Assembly (NCBI GenBank): GCA_963777605.1
Contig: CAVZRV010000010.1
Location: 448,001-512,000, forward strand
Source of the DNA: an uncultured Acidobacteriota bacterium
GTDB taxonomy: Bacteria > Acidobacteriota > UBA6911 > RPQK01 > JAPXNP01
Direction: 5' to 3'
DNA: 64,000 nucleotides
Each line of letters opens with the position of its first letter. The first letter of the stretch is position 1. This document shows, one piece after another, positions 1-64,000 of the stretch. Position numbers and translations under genes: made by a program. Below the pieces are notes generated by a model. The model was not told the DNA's origin, made no database searches, and worked only from the letters and a program-made list of their open reading frames with translations.

Positions 1-349
1 CCTCGGTAAGGTACTCCGAGGACGGCACCGAAACCGTGAAGTAGTTTCGGTTGACCCCTCCGAACAGGTCCATCCCCCGTCCGGTCTGGCGACTCATGCG
101 CTGCATGGCCGACGTCACCCCGCCGGAAGTATCAACCAGGGTCAGTTCCGAGATCATGCCCGAAGCTCTGAAGATACCGACCTCGCCCTGGCTCCAGAAG
201 TACTCCTTGGTGGTCCGATCCTGTACCAGCACCGGTCCGCTCAGCGGATCCTCGGCTGTGCCCAGGTTTTGGAAGCTGACTTTCTGCTTCTGTCCGGAAG
301 CCATCGCCAGACTTGCTGCCTCGTTAACGCCCGTCACGTCAATGCTCAT
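1..349 (-). CDS. Hypothetical protein, 5' part only (runs off the left edge)
   Basis: Manual translation gives an open frame from ATG 349 to the edge: MSIDVTGVNEAASLAMASGQKQKVSFQNLGTAEDPLSGPVLVQDRTTKEYFWSQGEVG... Codon usage is GC3-rich. Not in the ORF track because it has no stop in the window. Confidence 0.7.
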   Translation of the reverse strand, partial: MSIDVTGVNEAASLAMASGQKQKVSFQNLGTAEDPLSGPVLVQDRTTKEYFWSQGEVGIFRASGMISELTLVDTSGGVTSAMQRMSRQTGRGMDLFGGVNRNYFTVSVPSSEYLTE

Positions 350-359
350 GCCCGGTTAC

Positions 360-376
360 TTGCACAACTGATGCCA
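360..376 (-). promoter_or_regulatory. Candidate sigma-54 (-24/-12) promoter
   Basis: Minus strand reads TGGCATCAGTTGTGCAA, with GG-N10-GC spacing close to the TGGCAC-N5-TTGC consensus. It points at ATG 349. Confidence 0.55.
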
Positions 377-564
377 CAAATCGCACCAACCGGAAGAGCC
401 CTGTTTGCGCTGCATTGCCGGGTTCCGCAGGTCCTTACCGGAGTCACTCCCGGCAACTCTTGCCTACCGGGCAGGCACAAAATACCGCCTCTACCTGCTT
501 CTGGAATCGGTGTCCGGCCCTGGCCAGGTTTGAGGCCTTGATCGGAAAGGATAGACTGAATCGG

Positions 565-1105
565 ATGCAAACGATCCTGCTCCTTTTTCTTCTCGTCCCG
601 GCGGCTCCTTCAACAGACGTACGCGCGGTCGCTTCCCTGGACCTCAACCGGTACAGTGGGACCTGGTACGAAATCGCACGTTATCCAAACCGCTTTCAGA
701 AAAGTTGCGCGGGCGACGTGACGGCGACCTACACGATTCAGCCGAATGGGCAGATCGAAGTCCTCAACCGCTGCCGGAAGACCGACGGCAGTCTCGAGTC
801 GGCGACCGGGACCGGCCGATTGGCTTATGCCGACGGACCCGCGTCGAAGCTGAAGGTCCGCTTCGCACCAAAGTTCCTGTCGTTTCTGCCCTTCGTTTGG
901 GCCGACTACTGGATCATCGACCTGGCGGAGGACTACAGCTACGCGGCGGTGGGAACACCTGACCACAAGTACCTCTGGATCCTGTCGCGGACTCCAACGA
1001 TGGACAGCGCCACCTACCAGCAGCATCTGCCGTCACATCGAGGAAATGGGCTACGACCCTGAAAAACTGGTCCGCACGGATCAGTCTGAAGCTGACCAAA
1101 AGTAG
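565..1105 (+). CDS. blc: Bacterial lipocalin (Blc-like), with a +1 frameshift near 1024
   Basis: Motifs LDLNRYSGTWYEIAR, DYWII and YLWILSRTP. The typical C-terminus (IEEMGYDPEKLVRTDQ) continues in the +1 frame to TAG 1105. Confidence 0.9.
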
Positions 1106-1110
1106 ACCGG

Positions 1111-2718
1111 CTACAGCTGCTCGAAGAAATCGTTGCCTTTGTCATCGACGAGGATAAAGGCCGGGAAGTTCTCCACTTCGATTTCCCAGATCGCTTCCAT
1201 TCCCAGCTCGGGGTAGTCGAGAACCCGCACTTTCTTGATGCTGTCCTGGGCCAGGATGGCGGCCGGCCCGCCGATACTGCCCAGATAAAAGCCACCGTGC
1301 CGCTGACACGCCTCGGCAACAACGCGGGATCGATTCCCCTTTGCAATCATGATCAATGATGCCCCGTGCGACTGGAACAGATCCACGTAAGGATCCATGC
1401 GGTTAGCGGTCGTCGGCCCGAACGATCCCGAAGGCATTCCCGCAGGGGTCTTCGCGGGTCCTGCATAGTAGACTGGGTGGAGCTTGAAGTACTCAGGCAG
1501 TTCCTCGCCCCGGTCAAGCCGTTCCTTGAGTTTGGCATGCGCGATATCGCGGGCGACGATCATTGTCCCGGAAAGCGACAATCTCGTCTTGATTGGGTAG
1601 CGGTGAAGCTCTTCCAGAATCTCGTTCATGGGACGATTCAGATCGATTTGGACCGCCTCGACTCCTTCCGTTTCATCCTCACCAAGCAGCCACCGGGCCG
1701 GGTTCTCATCCAACTGCTCGATCCAGATACCCTTCCGGTTGATCTTCGCCTTCACGTTGCGATCAGCGGAGCAGGAGACTCCCATCCCGACCGGGCAGGA
1801 AGCTCCGTGACGCGGCAACCGGATCACTCGAACGTCATGGGCGAAATACTTTCCGCCGAACTGGGCTCCGAACCCGCTCTTCCGAGCCGCCTCGAGAAGC
1901 TTCGCCTCCCACTCCAGATCGCGGAATGCCCGACCAAATTCGTTCCCGCTGGTCGGGAGATGATCGAGGTAGCCCGTGGACGCGAGTTTCACCGTCTTCA
2001 GGCAGGCTTCGGCGCTGGTCCCGCCAATTACAAAAGCGATGTGGTAGGGAGGGCAGGCGGCCGTTCCGAGCGTCTTCATCTTCTCGACCAGGAAGCTTTC
2101 GAGGCTCTCGGGATTGAGCAGCGCCTTCGTCTGCTGGAACAGGTAGGTCTTGTTCGCCGATCCGCCTCCCTTGGCCACGAAGAGGAACGAGTACTCGTCA
2201 CCGGAAACGGCATAGATATCGATCTGGGCGGGAAGATTAGTCCCCGAGTTCTTCTCCTCGAACATGCTCAGCGGTACGGTCTGCGAGTAGCGGAGGTTCT
2301 CTTCCGTGTAGGCGCGGAAGATTCCCTTGCTGAGCGCTTCCTGGTCATCCGCCCCGGTGAGGACATACTGGCCCTTCTTGGCGATGACCGTCGCCGTTCC
2401 AGTGTCCTGGCAGAAAGGCAACTTCCCACCCGCGGAGACGACAGCGTTCTTCAGCAAGGTGCGGGCTACGAACCGGTCGTTTTCTGAAGCTTCCGGGTCC
2501 TTGAGGATTGCCGCGACCTTTTCCTGGTGAGCGGGACGGAGAAAGAAAGAGACATACCTCAGGGCCTCCCTCGCCAGAAACGAAAGGGCTTCCGGTTCAA
2601 CTTTCAAAAAGCGCCGACCTTCACACTCAACTTCCGAGACGTACCCGCTCGTCAGGAACTTGTACTCGGTCGGGTCGGATTCAACGGGAAAGGGATCTTG
2701 ATAACGGAACTCCACCAT
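1111..2718 (-). CDS. fumA: Fumarate hydratase class I (Fe-S)
   Basis: 535 aa with [29 protein letters not shown] and GPTTANRMD motifs. Confidence 0.96.
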
Positions 2719-2923
2719 TTCGGAACCTCACAATTCAGTTTCTTGTTCTTTGGCGCATTCTAAGTGTCCATCCAAACCAGGGTCAAGGTGGCCACGGGCC
2801 TCCAATACCGGAGAAATCCGATCCGGCCTCGCCAGGCTCATATGTTTCACCTTGTATCAACACTTGGGGTTTATTCTTTTGACAAACGGCGGTAGGATTG
2901 AAGTAAGCGACAGGAGGCCCGTG

Positions 2924-4012
2924 ATGGACAAGCCAAAGTCTTCTCCTTTCAGCATCCAGCCCCATATTCTCATCCTTTTTCTGCTTCTTGGAATACCGCC
3001 TCTCGTCGTCGGTCACATCCTGCTGGTGAACCGCGCCGAGGACCGTTTCAGGGAAGTGGTGGGAAGGTATTTTGGCCACGAAGCAGGAGGGCTCCAGCTC
3101 AACCTGGTCAGCTATATCGAGAAGCTGCAGGCCCGGGTCGGAAACCTAACCGCCCTCGAAGAAGTCCAGGCGGTCGTGCGTGAAGCCTACAACAGGCAGC
3201 CGGACGAAAAGGGGTTCGCCGACGAGATCAAGCAGATCGAGCAGGCGTGGCCCGCCATGAACCGGTCAAATTCAAAGCTCCTGGACCAGATTCTGAGCAA
3301 TCCGGCGTCCCGATTCCTGAACGATTTCAACCGCACGTCGGCGACCTTCAGAGAACTGCTCGTCGCCGACCGATTCGGGAGGCTCGTGGCCGCCAGCGGG
3401 AAGACCACCGACTATTTTCAGGCTGACGAAACATGGTGGCGAGTGGCTTTCCTGGAGGGTACCGGACAGCAATACGTCAGCGATGTCCAATATGACGACA
3501 GCGCCGGCGTCTATTCGATCCAACTCGCCGAACCGATCCGCGATGAATCGACCGGAACCGTCCTGGGGATAATCAAGGGAGTTGTGGACAGCCACGAAAT
3601 GTTCGGGATGCTCGACAACCTGAAATTCGGCTCCGACGCCACGGCTATCCTGCTCCGCCCCAACGGGACCATGGCCACGAGCCCCGGATCTGACGACATC
3701 TACCCATACACTTCCGAGGTTAACAGCGCCATCGAGCGGGGACGCCGATGGCTCGAGGTTCCCGAGGTCAACCCGCGTTTCTTCGTGGGGCTTCCCGAGT
3801 TCACGATCAAGTCGAAGCTCCCCACCCTGGACTGGGTCGTCGCGGTTGAGAGTCCGTACGCCGACGTTTTCGCACCCTTCCGGAACCTTCGCAGCTGGTT
3901 CGTCTACTTCGCGGTACTGTCGATCGCCCTGGTGATACTCCTGGCGGTAATTTTCACGTGGATCCTGTCCCGGCCGATCATCGAAACCGATCCGCATCTG
4001 GAACAGGTCTGA
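2924..4012 (+). CDS. Two-TM membrane protein with a periplasmic dCache-like sensor domain and no cytoplasmic output domain
   Basis: N-terminal TM, then ELLVADRFGRLVAAS..TTDYFQADETWW..YDDSAGVYSI..GIIKG (Cache pattern), a second TM, and a stop about 14 aa later. Confidence 0.8.
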   Translation: MDKPKSSPFSIQPHILILFLLLGIPPLVVGHILLVNRAEDRFREVVGRYFGHEAGGLQLNLVSYIEKLQARVGNLTALEEVQAVVREAYNRQPDEKGFADEIKQIEQAWPAMNRSNSKLLDQILSNPASRFLNDFNRTSATFRELLVADRFGRLVAASGKTTDYFQADETWWRVAFLEGTGQQYVSDVQYDDSAGVYSIQLAEPIRDESTGTVLGIIKGVVDSHEMFGMLDNLKFGSDATAILLRPNGTMATSPGSDDIYPYTSEVNSAIERGRRWLEVPEVNPRFFVGLPEFTIKSKLPTLDWVVAVESPYADVFAPFRNLRSWFVYFAVLSIALVILLAVIFTWILSRPIIETDPHLEQV

Positions 4013-4019
4013 CGACGGG

Positions 4020-4352
4020 TCAATTCGACGGCACCGTGGCCTGGACTGCCGTCCGCAGCTGTGCCAGTTCTTCTTCGAGGAGCATCCAGATCAGGTCCCG
4101 GCCGAGATCGAAGTACTCCTCATTCGAATCACACCAGCCAGACATCGGCGAGTCCAGGCTCAAGAGCCTGAACTGCTTCAACAGCGAGGGTTCCAGGCTT
4201 GCACATCCCCTGCGGACTATCGCCAGATTCTTGCATACGCCCTCCTGGATCAGCGGCTGCCCAAAGAACTGCTCTTGGCCTTCTTCGGTGTACATCAGAA
4301 TCCGGTCGATAGCTGCCAGAATTTCCCCGCGATCGGGGTGACGATCGACCAT
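4020..4352 (-). CDS. DUF86/HepT-like HEPN protein with a degenerate active site
   Basis: 110 aa. ILAAIDRI..YT..G..F....LIQ..V..NL..YF....LIW......L..LR matches the DUF86 pattern. GGGAGG RBS upstream. RX4H motif absent. Confidence 0.7.
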   Translation of the reverse strand: MVDRHPDRGEILAAIDRILMYTEEGQEQFFGQPLIQEGVCKNLAIVRRGCASLEPSLLKQFRLLSLDSPMSGWCDSNEEYFDLGRDLIWMLLEEELAQLRTAVQATVPSN

Positions 4353-4472
4353 AGGAGCCTCCCATTCAGCAAGGGTCGGGAGTCAACCGACCATACCCTG
4401 ATGATACCCCTCAACTGCCGAGAACACCAGTTCATTGAGCCTCCCGCTGAGGATGCCGCGGCACTGGAGCCG

Positions 4473-5742
4473 TCATTTTGCAGCTACATCCGCTCCGTAC
4501 TCTGACCACTGGTTCGCCCAGGACACGGCGACCTGGAAGGCGGCCTTGACAAGTTCGTCGTCCAACCCGAGCCGGGCCACCAATTCCCCTGCCTCGGCCC
4601 AGCAACCCTCCTCGTAGAGTTCAGCCAACTGGATCAGCGGGTAGTACTCGCTGTTGGAATCTCCCTTCAACGCGGCTTTCATCCGGGCGTCGAGGGGAAG
4701 ATATTGCACGGCATCCGACATCGGCACCTGCAGTATCGAATCAAGCAGGGAGAAGAGGCCGAGCAGTTGAAGGGCGTCGGGGTCAAATCCCCAGAAGTCA
4801 AAGCGCTCTCCGATCAACTCGAGAAACTTCCCCCTCTGGATCGCCAGGTGCACCAGTTCTCCCGATTGAGCACCTTGCGCCATGTCGCTGATCAGGGCCA
4901 CTCTCAACCAGTTTCGGACACGCTTCCAGCCGAGAAGCGCGATTGACTGGCGAATCGACTTGATGGTTTGGCGTAAACCAAAGGCGGCGGAATTCAGATA
5001 GGCCAGGAGACGGAAACTGAGGGCGGGGTCGGACTGAATAGCTGCCGCCACCTCGATGAAATCGGGGTCGGGCTTGTCGATGAGGTGAAGCAGCCGAAGG
5101 CGGGTGGCCTCGTTGGACGTCAGCCTCCTGACCGGAATCTCCTCGGGTGACTTGAAGTAGCTTCCCTGGAAAAGATCGAACCCGGCCGAGTGACAGTGGG
5201 CGAGCATTGATCGATCCGAGACTCCCATGGCCATCAGCGCCACACCCGGCGTTTTGAGGCGCTCCACCGAAGGCGGCCATGGGCCGTTGGAGTTCCGAGA
5301 TCCGGAGACAGAACACATCCGCGAGACGGCAGGTCGGGTTCGTTGACGCGTCTTCGGGAACGTCCACAATCACCAGGCCATAGTCATCCTGTTTTAACTG
5401 TTCGAGAGCCTCGAAAACAGAACTGTCCATCGTTTCCCGCAGGGAAACCTTGATCAGGGCCAGGTTGGGCGGAAGCGCGTAGGGAACCTGTTCCAGGATC
5501 ATTTTCTCGTTCAGTGAGACGATCAGTTTCCTGCCCCGTTCCGAGACCTTCTGAAGCCCGATGTAGGCAGTCGAAGCGAGATAGGAGAGGGTATTTTGCC
5601 TCGCCTCGTCCGCGTCAGCCGCACCCCCCAGGGAGGAGACACAGCGGACTTCGTAACCCCAGAGTTTCTGATCCCGGTCGAATACCGGCAACCGTGCCAG
5701 CGCGATACCTGGTCCCTCGTCAAGTTCTTTATCGTCCATCAT
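4473..5742 (-). CDS. Degenerate EAL + HDOD domain protein (YuxH-like), split by a +1 frameshift near 5270
   Basis: N-part ARLPVFDRDQKLWGYEVR (ORF 4798..5742). C-part FDLFQGSYF..IQSDPALSFRLLAYLNSAAFG..LLGLFSLLD (ORF 4473..5369). Confidence 0.85.
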
Positions 5743-5790
5743 CGGTCCCTTCAGCCCGTGCCGGAAGCCAACCTGAGCCAGACCCGGGTT

Positions 5791-8230
5791 CTATACTTCG
5801 AGTGGAGCAACGCCCCAGATGTCACGGGCGTACTCGGAAACCGCCCGGTCGCTGGAGAACTTGCCCATCGATGCGGTGTTGAGGATCGACCGCCGGGCCC
5901 ATTCGTCGGAATCCTTGAACATCTCCCCGACCGCGACCTGGGCCTCCAGGTAGTCATGGAAATCGGCCAGGACGAGGTAATTGTCCCCCCAGTTGAGCAA
6001 CGAGTCCACAATGGGAGCGAAAAGCCCACGGTCTCCATCGGAAAAGGTCCCGTCAGCGATCGAATCGATGGTCTCTTTCAACTCCGGATCGGACTCGTAG
6101 ATCGCCCGGGGAAAGTGCCCAATTCGGCGTCGCTCGGCGACTTCTTCGGCGCTCAACCCAAAAATGAAAATGTTCTCGCCGCCAACCTCCTCGAGAATCT
6201 CCACGTTGGCCCCATCGAGCGTGCCGATCGTCAGTGCCCCGTTGATAGCGAACTTCATGTTTCCGGTCCCCGATGCCTCCATACCGGCGGTGGAAATCTG
6301 CTCCGACAGGTCCGCCCCGGCGATCAACTTCTCAGCCTGCGATACGCAGTAGTTGGGCAGAAAGACCACTCTCAAGCGACCCCGGACATCGGAATCCGCA
6401 TTGACTACCTCGGCCACCGAGTTGATCAGCTTGATGATCAGCTTCGCCCGCCGATAGGCCGGGGCGGCCTTTCCGCCGAAAATCACGGTCCGCTGGGCGA
6501 ATTCCCCGGCATCTCCACGTTTGATCCGCCGGTAAAGCGTGATCACGTGGAGTACGTTCAACAGTTGGCGCTTGTACTCGTGGATCCGTTTGACGTGCAC
6601 GTCGAAGAGGGATTCAGGATTTACGCCCAGTCCCGTTTTTCGAAGGATGTAGCGGGCCAGCCGCTTCTTGTTCCGCAGTCGAACTTCCCGCCAGCGCGTC
6701 CTGAATTCCTGCGTTCTCCGCCAGGGGCGTCAGCCCCGCGAGGAGATTGAGGTCGAGAATCCACTCCGGGCCGACCTCAGAGGTGATCAGTTCGGAGAGA
6801 GCCGGGTTCGCCTGAAACAGGAACCGCCTGGGCGTCACGCCGTTCGTGACGTTTCGAAGGCGACCCGGAAAGATTTCGTCAAAATCGCGAAAGATGCTCT
6901 CCCTGAGGATCTTGCTGTGCAGCGCCGCCACTCCGTTCACGCTGTGAGATCCGACGACGGCCAGGTTGGCCATCCGAACCCGCCTCTGGGATCCCTCCTG
7001 GACCAGAGACACCCTGGCCGGCAATTCCGGGTCCGAACAGGAACCCGAATTCAGCATCCCGAGAAAGCGGCCATTGATCTCAAAGATGATCTGCAGGTGA
7101 CGAGGAAGGATCCTCCCGAGCATGTCAACCGGCCAGGTTTCCAGCGCCTCCGGCAGGACGGTGTGATTGGTATACCCAAACGTCGCCTGGCAAATACTCC
7201 AGGCTTCCTCCCAACCCAGACCCTCTTCGTCCATCAGTAGCCGCATCAGTTCGGGAACGGCCAGCGCCGGGTGAGTGTCATTCAATTGAATGGCGACGAA
7301 ATCCGAAAAGGAGGACCAGTTGCGGTGCTGCTTCTTGAAGCGCCGGATGATGTCCTGCAGCGTCGCCGATACGAAAAAGTGCTGCTGTCTGAGACGGAGC
7401 TCTTTGCCCTGCTCGATTTCGTCGCTGGGATAGAGGACCTTGGAGATGTTTTCGCTGAATACTTTCGACTCGACCGCTCCGACATAGTCCCCGACGTTGA
7501 ATTGCGCGAGGTTGAACTCACGACTCGAGTGAGCCACCCAGAGCCGCATGTGGCTCACGTAGCCTCCAGAGAAACCAGGAATAAGGATATCGGAGGCCAT
7601 CGCCAGCACCGACTCCGTGTCGGACCACCGGAAACGAAGTTCACCGTCAGCGTCACGGTACGATTCAGAACGCCCGTTGAACTGAACCCGGTAGAGGACT
7701 TCGGGCCGCTGGATTTCCCAGGGAGACCAGGACCGGCGCCAGTTGTCCGCCTCTTCCTTTTGATATCCGTCAACCAAACGCTGATGGAAAATCCCGAAAT
7801 CGTAGCGAATCCCGTAGCCGGTCCCGGGGATCTTCAAAGTCGCCATCGAATCGAGGAAACAGGACGCAAGCCGGCCGAGCCCCCCGTTACCGAGCCCGGG
7901 ATCCCACTCCTCTTCCTCGAGATCCTCCAGCTCGTAGCCCATCGACCGGAGCGCCTCCTGGGCTTCCGCCTCCATCCCCAGTGCAGCCAGGTAGTTGCGG
8001 AGGAACCGCCCTGGAAGAAACTCCATCGACAGGTAGTAGGCCCGTTTCGCCAGTAACTCATAACAAGCGCGCTGGCTCGCCAGCCACCGGCTGACGAGAC
8101 GGTCCCTCACGGAATGGGCAAGTCCGATCCAGACCGCGGAACGGTCGGCCAGATCCGGGTCTATTGCGAGAGTGAATTCAATGTGACGGCGAATGGAATC
8201 AGCCAACCCGCCTTTCAAGGAGACATCCAT
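5791..8230 (-). CDS. glgP: Glycogen/starch phosphorylase, split by a +1 frameshift near 6708
   Basis: GLGNGGLGRLASCFLDS and IQLNDTHP in the first ORF. KRIHEYKRQ and EASGTGNMKF (PLP lysine) in the second. Removing one base restores ..ENAEFRTRWREVRLRNKKRLA..LFDVHVKR. Confidence 0.95.
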
Positions 8231-8281
8231 ACTGTATACCCCTCCAGAGCATACAGGAGATGAACTCGAAACCGGTAGGCT

Positions 8282-10207
8282 TCAGTGAGTCGAAGAGTTT
8301 TTTCCATCGGCGCCGGGCTCGAAGCAGAGTACCCGGTCAACAGGGAGGTGTTCGTGAATCTCTCGACGCCCGTCAGGCCAACGGATCTCGAGTCGGTCGA
8401 TGGAATCGGCGGAACCCAGCCCAAAGTGGACGCGCGGATCCGACGTCGAGGCAAAGCTCCCGCCGCTGTATACATCCCTCCGCTGGGTCCGATCTCCGGC
8501 GCTCAGAAACAGGGTCGTCCCGATACCCGACGGGGGAACCTTTCCCTTCCCGGACAGCCTGACGGTGACCCAGTGGTTGGGGTCCTTGCTGACATTCCGC
8601 AGAACGCGAGGATGGTCGTCAAGACAGCTCATTACGATGTCAACCCCGCCGTCACCGTCGAGATCACCAAATGCGGCACCTCTGCCCACGACCAGCATCC
8701 CCAGGGCGCTGGCAGGAGCAGCCGGCGCCTCCTGGAATGTTCTCCCGTCCTGGTTGTGAAAGAGCAGCGGGCGCTGTCTCCAGGTTGTCCCCCAGCGGTG
8801 TTGATCCACGACGGGGTAAACATGGCCGTTGGCGAAGAAGATATCCTGAAGCCCGTCGTTGTCGTAATCGATGAAGCCCGTCCCCCAACTGACGAATGGG
8901 ATCGTTCCGCCGGCGATCCCAGCCTCGTATGAGACATCGATGAAAAAGGTGTCGCCCTGGTTCTGGTAGAGGGTGCAGTAGTCATCCGAGAAGTGAGCGA
9001 CAAGAAGATCCACCCGGCCGTCGAGATTGTAGTCTCCGACTCCCAGTCCCATCCCGGCCTGGGCTCGCCCGTCCTGGTTCAAGGCGAATCCGGACAGGTA
9101 GCTGACGTCCCTGAAAGTTCCGTCGTGGTTGTTGAGGTAGAGGTAGTTCGGAGTCGAATCATTGGCAACCACAAGGTCAACCCAGCCATCGTCGTCAACA
9201 TCGACGAAGACAGAAGAAAAGCCGTAGAAGCCCTGGCGATCGTCCACGCCGGCCTTCCGGCTCACCTCGGTGAAAGTCCCGTCGCCATTGTTGTGAAAGA
9301 GGAAATCCCCGGCTCCGGGAAGGCCCCGCGGACCACACATAACGTCCACGCCCCGGAAACGACAATAGTTAACAGGAATGTCAACACCCGGACGAGGCGG
9401 GTTCTCGGGGTCAAAACGCGCGTAGCCACAAACAAACAGGTCGAGAAGTCCATCGTGATCGTAATCGCCAAAAGTGGCTCCTGTCGTCATGTAGTCGGCC
9501 AGTTGGACTCCGGCCGTTGCCGCCACTTCGGTGAAGGTGCCGTCCCCGTTGTTGCAGTAAAGCCGATTGGGTCCGAAGTTCGAGACATACAGATCAACGT
9601 CCCCGTCCGCATCATAGTCCGCCGCCACCACGCCGAAGCCCCAGGAGAGATTCGGAACCCCGGCGGTCTCGGTGACGTCTTCAAAGGTCAGATCGCCCCG
9701 GTTTCGGTAAAGGCGGGAGGTTCCGAAATCTGCATTGCCGAAGAGCGCTTCCCATGGACCAGCATTGAGAACATATACATCCAGGAACCCGTCTCCGTCA
9801 TAATCGAGAAGACCAATCCCGCCACTCTTTGTCTCAATGAGGTAACGCTTCTCGGGGCTTCCCGCCTGATGCCTAAACTGATCGAGCCCGGTCCTTGCGG
9901 TGATGTCCTCGAAAACAACGGGTGCCCCCTCGACGAACCCTCCGGCGGTGATCGGGCGATCCAGATCATCGACAATCGCCGAATACTCGTGCCCTGAAGC
10001 AATGCCGCCGTCCTGCTGTGTCCCCGCCCCCATCGCCAGGACCGGCACCGGAGAAAGCGCACCTGAAGGCAGACCTGTGAACTGGAGGAACAGCCAGGCC
10101 GCCGGCAGCACCGAAATCAGGAGCAGGCGCAGACGTCCGAAAGACATCAACTGAGTTTGCGTGACCGTTCCCGGCGATGTCAAATCGGCAGTCCTCGTGC
10201 GAGGCAC
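8282..10207 (-). CDS. CRTAC1-family FG-GAP repeat / ASPIC-UnbV protein, exported (start may be 10147)
   Basis: Repeated DYDxDGxxD Ca-binding motifs and NxGDGTF turns, AGMG, and C-terminal VHFGLG..LEIRWPDG. Confidence 0.9.
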   Translation of the reverse strand: MPRTRTADLTSPGTVTQTQLMSFGRLRLLLISVLPAAWLFLQFTGLPSGALSPVPVLAMGAGTQQDGGIASGHEYSAIVDDLDRPITAGGFVEGAPVVFEDITARTGLDQFRHQAGSPEKRYLIETKSGGIGLLDYDGDGFLDVYVLNAGPWEALFGNADFGTSRLYRNRGDLTFEDVTETAGVPNLSWGFGVVAADYDADGDVDLYVSNFGPNRLYCNNGDGTFTEVAATAGVQLADYMTTGATFGDYDHDGLLDLFVCGYARFDPENPPRPGVDIPVNYCRFRGVDVMCGPRGLPGAGDFLFHNNGDGTFTEVSRKAGVDDRQGFYGFSSVFVDVDDDGWVDLVVANDSTPNYLYLNNHDGTFRDVSYLSGFALNQDGRAQAGMGLGVGDYNLDGRVDLLVAHFSDDYCTLYQNQGDTFFIDVSYEAGIAGGTIPFVSWGTGFIDYDNDGLQDIFFANGHVYPVVDQHRWGTTWRQRPLLFHNQDGRTFQEAPAAPASALGMLVVGRGAAFGDLDGDGGVDIVMSCLDDHPRVLRNVSKDPNHWVTVRLSGKGKVPPSGIGTTLFLSAGDRTQRRDVYSGGSFASTSDPRVHFGLGSADSIDRLEIRWPDGRREIHEHLPVDRVLCFEPGADGKNSSTH

Positions 10208-10369
10208 CGGAGATTTCCGGGCCTGACAACGATCCTCGAGGACTCATGCAGACTTCTCTAATGCAAACGGATGCGAGCGCCGATCGATTCAGTGTGAGCC
10301 GGTTAGAACGAGGCTAGCAGGCGCGGCGTCTGCAAACTCGGGAATGATGTCAAAGGTGATCCGATGAAT

Positions 10370-10450
10370 TGTGGCTTCTGCAACATAAAACTTACCGACA
10401 CAGAACCGATCTACTCAGTCGGGAACGCAAAATCGGCGTGTGAGTTGCTG
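10370..10450 (+). promoter_or_regulatory. Candidate sigma-54 promoter with an upstream TGT-N10-ACA enhancer-like site
   Basis: GG 10435-36 / GC 10447-48 in CGGCGTGTGAGTTGC. TGTGGCTTCTGCAACA at 10370-10385. Confidence 0.35.
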
Positions 10451-10493
10451 TGTTTGGTGTTACCACTTTCTATCCACGGAACGGGGTGCAGCC

Positions 10494-10598
10494 ATGCCTG
10501 ACGAATACGACGATCTCGAGCCGGTCAGCCTTGCTACGGCAACCAAGATCACCAAGCAAGACCGGGAGTTCCTGAAACAACTGCGCATTCGCTGGTAA
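10494..10598 (+). CDS. Small hypothetical protein, 34 aa
   Basis: MPDEYDDLEPVSLATATKITKQDREFLKQLRIRW*. GGGGTG SD-like site 6 nt upstream, GC3-rich codons, hairpin right after the stop. Confidence 0.6.
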   Translation: MPDEYDDLEPVSLATATKITKQDREFLKQLRIRW

Positions 10599-10762
10599 CC
10601 GTCCCGTTGGGATGGGAACCTCCCGGAACCAGGGGATCAGCGGATGGCTCCATCCATCAGCGAAACCACCTGTACGGCGGGCCGGTGCACGACGATGACA
10701 CCCTGGCCGCCCTTTCAGCGCTGAGAGCCGGCCACGACCCGGCGACTGAATACGGCCCCGAT

Positions 10763-11206
10763 TCAGTCCTCTTCGAGTTGGCGAGAGAGGCGGCTGAGCA
10801 TCTCGTTTCCTCGAAAGTGCTCCAATCCGTTCTTCAGGGTGCGTCGGGCCCGGGCTCGTTCGCCGGTCTCCAGAAGCGCCCGGGCCGCCCAGTAGTAGGA
10901 CTCGGGGAACGGAGCCCCTCTCTCGATCGCGTTCGTCAGAAAAGTGATAGCTCCCGACATCCTTCCCTGAAAGAACTCGCACATCCCGACCATGTAGAGA
11001 AGGAGCGGATGATCCGGCCTGCCTTCAAGTATCGTTCGAAACCCGGTCTCCGCTCTTTCGAAATCTCCCTCAGTGGCCAGCACTACCGCCTGTTCGAAAC
11101 GCGAATCCTCCCTCACCGCCTGGAGACCGCCATCGGGCTGGGTCGATCCAAGCGCGGTCGAAAGCAACACGATCGGGCTAAGAAAAGCGATCCACGACCT
11201 CGACAT
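10763..11206 (-). CDS. Tetratricopeptide-repeat protein with signal peptide
   Basis: Hydrophobic N-terminus and helical repeats (GDFERAETGF..., LLYMVGMC..G..SGAITFL..A, YYWAARALLETGERARA). Confidence 0.75.
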   Translation of the reverse strand: MSRSWIAFLSPIVLLSTALGSTQPDGGLQAVREDSRFEQAVVLATEGDFERAETGFRTILEGRPDHPLLLYMVGMCEFFQGRMSGAITFLTNAIERGAPFPESYYWAARALLETGERARARRTLKNGLEHFRGNEMLSRLSRQLEED

Positions 11207-12179
11207 TACGCATCACTCCATCTCCCGGGTCGAGCCGGTAAATCCTTCCCGCCTCGGAGTAGATCCTCTTGAGATACCCAAGAGAGATCACCCGGCCGAA
11301 TCTCGGGGAAAACCCCGCGCTGGTAATCCAGCCAATCTCCTTGCCGTCGGAGTTGAACACAGGAGTCTCCGGTTCGGGAACGGCGCTTCCCTCCAGCTGA
11401 AGCTTTGAGAGCAGGCGAGCCACACCGCCAATATGAGTTGCACGGGCGACCAGTTCCTGTCCCGGGTAACAGCCCTTGGTGAGACTGTAAGCCGACTCCA
11501 GCCGTGCCTCCAACGGGTTGTTACGCTGGTTGAAGTCTCTTCCGAAAAGAGGGACCCCCGCTTCGAGCCGAAGCAGATCGAATACTGCGGGGCTCAACTC
11601 GCACAGGCCGGCCGAAGCCCCGGCATCGACAACCGACGAAAGCCATTCATCCAACTTCGCCGTGGAAAGCAAAACCTCGTACCCGGGTACGCCGAGAGCG
11701 TCTTTGCGAACCACCAGAACCGGGGTCGATTTCCACTCGACCGTCAACAGGCTCAGAGGTTCCTCGGGAAGAGGCCGACCGAGCAAGCTTTCCAGCAGAG
11801 CGCCTGCCTCGGGACCATCCAACCCGACCTGCGACATGCCGGCGGATCGATCCTCGACCTCGACTTCGTCCATGATGATATGCGATTCGAGGGCAGCCTT
11901 GAGGTCTTCCATCACCTCCAGTTCCACATCAATCAACACTTCCCCGGGGAGTCGATAGTAGTAGAAATCGGCCACGATCTTCCCGGTGGCCGTCAAAAGG
12001 GTCCCGTATCGACCGGTTTGGTCCGCCAGGGACTGAACCTCGTTGCTCAGCATGGCGTGGAGGAAGGAGACGCTGTCCGGCCCCGTGACCGCCAATTGCC
12101 TCCTGGAGTCGAGCAACCGCCAGACCGCTCCCTCCCGTACTGCTCGATATTCCTTTTCGCGGAGTGGATCCATCGGCAT
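11178..12179 (-). CDS. ygfZ: Folate-binding YgfZ/GcvT-family protein
   Basis: VTGPDSVSFLHAMLSNEV, LRLEAG and the YgfZ signature KGCYPGQE. Confidence 0.88.
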   Translation of the reverse strand: MPMDPLREKEYRAVREGAVWRLLDSRRQLAVTGPDSVSFLHAMLSNEVQSLADQTGRYGTLLTATGKIVADFYYYRLPGEVLIDVELEVMEDLKAALESHIIMDEVEVEDRSAGMSQVGLDGPEAGALLESLLGRPLPEEPLSLLTVEWKSTPVLVVRKDALGVPGYEVLLSTAKLDEWLSSVVDAGASAGLCELSPAVFDLLRLEAGVPLFGRDFNQRNNPLEARLESAYSLTKGCYPGQELVARATHIGGVARLLSKLQLEGSAVPEPETPVFNSDGKEIGWITSAGFSPRFGRVISLGYLKRIYSEAGRIYRLDPGDGVMRNVEVVDRFS

Positions 12180-12892
12180 CAGGTCAGCGTTTCACCCGGT
12201 TTCATGGCGAGGACCTCGGTGCCCAGGTCGGCGGTCAGCCGCTTCAGTTCCTCGGGAGTGCCGGTCAGCGGAGGGAAAGTGCCGTAATGCATGGGCACGA
12301 CCTGCCGCGCATTCATCAGCCGGCATGCGTAGGCGGCCTCTCGAGGATCCATGGTGTAGAGATCTCCGATGGGGAGGAACAGCAGGTCGGGTTGATACAG
12401 CTCGGCGACGATCTTCATGTCCCCGAATACGCACGTATCGCCGGCATGGTAGATCTTGAAACCGTTCTCGAACTCGACCACGAAGCCGGCCGGCTCTCCA
12501 GCATAAATGATCTTCCCGTCTTCTTCGATCACGGCGCTGCTATGGTGCGCGTTCACCATGGTGGCTTTGATGTCGTTCAGGAGCACCGAGCCCCCCTTGT
12601 TCATTCCCACGACGTCCTCGACGCCCTTGCCGCCGAGATAGAGGGCGATCTCGTAGATGCAGGCAACCTTGGGTTTGAATGTCTTCGCGATACTCACGGC
12701 ATCCCCCATGTGGTCACCATGACCGTGAGTGATCAACATTGTGTCAACACCGGGAAGGTTCTTGTCCGCTTCCGGGCAGGCCGGGTTACCCTGGACCCAC
12801 GGATCGATGAGAAGCTTCTTTCCTGCAGGCGTCGTAAAGAGGAAGGTGGAATGACCCAGATATTTGATGGAAACACCACGGTTGAGTGCCAT
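12179..12892 (-). CDS. Metal-dependent hydrolase, MBL fold (UPF0173-like)
   Basis: LGHSTF..LLIDPW..THGHGDH..HAGDT..PMHYGTF. Confidence 0.9.
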   Translation of the reverse strand: MALNRGVSIKYLGHSTFLFTTPAGKKLLIDPWVQGNPACPEADKNLPGVDTMLITHGHGDHMGDAVSIAKTFKPKVACIYEIALYLGGKGVEDVVGMNKGGSVLLNDIKATMVNAHHSSAVIEEDGKIIYAGEPAGFVVEFENGFKIYHAGDTCVFGDMKIVAELYQPDLLFLPIGDLYTMDPREAAYACRLMNARQVVPMHYGTFPPLTGTPEELKRLTADLGTEVLAMKPGETLT

Positions 12893-13018
12893 GTGCCGCT
12901 CCTTTCTTTTTGAAGTACTTCAGGCTATGGTATCAGCTTTCGATAACGGTTCGAGGCTCCCAATCGGTGTGGGCAAGGAGTGGGGCCGCGAATTGAGATT
13001 AGGGGTCATGTGATTGTC

Positions 13019-13384
13019 ATGGACAAGATTCAAGTTGTGGGGATCCGCTGCCCGGCGCGCATCGGGGTCCCCGATAACGAACGCCAGTTTCCCCAGGAAC
13101 TCCTCGTTGACGTCGATTGCGAATTTGAATTCTCGCCGGCTACCAGAACCGACGATTTTCGTCGGACAATCGACTACGAGACGATCGTGAAGGTCGTCCG
13201 GGCGACCGCCGCTCGCCACAGTTGGTCTCTCCTCGAGACGCTCACCAACGCACTGTGTGATTCCGTCCTGGAGCTTCCAGAGGTTCGCTGCGCCGAAATT
13301 CGGGTTAAGAAGTTTCCGGTCAACCTGCGCGAGAAGATCGACTACGTCGTCGCCACGGTCCGTCGGAAGAATCCGCGCAGATAG
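13019..13384 (+). CDS. folB: Dihydroneopterin aldolase
   Basis: MDKI..IGV...ER...Q...VD..TDD...TIDY..LLETL..RVKK. Confidence 0.88.
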   Translation: MDKIQVVGIRCPARIGVPDNERQFPQELLVDVDCEFEFSPATRTDDFRRTIDYETIVKVVRATAARHSWSLLETLTNALCDSVLELPEVRCAEIRVKKFPVNLREKIDYVVATVRRKNPRR

Positions 13385-13457
13385 AACGCCCCCGATCAGT
13401 CCCGAGTTCAGGTTTCGCGGGGACTCCGGCTGCGATTCTGTGCGGAGGTGCTCTCGA

Positions 13458-13808
13458 TTAATCAACCGAAAGCGCACCGTTCAGGATCTCCACCAGTTCG
13501 GCGGTAAACCGCGAGCGGGGCAAGACCTCATCGGCACCTGCCGCACGGGCCTGGCGGAAGCGTTCTTTCTGGACGTGGGGGCCGAAAGCCAGGATCTTCA
13601 GGTTGGGCAGAGCGTTACGGGCCGCTTGAATCGCCTCGACCGGTTCCGGACTGTCGGCATTCAGGTCAACGATCATCAGGTCGACCGAATCTGCCCTGGA
13701 CAGGACGTCACTCACGGACGATGCAAATTGGACCTGTCGTCCTGAAGCGGCCGCCGTCGTGCGGATCCGAACCTGGAAGAAGAGATCAGGCACCAGTGCA
13801 ACAATCAT
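13458..13808 (-). CDS. Stand-alone atypical receiver (CheY-like) domain protein
   Basis: DLMIVDL..ILAFGPH..ARAAGADEVLPRS pattern of a REC fold with non-canonical residues. Confidence 0.75.
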   Translation of the reverse strand: MIVALVPDLFFQVRIRTTAAASGRQVQFASSVSDVLSRADSVDLMIVDLNADSPEPVEAIQAARNALPNLKILAFGPHVQKERFRQARAAGADEVLPRSRFTAELVEILNGALSVD

Positions 13809-13846
13809 GCTCTAAGTTCCCTGGATGATCCGCCCCAGATGGGACA

Positions 13847-14173
13847 CTAGACGGTAAATGAAATGCCGCAACTGCAGGTCTTCCTGGCGTTGGGGTTCTT
13901 AAAGGAAAAGCCCTGCTGCATGAAGTTTCCTTCCCAGTCCAGGGTGGTTCCTTTTAAGTAAAGGAGGCTCTTGAAATCGACGAAGACTCGAGCCCCACTG
14001 ACTTCAAAGACTTTGTCACCGGGACGATGGGCCGGTTCGAATCGAATCACGTAGTTCAAACCGGAGCACCCGCCACCTTTCACCCCCAGGCGCAGCCCGC
14101 CCTCGGGGATGCCTTCCTTGTCCAAAGCTTCCCGTATCCGCCCAGCAGCAGCCTCTGTAATCTGAATTGCCAT
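13847..14173 (-). CDS. iscA: A-type Fe-S carrier (HesB/IscA family)
   Basis: GGGCSG and NPNA..TCSCGISF. Confidence 0.93.
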   Translation of the reverse strand: MAIQITEAAAGRIREALDKEGIPEGGLRLGVKGGGCSGLNYVIRFEPAHRPGDKVFEVSGARVFVDFKSLLYLKGTTLDWEGNFMQQGFSFKNPNARKTCSCGISFTV

Positions 14174-14286
14174 GAATCGTTTACCTTGTACCCTATTATA
14201 CCGACTCTGCAGTTCAGGTCCGAAATCTCCACCTTTCCAGCCGGTCTCCGGTTCACCTGCCTCAGCGAGTCCGCTAGAGTATGCTC

Positions 14287-14877
14287 ATGCAGAAGGTCGC
14301 TGCACTCGTTCTCGGAGCCGGATTCTCTTCCCGGATGGGATCCCCCAAGGCGCTTCTCAAGCTGGGGGAGTCTACCTTCCTGGGACGACTGATTGAGCTT
14401 TACGATCGGCTGGAGGTTCCGTTCCGGGTGATCCTCGGTGCCGACTGGGAAATCATTTCGAAGGCGCAGGGCCTCTCGCGAGATCTTTTTCTGGTCAACC
14501 CGGAACCGGAGCGCGGCCCCCTATCCAGCATTCAGCTCGGCCTCGAGTACCTGAAGCCCTCGACTACAGCAGTGATCCCGCACCCAGTTGACCACCCGCT
14601 CGTCACCGAGGCTACCGTACGCACAATCCTTGCGAAGCACGCGACCAGCCCGGAGCAAATCCTGGTTCCGCACTACCAAGGGACGCCGGGCCATCCCACG
14701 CTCTTCCCGGCAACGCTCTTTCCCGACCTGTGGGACGCGCCTCTCGACCAGGGTGCCCGTTGGGTTGTCAGCAGGAGGAGAAATCTGATTCTGCCGCTGC
14801 CGGTTGATGACCCAGGGGTCACCATCAACATCGATACCCCTGAAGACTACCTGCGCTGGAGTGAAGGGCAATGCTAG
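14287..14877 (+). CDS. MobA-like NTP transferase (MocA/YgfJ type)
   Basis: LGAGFSSRMGSPKALL, PVDHP, GHPTLF, NIDTPEDY. Confidence 0.85.
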   Translation: MQKVAALVLGAGFSSRMGSPKALLKLGESTFLGRLIELYDRLEVPFRVILGADWEIISKAQGLSRDLFLVNPEPERGPLSSIQLGLEYLKPSTTAVIPHPVDHPLVTEATVRTILAKHATSPEQILVPHYQGTPGHPTLFPATLFPDLWDAPLDQGARWVVSRRRNLILPLPVDDPGVTINIDTPEDYLRWSEGQC

Positions 14878-14928
14878 AATTCGAGAGTCTGATTTGAACT
14901 CCGAACCTGTACTTCGGACGAGAGCCTT

Positions 14929-15342
14929 ATGAAAATTACAGCCCGCGCAGAATACGCCAGTCTGGCTATTCTCGAACTCGCCCTCAGTTACAATTCAGGT
15001 CATATCCAGGCCAAGGAGATCGCAGAGCGGAAGCAGATACCCCCGAAGTTTCTGGAGCAGATACTGATTCAGTTGCGCAACGCAGGCCTTATTCAGAGTC
15101 TCCGGGGTGCTTCTGGAGGCTACCTGCTGGCTCGTTCCCCGGAGCAGATCACGCTTCGAGAGGTCGTCGAAGCCGTCGAGGGCGAATTGAATATCGTCGA
15201 TGCCAAGCTCGAAGACAAAACCCTTGTGAAGGTATGGGGAGAAATCCAGGAGAACTTCCTCAGGAGCCTGGAGACGATCACGATCCAGAAACTGGTCACG
15301 CGCAAGCTGAAGGACCGCGGAGTCGTCGATTTTCAGATCTGA
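14929..15342 (+). CDS. Rrf2-family transcriptional regulator, Cys-less (CymR-like)
   Basis: IP.KFLEQIL..LR.AGLI.S.RGASGGY.LAR.PE.ITL. No cysteines. Confidence 0.92.
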   Translation: MKITARAEYASLAILELALSYNSGHIQAKEIAERKQIPPKFLEQILIQLRNAGLIQSLRGASGGYLLARSPEQITLREVVEAVEGELNIVDAKLEDKTLVKVWGEIQENFLRSLETITIQKLVTRKLKDRGVVDFQI

Positions 15343-15364
15343 GCCCTTCCGAGACCCCCGGATC

Positions 15365-16195
15365 TCAGATGAAATCCACCTCGACCCGCCGGGGCAGGAG
15401 GCCCGCCTCGACCCCCCGGTCGAGAAACAGCTGAACGGCTTCCCTGCCATCAGGCCCATAGTCGAGGGTGCGTCCGTTCACGTACATCGAAACGAAGCGG
15501 TCGCCCTTCACCTCGTCCAGGCCACGGCCAAACTCGAGAGCGTAGTTCAGCGCATCTTCCCGGTGCTCGAGGCCATACCGGATGCTCTGCTCGACGAGTG
15601 AAGTCACCTCCCGGAGGGCATCCTCACCCAGGTCCCGCCGAATTGCGTTTCCACCCAGGGGCAGCGGCAGCCCGGTGGTTTCCAGCCACCACTCACCCAG
15701 ATCGACAACCTTCTGCAGTCCCTCGTCCGAATAGGAGAGCTGGCCCTCGTGAATGAGTAACCCCGCATCAACCTGGCCCTCGACGACCGCCGCATCGATC
15801 CGGTCGAAGGACATAACAACGGGAACAAAATCGGGCTCGAGCAGTTTCATCGCAAGAAAAGCCGAGGTCTTGAGTCCGGGGATGGCGATTCTCCGGCCCC
15901 GCAGATCCCCGATCGTCATCCCTCTCCTGGCCACGAGAATCGGGCCGTAGCCCTCGCCCATACTGGCCCCGCAGTTCGTCAAGGCATAAGCTTCTGAGAG
16001 ATAGGCGTACGCATGAATGCTCAGTGCAGTCACCTCGTAACGCCCCTCCTCGGCCGCCTTGTTCAGGGTTTCGATATCATCGAGCTGGTGGACGAAGTCG
16101 TAGTCACCGGTATTGATTCGGCCCGTCGCCAGGGCAAAAAACATGAAGGCGTCGTCACTGTCGGGGCTGTGGGCGAGTTGGATTGTCTTTTTCAT
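15365..16195 (-). CDS. mqnD: 1,4-dihydroxy-6-naphthoate synthase (futalosine menaquinone pathway)
   Basis: HSPDSDDAFMF, DIETLN, GYGP, LIHEGQ, DLGEWW..LPLPLG, MYVN. Confidence 0.9.
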   Translation of the reverse strand: MKKTIQLAHSPDSDDAFMFFALATGRINTGDYDFVHQLDDIETLNKAAEEGRYEVTALSIHAYAYLSEAYALTNCGASMGEGYGPILVARRGMTIGDLRGRRIAIPGLKTSAFLAMKLLEPDFVPVVMSFDRIDAAVVEGQVDAGLLIHEGQLSYSDEGLQKVVDLGEWWLETTGLPLPLGGNAIRRDLGEDALREVTSLVEQSIRYGLEHREDALNYALEFGRGLDEVKGDRFVSMYVNGRTLDYGPDGREAVQLFLDRGVEAGLLPRRVEVDFI

Positions 16196-16230
16196 GATCG
16201 CGGAATTGTGCCAAATTAAAGCGAACCCGG

Positions 16231-16875
16231 CTAAAGTTCACCGTTCAGAAACGGGTTCGTCAGGCGCTCCCGTCCTATTGTTGTCGCGGGACCATGCCCT
16301 GGATGGAGGACTTTATCCTCTCCAAGGGGAAGCACTTTCTCACGGATCGTCTTCAGGAGCAACTGGGGAGCTCCGCCGGGAAGATCAGTCCGGCCTACCG
16401 ACCCCGCAAAAATGAGGTCTCCGCAGAACAGGTGCTGCCCCACATCAAAGGTGACGCTCCCTGGTGAGTGACCGGGAGTGTGATGTACCAGCACTTCGAG
16501 CTGTCCAACCTTGAGCACCTGTCCTTCCTCGAGATAACGGTCAACCCGGGGTGCCGCCTCATAGCTGAATCCAAACCATTCTCCCTGTTTCTTCAGAGCC
16601 GAATAGAGAGGTTCATCCTCAGGATGCAGGAAAATGGGAGCATCCCACGTTTCCTTCACCCGGCCGATACCGCAGATATGATCCATGTGGCCGTGAGTGA
16701 TCAGGATCTGTTCGAGCGTAAGGCTCCTTTCCGCGATCAGGGCAAGCATTTCCTCGACTTCGTCACCGGGATCGATATAGGCAGCGGCACTCGTGATCGG
16801 GCAAGTCAGCAGGTAGCCGTTCTTCATCATGGGCGCAACGGCACGCTGTTCGATGACCGGAGCAGGAGGATTCAT
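16231..16875 (-). CDS. MBL-fold hydrolase (glyoxalase II / YcbL-like)
   Basis: THGHMDH, TPGHSPG, GDLIFAGSVGRTDLPGG, PGHG, E...NPFL. Confidence 0.9.
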   Translation of the reverse strand: MNPPAPVIEQRAVAPMMKNGYLLTCPITSAAAYIDPGDEVEEMLALIAERSLTLEQILITHGHMDHICGIGRVKETWDAPIFLHPEDEPLYSALKKQGEWFGFSYEAAPRVDRYLEEGQVLKVGQLEVLVHHTPGHSPGSVTFDVGQHLFCGDLIFAGSVGRTDLPGGAPQLLLKTIREKVLPLGEDKVLHPGHGPATTIGRERLTNPFLNGEL

Positions 16876-17007
16876 TCCGACAATTCTTCCAATTGAGATG
16901 GTTCGAGTTCAAGTCAGGCCCCTTCCGACCGGTTTTCCCTTGGCCGGGAGAGCCGGGCTGTGCTAACACTGCAGGATGATATTCGAACGAGACAGGGAGC
17001 AAACCAC

Positions 17008-19137
17008 ATGACGATACAGAATGAACGTTTTGACCGCTTTCGACTATTCCGAGTCCTCTTGCCGATTGCCCTGCTTACTGCGCCCATGCTTTCAGCGCAG
17101 TCTCAGCCCGATCCCGAAATAGGCAAGCTACTCGATGCCGACCATTTTCACTGGACACCTCCCTCCTCCGAGACCCTGACTCGGGAGTGGTGGGAACACC
17201 GCCGGACTGATCTGCGGGAGAAACTCCTGGTCACTGCCGGCCTGGTGCCGGAACCGGTTCGCAGTCCGCTCAATGCCAAGGTGTTCGGAGAGGTTTCCGG
17301 CGACGGTTTCACCGTTTCCAAGGTATATTTCGAGAGTCTTCCCGGCTTCCTTGTCACCGGTAACCTCTACAGGCCCACTCTCGGGAAGGGTCCCTACCCG
17401 GCCATCCTGACTCCCCACGGCCACTGGCAATACGGCAGGCTCCAGAACACCGCCGACGGTTCCATTCCAGCCCGCTGCATCGACTTCGCCCGCCAGGGCT
17501 ACGTCGTCTTCTCGTACGACATGATCGGCTACAACGACTCTTTTCAGTTGCCTCACGACAACAACAAGAGCCGTGCCCAACTCGACGCCGACCAACCGCT
17601 CCCGTACGAGCCGCGGTTGTTTCGGGGCGCATTCGATTTTGCCGTGCCCCGCCTCTACGGTCTCAGCCTGGGGGGACTCCAGCTCTGGGACAGCATTCGC
17701 GCACTCGACTTCGTCACCTCGCTGGATGACGTCGATCCCGAGCGGATTGGTGTCACCGGGGCTTCCGGTGGAGCAACCCAGACGATTCTCGTCATGGTGG
17801 CCGACGACCGGGTCAAGGTCGCTGCTCCCGTCAACATCATCGGCATGGAGAAACATCCCGGGTGTGGCTGCGAGAATATCTCCAACCTCTGGGTCGGAAC
17901 CTCGACGCTGGAAATGGCGGCCGTCTTCGCGCCCAAACCGCTCCTGATGGTCTCGGCAACCCAGGATCCCTGGACTAATTCGACTCCGACCCGCGAATAC
18001 CCGACGATGGAGCGGTACTACCGCCTTTACGGGGCGGAATCAAAGCTCGCCAACCACAACGTCAATGCCGGGCACAATTTCAACCCCGAGTCCAGGGCTG
18101 CCGTATATGACTGGTTTCGAAAAGTCCTGAATCCACCCGGTCCCGCGGTCACCAGTCCCCCTCCGGTAGCCACCGAAATGGCTTCCCTCGGCGACCTGCG
18201 GGTCTTTCCCGACCACCTGCTGCCGGACTCCGCCAAGTCAAGCGACCAGATTCTTGCCGACTGGGAGGCTGCATCCGAGAAGTCACTGTCCGAGACCTGG
18301 CCAACCTCCGGCGGCGGTCTTGCTGATTTCTCCAAACGGTTCTCCAGTCACCTCGCCCGACTCCTTTCCGTCGATCGTCCGGTCGATGGTGCGCTGGATT
18401 ATTCCACCGAACTGGAAGAGGCCCGCGGCGATATCATTTACCGGAGAGAGAGGATCACCCAATCTGGAGGCTCCAACCCGATCCGTCTCGAATCAGTGCA
18501 CACATCTTCCGAACCTTCCGGCGCTGTTCTGCTGGTCTATCCCGAGAGCTTCGGTCCCCTCGCCTCGGCCGGGGAGATCAAGAGTGCGCTCCCTCTGATT
18601 CCAACGCTCGTAGAACGGGGCCTGGAGGTCTACCACGCCAGGGGATTCGCCTCCGATGAACGCTCCATTCCCGACCGGGACTGGCAGGCGATGAGCTGGC
18701 CCGATGCCTACAATCGTGACAATCACCTCCGGTCGGTACAGGAAATCGTCACCGCACTGGCCAGCATCCGCGACATCTACCCGGACAAGCCGGTCACGGT
18801 CATCGGTCTGGAGAGCAAAGGAATTGAAGCGGCTTTTGCTGCGGCTGTTTCGGGTCTTGCGGACCGGGTAATCGTCGACCTTGACGGTGAAGACCCGGAG
18901 GTCTCGCTTACCCTCGACCGCCTGTTCCCGGTGGCCGGCCTCAAGCGCATCGGTGACTTCCGTACGGCGGTCCTGCTCCTGTGCAACCACAAGGTGACCC
19001 TGCTGAACCCGGCGAAATCGTTCCCGTCCGACAGCTACCAGAAACGTGCCCTGCAAGCCGGCAAGGGAAACAACCTGACCATCCATCCCGAGATGGCGAC
19101 TACCGACGCCAACTTCATCCGCGTTTTGACGGATTAG
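17008..19137 (+). CDS. Exported alpha/beta-hydrolase (acetylxylan esterase-like) with a second, degenerate domain
   Basis: Signal peptide, FESLPGFLVTGNLYRP, PHGHW, nucleophile elbow GASGG. AGGGAG RBS. Confidence 0.8.
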   Translation: MTIQNERFDRFRLFRVLLPIALLTAPMLSAQSQPDPEIGKLLDADHFHWTPPSSETLTREWWEHRRTDLREKLLVTAGLVPEPVRSPLNAKVFGEVSGDGFTVSKVYFESLPGFLVTGNLYRPTLGKGPYPAILTPHGHWQYGRLQNTADGSIPARCIDFARQGYVVFSYDMIGYNDSFQLPHDNNKSRAQLDADQPLPYEPRLFRGAFDFAVPRLYGLSLGGLQLWDSIRALDFVTSLDDVDPERIGVTGASGGATQTILVMVADDRVKVAAPVNIIGMEKHPGCGCENISNLWVGTSTLEMAAVFAPKPLLMVSATQDPWTNSTPTREYPTMERYYRLYGAESKLANHNVNAGHNFNPESRAAVYDWFRKVLNPPGPAVTSPPPVATEMASLGDLRVFPDHLLPDSAKSSDQILADWEAASEKSLSETWPTSGGGLADFSKRFSSHLARLLSVDRPVDGALDYSTELEEARGDIIYRRERITQSGGSNPIRLESVHTSSEPSGAVLLVYPESFGPLASAGEIKSALPLIPTLVERGLEVYHARGFASDERSIPDRDWQAMSWPDAYNRDNHLRSVQEIVTALASIRDIYPDKPVTVIGLESKGIEAAFAAAVSGLADRVIVDLDGEDPEVSLTLDRLFPVAGLKRIGDFRTAVLLLCNHKVTLLNPAKSFPSDSYQKRALQAGKGNNLTIHPEMATTDANFIRVLTD

Positions 19138-19141
19138 GCAC

Positions 19142-19167
19142 GGGCCGGAACCCGGCCCCTCGTTTTT
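19142..19167 (+). terminator. Intrinsic terminator after the esterase gene
   Basis: GGGCCGG-AAC-CCGGCCC stem followed by CTCGTTTTT. Confidence 0.55.
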
Positions 19168-19176
19168 CATCCAGAC

Positions 19177-19214
19177 AAAAAAGGCATCCCGACCCTGCGC
19201 AGGGCCGGGATGCC
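19177..19214 (-). terminator. Intrinsic terminator after the CHRD gene
   Basis: GGCATCCCG-A-CCCTG-CG-CAGGG-C-CGGGATGCC hairpin preceded by A6, which is a U-tail on the minus strand. Confidence 0.8.
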
Positions 19215-19243
19215 TCGGCTATCACTCCAGTCTGATATGCGCC

Positions 19244-20740
19244 TCAGGGACCGGTCACAGCCGAAACCGGCAGTGAGGTGAAGATCCCCGCCTTGGTCTG
19301 GTCCAACTCCAGGGCGATCGCCGAAAACGCCCCATCACTCGACGTGATGAGCAGCGTCCCGACAAAGCCAGTCAAGTCCGCATCCGAAAAGGACTCGTCG
19401 ATGAACTCCGCTACCCTGCCGTTGGCAGGAATCCGGATTTCAGCCACGGTCGAAGACGGCCCCACATTCCCAGGATTCGTGCCGGCTTCACTACGCAATT
19501 CAAGGCCGACCGTGATGGGATGGGTCTCGTCATTCCGAATGGCAACCGCCGTCCGGACGCCGCCTTCCTTGCGAACCGGGACGATGGCCCGGGACATCGG
19601 GACGGAAGAACCAAAACCGGCAATGCCGATGCCCGGAATCGAGAAACGGATCACGCCGGAAACCGGCCGATCGGAGATCACTTCAGCCGACCCGAGCAGA
19701 ATATCGCCCACGCCGTCGGTATCGAGAGTCAAACTACCGAGAGGGTCAAGGCTGAAATCAACCTGGGCAACCGGAGTACCCGGAGTGACGACTCCACTCC
19801 CCCCAGCCAGACCGACCGGAAGCGGAAGCCCGTCCATGTCGCGGAAATAGACCGTTCCCGAAGTCGCCGTTGTCGTCGAAGTGTTCACCAGGACAATCGA
19901 CGACGTAAAACCGTCCGTCTCCGCCGTTCCCCCACCGTTTCCGAACTGCGGGAAATAGAGTGCAAGGGCCGGGCGCGGAATCTGGCCACGAATCTCTCCA
20001 TCCGGATTGGTGGTCGAATGCACGTTCACATAAAGGTTCCGCCACCAGAGGCCGTCGAGAAAACTCTGGTAATCACTGGGGTCGCCAAAATCGGCCGCGG
20101 TGACCTCGGCAAAAATGGTCGTCGAGGCATCCAGGGTGTAGACAGGAGCGCCTGTCGCACCGGCGACGCCGGCATGAATATGGGCTCCCGAAATGTTGGC
20201 TACGTCATCGGTACAGGCAAGCGCAAATGCAGTCCTCAGAGGATTCAGGGACCCCATGCAGGCGCCGGTTGAATCGGTGGTGACCGGTGGAACTTCCTGG
20301 CTTCCCTCCAGATCGAAATAGACACCCGAATCAGCTTCGGGTCCGATCTGCCCCCGGATCTCTCCGCCGGGATAGGTGGCGGAATGGATATTCACGTACA
20401 AAAGACCGGCAAAAAGATCACTCACGTTGGCAGCCGTTACCGCAAAGATGCCCTTCATCGGGGACGCAGCGGAGTCAAACGCCAAAATCGGGGCCCCGAT
20501 CTCGTCCGCGGCTCCCTTGTGAATATGAGCTTCCGTCGCGCCGACCACATCATGGCCGCAGATGACCGTCAACTGGGTCTGCGACTCATTCAAATAAGCC
20601 AGGCACTTTCCAACCGAAGTGGAGTCATTGGCGGGAACCTGCTGAACCCCGTTCAAGGTGATATCAAACACCTGTCCATAGGCAGATCCTGTAAGTAAAA
20701 TCAGCCCGAAACACACAAAAAGGAATGTTTTATTTCTCAT
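19244..20740 (-). CDS. Exported protein with two CHRD domains and a C-terminal beta-rich domain
   Basis: Two copies of L.G.Q.VP..AHIH.G..LYVN[IV]HS...P.GEIRGQI, then LYFPQFGNGGG. GGAGG RBS before ATG 20740. Confidence 0.88.
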   Translation of the reverse strand: MRNKTFLFVCFGLILLTGSAYGQVFDITLNGVQQVPANDSTSVGKCLAYLNESQTQLTVICGHDVVGATEAHIHKGAADEIGAPILAFDSAASPMKGIFAVTAANVSDLFAGLLYVNIHSATYPGGEIRGQIGPEADSGVYFDLEGSQEVPPVTTDSTGACMGSLNPLRTAFALACTDDVANISGAHIHAGVAGATGAPVYTLDASTTIFAEVTAADFGDPSDYQSFLDGLWWRNLYVNVHSTTNPDGEIRGQIPRPALALYFPQFGNGGGTAETDGFTSSIVLVNTSTTTATSGTVYFRDMDGLPLPVGLAGGSGVVTPGTPVAQVDFSLDPLGSLTLDTDGVGDILLGSAEVISDRPVSGVIRFSIPGIGIAGFGSSVPMSRAIVPVRKEGGVRTAVAIRNDETHPITVGLELRSEAGTNPGNVGPSSTVAEIRIPANGRVAEFIDESFSDADLTGFVGTLLITSSDGAFSAIALELDQTKAGIFTSLPVSAVTGP

Positions 20741-20986
20741 CCTCGTCTCGCCTCCAAAACTTGATTCATCAAAGAGAATCATGACTACCCCAACCGATCG
20801 CCGCAGGTTCACCAACCGCTCTCGGATCCGTGTCAAACGGCAAGAGGCCAGGACCCTTTCCCCCAAAGACTTATCCAAACATTGTACCGAAACAGCGTGA
20901 AATAAACACGCTTCGGTCAAATTGACAATTTAAAAATGTCCGCTGTCACACTGAGCAGCCTTCCCCTGTCTGCTCTTCCGAGAAAC

Positions 20987-21028
20987 AAAAAAGGCGAACC
21001 CTGGGCCCCGGAGGCCTTGAGGTCCGCC
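20987..21028 (-). terminator. Intrinsic terminator after fba
   Basis: Minus strand GGCGGACC...GGTTCGCC stem followed by T6. Confidence 0.7.
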
Positions 21029-21047
21029 ACGATTCAAACAGGCCCGT

Positions 21048-21995
21048 TTAGGCAAAAAGCTTGCTCACATCGTCGAGTTGACCGGCACTACCGAGCTTCT
21101 CGTTCTTGTGCGCGATGAAGTTGGCGTATTCGGTCATGAAAATCTTTCCTGGCTTCCGGAGATCGAAGTTCTCAGGGTCGTCACGGAAGCTCTCGCGGTG
21201 GACCCGGCACCATACCAGACGGCCGTCGGTATCGATGTTGACCTTGGTCACACCCAGCTTCGCGGCGCGGCCGAATTGATCTTCGTCGACACCCTTGGCA
21301 CCCTTGAGCGTGCCGCCGGCGGCGTTGATGCGCTGGACTTCTTCCTGCGGCACCGAACTCGAACCGTGCATCACGAGGGGGAACCCATGGCATCGCTTCT
21401 GAATCTCCTCGAGAACCTCGAAATGAAGAGACTGGCTGCCGCTGAACTTGTAGGCGCCGTGGCTGGTGCCGATTGCGCAAGCCAGGCTGTCAACCTGGGT
21501 CCGCTCGATAAACTCGACCGCTTCTACCGGGTTCGTCAACATGGCGTCGGCTTCATCGACCTTGACGTGCTCTTCGACACCACCCAGCATCCCGAGTTCA
21601 GCTTCCACCACGAGGCCCTTGGCATGAGCCCGATCCACCACGCGCCTGGTGATCTCAATGTTCTTCTCAAAGGTCTCGTGGCTGGCGTCGATCATGACCG
21701 AGCTGTAAAACCCGCTGTCGATGCACTCGTAACAGGTCTCTTCGTCGCCGTGATCCAGGTGGACGGCAAAGATCGCCTCGGGGAACACCGTGTCCGCCGC
21801 CTGAATCAGGGCTTCCAGCATTACTTTGTTCGTGTAGGAGCGGGCGCCCTTCGAGATCTGAATGATGAAAGGGGCTTTACTGGAGATACATCCCCGGAAC
21901 AGGCCCATCGTCTGCTCAAGATTGTTAATGTTGTATGCACCTACCGCGTACTTGCCGTAGGCGTGTTTAAAAAGCTCTTTTGTCGTGACGATCAT
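21048..21995 (-). CDS. fba: Fructose-bisphosphate aldolase class II
   Basis: HLDHG, SSVMIDAS, EAELG, AIGTSHGAYK, VMHGSS, KVNIDTD. Confidence 0.96.
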   Translation of the reverse strand: MIVTTKELFKHAYGKYAVGAYNINNLEQTMGLFRGCISSKAPFIIQISKGARSYTNKVMLEALIQAADTVFPEAIFAVHLDHGDEETCYECIDSGFYSSVMIDASHETFEKNIEITRRVVDRAHAKGLVVEAELGMLGGVEEHVKVDEADAMLTNPVEAVEFIERTQVDSLACAIGTSHGAYKFSGSQSLHFEVLEEIQKRCHGFPLVMHGSSSVPQEEVQRINAAGGTLKGAKGVDEDQFGRAAKLGVTKVNIDTDGRLVWCRVHRESFRDDPENFDLRKPGKIFMTEYANFIAHKNEKLGSAGQLDDVSKLFA

Positions 21996-22234
21996 GGATC
22001 ACTCCTCATTTCTTGGATTCTGTCTCCCTGGACAATGCTCATCGAACAGGAGAATCAGGCTACGGGATAATCGAACGGGGAAAGGTTTCTGGACAGAATC
22101 GACGGTGAATCGGCTACCTCCTCCCGACTGAAACCTCCTGCTACTGTCGATGACACCCGAAAGTATACCACTGTGGGGCTAACCCGTTTCAAATCAATTC
22201 AGGAAAAGGGATTTCGGGAATCTGGAGTCCGCGC

Positions 22235-23362
22235 TCAACCGGTGCCAAACCCTTCTTTCTCGCGAAACTGTTTGCGGATCTCCGAAAGGTTTTGCCGTTT
22301 TCGGATGAAGGCATTGACAACGTCGGGATCGAAATGCCTCCCCGACGATTCGATTACGATCCGGGAGGCCTCATCCTCTTCCAGAGGCGGCTTGTAAGGC
22401 CGCCACGACGTCAGCGCGTCGAACACATCGGCAACGGCCACAATGCGACTCTCCAGTGAGATTGCCTTCCCCTTCAGGCCACGCGGATACCCCGTCCCAT
22501 CCCAGTGCTCATGATGCCCGAGCGCAATCGCGGAAGCCATCAGGAGAAGCGGGTTCCTGGTTTCCTCGCCCACGGAGAAGATGTCGAAAGAAAACAGCCC
22601 GGAGAAAGCCCATGCTTTCGGTTGCAGGGAGAGAATCTCGGCTCCCATCAGGCAGTGCTGCTCCATCAACTTGCGCTCCTGGGGGCTCAACCGGCCGTCC
22701 TTGAGCAGAATCGAGTCGGGGATTGCGAGCTTGCCGATATCGTGAAGCGGGCTCGTCATGAAGATCAGGTCTACGAAATCGCGGTCCATTCCGAGTTCCT
22801 CGGCGAGCATTCTGGAGATCAGAGCCACCCGGATAACGTGATTGCCTGTCTCGTCATCCCGGTACTCGGCCGCCTTGGCGAGGCGCCAGATTACTTCCCG
22901 CTGGGAAGCCTCCAGTTGACGCGTCCGCTCGTGGACCCGCCGGTCCAGGTCGATTACCTGGCTGGACAGCCGGTCCTGAAACTCCTTGAGCCGAAGGGAA
23001 CTCCGGATGCGGGCGAAGAGGTCCTCGCGGCTCACCGGCTTGTTGAGCAGATCGGTCGCCCCCAGGTCGAGGGCTTTGCGCTTGAGACCTCGATCGGAAT
23101 CCCCAGTCAGGATGATCACCGGTATCTGGCTCGTCTTTTTGGATGACCTGATCGCCGTCAACAGGTCGAAGCCGTCCTTGCCGGGCATGCGGATATCCAC
23201 GACCACCGTGTCAATCGAGTTTTGTCCAAGGCATGCCAGCGCGTCATCTACGCAGTCGCAGAAATGAGCGTCCCATAAGTGACCCTTCAGCATGCGGGAG
23301 AACAGGTCGAGGAGACTTCGGTCATCATCCACAAACAACAACCGTCCGGGGCTGTCAATCAT
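22235..23362 (-). CDS. Response regulator with HD-GYP c-di-GMP phosphodiesterase domain (RpfG-like)
   Basis: REC motifs (VDDD, DIRMP, KP) plus RDDETGNH, LHDIGK, HHEHWDGTGYP and VADVFDAL..RPYK. Confidence 0.93.
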   Translation of the reverse strand: MIDSPGRLLFVDDDRSLLDLFSRMLKGHLWDAHFCDCVDDALACLGQNSIDTVVVDIRMPGKDGFDLLTAIRSSKKTSQIPVIILTGDSDRGLKRKALDLGATDLLNKPVSREDLFARIRSSLRLKEFQDRLSSQVIDLDRRVHERTRQLEASQREVIWRLAKAAEYRDDETGNHVIRVALISRMLAEELGMDRDFVDLIFMTSPLHDIGKLAIPDSILLKDGRLSPQERKLMEQHCLMGAEILSLQPKAWAFSGLFSFDIFSVGEETRNPLLLMASAIALGHHEHWDGTGYPRGLKGKAISLESRIVAVADVFDALTSWRPYKPPLEEDEASRIVIESSGRHFDPDVVNAFIRKRQNLSEIRKQFREKEGFGTG

Positions 23363-23624
23363 GGCTGTCCCCTGTCTTAATGATCACCGGTCCCAGGCAC
23401 GTCAATGGGCGCATGGCAGGCCATAATAGCACCACTGGAGGTGACTGTTCAGGGGAGGATGGAGAAGAAAATCCTGTCATGTCGTACAATCCGAACTCCA
23501 CCGGAGAAAGTGCTTTGAACCGGCCCCAGCGCGGCACCTCTCAGCCGGGCAGCCGGCCTCGAAACATCTTCGTGTTGTGACAAAGAGAATAGCAGGGATC
23601 GAGCGTGAGTTGGACGGACAGCAG

Positions 23625-25397
23625 ATGACTGCAGCCAGAGGTCAATTCAATTCAAACGTGACAAGGGGCGCTGGAAGGCAACTCCGCGGCACAATCTCCG
23701 ACCTCCTCCGCCGCGGGATTCCCGGATCGTGGTCGGCGGTCCTGGTTCTGTTCGTCCTGCTGTGCCTGGCCAAGTGCTTCTACATCTCGGGATTCTCTAC
23801 CCCGTTCGTTTGGGGAGACAGCTACCTGTATGCCAACCGGGCCTACAACCTGGCCCGGGCCGGCAGTCCCACGATCGAGAACTTCTTCGGGCCAAGCTAT
23901 CCTCCCCTCTATTCGGTATTTCTGGCGCCGGCCTGGCTGGTCACCCGTGACCCCGAGGGCGCCCATCGGCTGATGCTTCTCATCAACATCGTGCTCAACA
24001 GCAGCCTGGTCTTTCCTCTTTTCCTCCTCGGACGAAAGTTCTTCGGAAGAAGAAACGGGTTGCTGATTCCGGCCGTCGCGCTCGGGGCAATCCTTCCGGC
24101 TGTCGCGGCCTACAGCTTCTCCATCATGGCCGAAAACCTCTACATCCCGCTACTGGCGTGGGTCATGGTGGTCCTGCTTCGCTATCTGGAAACACCCAGT
24201 CAGACCTGGGCACTGCTGCTGGGACTGGGAACTGGGGCGGTTGTCCTCACGAAGTCGTTCGGGCTCGTCATGGTCCCCGTACTGATTTTCGGGTTGGCCC
24301 TCGCCCCCGCGGATCCCCGACGAAAGCTCGTCTCTGCGGCCGCCTGTTTCGCCGGCCTGGCCGCGCCGATTCTGGCCTGGCAACTGCTGGCACCTCCAAC
24401 GCCTGCAGCGGTCGCATCCTACTCAGAGGACTACCGGCTCTTCGCTTACCTGGGTCAGATGGCCATCGTCTTTCGCGGATTCGGGTTGGTGGTTCGTTTT
24501 ATCGAACCGGCCGCTGGTCAGTTGTCCTATCTTATCCTCGGTTCCTTTCTGCTTCTCCCGACCGCCCTGATCGGAGAAGGCCCTGGTACGAGCGCTCTTC
24601 CACAGGAAACGGGCCGGAATCTCCGCTCGGCATTCGGAATCCTGATCGCGGCTTCGCTGGTTCTCAGCGTGCTCCACTCGATGGTCCAGTTCTCCTTTAA
24701 TCCTGCCCGTTACGCCCTTATGCCGCGTTACCTGGACCCTCTCATGCCTCTTATCGTGGCCCTCGGCGTCCCCGCCCTGGCTTCCTCCTCTCGATGGCCA
24801 AAGTTGACGGCAGCCGCAACCGGGGTACTGGGAGTCGCTGCCGCTATCACGATCCCTTGCGTCAGCTTCGGAGTGGTGGATCGGATGAGCCTCGGTTTCA
24901 TCACCTCCGCGAACCGCTACCTGGCCTGTCGCCCGGCCCTCATCCTGCTGGCCCTGTCGTGCATCGGAGGAATACTGGTTACCCGGCGACCCTTCTGGAG
25001 AGCGGCATTCCTCGCAGGCGTGGCCTGCGTCGCCATCTTCGGCACCTGGACGTCGATTCGCGCTGAACGGTCCCTCAGCCGGTACCATGAGCGCCAGGCG
25101 GCCTCAGCACGATGGGTCGCAGACCAGATCGAACCCGGGCACCGACTCGTTCTCGACCTGCGCAATCTCGACCCCTCGCAGCAGTCGGTCCGTTCGGAGA
25201 TCTGGAGACTCCTCTACGAGTGCCGGCCAGCTTCCGAGAAGAACCCCATGATCATCAACTCATCGCGGGGCGGTCTCATCCCCGAGACAACGGAGGATGT
25301 CTTCATCATCGGAGTCTCCTGCCTGCTCGAAGCCGGCGGAGACAACCTTGAATCCTGTCTTTACACAGGCCCCTTCGGTGATCGACCCGATCACTAA
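23625..25397 (+). CDS. Polytopic GT-C fold glycosyltransferase (ArnT/PMT-like)
   Basis: GDS..Y..AYN, YPPLYS.., IMAENL, LTK, RYL.PL and more than 10 TM segments. Start uncertain (23577-23658). Confidence 0.7.
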   Translation: MTAARGQFNSNVTRGAGRQLRGTISDLLRRGIPGSWSAVLVLFVLLCLAKCFYISGFSTPFVWGDSYLYANRAYNLARAGSPTIENFFGPSYPPLYSVFLAPAWLVTRDPEGAHRLMLLINIVLNSSLVFPLFLLGRKFFGRRNGLLIPAVALGAILPAVAAYSFSIMAENLYIPLLAWVMVVLLRYLETPSQTWALLLGLGTGAVVLTKSFGLVMVPVLIFGLALAPADPRRKLVSAAACFAGLAAPILAWQLLAPPTPAAVASYSEDYRLFAYLGQMAIVFRGFGLVVRFIEPAAGQLSYLILGSFLLLPTALIGEGPGTSALPQETGRNLRSAFGILIAASLVLSVLHSMVQFSFNPARYALMPRYLDPLMPLIVALGVPALASSSRWPKLTAAATGVLGVAAAITIPCVSFGVVDRMSLGFITSANRYLACRPALILLALSCIGGILVTRRPFWRAAFLAGVACVAIFGTWTSIRAERSLSRYHERQAASARWVADQIEPGHRLVLDLRNLDPSQQSVRSEIWRLLYECRPASEKNPMIINSSRGGLIPETTEDVFIIGVSCLLEAGGDNLESCLYTGPFGDRPDH

Positions 25398-25398
25398 A

Positions 25399-26898
25399 TC
25401 ACTGTCCCTTCGCAGTTCGGACGTTCTCGTATTCGTCGCCGGGGGTCCACCGGGGCGCCTCACGATCATCCGCGATATACCGTGAAGCCAGGGCAAACGC
25501 CTGAGAGTAATGCAGCAGGTAGTCGAAATCGAAGTTGTCGTCGGCCTGATCGGCCGGCTGATGATAGAACCGTCGAATAGCGGCTCCAAAGACCCGGAAA
25601 CCCGGACTGAATGTCGGCGCCGGAATCCCTTTCCGGGCAAACGGGAGATTGTCCGACTGGTTGAAGAAGTGCTGGAGTTCCTCGCCGCCCGGGATCGCTT
25701 CGAGGCCAAACTCCCTACAGGCCCGGCGGATCTGTTTTCCCTCGCTGGTTCGATCGAGCCCCAGCACAGTCACGAGAGAAGTGTCCTCGTAGCCTCCGCC
25801 ATCGGCGTTGAGGACGAAGACGGTGTCGTCGAGCGGGATGAGGGGGTGCTCGACGTAGAATCGGCTGCCGAGAAGACCCAACTCTTCACCGTTCAGGGCA
25901 ATGAGGACGACTGACCGCGCCGGGTGGAGTTTCCCCAAGGTCTCGGCAGCGGTCAGCAGGGCAACCGTGCCCATCCCGTTGTCCCGGGCACCGTTGAAGA
26001 TCTGGTCCTCGTCGGTCGCGCCCGGCAAGTCACGGCCACTCCCGAGATGATCGAAGTGCGCCGTCAGTGCCACCCACTGCTTCTTGAGGACCGGGTCCCG
26101 ACCTTCCAGGATTCCGGCGACGTTTTCCGTCTTGACGGTCTCCCGTTGCCTTTTCGACAATACCACCCGGACTTCGACACCTGATCCAGCTTCGATCGTC
26201 TTCAACAGTTCCCCGCCACTGTCTTTCACGAGCAGGTGCGCGACCTCGGGCCTGCCCTTGCTGGACTCTGTGTTCCCGGAGACCAACTGCATCTGCGCCC
26301 GACCGCCGAAGCGGCGGAACATCTCCCACTGGTCGCCGGAATAAAGCTCCAGGATTGCCGCCGCACCCCGCTCCGACAACAGCTTCTCCTTCTCGCGCAT
26401 GGCCCGATAGCCGTTGCCATCCTGACCGTCACCGTAGCGAACCACCGCGACTTTCCCGGCCAGGTCGCGAGGCTGTGCACCCCCGGGCGTTTCCAGTCCG
26501 TATCCTGCGTCTACTGCCTCGGAGCTGAGGTCAACACCGCCGCCCGAAAGAAGGAGAAAGTCCTCGAGACGCTTTCCTGCAACCGACAGATCCTGCTCCT
26601 TGGGAGGCCAGATCTTTTCCATCGTGAACGGTTGCATGAAGTCAGTCGCGGAAGGCACCGGGGATGCTCCATTAAGCCGAAACTGTTCGGCGATGTACCG
26701 CGCAGCAGCCTGATTTCCAGGAGTCCCGGCAGCACGTCCCTGCAACTCATCGGATGCCAGAAATCGAACCTGTGCCTCGACTTGGGCCCGGGTCACGCCG
26801 AACACCGGCAGGTCACGAGAAGGGTCACGAAACCCGGACTGGGAAACCAGTACGCTCCCCAACAGGACGGCACCAGCAAGCAAGCCACGATATCTCAT
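25399..26898 (-). CDS. Exported M28 peptidase with PA domain
   Basis: LASDELQGR, AHFDHLG, NGARDNGMG, GEELGLLGS, SDN.PF, YHQPAD. Confidence 0.92.
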   Translation of the reverse strand: MRYRGLLAGAVLLGSVLVSQSGFRDPSRDLPVFGVTRAQVEAQVRFLASDELQGRAAGTPGNQAAARYIAEQFRLNGASPVPSATDFMQPFTMEKIWPPKEQDLSVAGKRLEDFLLLSGGGVDLSSEAVDAGYGLETPGGAQPRDLAGKVAVVRYGDGQDGNGYRAMREKEKLLSERGAAAILELYSGDQWEMFRRFGGRAQMQLVSGNTESSKGRPEVAHLLVKDSGGELLKTIEAGSGVEVRVVLSKRQRETVKTENVAGILEGRDPVLKKQWVALTAHFDHLGSGRDLPGATDEDQIFNGARDNGMGTVALLTAAETLGKLHPARSVVLIALNGEELGLLGSRFYVEHPLIPLDDTVFVLNADGGGYEDTSLVTVLGLDRTSEGKQIRRACREFGLEAIPGGEELQHFFNQSDNLPFARKGIPAPTFSPGFRVFGAAIRRFYHQPADQADDNFDFDYLLHYSQAFALASRYIADDREAPRWTPGDEYENVRTAKGQ

Positions 26899-26905
26899 CG
26901 GGTGA

Positions 26906-29479
26906 TTATCGCAAACCCTGCGAAGATCGGAAGAGCTTGTCGGCCGACTGGAGAACTTTGAGCCGCAGTCGCTGCGGCAGATCCGGGTTGCCCTCCAGGT
27001 AATTCTCAACCGCCTCCGCCAGTTTCCCGGAGGACTTCCCCCAGAGCAGTGAATCCAGCCACCGTTTGGGGAAGAAGATGGAACCTTTCCGCTCTGCCTC
27101 CGGAAGCAATTCGAGGCCGGCTGCTGCGTTGGCAACTCCCTCTTCGCCGCGCAGCGGGTGGGTCAACAATTGCACCGATTTCAAAGCCCAGGTCTCCCGA
27201 ACGCTGCCGATCGACTCGAGAATCGACCGGAAGAAAGCTTCGCGCTCCGATGCTTCCGATGCAACCGCCGTCCGCACGAACTCGAATTCTTTGACTCGTT
27301 CGGGGTTGTTGATGTTGGACGCCTGGCTGTCGAGAACTTCCCTCGCCTGAGCTCCATCCAACCGGAGGGCGAGCGCGTAAGCCAGGTCGGTACGATCGTC
27401 CACTCCCAACTGGAGGCCCGAAATCTCGGTTGTTCGATTCCAGATATCGATCAACCGCTTCACACTGTCTCGAGAAATTGCGACGGACTGCAGTGTCTTC
27501 AGGTAAGCCTTCTTCGCTCCCGCGGCCGGAGAATTGAGCAGGCCGTTCCAGAGCATCGCCTCCATTCGAGATACCGCATCCTGGTCCCGGCGATCGCCGT
27601 AGAGCCAGAATCCCTCTCTCAGCAGTCCGAGCAGGAACTCGCACAAGAGTTCGTCAGGCTCCCGGGGAACCTGGGCAACCAGGGCAAGGTTGTAGCGCTT
27701 CCCCTCGAGCCGGCCTTCGAGCACCTCATCCCAGATCGACAACCAGGCCTGGGCCCGGGCCGCCGGGCTTGCGAGCTGCCCGACCTGGTCAAGCAGAAGC
27801 CGGATCGAGTCCGAGTCGAGGCGGAAGTAGGCATAGCCGGCGGGGCTGATGTTCGGCAGCCGCAGTGCACCGGTCGGGTCACCCAACGCCAGATCCACGG
27901 ACACGGCGGAGCTCTCCAGAAAAACCGGGGCCCGCGATACGGCCCCGTTTTCGACGACGGCCGCGGTAATCCACTGCGGCCAGAGCCGGCCTTTGTTCGC
28001 CGGGTCCTTCTGGGTGAGCTGAAGCCCGAGGTCAGTCGCGGACGCCCGGCCCAGTTCCACCGTGGGGCGGCCCGCCTCATCGACCCACACCCCGCTCCAC
28101 TCCGCCAGGTTGCGGTCGGTCAGGCCGTCCAGGATTGAAACCAGGTCGTTCCAGTCGGCGTTGCCATTGCGGAAGCGCTCGAGGTATTGCCCGAGCCCGG
28201 TTCGGAGTGCCTCTTCGCCGATGATCTCCTCGAGCTGGCGCATCACCACCGGGGCTTTCTGATAGATGATCGCTCCATAGAGACTTGCGGCATACTTGAG
28301 GTTGTCCAACTGCTGACGGATAGGATGGGTTCCCCGACTGCGGTCCACGTCATAGGCTGCAGGCTGGTGGTCGAGCACGAAGCGGAGGTCGTGGTCGATC
28401 TCGGGGAACGACGGATCGACAATCTTCGCGGCCATGAAATTGGCGAAGACCTCCTTCATCCACACGTCGTTGAACCAGCGCATCGTCACGAGGTTCCCAA
28501 ACCACATGTGGGAAGTTTCGTGGGCGATCAGATGGGCCCGACCCAGTTCCTGCGTCTTGGTTGCCGAAGGCTCCAGCAGAAGGGACGAATCACGGTAGTA
28601 AATCGCACCAGGATGCTCCATTCCCCCAAACTGGAATGAGGGCACGAGGACAAAATCGAACTTCTGGTAGGGATACGGAATTCCAGTGTAGCTCTCCAGC
28701 CAACCCAGGGCCTGTTCATGCAGGCTCATGACGGCATCGATGTTGCGATCCACCTTTGCCTGGTCGGTTTCCCTGTGGAAAACCCGCACCACCCGCTCTC
28801 CCAAATTCCGCTCGACAACCTGGAAACGTCCCGCCGCAAAAGCGAACTGGTAGGTGCTCAGCGGATCGGTCTCGGCGAAACGGGTGGTTTTCCGCTCTCC
28901 CACGAGCATCGACCCGAGGTCCTTGCCATTTGACACCGAGGTCCAGCCCTCGGGCATGCTCAGGATGAGGCGAAACCGGGCCTTGAGGTCGGGCTGATCA
29001 AAACAGGGGAACGCGGTCGATGCGCGATCCGGAACGAACAGCGAGTACAGGTATTCGTCCCGCCGGTTCAACGCGAGGTCGGAGGGTTGGAAACTGAACT
29101 CGAAGCTGTTGGTTCCTTCGCTGAGAACGTCCGCCGGCAAAACGATTCGCCCCCGCGTGAACTGATGCGCCACCGGCCGGGCCTTCGAGGTCACCGCCTG
29201 GAGGTGATCTGCCGGGGCCTGGAAATCCAGCCCCAGCGGTTGGGTGGCGTCCAAGAGTTGGAAACGGATCGTCAGGCTTCCGCCCAACGGTTCCCCGGGC
29301 TGATCAGGAATCCGGAAGGTCAGCCCGTAGACGATATCGGAGACTCTGGTGACCCTTTCAGCAGCCAGCGCACGGGTGACCCCGTCGTAGGGATCGAGAT
29401 CCCGCTTCTCGTTCGCGCAACCCCAGGACCAGATCATGGAGAAGAGACAGAACACACCAACACCTGCTCGTTTCAGCAT
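26906..29479 (-). CDS. pepN: M1 aminopeptidase N, probable lipoprotein
   Basis: FPCFDQPDLKA, GGMEH, HETSH-X18-E, IYQKA. N-terminal WSWGC lipobox-like motif. Confidence 0.92.
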   Translation of the reverse strand: MLKRAGVGVFCLFSMIWSWGCANEKRDLDPYDGVTRALAAERVTRVSDIVYGLTFRIPDQPGEPLGGSLTIRFQLLDATQPLGLDFQAPADHLQAVTSKARPVAHQFTRGRIVLPADVLSEGTNSFEFSFQPSDLALNRRDEYLYSLFVPDRASTAFPCFDQPDLKARFRLILSMPEGWTSVSNGKDLGSMLVGERKTTRFAETDPLSTYQFAFAAGRFQVVERNLGERVVRVFHRETDQAKVDRNIDAVMSLHEQALGWLESYTGIPYPYQKFDFVLVPSFQFGGMEHPGAIYYRDSSLLLEPSATKTQELGRAHLIAHETSHMWFGNLVTMRWFNDVWMKEVFANFMAAKIVDPSFPEIDHDLRFVLDHQPAAYDVDRSRGTHPIRQQLDNLKYAASLYGAIIYQKAPVVMRQLEEIIGEEALRTGLGQYLERFRNGNADWNDLVSILDGLTDRNLAEWSGVWVDEAGRPTVELGRASATDLGLQLTQKDPANKGRLWPQWITAAVVENGAVSRAPVFLESSAVSVDLALGDPTGALRLPNISPAGYAYFRLDSDSIRLLLDQVGQLASPAARAQAWLSIWDEVLEGRLEGKRYNLALVAQVPREPDELLCEFLLGLLREGFWLYGDRRDQDAVSRMEAMLWNGLLNSPAAGAKKAYLKTLQSVAISRDSVKRLIDIWNRTTEISGLQLGVDDRTDLAYALALRLDGAQAREVLDSQASNINNPERVKEFEFVRTAVASEASEREAFFRSILESIGSVRETWALKSVQLLTHPLRGEEGVANAAAGLELLPEAERKGSIFFPKRWLDSLLWGKSSGKLAEAVENYLEGNPDLPQRLRLKVLQSADKLFRSSQGLR

Positions 29480-29521
29480 CGTTGGTCAGGACTTTAGGCA
29501 GTCGGAGCCCAGCGAGTCAAG

Positions 29522-29692
29522 TCAGCGATCGACCTTCATCCAGAACGGCGCACTCGAAAACCAGAGGATCATTCCAACCAGCATGAACTGGGAGTGCATC
29601 TCCCACGTCATCTGTCCGTTGAGAACCAGGAAGGCCGGCACGGCCGTCAATAACAGGCCCAAAACCGAGACAACCTTGAGAAGGTTCTTCAT
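29522..29692 (-). CDS. Small two-TM protein (56 aa) coupled to the permease
   Basis: MKNLLKVVSVLGLLLTAVPAFLVL..MLVGMILWFSSAPFWM. ATGA overlap with the permease stop and GGAGG RBS. Confidence 0.8.
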   Translation of the reverse strand: MKNLLKVVSVLGLLLTAVPAFLVLNGQMTWEMHSQFMLVGMILWFSSAPFWMKVDR

Positions 29693-31086
29693 CGCGCCAC
29701 CTCCCGGGCTCCCGCAGCCGGCCGGAGCGTCAGCCAGCTCCCTGCGGTATAGATGATCACCGTAATGAACCAGGCCGGCAGTGCCTTGAAAAAGATTTCG
29801 ACGGGGATCAGGAACGAGATCCCGATCGCGCCGACCCAGGCCAGAAATGCCGGCCAGTTGAAGAGAAGTCCGCGCTTCTCTGCGACATAACTGTCGAGTC
29901 CGAGCTTGGGGAAGAGCCAGAAATCGGCGAAAATCACCGCACCCATCGGCATCAGGAGGAGCCCGTAGAGGGCAACGAAGTCGAGCAGATTCATGACCAG
30001 CGCCGGAAAGAGCGCCGCGACCGTCGTCGCCAGCCCTGTGAAAAGAGTGACCTTCCAGCGCCTCCAGTTCGGGGTCGCGACCTGAAAGGCAAGTCCGGCC
30101 CGGTACAGTGTCGGGTTGGCGGTCGTCCAACCGGCAATCACAACGCAGACTGCACCGGCTACGCCGGCTCCGAGGTAGGCAATCGGACCAGGGGCCACGA
30201 CCCCCAGCGCCGCTGCACAGAGAATCCCCGATGCGATCCACGCAATGAAGTGACCCAGGTACATCCCCGCAGCGGAGGCAAAACCGTACTGCCACTTCTT
30301 CGCGTACCGCAGAATGGTCAGGTCGGACATCCCAATGTGCATGGCGAGGTTGCAGAACCAGGCAAAGAACATCACGTGCCAGAAGGTGAACTGAGTCTGC
30401 CCTGGAGTGACCGTTCCGGTCCAGATCTTCTCATTGGCCACTCGCCAGAAATCGCCCAGTGACGTGCACCCGAGCATCGGAAGAGCAGCGATACCTGCCG
30501 CGACAAAAACTAGAAACATCCACGGCACGCAGATCTTGGCGAACTGGGAAATCTTCTCGAATCCCAGGATCGCCAGCGCCGTGACAACAGCCCCGACCAG
30601 GAAAACCACAACCACCCAGGTGATACTCGTTGGAACGGTGTCCGAGAGCTCGGGCATGGGCATATTCAGCGGCAGGCCAACGGCCGTCGCAGCTACGGCG
30701 ATCATGGCTCCAGCCAGAAAGCAGAACATCAGTGCGTTGACGATCGAATAGAGGTAGGTCAGGTAAGGGCCGCAGATCTTCCTGAGCTGCCAGTAAAGAG
30801 TCAGGCGAGTCTTGACGGCGATCGGGGCACAGACGAAGGTCCAGCTAAGGACGGCCAGGAAGTTTCCCACGATCAGGCCCAGGAAAAGGTCGGCCGCGGT
30901 TACACCGTGGACAACAAAGAGGGGCCCGATGACAAACTCGGTCCCGGCCACGTGCTCGCCCGCGTACATCCCGAGAAAGCTCCGCAACCCGTAAAGGTGC
31001 TTCTCCGAGACCGGCTCCCGGTCGAACTCGTACATCGCGTCGAGCCGTTCCACCAACTTCGACCTGTTGTCCGCCGCCATCGGCAA
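29689..31086 (-). CDS. Purine-cytosine permease-like (NCS1/APC superfamily) transporter
   Basis: About 12 TM segments, EFDREPV, GEHVAGTEF, WTTANPTLYRAGLA. Confidence 0.8.
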   Translation of the reverse strand: MPMAADNRSKLVERLDAMYEFDREPVSEKHLYGLRSFLGMYAGEHVAGTEFVIGPLFVVHGVTAADLFLGLIVGNFLAVLSWTFVCAPIAVKTRLTLYWQLRKICGPYLTYLYSIVNALMFCFLAGAMIAVAATAVGLPLNMPMPELSDTVPTSITWVVVVFLVGAVVTALAILGFEKISQFAKICVPWMFLVFVAAGIAALPMLGCTSLGDFWRVANEKIWTGTVTPGQTQFTFWHVMFFAWFCNLAMHIGMSDLTILRYAKKWQYGFASAAGMYLGHFIAWIASGILCAAALGVVAPGPIAYLGAGVAGAVCVVIAGWTTANPTLYRAGLAFQVATPNWRRWKVTLFTGLATTVAALFPALVMNLLDFVALYGLLLMPMGAVIFADFWLFPKLGLDSYVAEKRGLLFNWPAFLAWVGAIGISFLIPVEIFFKALPAWFITVIIYTAGSWLTLRPAAGAREVAR

Positions 31087-31167
31087 CTCCTTCTCGTCCC
31101 TGCTATCCGCAAAAGGGTCAGCTTCGGCCTTGTGGCAGAAACACCCCGTCCGCTACCATGGGCAACC

Positions 31168-32418
31168 GTGCCCAATCACACTGCCCCCGACAATCCCAAG
31201 TCCGATCGAATTTACTACACCGATTCTTATGCGCAAGCGTTTTCTGCACGAGTGATCTCTCTGGCCGGCGGATATCCCAGCCCCGGCGTGATCCTGGAGA
31301 CGACTGCCTTTTATCCCGAATCGGGGGGACAGCCCTCCGACCGCGGGACGCTGGGACGACTGAAGATCATCGAGGTGATCGATACCGACTCGGGTATCGT
31401 CCATGTGGTGGAAGGCCCGCCCCCCGAGGTCGGAGAGGAAGTGCAGGGACGGATCGACTGGGACCGGCGTTTCGATCACATGCAACAGCACACCGGCCAG
31501 CACGTCCTCTCACAGGCGTTCATCGAAGTACTGGAAACTCCTACGATCGGCTTCCACATGGGAGAGTCGGTTTCGACCATCGACCTGGACGTCGACTCCG
31601 TCGCCCCCGAAGAGATCTCCCGGGTCGAGGCTCTGGCCAACCGGGTCGTCTTCGAGAACCGGCCGATCACGGTCCGGTTCGCCGATTCTTCCGAACAGGA
31701 AAGCCTGGGACTTCGCAAACCGTCTGAACGGTCCGGTCTGCTCAGGATCGTCGAGATCGCCGACTTCGACTGTTCGGCCTGCGGGGGAACCCATTGCAAC
31801 CAAACCGGAGAGGTCGGGCTGATCAAGGTTCGACGGCAGGAAAGGGTTCGTCAGAAAGCCCGGATTGAGTTCGTCTGCGGCTACCGTGCCCTCGCCGACT
31901 ACCAGTCGAAGACCGATCTCCTTGCGGCATCCTCCCAACTGCTGTCTATCGGCGAAGCCGATCTCCCTGCGGCGATAGAACGACAACTGGAGCAGCACAA
32001 GACCCTCCGAAAGGACCTCTCCCGCGCGCAGGACAAACTTCTCGAGTTCCAGGCGGCCCGGGCGGTCGAAGATGCCGAACAAGGGCGAGGTTACGAGGTC
32101 GTCAGCGGAGTCTGGGACGGTTTGGACATGGGTCAGCTCAACCGGTTGGCGGGAATGATTCTGCAGGATGCGGCGGCGAGGATCGCTATTCTCGGGGGAC
32201 GCGGTGCCCAGAGTTACCTGCTCTTCGGTCGGAGCCGAGATCTGTCCCAGATCGACCTCCGCCCGGTCATGGCCCGGGCGGCGGCCCTCGCGGGAGGACG
32301 AGGCGGCGGTTCGCCCGACCGATGCCAGGCAGGAGCCTGTAATGCGGAATCACTGAACGACGCGATTGAAACGGCGCGCAATGCGGTGAGAGACGGTGGA
32401 GGTCAAGGTGAAGATTGA
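31168..32418 (+). CDS. AlaX-type alanyl-tRNA editing protein with C-terminal DHHA1 domain
   Basis: TAFYPESGGQPSDRG, MQQHTGQH, CGGTH, GRGGG. Start GTG is inferred. Confidence 0.9.
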   Translation: MPNHTAPDNPKSDRIYYTDSYAQAFSARVISLAGGYPSPGVILETTAFYPESGGQPSDRGTLGRLKIIEVIDTDSGIVHVVEGPPPEVGEEVQGRIDWDRRFDHMQQHTGQHVLSQAFIEVLETPTIGFHMGESVSTIDLDVDSVAPEEISRVEALANRVVFENRPITVRFADSSEQESLGLRKPSERSGLLRIVEIADFDCSACGGTHCNQTGEVGLIKVRRQERVRQKARIEFVCGYRALADYQSKTDLLAASSQLLSIGEADLPAAIERQLEQHKTLRKDLSRAQDKLLEFQAARAVEDAEQGRGYEVVSGVWDGLDMGQLNRLAGMILQDAAARIAILGGRGAQSYLLFGRSRDLSQIDLRPVMARAAALAGGRGGGSPDRCQAGACNAESLNDAIETARNAVRDGGGQGED

Positions 32419-33790
32419 ATCAGCGAAGACGCGGACTGTGCGCAGCGGGAGTGTTTTCGGAATCCTCTGCCTGTTCGTTTTGCCCATGGCAGCAGCCCCC
32501 GTCTCCGATTTCATGCCTGAGATCCTACCTCTCAGGACAAGAGCCCGCATCATGGATCAGTGGCTCGAGCGCCGTCTCGACGAGGTCGTGCCGGACCTGA
32601 TGCGACGGGAAAACATCGACATGTGGGTCTTGATCGCCGAGGAATACAATGACGACCCGGTTATGAAGACGATGCTTCCGGGGACCTGGTTTACCGCCCG
32701 GCGCAGAACGATCCTGGTCTTCTTCGACCCGGGAAATTCCGGAAAACTCGAGCGTCTTGCGGTCTCCCGCTACAGTGTCGGGACTCTCTTTGAGACGGCC
32801 TGGAACAAGCAGGAACAGCCCGACCAGTGGGCCTGCCTTCGCGACATCATCGCCGCCCGATCCCCTCGCAAAATCGCGATCAGCCAGTCCAGCGTTTTCT
32901 CACAGGCCGACGGCCTGTCCGCGTCCACCCACGAAGCATTTCTCCATTCTCTGCCGGCGAGGTTCGAAAAACGAATCGTCTCCGGCGAGCGGCTCGCCAC
33001 AGGCTGGCTGGAAACCCGGACTTCTGCAGAGATGGAAGCATATCCGCAACTCTGCCGAATCGCTCACCGAATCATTGAGGAAGGTCTCTCGGACACGGCG
33101 CTCACTCCGGGCATCACTACCACGGCCGACCTGGAGTGGTGGTTCAGGGAAAGGGTGGCGCAACTTCGGCTTTCGACGTGGTTTCACCCGACCGTCTCGG
33201 TGCAGCGCGCAGAGGAAGAGTCGGACCGCTCGTTCTCGGAGCACCCGGATGCGGTGGTGATTGAACCCGGGGACCTGATTCACGTCGATTTTGGAATCAC
33301 CTACCTCGGGCTGAACACCGACACCCAGCAGCACGCCTATGTCCTCAAGCGGGGAGAGACTGACGCCCCCCAAGGACTGAGAGAAGGGCTCCGGATCGGA
33401 AACCGGCTCCAGGACATCCTGATGGCACAATTCGCCGCCGGGAAAACGGGGAACGACATCCTCAAGTCGGCCCTGGCGGCAGCCGGCGGCGAGGGCATCA
33501 GGGCGTCGATCTACAGCCATCCGCTCGGTTACCACGGTCACGCCGCAGGTCCGACAATCGGCTTGTGGGACCAGCAGGACGGAGTCCCCGGCGCGGGCGA
33601 TTACCCGGTCTATCCTTCCACCGCCTACTCGATCGAACTCAACGCCACAGTTTCCGTCCCGGAATGGGGAAACCGCGATGTTCGAATCATGCTCGAAGAA
33701 GATGCTTTCTTCGACGGATCGTCAATCGGGTTCATCGACGGACGACAAACCAGTCTCTGGCTGATCCCCCGATCGTTTAACGCTCAGTGA
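32408..33790 (+). CDS. Exported M24 (Xaa-Pro aminopeptidase-like) peptidase
   Basis: HVDFGI..NTDTQ, HPLGYHGH..GP, SIE, LEED. Signal peptide-like N-terminus. Confidence 0.85.
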   Translation: MKIESAKTRTVRSGSVFGILCLFVLPMAAAPVSDFMPEILPLRTRARIMDQWLERRLDEVVPDLMRRENIDMWVLIAEEYNDDPVMKTMLPGTWFTARRRTILVFFDPGNSGKLERLAVSRYSVGTLFETAWNKQEQPDQWACLRDIIAARSPRKIAISQSSVFSQADGLSASTHEAFLHSLPARFEKRIVSGERLATGWLETRTSAEMEAYPQLCRIAHRIIEEGLSDTALTPGITTTADLEWWFRERVAQLRLSTWFHPTVSVQRAEEESDRSFSEHPDAVVIEPGDLIHVDFGITYLGLNTDTQQHAYVLKRGETDAPQGLREGLRIGNRLQDILMAQFAAGKTGNDILKSALAAAGGEGIRASIYSHPLGYHGHAAGPTIGLWDQQDGVPGAGDYPVYPSTAYSIELNATVSVPEWGNRDVRIMLEEDAFFDGSSIGFIDGRQTSLWLIPRSFNAQ

Positions 33791-36700
33791 GAGCGATTCT
33801 GGTACGGCGGCCGCTTCGGGTCCACCGGCGGGTGGGTCTGGATCAAGCGCATGGCTTCCTCGACGGCGCGCTCGATCTGCGGATCACGCCCGCGGGCCAT
33901 CTCGGTTGGATTCTCTTCGACCCGGATATCCGGCTCCACTCCCTTTCCTTCCGCAAACCACTTCCCTTCGGGATCGTACATCCGGAAGGTGGGCACCGTA
34001 ACTCTGCCGCCGTCCACCAGGCCCGGAACGCCCGAGATTCCGATCAGTCCACCCCAGGTCGGCATTCCGACCAACGGCCCCAGGCCGGCCTCACGGAAGT
34101 AGAACGGAAAGGCGTCTCCGCCCGACCCGCTCCAGCCGTTGATCATCATGACCTTGGGCCCGAAGTGGGCAACCGGGGGAGTCTGCCAGTCTTCCCCGTT
34201 GCGGACAGCCCAGAAACTGAGCGGCTTCCGGTTGAGCAATTCGATGAAGCGATCCGGGATCTGTCCTCCGTTGTTGAAGCGCTCGTCAACGATCAGGGCT
34301 TTCCGTTTGAACTGGGCGTAAAACTGCCGGACCAGTTCCGTCTGGCCGTCGATCCCGGTACTGGGAACGTAGATGTATCCCGCGTCGCCGCCGCTGAGTT
34401 CATCCACCCGCCGGCGGTTCTCTTCGATCCAGGCCAAGTTCCGAAGTCGGGCTTCGCTCGCAAGGGTCTTGACGAGCACCTGCCGGGCACCCTCCTGATC
34501 GGGGGTACTGTTCACCGTCAGTTGCACCGTCTCGTTATCCAGGCCCTGGAACGCCGCCCACGGATCTTTGCTGGTGTCGAGTTCGACCCCGTTTACCGCC
34601 AGGATGTAGTCCCCCTCATCGAGATCGACCGCGGGTTCATCGACAGGCGACCGTACTTCGGTGTCCCACGCGGCGCCGCGAATAATCTTCTTCACCCGGT
34701 AAGCACCATTTTCGAGTGACCAGTCGATTCCCAGGAGGCCAACTCCCCGGTGCTCGGCCCGTTCTTCGTCGCCGCCGGCCCGGTAGGTGTGGGAGGAGTT
34801 CAGTTCGGCGATCAGTTCACCAATGACGAAGTTGACGTCGAACCGGGTCACACAATCATCGATCAGCGGACCGTAGCGTTCCTTCATGGCGAGCCAGTCA
34901 ACCCCGTGCATGTTGGGATCGTAGAAGTAGTCCCGCTCGAACCGCCAGGCATCGCTGAATACCTGGTGCCATTCCTTGCGAGGATCAACCGTCGTCTGGA
35001 GATCTCCGGTGGCCAGTTTCTTCTTGACTTCCTGGCCCGGGGCGACGTCGATGATGGCCCAGAAATCCCGCTGAAGGACGAGTAACTTCTTGCCGTCGAA
35101 CGAGAGCGAATACCCGTCGAGGCCAGAAAGGATTGTCTTCTCTTCCCTTTCCTTCAGGTCGTAGTAGACGAGATCGCTCTTGGCACCCTCCTGGGGCTCG
35201 GTCCGGGGCAGGCGGAGGTAGAGGACTTTGCCCGCCACCGCCCTGAGCGATCCGTAATTGCCCGCCTTCGGAGGCAGGATTACAACCCGCCGTTCGAAGC
35301 CCTCCGGGTCGAGTGCGACACTTTTCACAGGCTCAGTAGACGGCCCATTTTCGGCAGAGCTGGAGGTTTTCCCCTGCAAAGGTTCCCCGGACTTCGATTC
35401 TCCGGCATCCGCCTCGCCGGAACCATGGCCCACCGATTCCACATCGTTCCGGGGAGCAAGGGGGGATTTCCCGGCTGTGGTCAGGGGGACGGCGGCGATT
35501 TCAGTCGCGTTGACATAGACCCAGGAGTTGTCGAAATCACTGTAGGCAGGATCGAACGACCGGTTGGTCAGGAAGTACAAGAACTTTCCTTCGGGATCGA
35601 AAACTGGGTTGGTGTCATCGTAATAACCGGAAGTAAGCTGGTGTTTCGAGCCCTCCTTGACATCGTAAACCCAGATCGCGTGGTTTCGGGTGTCCTCTTC
35701 CAGGGAATAGACCAACCAGCGTGAATCGGAGGACCAGGAGGGACGGGCTGCAGCGAGCGGCCCGTGGGTCATGTACTTCCCCTGGTCGATTACGGTTGTC
35801 TCCCCAGAATCTCGATCGAAGACCTGGAGCTTCATCGCACTGTCGACAAAGGCCAGCTTGCGGTTGTCCGGCGACCAGAACAGGGAGTAACGAAACCCGG
35901 GTCCCAGGGAAGTCAATTTTTGCTCCTCTCCCGTTCCATCCGCATTTCGAATCGTCAATTCGTACTCGCCGGATCGATCGCTCCAGTAAGCCACCGTCTT
36001 ACCATCCGGAGACCAGGCCGGGGATCGTTCAGCAACGCCCGAATCCCGGGTGAGGTTGAGGATTACGCCGTGTTCGGCGGGAACCGTGAAGACATCACCA
36101 CGCGCCTCGAAGATGGCCCTCTTACCGGTCGGCGACAGCGATGCGGACTCGATCAGCCGGGACACGTTCTCGTCCCGCGGACGCAGCGTCCGCTCGTCGG
36201 TCACGACGTCGATGTGAACTTCGTGGATCTTTTCGCCGTCGAGCTCCAGAAGATAGAGGAGGCCCCCCGCTTCGAACACGATCTCCCTGGGTCCAATCGA
36301 CGGGAAGTGGATGTCAAACTTGTCGAAGCGGGTCACCTGGCGGAACTCGTCCTTGTCGAGGTCGTAGGCCCAGACGTTCTCCCTCATTTCGGGACCCCGG
36401 TCGGAGAGGAAATAAAGGGTGTTCCCATGCCACATGGGGACCGAGTCATTTGCCGGACTGTTGGTCACGTTGCGGGACTCGTAAGTCTCGAGGTTAAAGA
36501 GCCAGATGTCCGGGTTCATTCCTCCCCGGTACCGCTTCCAGGTCCTGAAATCCCTGGTCCTCGGGGTGTAGGCGAGCCACTTGCCGTCAGGGGAAATCGA
36601 TCCGAACTCCCCGTAGGGCAAGGGGAGCTTGTCGGGCAGGCCACCCTGGCGGGCCACCTTGTAGAACTGGTTGAAGCGCTGCTTCCCGCTTTCACGCGGG

Positions 36701-37086
36701 CTCGCAACGAGCAGGGACTTGCCGTCAGGGTACCAATCCGACAGCCTGTCCGCCATGGGGTGATAGGTGAGGCGCAAGGGCAGCCCACCCTCGCGGTTGA
36801 TCACGTAAATGTCTTCATTCCCGTCGTAGTTACCCGTGAAAGCGATCTGCGATCCGTCAGGTGAAAAGCGGGGGAACAGTTCCTCCCCCGGAGGCGAACT
36901 GAGGCGGTTGGCGGTTCCGCCCTCCTTGGGCACGACCCAGATGTCGCCGCCAAAGACGAAGGTGATCTCACGATCCGAAACATCCGGTTGGCGAAGCATC
37001 CTGGCATTGACCTGGGCCCGGGATTCCCCGGTGCCGAGCCAACTGCACATCAGCACAACCAGAACCATCAACAGTCTCTTAGGCAT
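33784..37086 (-). CDS. Tricorn protease (S41B), exported
   Basis: WD40/PD40 propeller repeats (FSPDG), ELNSSHTY, PDZ-like segment, DERFNNGG, SGSGGD, TWGG. Confidence 0.95.
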   Translation of the reverse strand: MPKRLLMVLVVLMCSWLGTGESRAQVNARMLRQPDVSDREITFVFGGDIWVVPKEGGTANRLSSPPGEELFPRFSPDGSQIAFTGNYDGNEDIYVINREGGLPLRLTYHPMADRLSDWYPDGKSLLVASPRESGKQRFNQFYKVARQGGLPDKLPLPYGEFGSISPDGKWLAYTPRTRDFRTWKRYRGGMNPDIWLFNLETYESRNVTNSPANDSVPMWHGNTLYFLSDRGPEMRENVWAYDLDKDEFRQVTRFDKFDIHFPSIGPREIVFEAGGLLYLLELDGEKIHEVHIDVVTDERTLRPRDENVSRLIESASLSPTGKRAIFEARGDVFTVPAEHGVILNLTRDSGVAERSPAWSPDGKTVAYWSDRSGEYELTIRNADGTGEEQKLTSLGPGFRYSLFWSPDNRKLAFVDSAMKLQVFDRDSGETTVIDQGKYMTHGPLAAARPSWSSDSRWLVYSLEEDTRNHAIWVYDVKEGSKHQLTSGYYDDTNPVFDPEGKFLYFLTNRSFDPAYSDFDNSWVYVNATEIAAVPLTTAGKSPLAPRNDVESVGHGSGEADAGESKSGEPLQGKTSSSAENGPSTEPVKSVALDPEGFERRVVILPPKAGNYGSLRAVAGKVLYLRLPRTEPQEGAKSDLVYYDLKEREEKTILSGLDGYSLSFDGKKLLVLQRDFWAIIDVAPGQEVKKKLATGDLQTTVDPRKEWHQVFSDAWRFERDYFYDPNMHGVDWLAMKERYGPLIDDCVTRFDVNFVIGELIAELNSSHTYRAGGDEERAEHRGVGLLGIDWSLENGAYRVKKIIRGAAWDTEVRSPVDEPAVDLDEGDYILAVNGVELDTSKDPWAAFQGLDNETVQLTVNSTPDQEGARQVLVKTLASEARLRNLAWIEENRRRVDELSGGDAGYIYVPSTGIDGQTELVRQFYAQFKRKALIVDERFNNGGQIPDRFIELLNRKPLSFWAVRNGEDWQTPPVAHFGPKVMMINGWSGSGGDAFPFYFREAGLGPLVGMPTWGGLIGISGVPGLVDGGRVTVPTFRMYDPEGKWFAEGKGVEPDIRVEENPTEMARGRDPQIERAVEEAMRLIQTHPPVDPKRPPYQNRSH

Positions 37087-37178
37087 GGGTTACTCCGAAT
37101 CAGTTCGACTGGTTTCTCACGTCGCTTAACGGAACAAGGTATCGAGGCTCCACCCAGGGAGCCTGGTTTCTGCAGCGC

Positions 37179-37598
37179 TCAACGCAACGACATCAAGTAG
37201 GCGACGACCGCCTCGGCATCCTCGCGGGACATTCGAAACTGCGGCATCGGCGGACGGGGTTGCTGACCACTGACTCGATGTCCGTTCATGAGCAGGAAAA
37301 CCGCGTCTCCCTCCGTCCAACCGGGAAGGCGGGCGATCGTGGGAGCACGGAACGCCCACGGGGTGTTCGGGTATGGGGAGGTCATCGGGATTGGGGCACC
37401 TTCCAGAAGCCGGCTGAGATCCAGGTTACCCCGTGAATTCCGGGGCGTGTGGCACTGGATGCACTGGGCGACGTTGTGAACCAGGTATTTTCCGCGCTCC
37501 ACAGGGGTGCCATCTTCCCCCGACACAGTGATAGTCTCCAACTGAAAGAATCCAGCGCAAAACAGAATTGACAAACCAAGCAAAAGATATCGCCGCAT
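37179..37598 (-). CDS. Mono-heme c-type cytochrome, exported
   Basis: Signal peptide, ERGKYL..CIQCHTP, PMP distal Met, AVVAYLMSL. Confidence 0.9.
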   Translation of the reverse strand: MRRYLLLGLSILFCAGFFQLETITVSGEDGTPVERGKYLVHNVAQCIQCHTPRNSRGNLDLSRLLEGAPIPMTSPYPNTPWAFRAPTIARLPGWTEGDAVFLLMNGHRVSGQQPRPPMPQFRMSREDAEAVVAYLMSLR

Positions 37599-37649
37599 TG
37601 AGTATTGCCCTCCCAGACCAGGTGTTTCGTCCGGCCGAATAAGATGATA

Positions 37650-39167
37650 TCAAAGGAGATCAGGCTCGGTAGCCCGCGACGCCCCGTTTCTCAGCCGGGT
37701 CAGAAGAATACCCACGAGCAAGACTGTCAGGGTGCCGACGACCGTGATCATAAAGGAGTGAAACGGACTGCTCAAGAAACGGAGAGACTCGGGCCAGGCG
37801 TCAGTGGGAGAGAGCGTTGCCCAGAAGATCACCAAAACTCCGACGGTGACGGCGATTGCCGCCTCCGCTCCCCGCGCCCGGCGGGCGATCAGTCCGAGTA
37901 GAAACAGCCCGAGCATACCTCCGCTGAAGACACCCGATAGCTTCCACCAGGCGTCCAGAATCGTCCCAACCCGGATCATCGCGAGGGCGGTTGCCGTGCC
38001 GGCGATCCCCCAGCCCAGGGAGGCGAGGTAGAGGACGCGCATTGACTCCCGCTCTCCGGCTTCAGGCCGGAAATACCGCTTGTAGATATCACACAGCGTC
38101 AACGTCGCCGACGAGTTCAGCGAGGTGTCGATGCTGCTCATGGCAGCCGCCAGGATTGCGGCCAGCAGGAGCCCGGTCACTCCGACCGGCAACTGGTGAA
38201 CGATGAAGTGAGGGAAGACCTCGTCGGGACGGAGGTTTTGAATTGCGGCCAGGAGTTCGGGATGAACCGAGTAATAGGCGTAGAGGGCGGTCCCGATGAA
38301 AAAGAGCAAGGCCGAAACAGGGACGTAGAGCAGAGTCGCCAGCCAGACACTGCCGGCCGCGTCCCGGTCGCTCCGGGCCGCGCTGTAGCGCTGGACGAAG
38401 CTCTGGTCGATGCCGAAATTCTGGAGGTTCATGAAGAGGCTGTATAGGAGCACGACCCAGACGCTGGGCTCGACAAAGGAGAATGCCGTACTTCCGAGAC
38501 TGAATTTTCCGTGTTCGGAGGCCAGGGCAACGAGATGGGACGGGCCGCCCGGGAAGGTGAACAGGAGATAACCGGCCGAAACCAGCATGCCGCCGCCGAG
38601 AACGAAACTTTGCACCACATCGGTCCAGATCACGGCCTCAACTCCACCGACCATGGTGTAGAGAGTCACGAGGACTCCGGTCATGAGGATGATCGTGACA
38701 ACACTCCATCCGGTCACCGGGGAAAGTGCCAGTGCGACCAGCAGGAGCACCGTGCCGATCCGGGCAAACTGGGTGAGGAGATAACAAAAAACAGCGTAGG
38801 TACGTGCCCATCCACCAAATCGACGCTCCAGGTGAGCATAAGCCGATATTTCTCCACTGGAACGATAAAAGGGGACGAAGTAGCGCACGGCGATCACTGC
38901 GGCAACCGGCAACCCGAGGCTGAAAACGAAGGGATTCCAGTTCGACTGGTAACTCTTCCCTGGGTTTGCCAGAAAGCTGATACTGCTGACGTAGGTCCCG
39001 AATATGCTCAGTCCCACGACCCATCCCGGTAGCGACCGGCCGGCCACCATGAAGTTCACCGCGATCCGGCTCCGCTGGAAGAACCGACAGCCCAAACCCA
39101 CTATCAGCGCCAGGTAGAGAGCCAGGACCACAACATCCGCAACAGGTAAAGGGCTATTCAATGGCAC
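37650..39167 (-). CDS. Sodium:solute symporter (SiaT-like)
   Basis: SIFGTYVSSISFL, GGVEAVIWTDVVQ, DQSFVQRY, AAAMSSIDTSLNS. Confidence 0.92.
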   Translation of the reverse strand: MPLNSPLPVADVVVLALYLALIVGLGCRFFQRSRIAVNFMVAGRSLPGWVVGLSIFGTYVSSISFLANPGKSYQSNWNPFVFSLGLPVAAVIAVRYFVPFYRSSGEISAYAHLERRFGGWARTYAVFCYLLTQFARIGTVLLLVALALSPVTGWSVVTIILMTGVLVTLYTMVGGVEAVIWTDVVQSFVLGGGMLVSAGYLLFTFPGGPSHLVALASEHGKFSLGSTAFSFVEPSVWVVLLYSLFMNLQNFGIDQSFVQRYSAARSDRDAAGSVWLATLLYVPVSALLFFIGTALYAYYSVHPELLAAIQNLRPDEVFPHFIVHQLPVGVTGLLLAAILAAAMSSIDTSLNSSATLTLCDIYKRYFRPEAGERESMRVLYLASLGWGIAGTATALAMIRVGTILDAWWKLSGVFSGGMLGLFLLGLIARRARGAEAAIAVTVGVLVIFWATLSPTDAWPESLRFLSSPFHSFMITVVGTLTVLLVGILLTRLRNGASRATEPDLL

Positions 39168-39221
39168 AATCCATCCGTTGGTTCAGGCTCGGGAATCTGC
39201 ACTCGCGACCCGTCGCCAGAT

Positions 39222-40355
39222 TCAACGCGGCCCCTCAGCCAGTTTGACCGCGTCCTGGGGCCATTCTCCGCCTCGGATAACCGGCCCATTGAGGCGGGAA
39301 GGATCCAGAACCACGTGCTTGATCCGCTGGCGCTTCCAGGTATAGGTAATGTGCACGAAACCGTCCTTCGCCTGGATCACCGCGGGGTAGGAGAACTCCT
39401 CTCCCGGCGTGTTCTCGAGTACCAGCACTGCCTTCCAGTTCTCGCCGTCGCTGCTGACCGCGACGTTCAGCATCTCCCGGTCGGAAGGATTCGGACCACC
39501 CCGAACGGTGTGGTTGTATACCAATACTCTCCGGCCGTCCGCCAGCGTGACTGCGTCGAAGCCTGCATTGGGGTTGGGGAGAACCGTGGGGCTAAGTTCC
39601 GACCAGGTCCTTCCCCCGTCGCGCGACCAGGCCTGCAGGATTTTCCCCTTGCCGTTGCGGTTGCGACACAGCATCTGGATCCGGTCAGGCCCGTAAGTGA
39701 GGAAGGTCGGCTGGATCGCGGCGACTTCCTTGCCATCGTTCAGGGGACCAGTCCGGACCCACTCCAGGCCCTGGTTGCCGGTCCACTCCAGGTGTATGCG
39801 CCATCCCTGGTCTTCCGTGCTCGCGCCGCAGAGGATCGGGCCGTCCGCCGGCTGGATCGGCTTGTTCTTGATCGGCCCCAGGATCCCTTCGGGCAACCGC
39901 CGCCCCGGAGACCAGGTGATGCCCCGGTCCTTGCTCAGGCTGACCAATCCCCACCACTGACGGGGATTGGGACCAACCTTGTAGAACAGCATCAATGGCC
40001 CGTCTTTGGGCCGGAACAGGACCGGATTCCAGCATGGGTAACGGTGTTGGCCGTCACCGGCCAGAGTGTACTGCACCCCGTCGGCCACCTCTACTGGCGC
40101 CGACCACTCTCCGCCGGTCAGTCGGGAAAGCCAGATACCCACGTTCGGTTCACCCTCCCCGTCGCCTCCAAACCAGGCGGCAGCGAACTGACCCGCGTCC
40201 GCCTCCACGATAGTGGAGGCATGACAACTTGCGAACGGAGCAGACTCAAATATGAACTCTGTCTTCACCACGCTTCCCGCAGAAAACCCCGAAGCCGGAA
40301 ATCCCGAGAACATACAAACCAGGCCCCACAACAGCATCGATCGAATTTCGTTCAT
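39222..40355 (-). CDS. Exported BNR-repeat sialidase-family protein
   Basis: Signal peptide MNEIRSMLLWG.., CHASTIVE, WNPVL, Asp-boxes SKDRGITWS / SRDGGRTWS / SSDGENW, EFSYP. Confidence 0.85.
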   Translation of the reverse strand: MNEIRSMLLWGLVCMFSGFPASGFSAGSVVKTEFIFESAPFASCHASTIVEADAGQFAAAWFGGDGEGEPNVGIWLSRLTGGEWSAPVEVADGVQYTLAGDGQHRYPCWNPVLFRPKDGPLMLFYKVGPNPRQWWGLVSLSKDRGITWSPGRRLPEGILGPIKNKPIQPADGPILCGASTEDQGWRIHLEWTGNQGLEWVRTGPLNDGKEVAAIQPTFLTYGPDRIQMLCRNRNGKGKILQAWSRDGGRTWSELSPTVLPNPNAGFDAVTLADGRRVLVYNHTVRGGPNPSDREMLNVAVSSDGENWKAVLVLENTPGEEFSYPAVIQAKDGFVHITYTWKRQRIKHVVLDPSRLNGPVIRGGEWPQDAVKLAEGPR

Positions 40356-40429
40356 CGGCCTGTTCCTCTCCAGACTACCCTTGCCAAAACTCATCGTCGT
40401 CGCATGTACTTTCAGTGTGAAACGAAGGC

Positions 40430-41645
40430 TCAGACTTCTCCGCCCGGCAGGGAGTCCAAATCGACTCTTCGCCCTTCGCTGGCGGCGAGGTAGGCCGCGT
40501 AAACCACTCTCACGACCTGAAGGCCCAACTGACCGTCGGTGAGCGGCTCCCGGTCCTGCGATCACGTCCTCCAGGAACGACCGACACATCCCCCAGTGCC
40601 CTGAAGTCCAATCCTCGTCAGGCATCGGAGTGGACCATCCGGCGCTGGTTTCCAGCTTCTCCAGCAGGTACTGCCCGCGAAATGTCTCGAGGGCCGGTGA
40701 ATATGCCTGAACCAGGTTGTTTGGACTCAGGTTGCAGACAAACCGCGCGTTGGAACCGAAAATTTCAATCCGGCTTTCCATCCCGCCGAGCATGGTGTCG
40801 GAAGCCCAGACCAGCCCCCGAGCCCCGTCTTCAAACGTAACAATCGCCGATCCCCAGTTCTCGACATCCTTCCAGCCCCGTGCAAACCAGACTTTTTCAC
40901 CCCGGTTCAGCGATTCGATCCGGCTCAAATCGCCGACTTCGGCGGTTACGGAAGCTGGCCTGATCGGCTTGCCGTCACGGATCTTTCCCTCCAGGGCCTT
41001 CAGGTAGATCATCGTGCCGACGGGGTGGGCTCCCAGCCTGAGCAGAGCCCCTCCACCCGTGTAGCGCCAGATCTTGGAGAACTGGGAGTGGGATCCGCTG
41101 TGGCACTCGCCCCCACGCATCTCGACGATCGTCCCGCCGCTTTGGCTCAAGAGGCCGGCCACTTTACGAACCGACGGTGCATAGAGCCAGTTCTCTCCGT
41201 ACATCAGTTTGATCCCTCCGGCCCGGGCAGCTTCGACCATTGCGGCTGCGTCACGCACCACCACGTCGAGCATGTGGCGCCGATCCTGGCTTGAGATATC
41301 TTCGTCGGTGCAGTCGGCCGGAAGGTCCTGCCCGACGTATGCAGTCAGCGGCTTGGTGCAGACGACGTGTTTTCCAGCGGCTGCCGCAGCTTCTGTCATC
41401 GGCCGGTGAAGGTGATTCGGTACGCAAAGGTCCACCAGTTGGATGTCCGGCATCTCCAGCAACTCGCGAAAGTCGGTCGTCCACTTGGGAATGCCATGCC
41501 GGGAGGAATACTCCCGCGCCCGCTCGTCCGACACGTCGGCGACCGCCCGAATCGGCTGCTCCAGGCCGCCCGCCTTGGCGTAGCATCGGGCCCGGGTCTC
41601 CGCCAGAAAGCCTGCTCCAATGATCCCAACTCCGATCTGCTTCAT
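40430..41645 (-). CDS. Gfo/Idh/MocA oxidoreductase, with a +1 frameshift near 40556 that fuses it artefactually to the next gene
   Basis: IIGAG, PNHLH, GKHVVCTKPL, GGGAL. The canonical C-terminus REPLTDGQLGLQVVRVVYAAYLAASEGRRVDL ends at TGA 40430 in the shifted frame. Confidence 0.85.
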
Positions 41646-41874
41646 TGTTCGTTCCTCAGCTGTTGCCCACCGTTGAGCGTCCGGGGGTGATGCGGGCAGG
41701 CGTCAGGCACACCTCCCATCACACCGGGACGGAATTCGACTCGAAAACCGAGCTTCCCAAGAATACAATCAACAGTGATTTTTACAAACCATCGGACGGC
41801 GCGCCGGAAAGGTCTCGGCCCGGGGCGAAGAATTCCAGCGAATTGTATACTTTCCCGGACGAAGGGAGGCATCG

Positions 41875-42762
41875 TTGGAGATTCGAACAGCAGTCATACC
41901 AGTTGCGGGTTTGGGCACGCGGCTCTTGCCGGCAACGAAGTCCCAGCCGAAAGAGATGCTGCCGGTAGCCAAGAAACCGGTGGTTCAGTACGTCGTGGAG
42001 GAGATGGAGGCCAACGGCGTCAAACAGATTCTTCTGGTCACCGGTAAGAGCAAGACCTCAATCGAGAACCACTTCGACTTCGACCACGAACTGACCCGCC
42101 ACCTCCGGGAGAGCGGCAAGGAAGACCTGCTGCCCGAACTCGAGTACGAGCGCATGCGGCTCGAGTTCTTCTTCACCAGGCAGCGCAAGCAAAAAGGGCT
42201 GGGAGACGCCATCCTGTGCGCCCAGCATTTCACCCAGGACCACCCCTTCGTGGTTGCCCTCGGGGACAGCATTCTGGGGATCCATGGTTCCTCCCAGGTG
42301 GTCAGCCAAATGATCGAGACATTCGAGGAGCGCAACGCGGCGGCAGTCATCGCTATTGAGGAAGTTCCCCGGGACCAGGTTTCGTCCTACGGCGTCGTCA
42401 AGCCGGACGGCAAAGGCAACGTTTTTGTGATCGAAGACCTCGTCGAAAAGCCGGCCGTAGACGAGGCCCCGAGCAACCTCGCAATCGCGGCGCGATACGT
42501 CTTCTCCCCGGCCATCTACTCGGCCATCGCCCGCACCGAACCGGGCAAGAGCGGCGAAATCCAGCTGACCGATGCGGTGCGGCTCCTGATCGACGAGGGG
42601 CAGACCGTACTCGGCGTCCGGATACCCTCACACCAGAAGCGCTACGACATCGGCAACTTCCGAAGCTATTTCGAGGCGTTCATCGAGTTCGGGCTCGATG
42701 ATCCTGAACTGGGTCCGTACCTGCGCCGTTTCCTCGAGGCGAGACTACATGAAGATCATTGA
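41875..42762 (+). CDS. galU: UTP--hexose-1-phosphate uridylyltransferase (GalU family)
   Basis: VIPVAGLGTRLLPATK.QPKEMLP, GLGDA, LGD, VEKP, GEIQLTDA, YDIG. TTG start with GGGAGG RBS. Confidence 0.9.
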   Translation: MEIRTAVIPVAGLGTRLLPATKSQPKEMLPVAKKPVVQYVVEEMEANGVKQILLVTGKSKTSIENHFDFDHELTRHLRESGKEDLLPELEYERMRLEFFFTRQRKQKGLGDAILCAQHFTQDHPFVVALGDSILGIHGSSQVVSQMIETFEERNAAAVIAIEEVPRDQVSSYGVVKPDGKGNVFVIEDLVEKPAVDEAPSNLAIAARYVFSPAIYSAIARTEPGKSGEIQLTDAVRLLIDEGQTVLGVRIPSHQKRYDIGNFRSYFEAFIEFGLDDPELGPYLRRFLEARLHEDH

Positions 42763-43759
42763 GTCGATTGCCTTCGCGCGGGCGGGTTTACTGGGCAATC
42801 CGTCCGACGGGTACTTCGGAAAGACCATCTCACTCGCGTTCCAGAACTTCCGGGCGCGGATCGTCCTCTACGAGTGGCCCGAACTGGAGATCATTCTCAG
42901 CCGGCAGGACCGCTGTGAGTTCTCAGGCCTCGACGAGCTTGTCGAAGACGTCAAGCTCAACGGACTTTACGGCGGACTTCGCCTGATCAAGGCTGCCATC
43001 AAGGTCTTTGCCGAGTACTGCACCACCCACGAGATTGCGCTGCCCGATCACAACTTCGCGCTTCGCTACGAGACAGACATTCCGCGGCAGGTCGGCCTGG
43101 CCGGCTCGAGTGCCATCATCACGGCGGTAATCCGTGCCCTGACCCGCTTTTACGGTGTGGACATCAGCAAGCCTCACCTCGCCAACCTGATCCTCTCCGT
43201 CGAGACCCGGGAGATCGGGATCGCCGCGGGCTTGCAGGACCGCGTGACTCAGGTCTATCAGGGCCTGGTCTACATGGACTTCGCCCGGGAACACTTCGCA
43301 AAGCAAGGTTTCGGCAGTTACGAGATACTGAGGCCTCCGGTTCCGCCGGCATTCTATGTCGCTTATCGCCAGAACCTGAGCCAGATCTCCGGGGTCTATC
43401 ACAGCAACCTGAAGGAACGATGGGAATCGGGTGAACCGCAGGTGATCGGCGCCATGAACGAGTTCGCCAGGCTTGCCGAGGAAGGCAGAGCCGCCTTGAC
43501 AGAAGGCGACGTTCCGGCTTTTTCGCAGTTGATGGACCGCAACTTCGACCTCAGAAGAAGTCTCGTCCGACTCGATCCCATCAACATCGAGATCGTGGAG
43601 GCCGCCCGCAAGCTGGGTGTCTCGGCCAAGTATGCGGGGTCCGGTGGTTCGATCGTGGGCGTCTGCGCTGAACAGGACCGATTCGAGGCGCTGAGCCGCT
43701 CACTGGGGGACCTCGGCTGCGCGGTCTTCAGACCCACCCCGGCCCCTCCGCTGGAGTGA
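42749..43759 (+). CDS. GHMP kinase, glucuronokinase-like
   Basis: ARAGLLGNPSDGYFGKTIS, YGG, YETDIPRQVGLAGSSA, IAAGLQDRV.QVY.GLVYMDF, KYAGSGG. Overlaps the galU stop by 14 nt. Confidence 0.85.
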   Translation: MKIIESIAFARAGLLGNPSDGYFGKTISLAFQNFRARIVLYEWPELEIILSRQDRCEFSGLDELVEDVKLNGLYGGLRLIKAAIKVFAEYCTTHEIALPDHNFALRYETDIPRQVGLAGSSAIITAVIRALTRFYGVDISKPHLANLILSVETREIGIAAGLQDRVTQVYQGLVYMDFAREHFAKQGFGSYEILRPPVPPAFYVAYRQNLSQISGVYHSNLKERWESGEPQVIGAMNEFARLAEEGRAALTEGDVPAFSQLMDRNFDLRRSLVRLDPINIEIVEAARKLGVSAKYAGSGGSIVGVCAEQDRFEALSRSLGDLGCAVFRPTPAPPLE

Positions 43760-43964
43760 CTTGAAACTCCACTGAAACTGCATCTTTGGGACCAGTTGGA
43801 AGTCCTGGATGATTTGGACGCGTCTGGATGGAGATTCGGGCGATCGGTCGAACTTAGAAGCCGTGGCTCTCGGCTGGATCCTGGATACCCCGATTCCAGA
43901 ACGCGAGCGCGAGCGGCGCCGGACGTTAGCAAGTCACCAGAAGTGATACCGAAGGCCGGAACCG

Positions 43965-44156
43965 TTAAGCCGATCGCACACCCAACTTCTTGAGAATGCT
44001 CATGAGCGGACACCAGTTCGTAAACGCCGACTGGAACAGGTTCAACCCGACGAAGGCAGTGAAAAAATACCAGTAGGCGTTAACCCAGTGGCCCAGCGCG
44101 AGGCTGATCAACACAAAGAACCCGGCAACGAGTCGCAAATAACGTTCAACATTCAT
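43965..44156 (-). CDS. DUF2892 (YgaP-like transmembrane) protein
   Basis: ERYLRLVAG..FVGLNLFQSAFTNWCP. Confidence 0.9.
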   Translation of the reverse strand: MNVERYLRLVAGFFVLISLALGHWVNAYWYFFTAFVGLNLFQSAFTNWCPLMSILKKLGVRSA

Positions 44157-44161
44157 TCGAG

Positions 44162-47100
44162 TTAACCTCCGTTCACATTCGAATCAGGGGAAACTTTGAC
44201 GACCGAACCAAATCTTCGACCGGCCAGGAAGTAGAGTATCGGAACGGTCATTCGGGACAGCAGCAGCGAGGCGACCTCACCGGCCATCAAGGATATCGCC
44301 AACCCCTGGAAAATCGGGTCGAAAAGGATCACCGATGCACCCACTATAACAGCAGCGGCCGTCAACAGCATGGGGCGAAACCGGACGGCACCAGCGTCCA
44401 CGACGGCTTTGTCGAGAGGTACCCCTTCTCTCAGCCGCAGCTCTACGAAATCGACCAGAATGATCGAATTCCGCACCACGATTCCCGCACCCGCGATGAA
44501 ACCGATCATCGACGTCGCGGTAAAGAAGGCGCCCATGCCCCAGTGCGCGGGCAGAATGCCGACCAGAGAGAAGGGGATGGCAGCCATAATCACAAACGGC
44601 GTCAACAACGACTGGAACCACCCGACGACGAGAATGTAGATCAGCACCAGTACCGCCGCGAAGGCAATTCCAAGATCGCGGAACACTTCGTACGTGATGT
44701 GCCATTCACCGTCCCACTTCACAGCATACTGCTGAATCTCAAAGGGCTGCGCAGCCGTGTACTGGGCAACCTTGTACCCGGGCGGAAACCGCACCTTTTC
44801 GACGCTGTCGCTCAGCTTGAGGATGGCATACACGGGACTCTCCTCGGTGCCCGCGACGTCCCCGGTCACGTAGACGACCGGCTTCAGGTTCTTGTGATAA
44901 ATGCTCTGTTCGTTGACCGACTTCTCAAGCCGCACCAGTTCACCGAGAGGGACCTGCTGCCCCCCTTGGCCGGTCAGTCGGATTCCTTCGATGGCAGACA
45001 GGCTCGAACGGCGCTCCTTCGGGAGTCTGAGCAGGATCGAGACGTCCTCCTTCTCATGCGGATCGTGGAGCAGGCCGGCGCTCATTCCATCCACGGCCAG
45101 CCGAACGGTGGCGGTGATCTGTTCGACCGAGATTCCGCTCAGCGCCGCCTTCTCCTGGTTGACGTGGAAGATCAGTTTCTCCTGGTTGGCTTCGATGTAG
45201 GAATCGACATCGACTACGCCAGGGGTGTCCCGAAAGATGTCTTCGATCTGGCGGGCCAGTTCAATCTGCTTCGAATAGTCCGGGCCGTAGACCTCGGCCA
45301 CCAGGGTCTGGAGCACGGGCGGACCCGGCGGAACCTCGGCCACCTTGACGGCAGCTCCGTAGCGGGCCGCGATTTCCTGGATCGGTCCCCGGACCTCCTT
45401 GGCGATCGGGTGACTCTGCTGGTCCCGGTCCTCCTTGGGAGCGAGGTTCACCTGGATGTCGGCCTGGTTGGGCAGCCGGCGCAGGAAGTAGTGACGGACG
45501 AGTCCGTTGAAGTTGTACGGAGCCGACGTCCCCACGTAAGTCTGGAAGTTCATCACTGCCGGCACCGTCGCCAGGTAGCTGCCGATGTCATGAGTGACCG
45601 CTGCGGTATCTTCGAGGGTCGTACCCTCGGGCATATCGATCACAACCTGGAATTCACTCTTGTTGTCGAAGGGCAGCATCTTGACCGTGACCAACTTGAA
45701 CGCAACCATCGAAAGTGCCCCGATAAGCAGGACCACCACCCCGATCAGGAAGCTGTAGCGTATCATCGGGACGTGGATCAGCCGGCCCATCACCTGGCGG
45801 TACATCCGCGTGCTCAATCCCTCCTCGTCGCGGTGTCCATCGTCCCCGTCTTCGTGTCGCTTGAGCAGTCGAACGGAGGCCCACGGAGTCACCATGAACG
45901 CCACCAGGAGAGAAAACAGCATCGCTGCCGATGCCCCCACCGGAATCGGCCTCATGTAGGGACCCATCAACCCGCGGACGAATGCCATCGGGATGATCGC
46001 GGCGATGACAGCGAATGTCGCCAGGATGGTCGGGTTCCCGACCTCGTCCACCGCCTCCGTTGCGACTTCCAGGATCGGTCTGCCCCGGTTTCCGGGCAGC
46101 CGGTAGTGACGGACGATGTTTTCGACGACCACGATGGCGTCATCGACCAGAATACCGATTGAGAAGATAAGAGCGAAAAGCGTCACGCGGTTGAGCGTAT
46201 AGCCAAGAAAGTAGAAGACGACCAAGGTCAGGGCCAGGGTCACCGGAATGGCGATCGCGACAATTCCCGACTCGCGGAAACCGAGAGTCAACCAGATGAG
46301 GATGGTGACCGAGAGAATCGCCAGAAACATGTGGAAAAGCAGTTCATCCGATTTCTCTTCGGCGGTCGCCCCATAGTTCCGGGAAATCGTCATCTGGATA
46401 TCTTCCGGGACAAGCCTGCCGCGCTGGTCCTCAAGCTTCCGAATGACATTGTCCGCGACGTTAATGGCGTTGGTTCCCTTCCGCTTGGCTACCGAGATGG
46501 TCACTGCGGGGTAGGTACTTCCGACAACCCCTTGCTCGCCCCCATCCTCGATTCCGGCAGGCGCCCCAACTTCGTTCGGAGATCCGGGTTCGGCCCCGAT
46601 GCTTTCCGTGAATTTCGCGGCCGGGCCCTCCCCGAAGAGGACATAGTTGGAGAGCTCTTCCGGGCCGTCCACGACCTGAGCGATTTCGCGCAGGTAGACC
46701 GGACGGTTCGTGAAGACCGCCACGACCAGGTTCCGGACGTCATCCGATGTCCTCAGGAAGCCTCCCGTCTCAACCAGCACCTCCCGGTTCTCGGCCGAGA
46801 AGTTCCCTGACTGCATCTGCTTGTTCGACTGACCGAGGACCTTCATCACCCAGGCAGGCGAAACGTTGAGGGCTGCCATCCGGTTGACATCGAAGAGCAC
46901 CCTCACCTGCCGCCGTTGTCCGCCGATCAAGGTAACTTCTGAAACATCGTCCACCTGCTTGATCGAGTCATCGAGCTGTGCGGCGACTCTCCGCAGCATG
47001 TAGTGATCCTGCGTCTTGCTCCACAGTGTGATGCCAAGAATCGGGACGTCGTCGATCGATCGCGGCTTCACAAGGGGCGGGCTGGCGCCCGGCGGGATCA

Positions 47101-47470
47101 GATCGAAGTTCGCGTACATCTTCTGATTGAGCCGGACTATGGCCTTTTCCTCATCTTCACCAACCAGGAACCGGACGATCGCCATCGACGAACCCGGACT
47201 CGAAGTTGAGTAGATGTACTCCACCCCGGGAATCTCCCAGAGGAGCTTCTCCATCGGACGGGTGACCCGCTCCTCAACCTCTTTTGCGCTCGCTCCAGGC
47301 ATCTGCACGAAGACGTCGATCATTGGGACGATAATCTGCGGCTCTTCCTCGCGCGGCAGCATGAGCACCGCCCCAATTCCAAGGAGGATGGAGGCGGCAA
47401 CGATCAAGGGCGTCAACTTCGAGTCGATGAACGCGTGAGCGACTTTGCCTGCTAACCCTATGTTCTTCAT
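44162..47470 (-). CDS. RND efflux permease (AcrB/CzcA superfamily)
   Basis: [43 protein letters not shown]. Confidence 0.95.
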
Positions 47471-47506
47471 TCTGTACTCCCGGCAAGCCCGTCCCGGACT
47501 GGGCCT

Positions 47507-48787
47507 TTAACACTCCACTCCGAGTTCGTGCACAAAGGAATCCGACTGCCCGAAACCGGGCATCACCCCAAGGCCCGCCCCGGGGAGATTGGCCGAAATC
47601 GTGACCGCGGACCCGTCGCGCAGCTCATGCGAAGGTTCGATCACGACCCGATCGCCCTGCGCCACCCCGGCCAGTACTTCGATCCGGCCGTCCAGGCTGC
47701 GTCCAGTCTTGATCAGGCGAAACCGGGCGTGGTTCTCGGGCCCCACCACGTAAAGCCCGACCAACTGGCCTCGCCGAATGACGGCCGACTCAGGAACGGT
47801 CAGCATCGCCTCGCCGGGAGCCGGGAAGAAAGCCGTGCCATACATTCCGGAGTGCAGTCCGGCAAGCGGTTCCAACCGGATTTTGACGACAAAGGAACGA
47901 CTGGCGGGATCGGCCCGCGGATCGATTTCCCGCACTGTGCCCGGAAACTGCTGGCCCAGAGAGCTGACATTGACCGTGACCTCGGCACCCACCTGAACCG
48001 CCGGGACCCGGCTCTCCGAGACCACGGCCTCGAGCTGATAGTCGGCCGGATCCTCAATCGTCAGCAGCAGCATGCCCGGCGACGCCAGTTGGCCGATCTC
48101 GACCTGTCTTGTCGAAACCACTCCCGCGTAAGGCGCCGACACCGTGCAGTAGCCCACAAACAGATTGGCTTGATCGAGCATGGCCTCGGCCTGACGAATC
48201 TTCGACTCGACCTGGCCCTTCTTGGCCCGTACCGACTCGAGCATGTCTTCGGCCTGGCGGAGTTGCGCCTGGGCGCCCTGGTTTCTGGCCGATACCTCGT
48301 CGAATTCCTGCTGGCTGACCGACTTCCGCTCGAGCAGGGTCTTATACCGGTCAAAGGTTGACTGCGCCAGCGTGGCGTTGGCGGCAGCGGCTTCCTTGCC
48401 CGATTCCGCAGCCAGGATCGCCTTTCCCACCTCGTTCAGGGCCTGGCGGGCCTCTTCCAAGCCGGCTTCGGCCTGCGCGACCTGGGCACGGGCGTCGCGG
48501 GGGTCGATTTCGAGCAGCAACTGCCCTTTCGACACGCGATCCCCTTCGCGGACCCGTACAGAGGTGACATACCCCATGACCTTGGCGGAAATCGGCGTGA
48601 CGGTCTTCGACTCAACCGTCCCGGTGGCCTCGAACCCGGCCGCCTGGGTGGTGCTCTCAACCTGACCGACTCGAACCGAGACGGGTGGCCCCTCCGGAAT
48701 TTCAGCTTGCCGCTCCGTGCCGCTGGAACACTGAGTCATGGTCAAAGCCGAAGCCAAGGCTAATGTAATGAATAGGTTGCGAATCAT
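47507..48787 (-). CDS. RND membrane fusion protein
   Basis: Lipoyl-like VREGDRVSKGQLL, coiled coil, APYAGVV, GMYG, VPESAV. Confidence 0.93.
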   Translation of the reverse strand: MIRNLFITLALASALTMTQCSSGTERQAEIPEGPPVSVRVGQVESTTQAAGFEATGTVESKTVTPISAKVMGYVTSVRVREGDRVSKGQLLLEIDPRDARAQVAQAEAGLEEARQALNEVGKAILAAESGKEAAAANATLAQSTFDRYKTLLERKSVSQQEFDEVSARNQGAQAQLRQAEDMLESVRAKKGQVESKIRQAEAMLDQANLFVGYCTVSAPYAGVVSTRQVEIGQLASPGMLLLTIEDPADYQLEAVVSESRVPAVQVGAEVTVNVSSLGQQFPGTVREIDPRADPASRSFVVKIRLEPLAGLHSGMYGTAFFPAPGEAMLTVPESAVIRRGQLVGLYVVGPENHARFRLIKTGRSLDGRIEVLAGVAQGDRVVIEPSHELRDGSAVTISANLPGAGLGVMPGFGQSDSFVHELGVEC

Positions 48788-48807
48788 GGTTTCGATCCTC
48801 GCCACGT

Positions 48808-50184
48808 TTAATTTGAAAATTGCGAGACTTCGTTGAGGGAACCTGTGCTGAGCAGGATTCCCGCATAGTTCAGGTAATGTTCATAGCGGGCGCCCAGAAC
48901 ATTGAAACGGGCGCTGAGCAACGCTGTCTGGGCCCGGAGGACCTCGGTGACCGTCGTCAGACCGACGTTCTGACGGTCTTCCACAATGCGCAGGGCCTCC
49001 ACGGCCTGGTCTACCGCGGCCGCCGCAAACTGAAGCCGTTGACGCGAGCTCAAATAGCCCTGGTAGGCCTTGACGACCTCGAGTCGGATCTGGTTCCCGA
49101 CCCTCTCTTTTTCAGCGCCGGCCGCCCTTTCCGCTGCCACGGCCTGCCGGATGCGGGACGTGCGTCCCATGTCGACAATGTCGAAATTGAGGCTGGCTCC
49201 AACCGCAAAATCACCGCTGCCGTTGGAAAGGTCCTGGGTGCTGTTGGCCGCCTGGGCAAACAGGTTCAGGTTGGGATACCACTGTCCTTTGCTCTTGCGG
49301 ACCTCTTCCTGGGCGAGGTCAACCTGGCGCTGCGCGTTAGTGTAGTCCGGACGCATCTGAAGTGCCCGGTTGATCAAGCCGGACTGTTCGGGTTCCGGGA
49401 ACTGTCGCTCGTCAAGGCTTCCGGCAAGCTCTTGGGGCGCGTCGATAGGAAGAGCCAGGACCGTGTTCAAGCCCGCCCGGGCGGTTTCGACATCTCCTCG
49501 TGCCTGCACCAGCTGCTGCTGAAAATCAGCCAGCTGGACCTGCATCGACAGAAGGTCCGAGGTGACCGCGACACCCGTCTCGACCTTCGCACGGATACTC
49601 TCAACCTGGGATTCCGCCGTGCGGACCGCTTCTTCCGCTACCGCCTGGCGTTGCCGGGCAAGGATCAGCCCGTAATAGGCCTGAATGACATGCAACCGAA
49701 TCTGCTGCCGGGCCCAGTCATCATCGGCACCGGCCTGTCCTCCCCTGATTTCCGCCTGCCTGATCCCGGAACTGACCTGAAACCGGTTGAAGACCGGAAG
49801 CTTCAGGTTCAACGATGACCTGAAATTGGAGATCGAAGGAGGGTGGTTCAAGTAGTTCGGATCAAAGTTGGCGGGACCAAACCGGCCCTGCTCGAGGAGG
49901 GACCCGAACACGAAGACAGGGTTGTTGCTGTTGGTGTAGGTCTCACTGAAACTCAGCATGGGATAGCGACCCGACTTGGCCTCGCTCAATTGCGCCGACG
50001 CGACGTCGATGCCGGCTTCCGTTGCTTTGAGCATCGGGTTGTTCTGCAAAGCGAGGTTCACCGCCTGGTCCAAGGTCAGGCCACCCGCTTGCTGAGAGAC
50101 TTCTGCCGCTTCCGGCTGGCCGCTTAAACCTGTGGCCAGCAAAACGGCAAAGACGAATTTCGGGATTCTGCTCGTTCTGCTCAT
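48808..50184 (-). CDS. TolC-family outer membrane protein
   Basis: LTLDQAVNLALQNNP, YPMLS, AYY, RPD, YPNL, G.TT.TEVL.AQ. Confidence 0.92.
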   Translation of the reverse strand: MSRTSRIPKFVFAVLLATGLSGQPEAAEVSQQAGGLTLDQAVNLALQNNPMLKATEAGIDVASAQLSEAKSGRYPMLSFSETYTNSNNPVFVFGSLLEQGRFGPANFDPNYLNHPPSISNFRSSLNLKLPVFNRFQVSSGIRQAEIRGGQAGADDDWARQQIRLHVIQAYYGLILARQRQAVAEEAVRTAESQVESIRAKVETGVAVTSDLLSMQVQLADFQQQLVQARGDVETARAGLNTVLALPIDAPQELAGSLDERQFPEPEQSGLINRALQMRPDYTNAQRQVDLAQEEVRKSKGQWYPNLNLFAQAANSTQDLSNGSGDFAVGASLNFDIVDMGRTSRIRQAVAAERAAGAEKERVGNQIRLEVVKAYQGYLSSRQRLQFAAAAVDQAVEALRIVEDRQNVGLTTVTEVLRAQTALLSARFNVLGARYEHYLNYAGILLSTGSLNEVSQFSN

Positions 50185-50477
50185 AACGATCACTGCTCGG
50201 GTTATTTGTTGACTGCAAGAAACCCCAGAGAGGCGCACCCCGGGTCGCCGTTCAAGCCGATCGACCCGCAATACCTTTCGCCAAGAATCTAGCGCACGCC
50301 CTGTAGATTCTTAACAAAAGTCAAAGATGTCATATCCGCTCCAAAGGATTCGACATTCAAGGGTGGAAAAGTCCACAATCTTTATTCCAAACCGATGAGA
50401 CGCAAACCGCAAGTCGAAATCCACATTTCTCGCCGAACTCCGGTCCAATCGTCCAACTCAGTGAAGGGACGTCGTTT

Positions 50478-51347
50478 TTGATACCAGTGAGTGGCGCCGT
50501 CCAGGTCATTCTGGCGGGAATCCTGTTTGCGCTGATGAGCGGTGGAGTCAAGTTATTGGCCGGCACCCAGCCCAACGCGGTAATCGTGTTCTTTCGAAAT
50601 GCCTTTGCACTTGCCGCCTTCCTGCCCTGGATTCTCCACCGTGGTATCGCCACCCTGCATACGAAAGTGCCCCAGTTCCACCTCCTTCGAAGCCTGGCGG
50701 GACTCAGCGCGATGTACTGCTTCTTCTTTGCCATCGGCCGCCTCGAACTGGCCGGAGCCGTCCTGTTGAATTACACGCTGCCGCTCTTCATGCCGTTGAT
50801 CGCGTGGGTGTGGCTGAAGGAACCGGTAACGCGGACGATCGGGCTGGCGGTGGGGCTGGGATTCATCGGGGTGTTGTTCGTGGTGAAGCCGGGCACCAGC
50901 GTTTTCCAATCCGCAGCCTTGGTTGGCCTCTCCGCCGGCATCCTCGGAGCCCTTGCCCAGGTCACCATCCGGCGGCTGACCAGAACAGAACCGGCCTTCC
51001 GCATCGTGTTCTACTTTTCACTCATCACAACAGCGGTTTCGGCGGTCCCGGTCCCCTGGCGCCGGCTCCATCTTCCCTTGCACGATCTCGCCATCCTTGC
51101 CGTCATCGGGGTCCTCGCGGCCACCGCACAGATCCTGCTGACTCGTGGCTATGCTTCCGCTCCGGCCGCCAGCGTGGGGCCGTTCATCTACAGCTCGGTG
51201 ATCTTCGCCGGTATCCTCGACTGGCTGTTCTGGAGTCACGTACCCCGCTTATCTTCCCTGCTGGGTATGATCCTGATCTGCCTCGGAGGGATCCTCGTGA
51301 TGAAAGGGTCCTTGAGACGCTTTAGCGGAATTCGTAACCTGCCCTGA
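50478..51347 (+). CDS. DMT/EamA-family transporter
   Basis: 10 TM segments, VFFR, PLF..LIA...LKE, APAASVGPFIY. Confidence 0.9.
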   Translation: MIPVSGAVQVILAGILFALMSGGVKLLAGTQPNAVIVFFRNAFALAAFLPWILHRGIATLHTKVPQFHLLRSLAGLSAMYCFFFAIGRLELAGAVLLNYTLPLFMPLIAWVWLKEPVTRTIGLAVGLGFIGVLFVVKPGTSVFQSAALVGLSAGILGALAQVTIRRLTRTEPAFRIVFYFSLITTAVSAVPVPWRRLHLPLHDLAILAVIGVLAATAQILLTRGYASAPAASVGPFIYSSVIFAGILDWLFWSHVPRLSSLLGMILICLGGILVMKGSLRRFSGIRNLP

Positions 51348-51389
51348 ATTCCCCGCAACGATACATGAGAGCCACCCGAACGGGAGTAC

Positions 51390-53636
51390 TTAGTCACTGA
51401 CAGGCCGAATTTGAATCGCGGTGCACCACTGTCTATTGTGGATCATCGCCCGGTTTTCCGACCGGGAAAACTGATCCCGGCTCAACGGTTCTGGGTCCGC
51501 GGCGCCCGAAGGCTTAGCCACAAGCTCGAGGCGCCGAACCGAAAACTGGTCGTCTCCGGAGAACACCAGGTACATTTCCCGCCCATCCGGACTCATCCAC
51601 TTGGTCGGAAGGTGAGCACTTTCACCCGGCCCAACGTCGAAATAGCGGGTGTAGAAAGCGGTGGTCCACGGCCCCCAGGGTTCCGGTGCGTCGTAGATGG
51701 CGATCCCGCCGAAGAAGCGCGGAGCGCCCCCGGGATGCACCTGCACAAGCAGGTACCGCGAAAGGGCCCGATTGAAACTGATTGAGGAGCGGTAACAGCC
51801 ACCGGGATTCGAGAAAACCGCTGAGCGGTCGGCAAGGTCTTGGCTCCAGCGGGGCTGTCCGTTCCGGTAGCCGGACAGGAATTCGTAGGCCTCCCGATTA
51901 CCGATCTGCTCCTTCGGGACCCGCGCAAGAACCATGCGGTCGGAAGCCTCATAGGCGCTGTCGGAGTCGGGAGAATAGACGTAGACGTAGCCGTCCCGGG
52001 CGTCCGCGTAGTCCCGACCGAAGTTCAGAAAGGCGGGATACCCGAAGCTTTCCGAAAATCGCCACGGACTCCAGGACCAGGTCATGCCGTGGTCGTCTGA
52101 CCAGGCCAACTGCGCGTTTTCCGCGTTGCGGGCCCACATGTAGAGACGGCCGTTGACCGACAGCAGGCTGGAGGCCTTCTTGCCGGCCGCTCCTTGCCCT
52201 CGTTGCTCGCCGGTCTGAGAACGGATGTTGATTCCCTGGAAATCGTTCGGGAGACCGAGGACCCTGGCCAGGCCCAGACTCAGCTTTTCTTCCCCGGGCA
52301 GCCTCGGTTCAAAGCCCCACCCGTCTCCATAGGCCGTGTACAGGTTGTCGTCGCCCGCCCAGGTCAGAGGCCAGTTGTCTGATCCTTCGGCCCTGCGCTC
52401 GATCGAAGAACGTGTCCCGAACCGGATCCGGGCAATGATCGGACTCGGGGCATAGGGTGCGGTCTCGGCGAGTCCCTTTCCCGGGGAGAAGCCCTTGACC
52501 GAATCCATTACCGGGTTGAAGACGTACTTCTCGATGCCGCCCCAGAAACCGAGACCCGGCTCCTCGACCAGGTCTCCGTTCCTCACCACGACCAGGCCCA
52601 GGCTCGGCACGACAAGCAGAACCTGCTGGCCCGCTCCGGCTCCAGCGAAGGCATCCTTCGGCACCTTGGGCCAGACCGAGTCCTGGTTGGTCCACCAGCC
52701 GAGCCCCGAGCCCGGCTGAGGATTGCCTGCGGGCCGCTCGGGAATCGGCGTTCCCGCGTACTCGGTCACCGCATCCACCCACGAAGGATCGACCAGTTGC
52801 CGTCCATTCCAGTTGCCCCGTTGGAGCATCAGGAGCCCAACGCGGGCCACGGCACGCGCCGTGAAAGAGCCGCCTCCCCAATCGGGGACGAGAGAGAGCC
52901 CATCGAGCCGGTAGGTCTGCCCGTAGCCGATCGACCAGTCCTCCGGATTCATCCCAATCGGCTCCATTATACGATCCTTCAGCAGTGTCCTTATGTCGGG
53001 CGGACCCTGGTGCAGCAGGCTCGCGGTCACGGCATAGGCGAGGGCACCCATCCCGGGGTTGCTGTACGCATAGCCGGTTCCAGGCGGAAAGATCACAGGG
53101 GCCTGGTAGATAGCCGGAGTGAAGGGGTCGGGATCCTTCCTCCAAAAAGCGCCTTTCCAGCCCGGCAGATCCATATGCGAGATTCCACCTTCTTCCGCAT
53201 CTTCAATCCCGGAACTGTGCGTGGCCAGTTGGCGCAGGGTGATCAATGACTTCTGCGGATCTCCCCGCCAGGCCGGAATGTAGCGCCAGGCCGGGTCGTC
53301 GGGAAAAACAAGCCCGTCGCTGAGAGCCACCAGGAGCGACATCCCGCCGACCAGAGCCTTGGCCAGGGACGCAGTGTAATGGGGCTTGTCCGGCCCGCTG
53401 CCGGGAGAATACCACTCGTAGACGATGACCCCGTCCCGCACCACCAGGAAGCTCTTCGTGCCACGATCGGCCAGCCCGCGACAAGCCTCATCAAGGCGAA
53501 CCCGGTCGAGACCATGCTGCCTTGGAGATTCAGTCCGCCATTGCCACTCACCGGCCCCTTGCAAAACCCCTGCCGTAGCGGTCAACACGACGAAACTCAT
53601 CCACACCCGGGTAACCCACAATCCACTTCTGAACAT
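51390..53636 (-). CDS. Exported serine hydrolase (class C beta-lactamase fold) fused to a C-terminal beta-propeller (DUF4185-like) domain
   Basis: SLAK (SxxK), LATHSSG, YSN, then SDNWPLTW..YGDG, WSDDHGMTW, APEPWGPW. Confidence 0.8.
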   Translation of the reverse strand: MFRSGLWVTRVWMSFVVLTATAGVLQGAGEWQWRTESPRQHGLDRVRLDEACRGLADRGTKSFLVVRDGVIVYEWYSPGSGPDKPHYTASLAKALVGGMSLLVALSDGLVFPDDPAWRYIPAWRGDPQKSLITLRQLATHSSGIEDAEEGGISHMDLPGWKGAFWRKDPDPFTPAIYQAPVIFPPGTGYAYSNPGMGALAYAVTASLLHQGPPDIRTLLKDRIMEPIGMNPEDWSIGYGQTYRLDGLSLVPDWGGGSFTARAVARVGLLMLQRGNWNGRQLVDPSWVDAVTEYAGTPIPERPAGNPQPGSGLGWWTNQDSVWPKVPKDAFAGAGAGQQVLLVVPSLGLVVVRNGDLVEEPGLGFWGGIEKYVFNPVMDSVKGFSPGKGLAETAPYAPSPIIARIRFGTRSSIERRAEGSDNWPLTWAGDDNLYTAYGDGWGFEPRLPGEEKLSLGLARVLGLPNDFQGINIRSQTGEQRGQGAAGKKASSLLSVNGRLYMWARNAENAQLAWSDDHGMTWSWSPWRFSESFGYPAFLNFGRDYADARDGYVYVYSPDSDSAYEASDRMVLARVPKEQIGNREAYEFLSGYRNGQPRWSQDLADRSAVFSNPGGCYRSSISFNRALSRYLLVQVHPGGAPRFFGGIAIYDAPEPWGPWTTAFYTRYFDVGPGESAHLPTKWMSPDGREMYLVFSGDDQFSVRRLELVAKPSGAADPEPLSRDQFSRSENRAMIHNRQWCTAIQIRPVSD

Positions 53637-53813
53637 GATTCTCTTCCCTTCCTGTGTTCCCCCGGCATCCTATGGAGACTGTCGGGCCGGGTCAATCGTC
53701 CAAACGATCCGACCGGGCGTCAACTTGATGGCAACCGGCTAAAAAGGTCAGAATCGAATGGTTACGCCCCCGACTCGACTGCGGGGAATGAAAGAGTTGG
53801 TCAGCGGTTGTCG

Positions 53814-55088
53814 ATGCAATTTTCCAAACTCAAGCCCTTCCTCAAGGTCGGCCTCCGTGTCGGCCTGGCCTCAGCCGCTTCATTTCTGCTCCTCGAGGCA
53901 CTGCTGTTTACTTTTGAACCTCAGGTCTTCCGTAGGTCCTTCTACGTTTTCGACCCCGACCTGGGTTTCCGGGTACGTCCTTACGCCGTCTATGGCAACG
54001 ACCAGGCAAACCAGTACGGATTCAACGACCGTGACTATCCCGAAGAGCGGACACCGGGAACCTGCCGCATCCTTTTTCTGGGCGACTCCTTCAACTGGAT
54101 GGGCGGCCAAACCGAGAATTACACGGCAGTCCTCGAAGCCCTTTTCGAAAGCCGGTTTGGACCCGACCGGGTAGAGGTAATCAGTGCGGGCTATTCCATG
54201 ACCCACACGGGGGAGCAACTGGCCCTGTACCGCAAATTCGGGGCCCGTTACCATCCCGACCTGGTGGTTCTCGGTTTCTTCGCCGGGAACGACTTCTATG
54301 ATGCTCTTCCCAACCGGCGACGCATCGTCTTCGCGGGGGTCCCTACGGACGTCTTTCTGAACCGGGATTTCTACACAGTGGTTTTTGGCCGTCCCTTTCT
54401 CCTGCGCAGCCGCGTGCTCAACTTCATCAAAGGGTTCACCGAGTACCAGGCGGCCTGGTGGGAACACCGGAAGGACCTGCTTGCTGCCGCCGGGCGAAGG
54501 TCGCAAGCCTCTCTGGACGACTTCCCCGAGATCGTCGACCGAAGCCCTGTCACCAGGCCCTCGACGTTCTCAACTCCATCTCCGGGCTACGCTGAGTCAC
54601 TTCGACTTCGCTTCGAGTTCTGCGACCCGAAACGGGAAGCCCAATATCGGGGTAACGTGGAATACATCGAGCGGGCCATCCGCGAGCTGGCGAGATTTGT
54701 TCATGAACACGGCAGCCGCTTTATTTTGTCGATTTTCCCCGATCGCGCCCAGATCAGCGGCCAATTACGCGACTTTGTGGCCCACTCGGAAGGCCGGGAC
54801 TCGTCGAGCTTCGATTGGAACCGCCCCCAGGAACTCCTGGCTGCGCTCTCCAGGAGAGGCGAAATCACCCGCTTCGACCTCACGGGGCCATTCCGACTTG
54901 CCCACGAACGTGGCTGGAGTCTGTATCTGTCGAACGACACTCACTGGAATCGCGAAGGAAACCGGCTTGCAGCGGAACTCTTTTACCTTAAATTGGAAGG
55001 ATGGGTAGACCAATTCCTGTCCCGCTCGAAGGGGACTTCACCCTCCGGGACCCCTGAATCCCGGACGACCTCAACGGAGGAACCATGA
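53814..55088 (+). CDS. Membrane-anchored SGNH/GDSL (AlgX-like) protein
   Basis: TM anchor, GDSF, GND, DTHWN..GN. Confidence 0.85.
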   Translation: MQFSKLKPFLKVGLRVGLASAASFLLLEALLFTFEPQVFRRSFYVFDPDLGFRVRPYAVYGNDQANQYGFNDRDYPEERTPGTCRILFLGDSFNWMGGQTENYTAVLEALFESRFGPDRVEVISAGYSMTHTGEQLALYRKFGARYHPDLVVLGFFAGNDFYDALPNRRRIVFAGVPTDVFLNRDFYTVVFGRPFLLRSRVLNFIKGFTEYQAAWWEHRKDLLAAAGRRSQASLDDFPEIVDRSPVTRPSTFSTPSPGYAESLRLRFEFCDPKREAQYRGNVEYIERAIRELARFVHEHGSRFILSIFPDRAQISGQLRDFVAHSEGRDSSSFDWNRPQELLAALSRRGEITRFDLTGPFRLAHERGWSLYLSNDTHWNREGNRLAAELFYLKLEGWVDQFLSRSKGTSPSGTPESRTTSTEEP

Positions 55089-56185
55089 TGAGGAAACGAC
55101 GCCTCTGGATGACGATTGTTCTGTTACTTGCCTGCTCCTGCGTTGCCCCTGCTTTCGGGGCTGCTCCCCTGCGTCTCGCCGTAGCCGGACTCAAGCACGG
55201 GCACGTTCACGGACTGCTCTCGAGGATATCCGAACTGCCCGTTGAAATCGTCGGGATCTACGAACCCGACGCGGAACTCCGGACCCAAGCCTCAAAGCGG
55301 TACGACCTTCCGGAAAAGCTCTTCTTCGACGACCTCCTCAGCCTTCTCGACGAGACTCACCCCGAGGCGGTTGCGGCATTCAACCCGATCGCCCGGCACG
55401 TCGATATCGTCGAAGCGTGCGCGCCGAGGGGCATCGACGTCATGGTCGAAAAGCCACTCGCGTTTTCGGCCAGTGATGCTGCCCGGATTCAATTTCTGGC
55501 AAAGACCAATGGGATCCAGGTGCTGACCAACTACGAGACCACCTGGTACGCGACCACCGCAGAGATCGATCGCCGGGTTCGCGAGCAGCAGGAACTCGGC
55601 ACGCTGCGCAAAATCGTCGTTCACGACGGCCACCAGGGGCCGCAGGAGATCGGCGTCGGCCCAGAGTTTCTCTCCTGGCTGACCGACCCGGCGCTGAACG
55701 GCGCGGGCGCACTGGTTGATTTTGGGTGCTACGGAGTCGATCTCACGCTCTGGCTGCTCAACGGGCGTCTTCCCAGCACGGTCACTGCGGTAACCCAGCA
55801 ACTCAAGCCTGAGATCTATCCGCTGGTTGACGACGAAGCTACCATCGTCCTCGCCTACCCCGAAACCCAGGCAATCCTGCAGGCGTCATGGAACTGGCCG
55901 TTCAACCGGAAAGACATCGAGATCTACGGCACCAAAGGCTACCTGTCAGCCCTCGACGGCCGGCAAATGAGCGCCCGTCTCGGCGACGACAACCAACCCC
56001 TCAACTACCGGGTTACCCTGGCGCCCTTCTCCAACCCGTTCGAGTACCTGCGGGCTGTCGTGGCGGGTGAGGTCAAGGTCTCGCCAAACGACCTCTCATC
56101 CCTCGAGTTGAATGTATCGGTGGCACGAATCCTCGATGCCGCCATTCGCTCGGCGCGGGAAGGTAAAACCGTGAAACTGGAGTGA
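55085..56185 (+). CDS. Exported Gfo/Idh/MocA oxidoreductase
   Basis: Signal peptide, GLKHGH, VMVEKPLA, GALVDFGCYG. ATGA overlap with the upstream gene. Confidence 0.9.
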   Translation: MMRKRRLWMTIVLLLACSCVAPAFGAAPLRLAVAGLKHGHVHGLLSRISELPVEIVGIYEPDAELRTQASKRYDLPEKLFFDDLLSLLDETHPEAVAAFNPIARHVDIVEACAPRGIDVMVEKPLAFSASDAARIQFLAKTNGIQVLTNYETTWYATTAEIDRRVREQQELGTLRKIVVHDGHQGPQEIGVGPEFLSWLTDPALNGAGALVDFGCYGVDLTLWLLNGRLPSTVTAVTQQLKPEIYPLVDDEATIVLAYPETQAILQASWNWPFNRKDIEIYGTKGYLSALDGRQMSARLGDDNQPLNYRVTLAPFSNPFEYLRAVVAGEVKVSPNDLSSLELNVSVARILDAAIRSAREGKTVKLE

Positions 56186-56211
56186 GGGTCAGGTGGTGAG
56201 GAAGAGGAAGA

Positions 56212-56311
56212 ATAGGATGTATGGGACATGGGACTCGTGAAATTCCGCCGAGCAATAGGTTCCATGTCCTATGAAGTCCTTTTTCCCATGCGTCCCATAG
56301 CCCCTTGTCCT
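56212..56311. repeat. Imperfect inverted repeat built from ATGGGAC/GTCCCAT-like units between convergent genes
   Basis: AGGATGTATGGGACATGGGAC ... TTCCATGTCCTATGAAGTCCT-TTTT and TCCCATGCGTCCCAT. Confidence 0.6.
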
Positions 56312-56312
56312 G

Positions 56313-56687
56313 CTACCGGCCTTGCAGTTCCATTCGCGTGTGCTTCGAGGCTTCCGCCGCCCGGTAGCGGAACCGCACTTTTTTCAGCCCCCGGCGAAGC
56401 GGGACAGGCGGCATGTCGCGGTCCGCGGGTACCAGCCCAAAGAACCCAACGTGCTGAGACCTTCCGTCTCGATACTCGAGAATCCACTCCTCAATGACGA
56501 TCGCGCCACCAACGGCCCGGATGCGGATGGCCTGGTAGTTATCGTCCCTGCCGACCGAAAAGGAGTCTCTCTCCGGCGACCGGTTGACTTTCTGCAGACC
56601 GATCCGTTCCCATTGCTTCTCGACTGCCTGCCCAAACGCGAGACCAAAAAACAGCAGCAGAACCGAGAACTTCAGAAATCTCAACAT
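56313..56687 (-). CDS. Small exported protein, DUF2541-like
   Basis: Signal peptide, W..IG...V....ERD...VG....Y..IRI..V.G.I.I.....Y.DG. GGGGG RBS. Confidence 0.65.
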   Translation of the reverse strand: MLRFLKFSVLLLFFGLAFGQAVEKQWERIGLQKVNRSPERDSFSVGRDDNYQAIRIRAVGGAIVIEEWILEYRDGRSQHVGFFGLVPADRDMPPVPLRRGLKKVRFRYRAAEASKHTRMELQGR

Positions 56688-57052
56688 ACGATAGCCCCCA
56701 TGCATGATCTCTGTCTCACATGCGTCGCGGGAATCATATCAACCGCCCCGGACGGGGTTTGTGATCTCAACCGCCATTTCCCCACCATCCGACCAGGAAT
56801 TGGCAAGGCATCGGTTCGATGCCCTCCCCTCGGACGCGGTGGAACTCGGGTGATCCATCCCCTCAAACAGCGGTGCGCCGACTCAAATCGGAGCGAGCAA
56901 CAAACGGCTGGACAGTCGCGGAAAAATCCGTAGAGTTATCGGGGACAGCGCCCGTTTTGGGTCCAGGTGAAGCTGGAGTTGGACCCTCCGACGGATCAAT
57001 CGATCATGAAGCCGGCAGGAGTTTCGCGGCTCCTGCACCAGGAAAGGACCAG

Positions 57053-57802
57053 ATGGACACTTACCTTGCCGAGTTTGCGGGAACGATGTTGTTGATTATC
57101 CTCGGGGACGGCGCCGTCGCCAACGTCTGCCTGGCTCGATCGAAGGGCAAGGACTCCGGGTGGATCGTGATTACCACAGGGTGGGGGTTGGCTGTGGCCC
57201 TCGCGGTTTACTCGGTTGGCCGAATCAGTGGAGCCCACATCAACCCGGCGGTCACGATTTCCCTGGCCGCGATCGGATCGTTTCCCTGGGGCGAAGTCCC
57301 TGCATACATTCTTTCCCAACTGCTGGGAGCGATGGCCGGGGCAGCGGTCGTCTGGCTTGCGTACCTTCCCCACTGGGGAGTGACTGACGATAGCGACGCG
57401 AAGCTCGGCATATTCTCGACCATCCCGGCCATCCGCAGTACGGGCGCCAATTTCCTGTCTGAGTTCATCGGGACGGCCGTCCTGCTATTCGGCATTCTGG
57501 CAATCGGAGACAACGTGCAGGCGCTCACTTCCCCCGAGAATTTCGACCTCTCGGTCGTCTACAGCGGAGCGATCCAGCCTCTGATCGTCGGGTTCCTGGT
57601 CTGGGGGATCGGCCTCAGCCTCGGCGGTCCCACCGGGTATGCCATCAACCCGGCTCGCGACCTCGGTCCCCGGATCATGCACGCCCTCCTGCCGATTCCC
57701 GGAAAACGTGATTCCGATTGGGGCTACTCCTGGATTCCGGTCCTCGCACCGGTGCTCGGGGGAATCACGGGAGCACTCCTCTATGCCCTGATCGGATTCT
57801 GA
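57053..57802 (+). CDS. glpF: Glycerol uptake facilitator (MIP family)
   Basis: AEFAGT, SGAHINPA, GYAINPARDLGPR. Confidence 0.95.
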   Translation: MDTYLAEFAGTMLLIILGDGAVANVCLARSKGKDSGWIVITTGWGLAVALAVYSVGRISGAHINPAVTISLAAIGSFPWGEVPAYILSQLLGAMAGAAVVWLAYLPHWGVTDDSDAKLGIFSTIPAIRSTGANFLSEFIGTAVLLFGILAIGDNVQALTSPENFDLSVVYSGAIQPLIVGFLVWGIGLSLGGPTGYAINPARDLGPRIMHALLPIPGKRDSDWGYSWIPVLAPVLGGITGALLYALIGF

Positions 57803-57882
57803 GCTGACCCATTTTTACGAAATCAGACGGGAAAGACGCCCGCACGTTTGAAAATCGGTCCCCAACCGCCGAAAATCACATC

Positions 57883-59382
57883 ATGGCTGACTTCATTGGA
57901 GCAATCGATCAGGGAACAACCAGTACACGATTCATGATATTCGATGACTCGGGAGCGGAGGTCTCGCGAGCCCAGAAAGAGCACCGGCAGATCATGCCCC
58001 AGGCCGGCTGGGTCGAACACGATCCTGTCGAGATCATCGACCGGACCCGGGAGGTCGTCGCTGAATCGATCGCAGCCGCGGGAATCCAGGCCCGGGAAAT
58101 CCGTGCCATCGGCCTCACAAACCAGCGGGAAACGACCGTCCTCTGGAACCCGAAGTCAGGGGCTCCGTGGAGCAACGCAATCGTCTGGCAGGACACCAGA
58201 AACGCCGACATGATCAACCGTGTGGCAGCCACTCCGGGCGCCGACCTGATTCGAAGCCGGACGGGGCTGGTCCCGGCGACCTACTTTTCGGCGGGCAAAA
58301 TCCGCTGGCTCATGGAACAGAATCCCGCTTTGGCCGAAGCCGCCTCGGCCGGGGAACTGGTTTTCGGAAATATCGACTCGTGGCTGCTCTGGAACCTCAC
58401 CGGGGGTCCCGACGGCGGAGTTCATGCGACCGACGTGACCAATGCCAGCCGAACCATGCTGATGGACCTGGAGACCCTCGACTGGGATGACGAACTGCTT
58501 GAACTCTTCCAGATACCGCGTGAGATTCTTCCCCGGATTCAGCCATCTTCGACGTTCTACGGGGAAACCCGTGGCGACTTGATGCCCGCAGGAGTCCCGG
58601 TTGCAGGGATCCTGGGAGACCAGCAGGCCGCCACTGTCGGCCAGGTATGTTTCACCCCGGGCGAGGCCAAGAACACCTACGGGACGGGAAACTTCATGCT
58701 TCTTAACCTGGGGAAAAAGCCGGTCGCCTCTGGTTCCGGCCTCCTGACGACGGTCTGCTACCAGTGGGCAAACCAGGATCCCGTATACGCGTTCGAGGGT
58801 TCGATCGCGGTAACCGGCTCGGCCGTACAGTGGCTCCGAGACCAGATCGGGCTGATCGGATCCGCGGCGGAGATCGAAACCCTGGCAAACTCGGTTCCCG
58901 ACAATGGGGGGATCTACTTCGTTCCCGCCTTCTCGGGCCTGTTCGCGCCCTATTGGCGTTCGGATGCCCGAGGCGCCATCGTCGGACTTTCCCGCTTCGT
59001 CAACCGGGGCCACATCGCCCGGGCCACCCTCGAAGCGATCTGCTTCCAGACGCGGGACGTCGTCGAGGCCATGCGGGAAGACGCCGGCCTGGACCTCGAA
59101 GTGATCCGCGTGGACGGCGGCGCCGTTGCCAACAACACCCTGATGCAACTTCAGGCCGACATTCTGGGCGTTTCGGTGGTCCGCCCCCGGATCTCGGAAA
59201 CCACGTCGCTCGGGGCGGCCTACGCCGCTGGGATGGCCGTTGGCGTCTGGAAGGACACCGACGAACTCCGCCATAAGTGGCAGAAAGACCGGCAGTGGGA
59301 TCCCCAATGGAGTAAAGACCTCCGCGACGAGCGGTACCAGGGATGGAAGAAGGCCATCAAACGCACCCTCGACTGGGTATAG
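57883..59382 (+). CDS. glpK: Glycerol kinase
   Basis: [52 protein letters not shown]. Confidence 0.97.
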
Positions 59383-59383
59383 G

Positions 59384-60944
59384 TCACCTCAGCTGGTACC
59401 GCGCAGCAAAGCGGCTGAATTCCTGGAGCTGATTCTCTTCCCATGCCTTGTCCTGACCCAGTTCCCGAGCCAGCAGTCGAGCCGCTGCCGGCGCCGCTTC
59501 TTCGCTGGCTTTGGCGTCGAGCAGGATGGCGCGGGTTCGCCGGGCCATGATGTCTTCCAGGGTCCGGGCCGATTCCTGCCGGGCACCCCAGACCACCGAC
59601 ACCTTCCGATAGGGCAACCGGGCATGCAGTGGTTCTCCAAGTTCCGGGTCCTCTTCGACCAGGCGCTCGAGGGCCGGGCGATCGCTCCCGTAGCACCGCT
59701 CAATCCCGCCGTCCGGGCTTGAATCCGCACCGTGGATCTTCATTTCGGCGGTCACCGAACGGGAGGGGGCCAGCGGTCCGATTTCGATCGCCCGTTCAAC
59801 GGCGTCCTGCGCCATCTTCCGATACGTCGTCCACTTTCCACCCAGAACCGAGATCATCCGCTTTCCCAGGACTTCGACAACATGGTCGCGGGAAAGAACA
59901 GAGGTGCGTTCGCCGCCTCCTTCGCCGTGTCCGACCAGGGGCCGCAGACCGGCGAAGACACTCAGGACATCACTGCGACTGGGCTGCATCTCCAGGTATC
60001 GCCCGACATGGGCCAGGATGAAATCCACTTCTTCGGCCGAGGGAGCCGGCTCCAGTTCGACATCCGTTACCGGGACATCGGTGGTTCCCACCACCACCCG
60101 ATCGTGCCAGGGAATGGCAAACAGGACTCTCCCGTCATCGGTCTTGGGGACCAGCAGCGCGGTCTCTCCTGGAAGAAATCGCCTGTCGAGCACGACGTGC
60201 GATCCGCGGCTGGCCGATATTCTCGGTCGAGCGGAGGGATCGGCCATGTGACGCAGGTGATCTGCGAACGCTCCAGTTGCATTGATCACGATTCGGGACC
60301 GGATCTCGAGTTGGGCGCCCGAAAGCCGATCCTCGACGGCGACGCCCCGGACTTCACCCCTCTCCACGAGCAACTCGCGAACGGCGCAGTAGTTGAGACC
60401 CGGTACCTCCCTGCTCTTCGAGAGTCTGAAGGAGAGAAATTCCCAACCGCGCATCGTCGAATTGGCCGTCGTAGAACAGGACTCCGCCACGAAGCCGCGA
60501 TTTTCGGACCGTCGCGAGGCGCTCGACGACGCCGCCGGCACCAAGAATCCGGGTCTTTCCAAGTCCAAGTTTCCCGGACAGGAAATCGTACGCTTTGAGC
60601 CCGATCCCGTAGTAGCCGAGCTGCCATCGGCGGTAGGTGGGGACCACCATCGGGAGCCGCTGGGCAAGGTGAGGGGCATTGCGGAGCAGCAGGCCCCTCT
60701 CGTGAAGTGCGTCTCTGACCAGGGAAACGTTACCCTGGGCCAGGTAGCGAACTCCTCCATGAACCAGCTTCGTGCTTCGGCTGGATGTTCCCTTGCAGAA
60801 ATCGTGTTGTTCAAAAAGGACCGTGCGATAGCCTCGAGAGGCTGCCTCGACGGCGACTCCAAGTCCGGTAGCACCACCCCCAACGACCACGATGTCGACC
60901 TCCGGGGCAGCGGATAATCGACCGAGTGACTCATCTCTCCACAA
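59384..60944 (-). CDS. glpD: FAD-dependent glycerol-3-phosphate dehydrogenase, split by a +1 frameshift near 60400
   Basis: GGGATG, GTSSRSTKLVHGGVRYL and DGQFDDAR in the N-part. INATG, GTTD, GLRPL, SRDH and GGKWTTYRKMA in the C-part. Confidence 0.93.
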
Positions 60945-60971
60945 TATTCACCCTCTTCCCGCGGCGAACCG

Positions 60972-61519
60972 CTACTCCGACCGGGAGCGGTCCGCGAAAA
61001 GGCTTCTAAATTTACTTCAGCTTCGGAGCAACCACAACCTGGCAATACGGCTGCGATTGATTATCCCGAAAGTAGTTCTGATGGTAGTCCTCGGCAGGAT
61101 AGAAAACTTGAAGAGGAACCACCTCGGTAACAATCGGGCCCGAATAGACACCTTGCGTCTTTAGCTTCTCAATGACCTCCCGCGCGGTCTGCTCCTGCTC
61201 TTCGTCGTGGCAGAGGATGATCGATCGATACTGGGTCCCCACATCCGCTCCCTGACGATTCAGCGTCGTGGGATCATGGATCGCAAAGAACACCTCGAGC
61301 AGGCTCCGAAAACTCACTTCATCCGGGTTGAATGTTATCTGAACCACCTCCGCATGTCCTGTTAATCCCGAGCAAACTTCCCGGTAGGCAGGGTTTTTGA
61401 CCCGACCTCCGGCATAGCCTGAGACCACCTTCTCAACGCCGCTCAGTTCCTGAAATACCGCTTCGAGGCACCAAAAGCAACCTCCACCGATACGTTGCGA
61501 GTGAGTTAGACATCGTCAT
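60972..61519 (-). CDS. msrA: Peptide methionine sulfoxide reductase A, with two +1 frameshifts (near 61492 and 61016)
   Basis: Manual translation gives GGGCFWCLEAVF upstream of the listed ORF. Also GHAEVVQ, HDPTTLNRQGADVGTQYRS and AEDYHQNY. C-terminus KFRSLFADRSRSE* lies in the shifted frame. Confidence 0.92.
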
Positions 61520-61715
61520 AGTGATTCGAATTATATAGGGACACAGGAGGTCAAACGGGCATCGGCCTGATCGCCGTTCAGGCTCTGGTGCAAGAACTCG
61601 AAGAAGCGGTTGCCGCCGCTCGAGAACCCTGATTTCTCCTCTGATTTTCCAGTCGGTTTGTCTATAATTCCCAAGATTCGGGATTCAACGTTCGGTTCGA
61701 CTGAGGGGTGGAGAG

Positions 61716-63338
61716 ATGAATTCGTTCCATGCGCTCGACTGGATGATCATTGCGATCTACTTCGCTGCAATCGGGGCAATCGCCTGGTGGGTGGTCAGGC
61801 GGGGCCAGAAGGATACTGCCGACTATTTTCTTGCCAGCCGGCACATGGGCTGGTACGTAATCGGCGCTTCGATCTTCGCCTCCAATATCGGTTCGGAACA
61901 CATCGTGGGACTTGCCAGTACCGGGGCCAACAGCGGGGTCGCCCTGGCCCATTACGAATTGCATTCGTGGGCCGTTCTCCTCCTGGGCTGGGTTTTCGTT
62001 CCCTTCTACTTGCGCAGCCGGGTATTCACCATGCCGGAGTTCCTCGAACTTCGCTACTCTCCGCAGGCCCGATGGTTTCTCTCAGTGATTTCTCTGGTCG
62101 CCTACGTCCTGACCAAAGTCTCCGTGACCGTCTACGCGGGAGCGGTGGTCTTTGAGACCCTGATGGGGATCGATTTCTGGACCGGCGCTCTCATCGTTGT
62201 CATCGTGACCGGTCTCTACACCGCATTTGGGGGACTGCGAGCGGTTGTTTACACCGACACCATGCACACGGCCGTTCTGCTGGTCGGCTCGATCACCGTC
62301 GCTGCCATGGGACTGATCAAGATTGGCGGATGGGGAAAGGTCGTGTCCATCGTCGGAGCGGAGAAGCTCAACATGTTCCCGCCGCTTGGCTCGGAGTTTC
62401 CCTGGCTCGGCCTTGTGCTGGCATCTCCGATTGTCGGCATCTGGTACTGGTGTACTGATCAGTGCATCGTTCAGCGGACGCTGGCCGCGAAAGACGAAAC
62501 CAACGCCCGCAGGGGCACGATCTGGGCTGCCTACCTGAAGCTGGCCCCCTTCTTCATCTTCATGATCCCCGGCATCATCGCCTATGCCCTAAAGAGCACC
62601 GGTCAACTTCAATACGATTCCCCCGATCAGGTCTTCCCAACCATGGTCAAGGCGCTCCTGCCGTTCGGCGTGCGGGGTCTCGTTGCGGGCGGTCTGCTGG
62701 CAGCGCTGATGAGTTCGCTGGCGGCCGTTTTCAACGGGTGTTCCACCCTGTTTACGATGGACATCTACAAGAAACTGCACCCCACCGCTACCGAGGCAAC
62801 CCTGGTTCGGGTCGGCCGCATCGCCACGATCGTGGTGGTGGGACTCGGCATTCTCTGGATTCCGATCCTTCGCAACTTCTCAGCTTCTCTCTACCAGTAC
62901 CTTCAGAACGTCCAGGCCTACATCGCTCCCCCGATCACCGCCGTCTTTCTGCTCGGCCTCTTCTGGAAACGAATCAACGGAAAAGGGGCCCTCACCGCGC
63001 TGATCGGCGGGTTTGCAGTGGGCATGACCAAGTTGACGGTCGAAGTCTTCCGGGACTCGACGACCGGCATCGTGAAGTGGCTCGCGGAAGTGAACTTCCT
63101 CTACTTTGCACCTCTTCTTTTTGCATTTTCGGTTGCCGTGATGGTGGTTGTGAGCCTCCTCTCGGCGGCACCTCCCGAAGGAAAACTCGCCGGTCTGACG
63201 TACTCGACGACCGTGGCGGAAGACAGGCAGCGCTCCCGTGCGAGTTGGGGAAAGACCGAGGTCATCCACACAATCATCATCCTGACGATCATCGCCATGG
63301 TAATGCTCTACTTCTCTCCGCTGGGGGTTGGCGGGTAG
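61716..63338 (+). CDS. Sodium:solute symporter (SGLT/galactose-inositol type)
   Basis: SIFASNIGSEHIVGLA, FTMPEFL, YWCTDQ.IVQR.L, LAALMSSL. Confidence 0.95.
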   Translation: MNSFHALDWMIIAIYFAAIGAIAWWVVRRGQKDTADYFLASRHMGWYVIGASIFASNIGSEHIVGLASTGANSGVALAHYELHSWAVLLLGWVFVPFYLRSRVFTMPEFLELRYSPQARWFLSVISLVAYVLTKVSVTVYAGAVVFETLMGIDFWTGALIVVIVTGLYTAFGGLRAVVYTDTMHTAVLLVGSITVAAMGLIKIGGWGKVVSIVGAEKLNMFPPLGSEFPWLGLVLASPIVGIWYWCTDQCIVQRTLAAKDETNARRGTIWAAYLKLAPFFIFMIPGIIAYALKSTGQLQYDSPDQVFPTMVKALLPFGVRGLVAGGLLAALMSSLAAVFNGCSTLFTMDIYKKLHPTATEATLVRVGRIATIVVVGLGILWIPILRNFSASLYQYLQNVQAYIAPPITAVFLLGLFWKRINGKGALTALIGGFAVGMTKLTVEVFRDSTTGIVKWLAEVNFLYFAPLLFAFSVAVMVVVSLLSAAPPEGKLAGLTYSTTVAEDRQRSRASWGKTEVIHTIIILTIIAMVMLYFSPLGVGG

Positions 63339-63436
63339 AAACCGAGACTCCTTTCAGACCCCGCGCGTACACTGGAATATGCGGAACGGCTCCCCTTCAC
63401 TGAGGGGACATGGGGGGGCTAATCGCGGGTGGCACA

Positions 63437-63640
63437 ATGAAACGAATGTTGCTGCTTCTGGCCGGCCTAATCGCGGGTTCGCCGATTGCCGATGTGCTCT
63501 CCAACCTGGTCCAGGCATCGGGTGACCAGGTGGGTGGATACATCATCCTTCGCTCGAGCAGTTCTTTCTGTGCCCAGGAACTGTTTGGGACCCAAAGCCT
63601 CAGCCTGCTTTCGGCTGTACCGGCCGTCCCTCTCAATTGA
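63437..63640 (+). CDS. Possible small exported hypothetical protein
   Basis: MKRMLLLLAGLIAGSPIAD signal-like start. Fills an otherwise empty gap. Confidence 0.3.
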   Translation: MKRMLLLLAGLIAGSPIADVLSNLVQASGDQVGGYIILRSSSSFCAQELFGTQSLSLLSAVPAVPLN

Positions 63641-63644
63641 TTCT

Positions 63645-64000
63645 TCAGGCGCTGGTTCCAGTGGCGTCATAGCGCCTCTCGAGCGATTCGAGGTATTGGC
63701 TCTCACCGCCCAGAACATCCATTGTGCGGTTGACGAGATCATCCAACAGCGTTCGCTCCGCCCGCAGGTCGTCGGCACCGGAAGATTCCGTCCCAGTTCC
63801 AGCGTTCTCTCCGCGCCGCCAGATCCGCGTAAGCACGGCAGCCGCCCGCTTCAATATCGCGGTGTGCATCTGGAATACGCCCGAGAATATCCCCCAGATT
63901 GGAGAGCGATTCGTTTCCCTGAGGACCATCCGCATCCGCGCCCTTATGTGACGCGCCCGGGCGTCGGGAATAACCGGGTCCTGTTCGACGGATCTCAGCG
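63645..64000 (-). CDS. Hypothetical protein, 3' part only (enters from the right edge)
   Basis: The frame of ORF 63645..63935 stays open to the window edge (..LRSVEQDPVIPDARARHIRARMRMVL..). Helical-looking sequence. Confidence 0.6.
   Translation of the reverse strand, partial: LRSVEQDPVIPDARARHIRARMRMVLRETNRSPIWGIFSGVFQMHTAILKRAAAVLTRIWRRGENAGTGTESSGADDLRAERTLLDDLVNRTMDVLGGESQYLESLERRYDATGTSA

Follow-up and report, generated by a model that had tools for sequence, protein, structure and literature searches.

Described systems

UDP-glucuronate is the entry point to envelope polymers that contain glucuronate, galacturonate, xylose or arabinose and, to our knowledge, is taken to arise in bacteria only via UDP-glucose dehydrogenase (Ugd). 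The locus analysed here lies in a stretch of 64,000 nucleotides, referred to as the window, from the genome of an uncultured Acidobacteriota bacterium (GenBank accession number CAVZRV010000010.1, positions 448,001 to 512,000). It consists of a gene for a GalU-type uridylyltransferase followed by a gene for a kinase of the glucuronokinase (GlcAK) family.

In plants, a salvage arm made up of Arabidopsis GlcAK1 and UDP-sugar pyrophosphorylase (USP) converts GlcA to GlcA-1-P and then to UDP-GlcA (PMC2823444), which is the two-step logic proposed here for the bacterial pair. The window kinase belongs to the same family, and is 45 % identical to an orthologue of plant GlcAK1. However, the second plant enzyme is a PF01704-type USP, whereas that of the pair is a prokaryotic GalU-type PF00483 protein. 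The plant arm is also a myo-inositol oxygenase (MIOX)/salvage arm, whereas here the two genes are coupled and no MIOX was found in the window genome, though that search had no positive control and carries little weight.

Fish GKUP is a fusion of a nucleotidyltransferase to a glucuronokinase, with the domains in the same order, transferase then kinase, as the genes of the pair. The zebrafish enzyme of this family is a GlcA-specific kinase, and its pyrophosphorylase half had almost no activity in vitro (PMC3938481). Orthology between the N-terminal domain of fish GKUP and the GalU-like protein was considered and rejected, as the best BLASTP E value was 0.074 and the two are related at the superfamily level only. 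Unlike fish GKUP, six metagenomic fusions described below have a GalU-like N-terminal domain. Bacteroides Fkp, a fucokinase/GDP-fucose pyrophosphorylase, resembles the pair in that a GHMP kinase is joined to a nucleotidyltransferase for the salvage of one sugar, but such enzymes use GTP rather than UTP and fucose rather than a uronic acid, and Fkp falls in a different GHMP branch from the window kinase in a maximum-likelihood (ML) tree. The window genome also encodes an Fkp-like protein, which scores 494.5 bits against NF009948. In Solitalea canadensis, an anomeric GHMP kinase, GalK, is likewise followed by a versatile GalU-type enzyme, glucose-1-phosphate uridyltransferase (cited in PMC11267548), but that system has a kinase of another family, handles xylose and uses promiscuous housekeeping enzymes, whereas the genes examined here form a co-evolving, overlapping pair.

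Bacterial homologues of GlcAK were noted in 2009 (PMC2823444) and JGI annotation already names such proteins glucuronokinase. Hence, the statement in the initial annotation of this DNA that bacteria use Ugd instead holds only in a softened form. No characterised bacterial glucuronokinase or glucuronokinase-GalU operon was found in the titles and abstract beginnings of the open-access papers that literature searches listed.

Structure and conservation of the gene pair

The features of the locus are listed in Table 1. Both flanking genes, at 39222..41645 (upstream) and 44162..47470 (downstream), are on the - strand, and the pair is therefore a separate + strand unit. The coordinates agree with the arrangement originally described, namely two overlapping genes between oppositely oriented neighbours. 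The divergent intergenic region 5′ of the pair is 229 nt long and contains a weak sigma-70-like match; a single site of this type was found upstream of the pair, where 0.5 are expected from shuffled sequence. The kinase ORF as listed is 42698..43759 (+) and includes an internal ATG, but a start at this ATG is supported because the alignments of relatives begin at residue 1 of the resulting shorter form and because the overlap that it creates recurs in other loci.

Table 1. Features of the GalU-like/kinase locus (positions are those of the window)
Feature	Position	Strand	Details
GalU-type sugar-1-phosphate uridylyltransferase gene	41875..42762	+	ORF, 295 aa, TTG start
GHMP kinase gene, GlcAK (EC 2.7.1.43) family	42749..43759	+	336 aa from internal ATG at 42749
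14-nt overlap, GalU-like stop/kinase start	42749..42762	+	ORF coordinates; read as translational coupling
Weak sigma-70-like promoter match	41741..41769	+	9/12 hexamer positions; consensus match only

Among 54 related loci, a GalU-like gene adjoins the kinase gene in 53, the exception being cut by a contig end. These loci come from six phyla (Acidobacteriota, Planctomycetota, Abditibacteriota, Actinomycetota, Bacteroidota and one labelled Bacillota). Where the gene order is the same (52 loci), the overlap is 14 nt in 38 loci and 4 nt in 5; in 5 others the genes lie 1-19 nt apart, and in 2 the distance is about 90 nt. Natural GalU-like/kinase fusions were found among the longer proteins listed (6 of 120); these are metagenomic, and their N-terminal domains are GalU-like and 37-43 % identical to the window protein. 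Conservation of the pair, which had been suggested as a check, is thus seen in the adjacency, the fusions and the recurring overlap, and from these comparisons the two genes are judged to form one functional unit that has been conserved.

Pfam searches of 82 flanking ORFs from 12 loci revealed no conserved third gene, any synteny being lineage-specific only. The genes on either side vary, with no UDP-glucuronate-using glycosyltransferase conserved beside the pair. Separately, a UXS/ArnA-like SDR gene (UXS, UDP-glucuronate decarboxylase) lies directly 3′ of the kinase gene in one locus, L034. Variable flanks of this kind would fit a reading without coupling, in which the GalU-like protein is a plain housekeeping UDP-glucose pyrophosphorylase and the kinase is co-transcribed with it for regulatory or historical reasons, its product going to catabolism or another route. 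In addition, most pair-bearing genomes have no GalU-type gene other than the linked copy (see below), as would be expected of a housekeeping GalU. However, adjacency in all but one of the loci across phyla, the conserved overlap, six independent fusions and co-clustering in both trees argue against this, and we know of no catabolic route that uses glucuronate-1-phosphate. We consider it very unlikely.

In the window, the neighbouring genes encode a Gfo/Idh/MocA domain, a BNR_2 (sialidase-like) domain and an SSS transporter. The initial annotation saw in them a divergent Gfo-sialidase-SSS operon that could supply the substrate, and this proposal was discarded. The single 807-aa 'Gfo-sialidase' ORF arose as an artefact of a frameshift. 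In the closest relatives, BNR_2 and SSS are both missing from the syntenic loci, and Gfo alone of these neighbours remains (8 loci). Searches of the window genome for GH67 and GH115 found neither, and together with the MIOX search they revealed no source of free glucuronate. The genome carries uxaC-uxaE, and free hexuronates therefore belong to its metabolism.

The kinase belongs to the glucuronokinase family

Both GHMP kinase domains are present in the kinase, with scores over the cut-offs (GHMP_kinases_N, PF00288, 53.7 bits; GHMP_kinases_C, PF08544, 32.4 bits). The peptide blocks on which its resemblance to glucuronokinase had been proposed, ARAGLLGNPSDGYFGKTIS, YGG, IPRQVGLAGSSA and AGLQDRVTQVYQGLVYMDF, were all located in the translation, and IPRQVGLAGSSA corresponds to the GHMP ATP-binding motif (P-x-G-S-G-L-G-S-S-A type). 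The resemblance itself was confirmed: the kinase is 45 % identical over 311 aa (E value 4e-85) to glucuronokinase 1 of Ziziphus and 44 % identical over 340 aa (E value 4e-97) to GKUP of Danio aesculapii; the assays themselves were done on the Arabidopsis and zebrafish enzymes, of which these two are named orthologues. A search by sequence found no solved GlcAK structure.

In an ML tree of 30 rows, constructed without plant GalAK, the 23 GlcAK-family rows, including the window kinase, form one clade (support 95/97, stem 2.48). Outside it are the paralogues from the same genome, namely GalK, three HddA-like kinases, Fkp, ThrB and IspE, so that the phylogeny called for earlier places the kinase with the GlcAKs and not with GalK, HddA or Fkp. 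The eukaryotic glucuronokinases nest within the bacterial radiation. Of 91 positions that are invariant in six eukaryotic GlcAK-family rows, the window kinase retains 79 (87 %), and its paralogues in the same genome retain 23-29. The blocks GNPSD, PRQxGLxGSSA and GLQDR, which were read off our own alignment rather than taken from a published definition, are common to the window, linked, fused, plant, alga and animal kinases; GalK and HddA have DQ in place of GLQDR. Two kinase genes are interrupted, one by an in-frame TAG at codon 192 (G126) and one by a stop at aligned residue 290 (L021).

As far as sequence comparison goes, 44-45 % identity to GlcAKs does not fix the sugar used, and it would permit a shift in specificity. 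More distant members of the family, from f9 genomes, are 39-42 % identical, have the motif GPMDR in place of GLQDR and adjoin SSS transporters without any nucleotidyltransferase, and the family is therefore not functionally uniform. The SSS transporter in the window is only 25 % identical to those beside the f9 kinases. On these grounds, the kinase might act at C1 of another sugar (galacturonate, xylose, arabinose, galactose or glucose), with a promiscuous GalU making the matching UDP-sugar, much as in the xylose salvage of Solitalea canadensis. This seems quite unlikely, given the high retention of positions invariant in eukaryotic GlcAKs and the specificity for glucuronate of the characterised plant (PMC2823444) and fish (PMC3938481) enzymes. 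In addition, the genome has its own GalK, and UXS without Ugd, described below, demands a source of UDP-glucuronate and not of UDP-xylose. D-Glucuronate is retained here as the probable substrate of the kinase.

The linked GalU-like proteins form a separate clade

The GalU-like protein belongs to Pfam NTP_transferase (PF00483, 116.9 bits). Among NCBIfam models it scores best against GalU TIGR01099, with 307.5 bits, below the 326.8 equivalog cut-off, but this is weak evidence because only 5 of 14 control genomes exceed that cut-off. The linked copy from Bacteroidales, at 364 bits, lies above it. The best PDB matches are GalU/YngB enzymes, with full-length homology (E value 3e-68 to YngB). Nineteen of 20 linked or fused GalU-like rows form one clade (SH-aLRT 100) that includes the window protein. 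In the phylum sample, linked GalU-like proteins are 63-79 % identical to the window protein, whereas other GalUs are at most 48 % identical to it, even within the same order.

Using a list of GalU catalytic and binding residues compiled from PMC11796359 and PMC4643126, we found that the window protein, like canonical GalU/YngB/GtaB, has all of the residues corresponding to A16, G17, T20, R21, K31, E32, Q109, G114, D137, G179, E201, K202, Y218 and D265 of E. coli. Across the 54 linked rows, these residues for catalysis and for uridine, phosphate and Mg binding show little or no variation. The position that follows the Mg-binding Asp differs. The residue there contacts the glucose moiety in YngB (Asp134; PMC7961091) and PaUGP (D131; PMC11796359). 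Among 20 unlinked GalUs from Acidobacteriota, 19 have D at this position and one has E. The window protein has Ser132; of the linked rows, 51 have S, two have T and one has A, and all six fusions have C. However, enterobacterial GalU has Val here, yet is a normal UDP-glucose enzyme, so that a protein without the Asp could still be a plain GalU. Further changes in conserved GalU motifs that characterize the linked clade are GLGH to GLGD, VDKP to (A)KKP, K262F and R276D. The protein thus belongs to a distinct kinase-linked clade with an altered sugar pocket, which supports this part of the initial annotation.

The idea that the linked copy is a dedicated paralogue beside a housekeeping galU is not supported, since it is the sole GalU-type gene in the window genome and in 13 of 18 pair-bearing genomes. 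A canonical GalU is found alongside the pair in two genomes, G122 and G128. The window protein does not have the UDPGP fold (PF01704) of the USP of plants and protists, but a separate PF01704 gene, split into two frames, is present elsewhere in the genome. Six other pair-bearing genomes also have a PF01704 gene, 11 of the 18 have no PF01704 match, and at least four (G088, G123, G125 and G131) lack a second GalU as well as PF01704. Because the linked copy is usually the only GalU of its genome, UDP-glucose activity has most likely been retained, and the linked GalU-like protein probably also makes UDP-glucose.

The strong separation of the clade and its motif changes could instead indicate, in line with the initial annotation, a specialized glucuronate-1-phosphate uridylyltransferase that lacks UDP-glucose activity, with UDP-glucose supplied by, for example, the eukaryote-type UDPGP (PF01704) where this is present, or by the canonical GalU in the two genomes that have kept one. 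This reading is unlikely, as most pair-bearing genomes are without PF01704, several have no alternative enzyme of either type, the window genome's own PF01704 gene is split, and the catalytic and glucose-contact residues are unchanged except for one. A dual-specificity enzyme is preferred in what follows.

UDP-glucuronate decarboxylase without UDP-glucose dehydrogenase

The window genome has a clear UXS, but a search for Ugd, one of the checks suggested initially, did not find it, an outcome that favours the proposed route. An orthologue of UXS is present in all 18 pair-bearing genomes, and in six of these (G000, G100, G088, G123, G125 and G126) no Ugd-type dehydrogenase was found. In four of the six, no nucleotide-sugar dehydrogenase of any kind was found, using a search for which the control was positive in 11 of 14 genomes. 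The Ugd-less genomes represent few lineages, as G088, G123 and G125 are close kin and G000 and G100 belong to one family. In the phylum sample, Ugd is missing from 3 of 5 pair-bearing genomes versus 1 of 116 others. Five genomes without the pair seemed Ugd-less at an E value of 1e-90, but for four of them, all in family f33, this call was rejected because Ugd is present and was scored in two pieces beside UXS.

The occurrence of UXS without Ugd in the window genome and in 6 of 18 pair-bearing genomes is new here. However, the other 12 pair-bearing genomes are not counted as Ugd-less: a Ugd-type gene is present in 11, and G134 is ambiguous. The pair cannot therefore be read as a simple substitute for Ugd.

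Proposed pathway

On balance, the pair probably performs a two-step activation of free D-glucuronate to UDP-glucuronate, with a GalU-type enzyme of dual specificity. The kinase would use ATP to phosphorylate free D-glucuronate at C1, and the translationally coupled GalU-type enzyme would then convert the resulting glucuronate-1-phosphate and UTP to UDP-glucuronate. The latter enzyme would be a member of its family with relaxed specificity that has lost the acidic residue contacting the sugar; an acidic residue at this position would repel a carboxylate. The product would feed UXS, for UDP-xylose synthesis, and other steps that use uronates. As no Ugd was found in the window genome, this organism would obtain UDP-glucuronate mainly or solely through the module. 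Homology, linkage, the fusions, and the residue and phyletic patterns are direct observations, whereas the substrates of both enzymes, the dual specificity and the physiological role are probable assignments.

A broader proposal is made tentatively and we regard it as doubtful. In lineages that retain UXS but have lost all nucleotide-sugar dehydrogenases, the pair could be indispensable as the only source of UDP-glucuronate and UDP-xylose, and the dual-specificity GalU-like enzyme could have displaced the resident GalU. The plant and animal kinases may, in turn, descend from the bacterial module, since the eukaryotic members nest inside the bacterial radiation.

Implications

If the pair is the sole route, envelope sugars in these lineages would depend on scavenged uronic acids or on an unrecognized internal source of glucuronate, an option raised because no MIOX was found. 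If the proposed pathway is correct, metabolic reconstructions would change for abundant soil phyla (Acidobacteriota, Planctomycetota and others), and genomes with UXS but no Ugd would have to be read differently. The present toolbox for UDP-glucuronate depends on a plant kinase, and the pair would provide a compact, NAD-independent bacterial alternative. The linked GalU-like proteins would also represent a natural experiment in the relaxation of GalU sugar specificity.

The gene pair and its conservation

The source assembly (6.7 Mb, 53 contigs) is 96.7 % complete and 5.7 % contaminated. Both ORFs of the pair are on the plus strand, flanked by minus-strand genes, and overlap by 14 nt when the kinase gene is counted from its ATG. 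The GalU-like protein belongs to Pfam NTP_transferase, and its match to the GalU model TIGR01099 runs over the full length and scores 307.5 bits, slightly below the cut-off of 326.8. The kinase contains both GHMP kinase domains (Pfam), and all the peptide blocks quoted for it in the initial annotation were found in the translation. Against NCBIfam the kinase reached no equivalog, the top match being mevalonate kinase (47 bits). The closest solved structure is that of an HddA-like kinase (E 4e-13).

Coordinates of features in the window and elsewhere (G000, source genome; C, contigs; L, loci)
Feature	Position	Strand	Remarks
GalU-like ORF	41875-42762	+	295 aa, TTG start
GHMP kinase ORF	42698-43759	+	ATG at 42749, giving 336 aa
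'Gfo-sialidase' ORF	39222-41645	-	807 aa
Frameshift break	near 40554-40561		
Gfo C-terminus, other frame	40457-40561		residues 362-396 in L009, a relative's locus
BNR_2 protein start	40355		own Met, signal-like
BNR_2 (sialidase-like) and SSS transporter genes	37650-40355	-	
Glycogen phosphorylase ORF	6617-8230	-	profile positions 2-420 of 713 only
Alanyl-tRNA synthetase domains	30907-32415	+	short ORF
uxaC, then uxaE	G000:C10:538058-540925 (L103:8050-10925)		
HddA-like kinase and nucleotidyltransferase	G000:C27:434757-436743 (L090, L005)		kinase 143.7 bits
PF01704 gene	G000:C15:19861-21094 (L063)		two reading frames
In-frame TAG, kinase of L027 (genome G126)	L027:6574-6576		codon 192

The GalU-like gene and the kinase gene are a unit. 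Related loci are titled Acidobacteriota. The comparison covered 54 loci related to the pair, from species-representative genomes. Conservation of the pair, proposed in the initial annotation as a check, was borne out: the two genes adjoin in 53 of the 54, the sole exception being L059, whose sequence begins 85 nt ahead of the kinase. The GalU-like gene precedes the kinase in 52 loci and the order is reversed in one Bacteroidales locus. An overlap of 14 nt was found in 38 of the 52 same-order loci and one of 4 nt in five, and the flanking genes vary by lineage. Among the 120 longer proteins listed, six, all from metagenome records, are fusions of a GalU-like domain and the kinase; the N-domains align with the whole of the window GalU-like protein at 37-43 % identity. 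The N-domain of the fish glucuronokinase with putative uridyl pyrophosphorylase (GKUP) was also considered as a relative of the GalU-like protein, and shows no kinship beyond the superfamily. Two kinase genes of relatives are interrupted by in-frame stops, one in L027, whose genome has no nucleotide-sugar dehydrogenase, and one at aligned residue 290 in L021.

The kinase

At least 8000 proteins of near-query length match the kinase, and many of the 120 matches listed carry the JGI name 'glucuronokinase'. Among the longer proteins listed, fish GKUP are 43-47 % identical over 97-99 % of the kinase query (BLASTP with the Danio aesculapii protein, 44 % over 340 aa, E 4e-97); the zebrafish kinase is specific for glucuronate, with a Km of 31 uM (PMC3938481). 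A representative search gave 547 clusters with an E-value of at most 1e-30, including 'glucuronokinase 1' of Ziziphus jujuba (45 % over 311 aa, E 4e-85). Arabidopsis glucuronokinase (GlcAK) is reported as D-glucuronate-specific (PMC2823444).

In a maximum-likelihood (ML) tree of 30 rows, the window kinase falls in one clade (support 95/97, stem length 2.48) with 11 linked bacterial, three fusion, two distant acidobacterial and six eukaryotic rows. The source genome's own GalK, Fkp, ThrB and IspE and its three HddA-like kinases are outside it. The resemblance to GlcAK rather than GalK or HddA claimed in the initial annotation is thus upheld in a tree that covers these families and not plant GalAK. 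Of 91 positions that do not vary among the six eukaryotic rows, the window kinase keeps 79 and the paralogues keep 23-29. By these sequence comparisons, the kinase is a member of the glucuronokinase family.

The glucuronokinases of plants, algae, fungi and animals group in a single clade that lies inside the bacterial rows, with kinases of Actinomycetota pairs branching more deeply. This topology hints at a bacterial origin for the eukaryotic enzyme, the outgroup rooting having long branches and not being robust. The distant family members L065 (G002) and L066 (G055), 39-42 % identical and with the motif GPMDR, directly follow an SSS transporter gene near Gfo and xylose-isomerase-like genes, without a nucleotidyltransferase. 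They possibly have a catabolic role or a different substrate. The source genome also encodes a second GHMP kinase, HddA-like and adjoining another nucleotidyltransferase, which appears to be a different kinase/transferase pair for sugar activation.

The GalU-like protein

An even sample of the phylum comprised 121 genomes; it includes two that are unpublished (G049 and G024), and no claim is made on those alone. A GalU homologue is present in 98 of the 121, the cassette-type kinase in five and the distant type in three more. Identity to the window protein is 63-79 % for the five linked GalU copies and at most 48 % for all others, including those from the same order. In a GalU tree of 41 rows, 19 of the 20 linked or fused rows, from four phyla, form one clade (SH-aLRT 100), opposite all 20 unlinked acidobacterial GalUs. 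Phylogenetically, the linked proteins are a separate subfamily.

The linked proteins keep every residue to which a catalytic or ligand-contact role is assigned in KpUGP and Escherichia coli GalU (PMC11796359, PMC4643126). The single systematic exception is the residue following the Mg-binding Asp. It is S in 51, T in two and A in one of 54 linked rows, C in all six fusions, D in 19 and E in one of 20 unlinked acidobacterial GalUs, and V in E. coli GalU. At this position Asp134 of YngB contacts glucose (PMC7961091), as does D131 of PaUGP, where D131A nearly abolishes activity, and the Val of KpUGP is described as dispensable (PMC11796359). A sugar pocket that has lost this acidic side chain would fit, without proving, a carboxylated substrate. 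Further clade-specific changes are D33K, H111D (GLGH to GLGD), G254E, K262F and R276D.

A second, housekeeping galU, raised in the initial annotation, was not found in the source genome, where no GalU-type match other than the linked gene exceeds 50 bits. Among 18 distinct pair-bearing genomes (G088 and G124 being one genome), a second GalU above the equivalog cut-off was found in two (G122 and G128), a weaker second copy in three and the linked GalU as the only copy in 13. A PF01704 UDPGP gene is present in seven, including the source genome. As it is usually the only GalU copy, the linked enzyme most likely supplies UDP-glucose as well. The PF01704 gene, for a eukaryote-type UDP-glucose/UDP-sugar pyrophosphorylase, is unbroken in two genomes from the family of the source genome; in the source genome it is split, through an indel in the assembly or because it is a pseudogene.

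UDP-glucuronate decarboxylase without UDP-glucose dehydrogenase

The sole nucleotide-sugar dehydrogenase of the source genome best fits UDP-ManNAc (262-280 bits) and UDP-GlcNAc (202 bits) dehydrogenase models, with UDP-glucose dehydrogenase (Ugd) models at 54-174 bits, and adjoins a TviC-like epimerase. The check for ugd proposed in the initial annotation thus found no Ugd-type gene in this genome, though a strong UDP-glucuronate decarboxylase (UXS) is encoded (413 bits; E 8e-123 to human UXS1), together with a second UXS/ArnA-like SDR. UXS orthologues were found in all 18 pair-bearing genomes and in 101 of the 121 phylum-sample genomes.

A Ugd-type gene is present in 11 of the 18, ambiguous in one (G134) and not found in six (G000, G100, G088, G123, G125 and G126). 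G088, G123, G125 and G126 gave no dehydrogenase-family member in a search whose control is positive in 11 of 14 genomes; G088, G123 and G125 are near kin. After correction of four threshold artefacts, Ugd was not found in three of the five pair-bearing genomes in the phylum sample, versus one (93 % complete) of the 116 others. A naive Fisher test gives p 1e-4, a value that overstates the association because the genomes are related.

Substrate supply and neighbouring genes

The hexuronate catabolic genes uxaC (uronate isomerase) and uxaE (tagaturonate epimerase) are on the same contig, ~47 kb from the pair and ~26 kb past the window end. Free hexuronates are part of the metabolism of this organism. 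MIOX was not found in the source genome (in a search without a positive control), nor were GH67 and GH115 glucuronidases.

The 'Gfo-sialidase' ORF is two genes merged by a frameshift, and the C-terminus of relatives' Gfo is encoded in another frame. Only in the source genome do the BNR_2 and SSS genes lie between Gfo and cytochrome c; in relatives, the syntenic loci have cytochrome c and a tricorn-type protease immediately after Gfo. The segment looks like an insertion. The glycogen phosphorylase and alanyl-tRNA synthetase ORFs may reflect further assembly indel errors.

Relation to known systems

Bacterial GlcAK homologues from Solibacter, Dyadobacter and Verrucomicrobium were given in 2009 (PMC2823444), and the name 'glucuronokinase' is already in automated annotation. 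Salvage by a bacterial GalK and uridylyltransferase has been described (PMC11267548); this Solitalea-type system likewise combines a kinase and a uridylyltransferase, but for xylose. No characterised bacterial glucuronokinase or GalU-like/kinase operon was found in the titles and abstract starts of the open-access literature. New here are the substitution in the sugar pocket, the displacement of the resident GalU and the pattern of UXS without Ugd.
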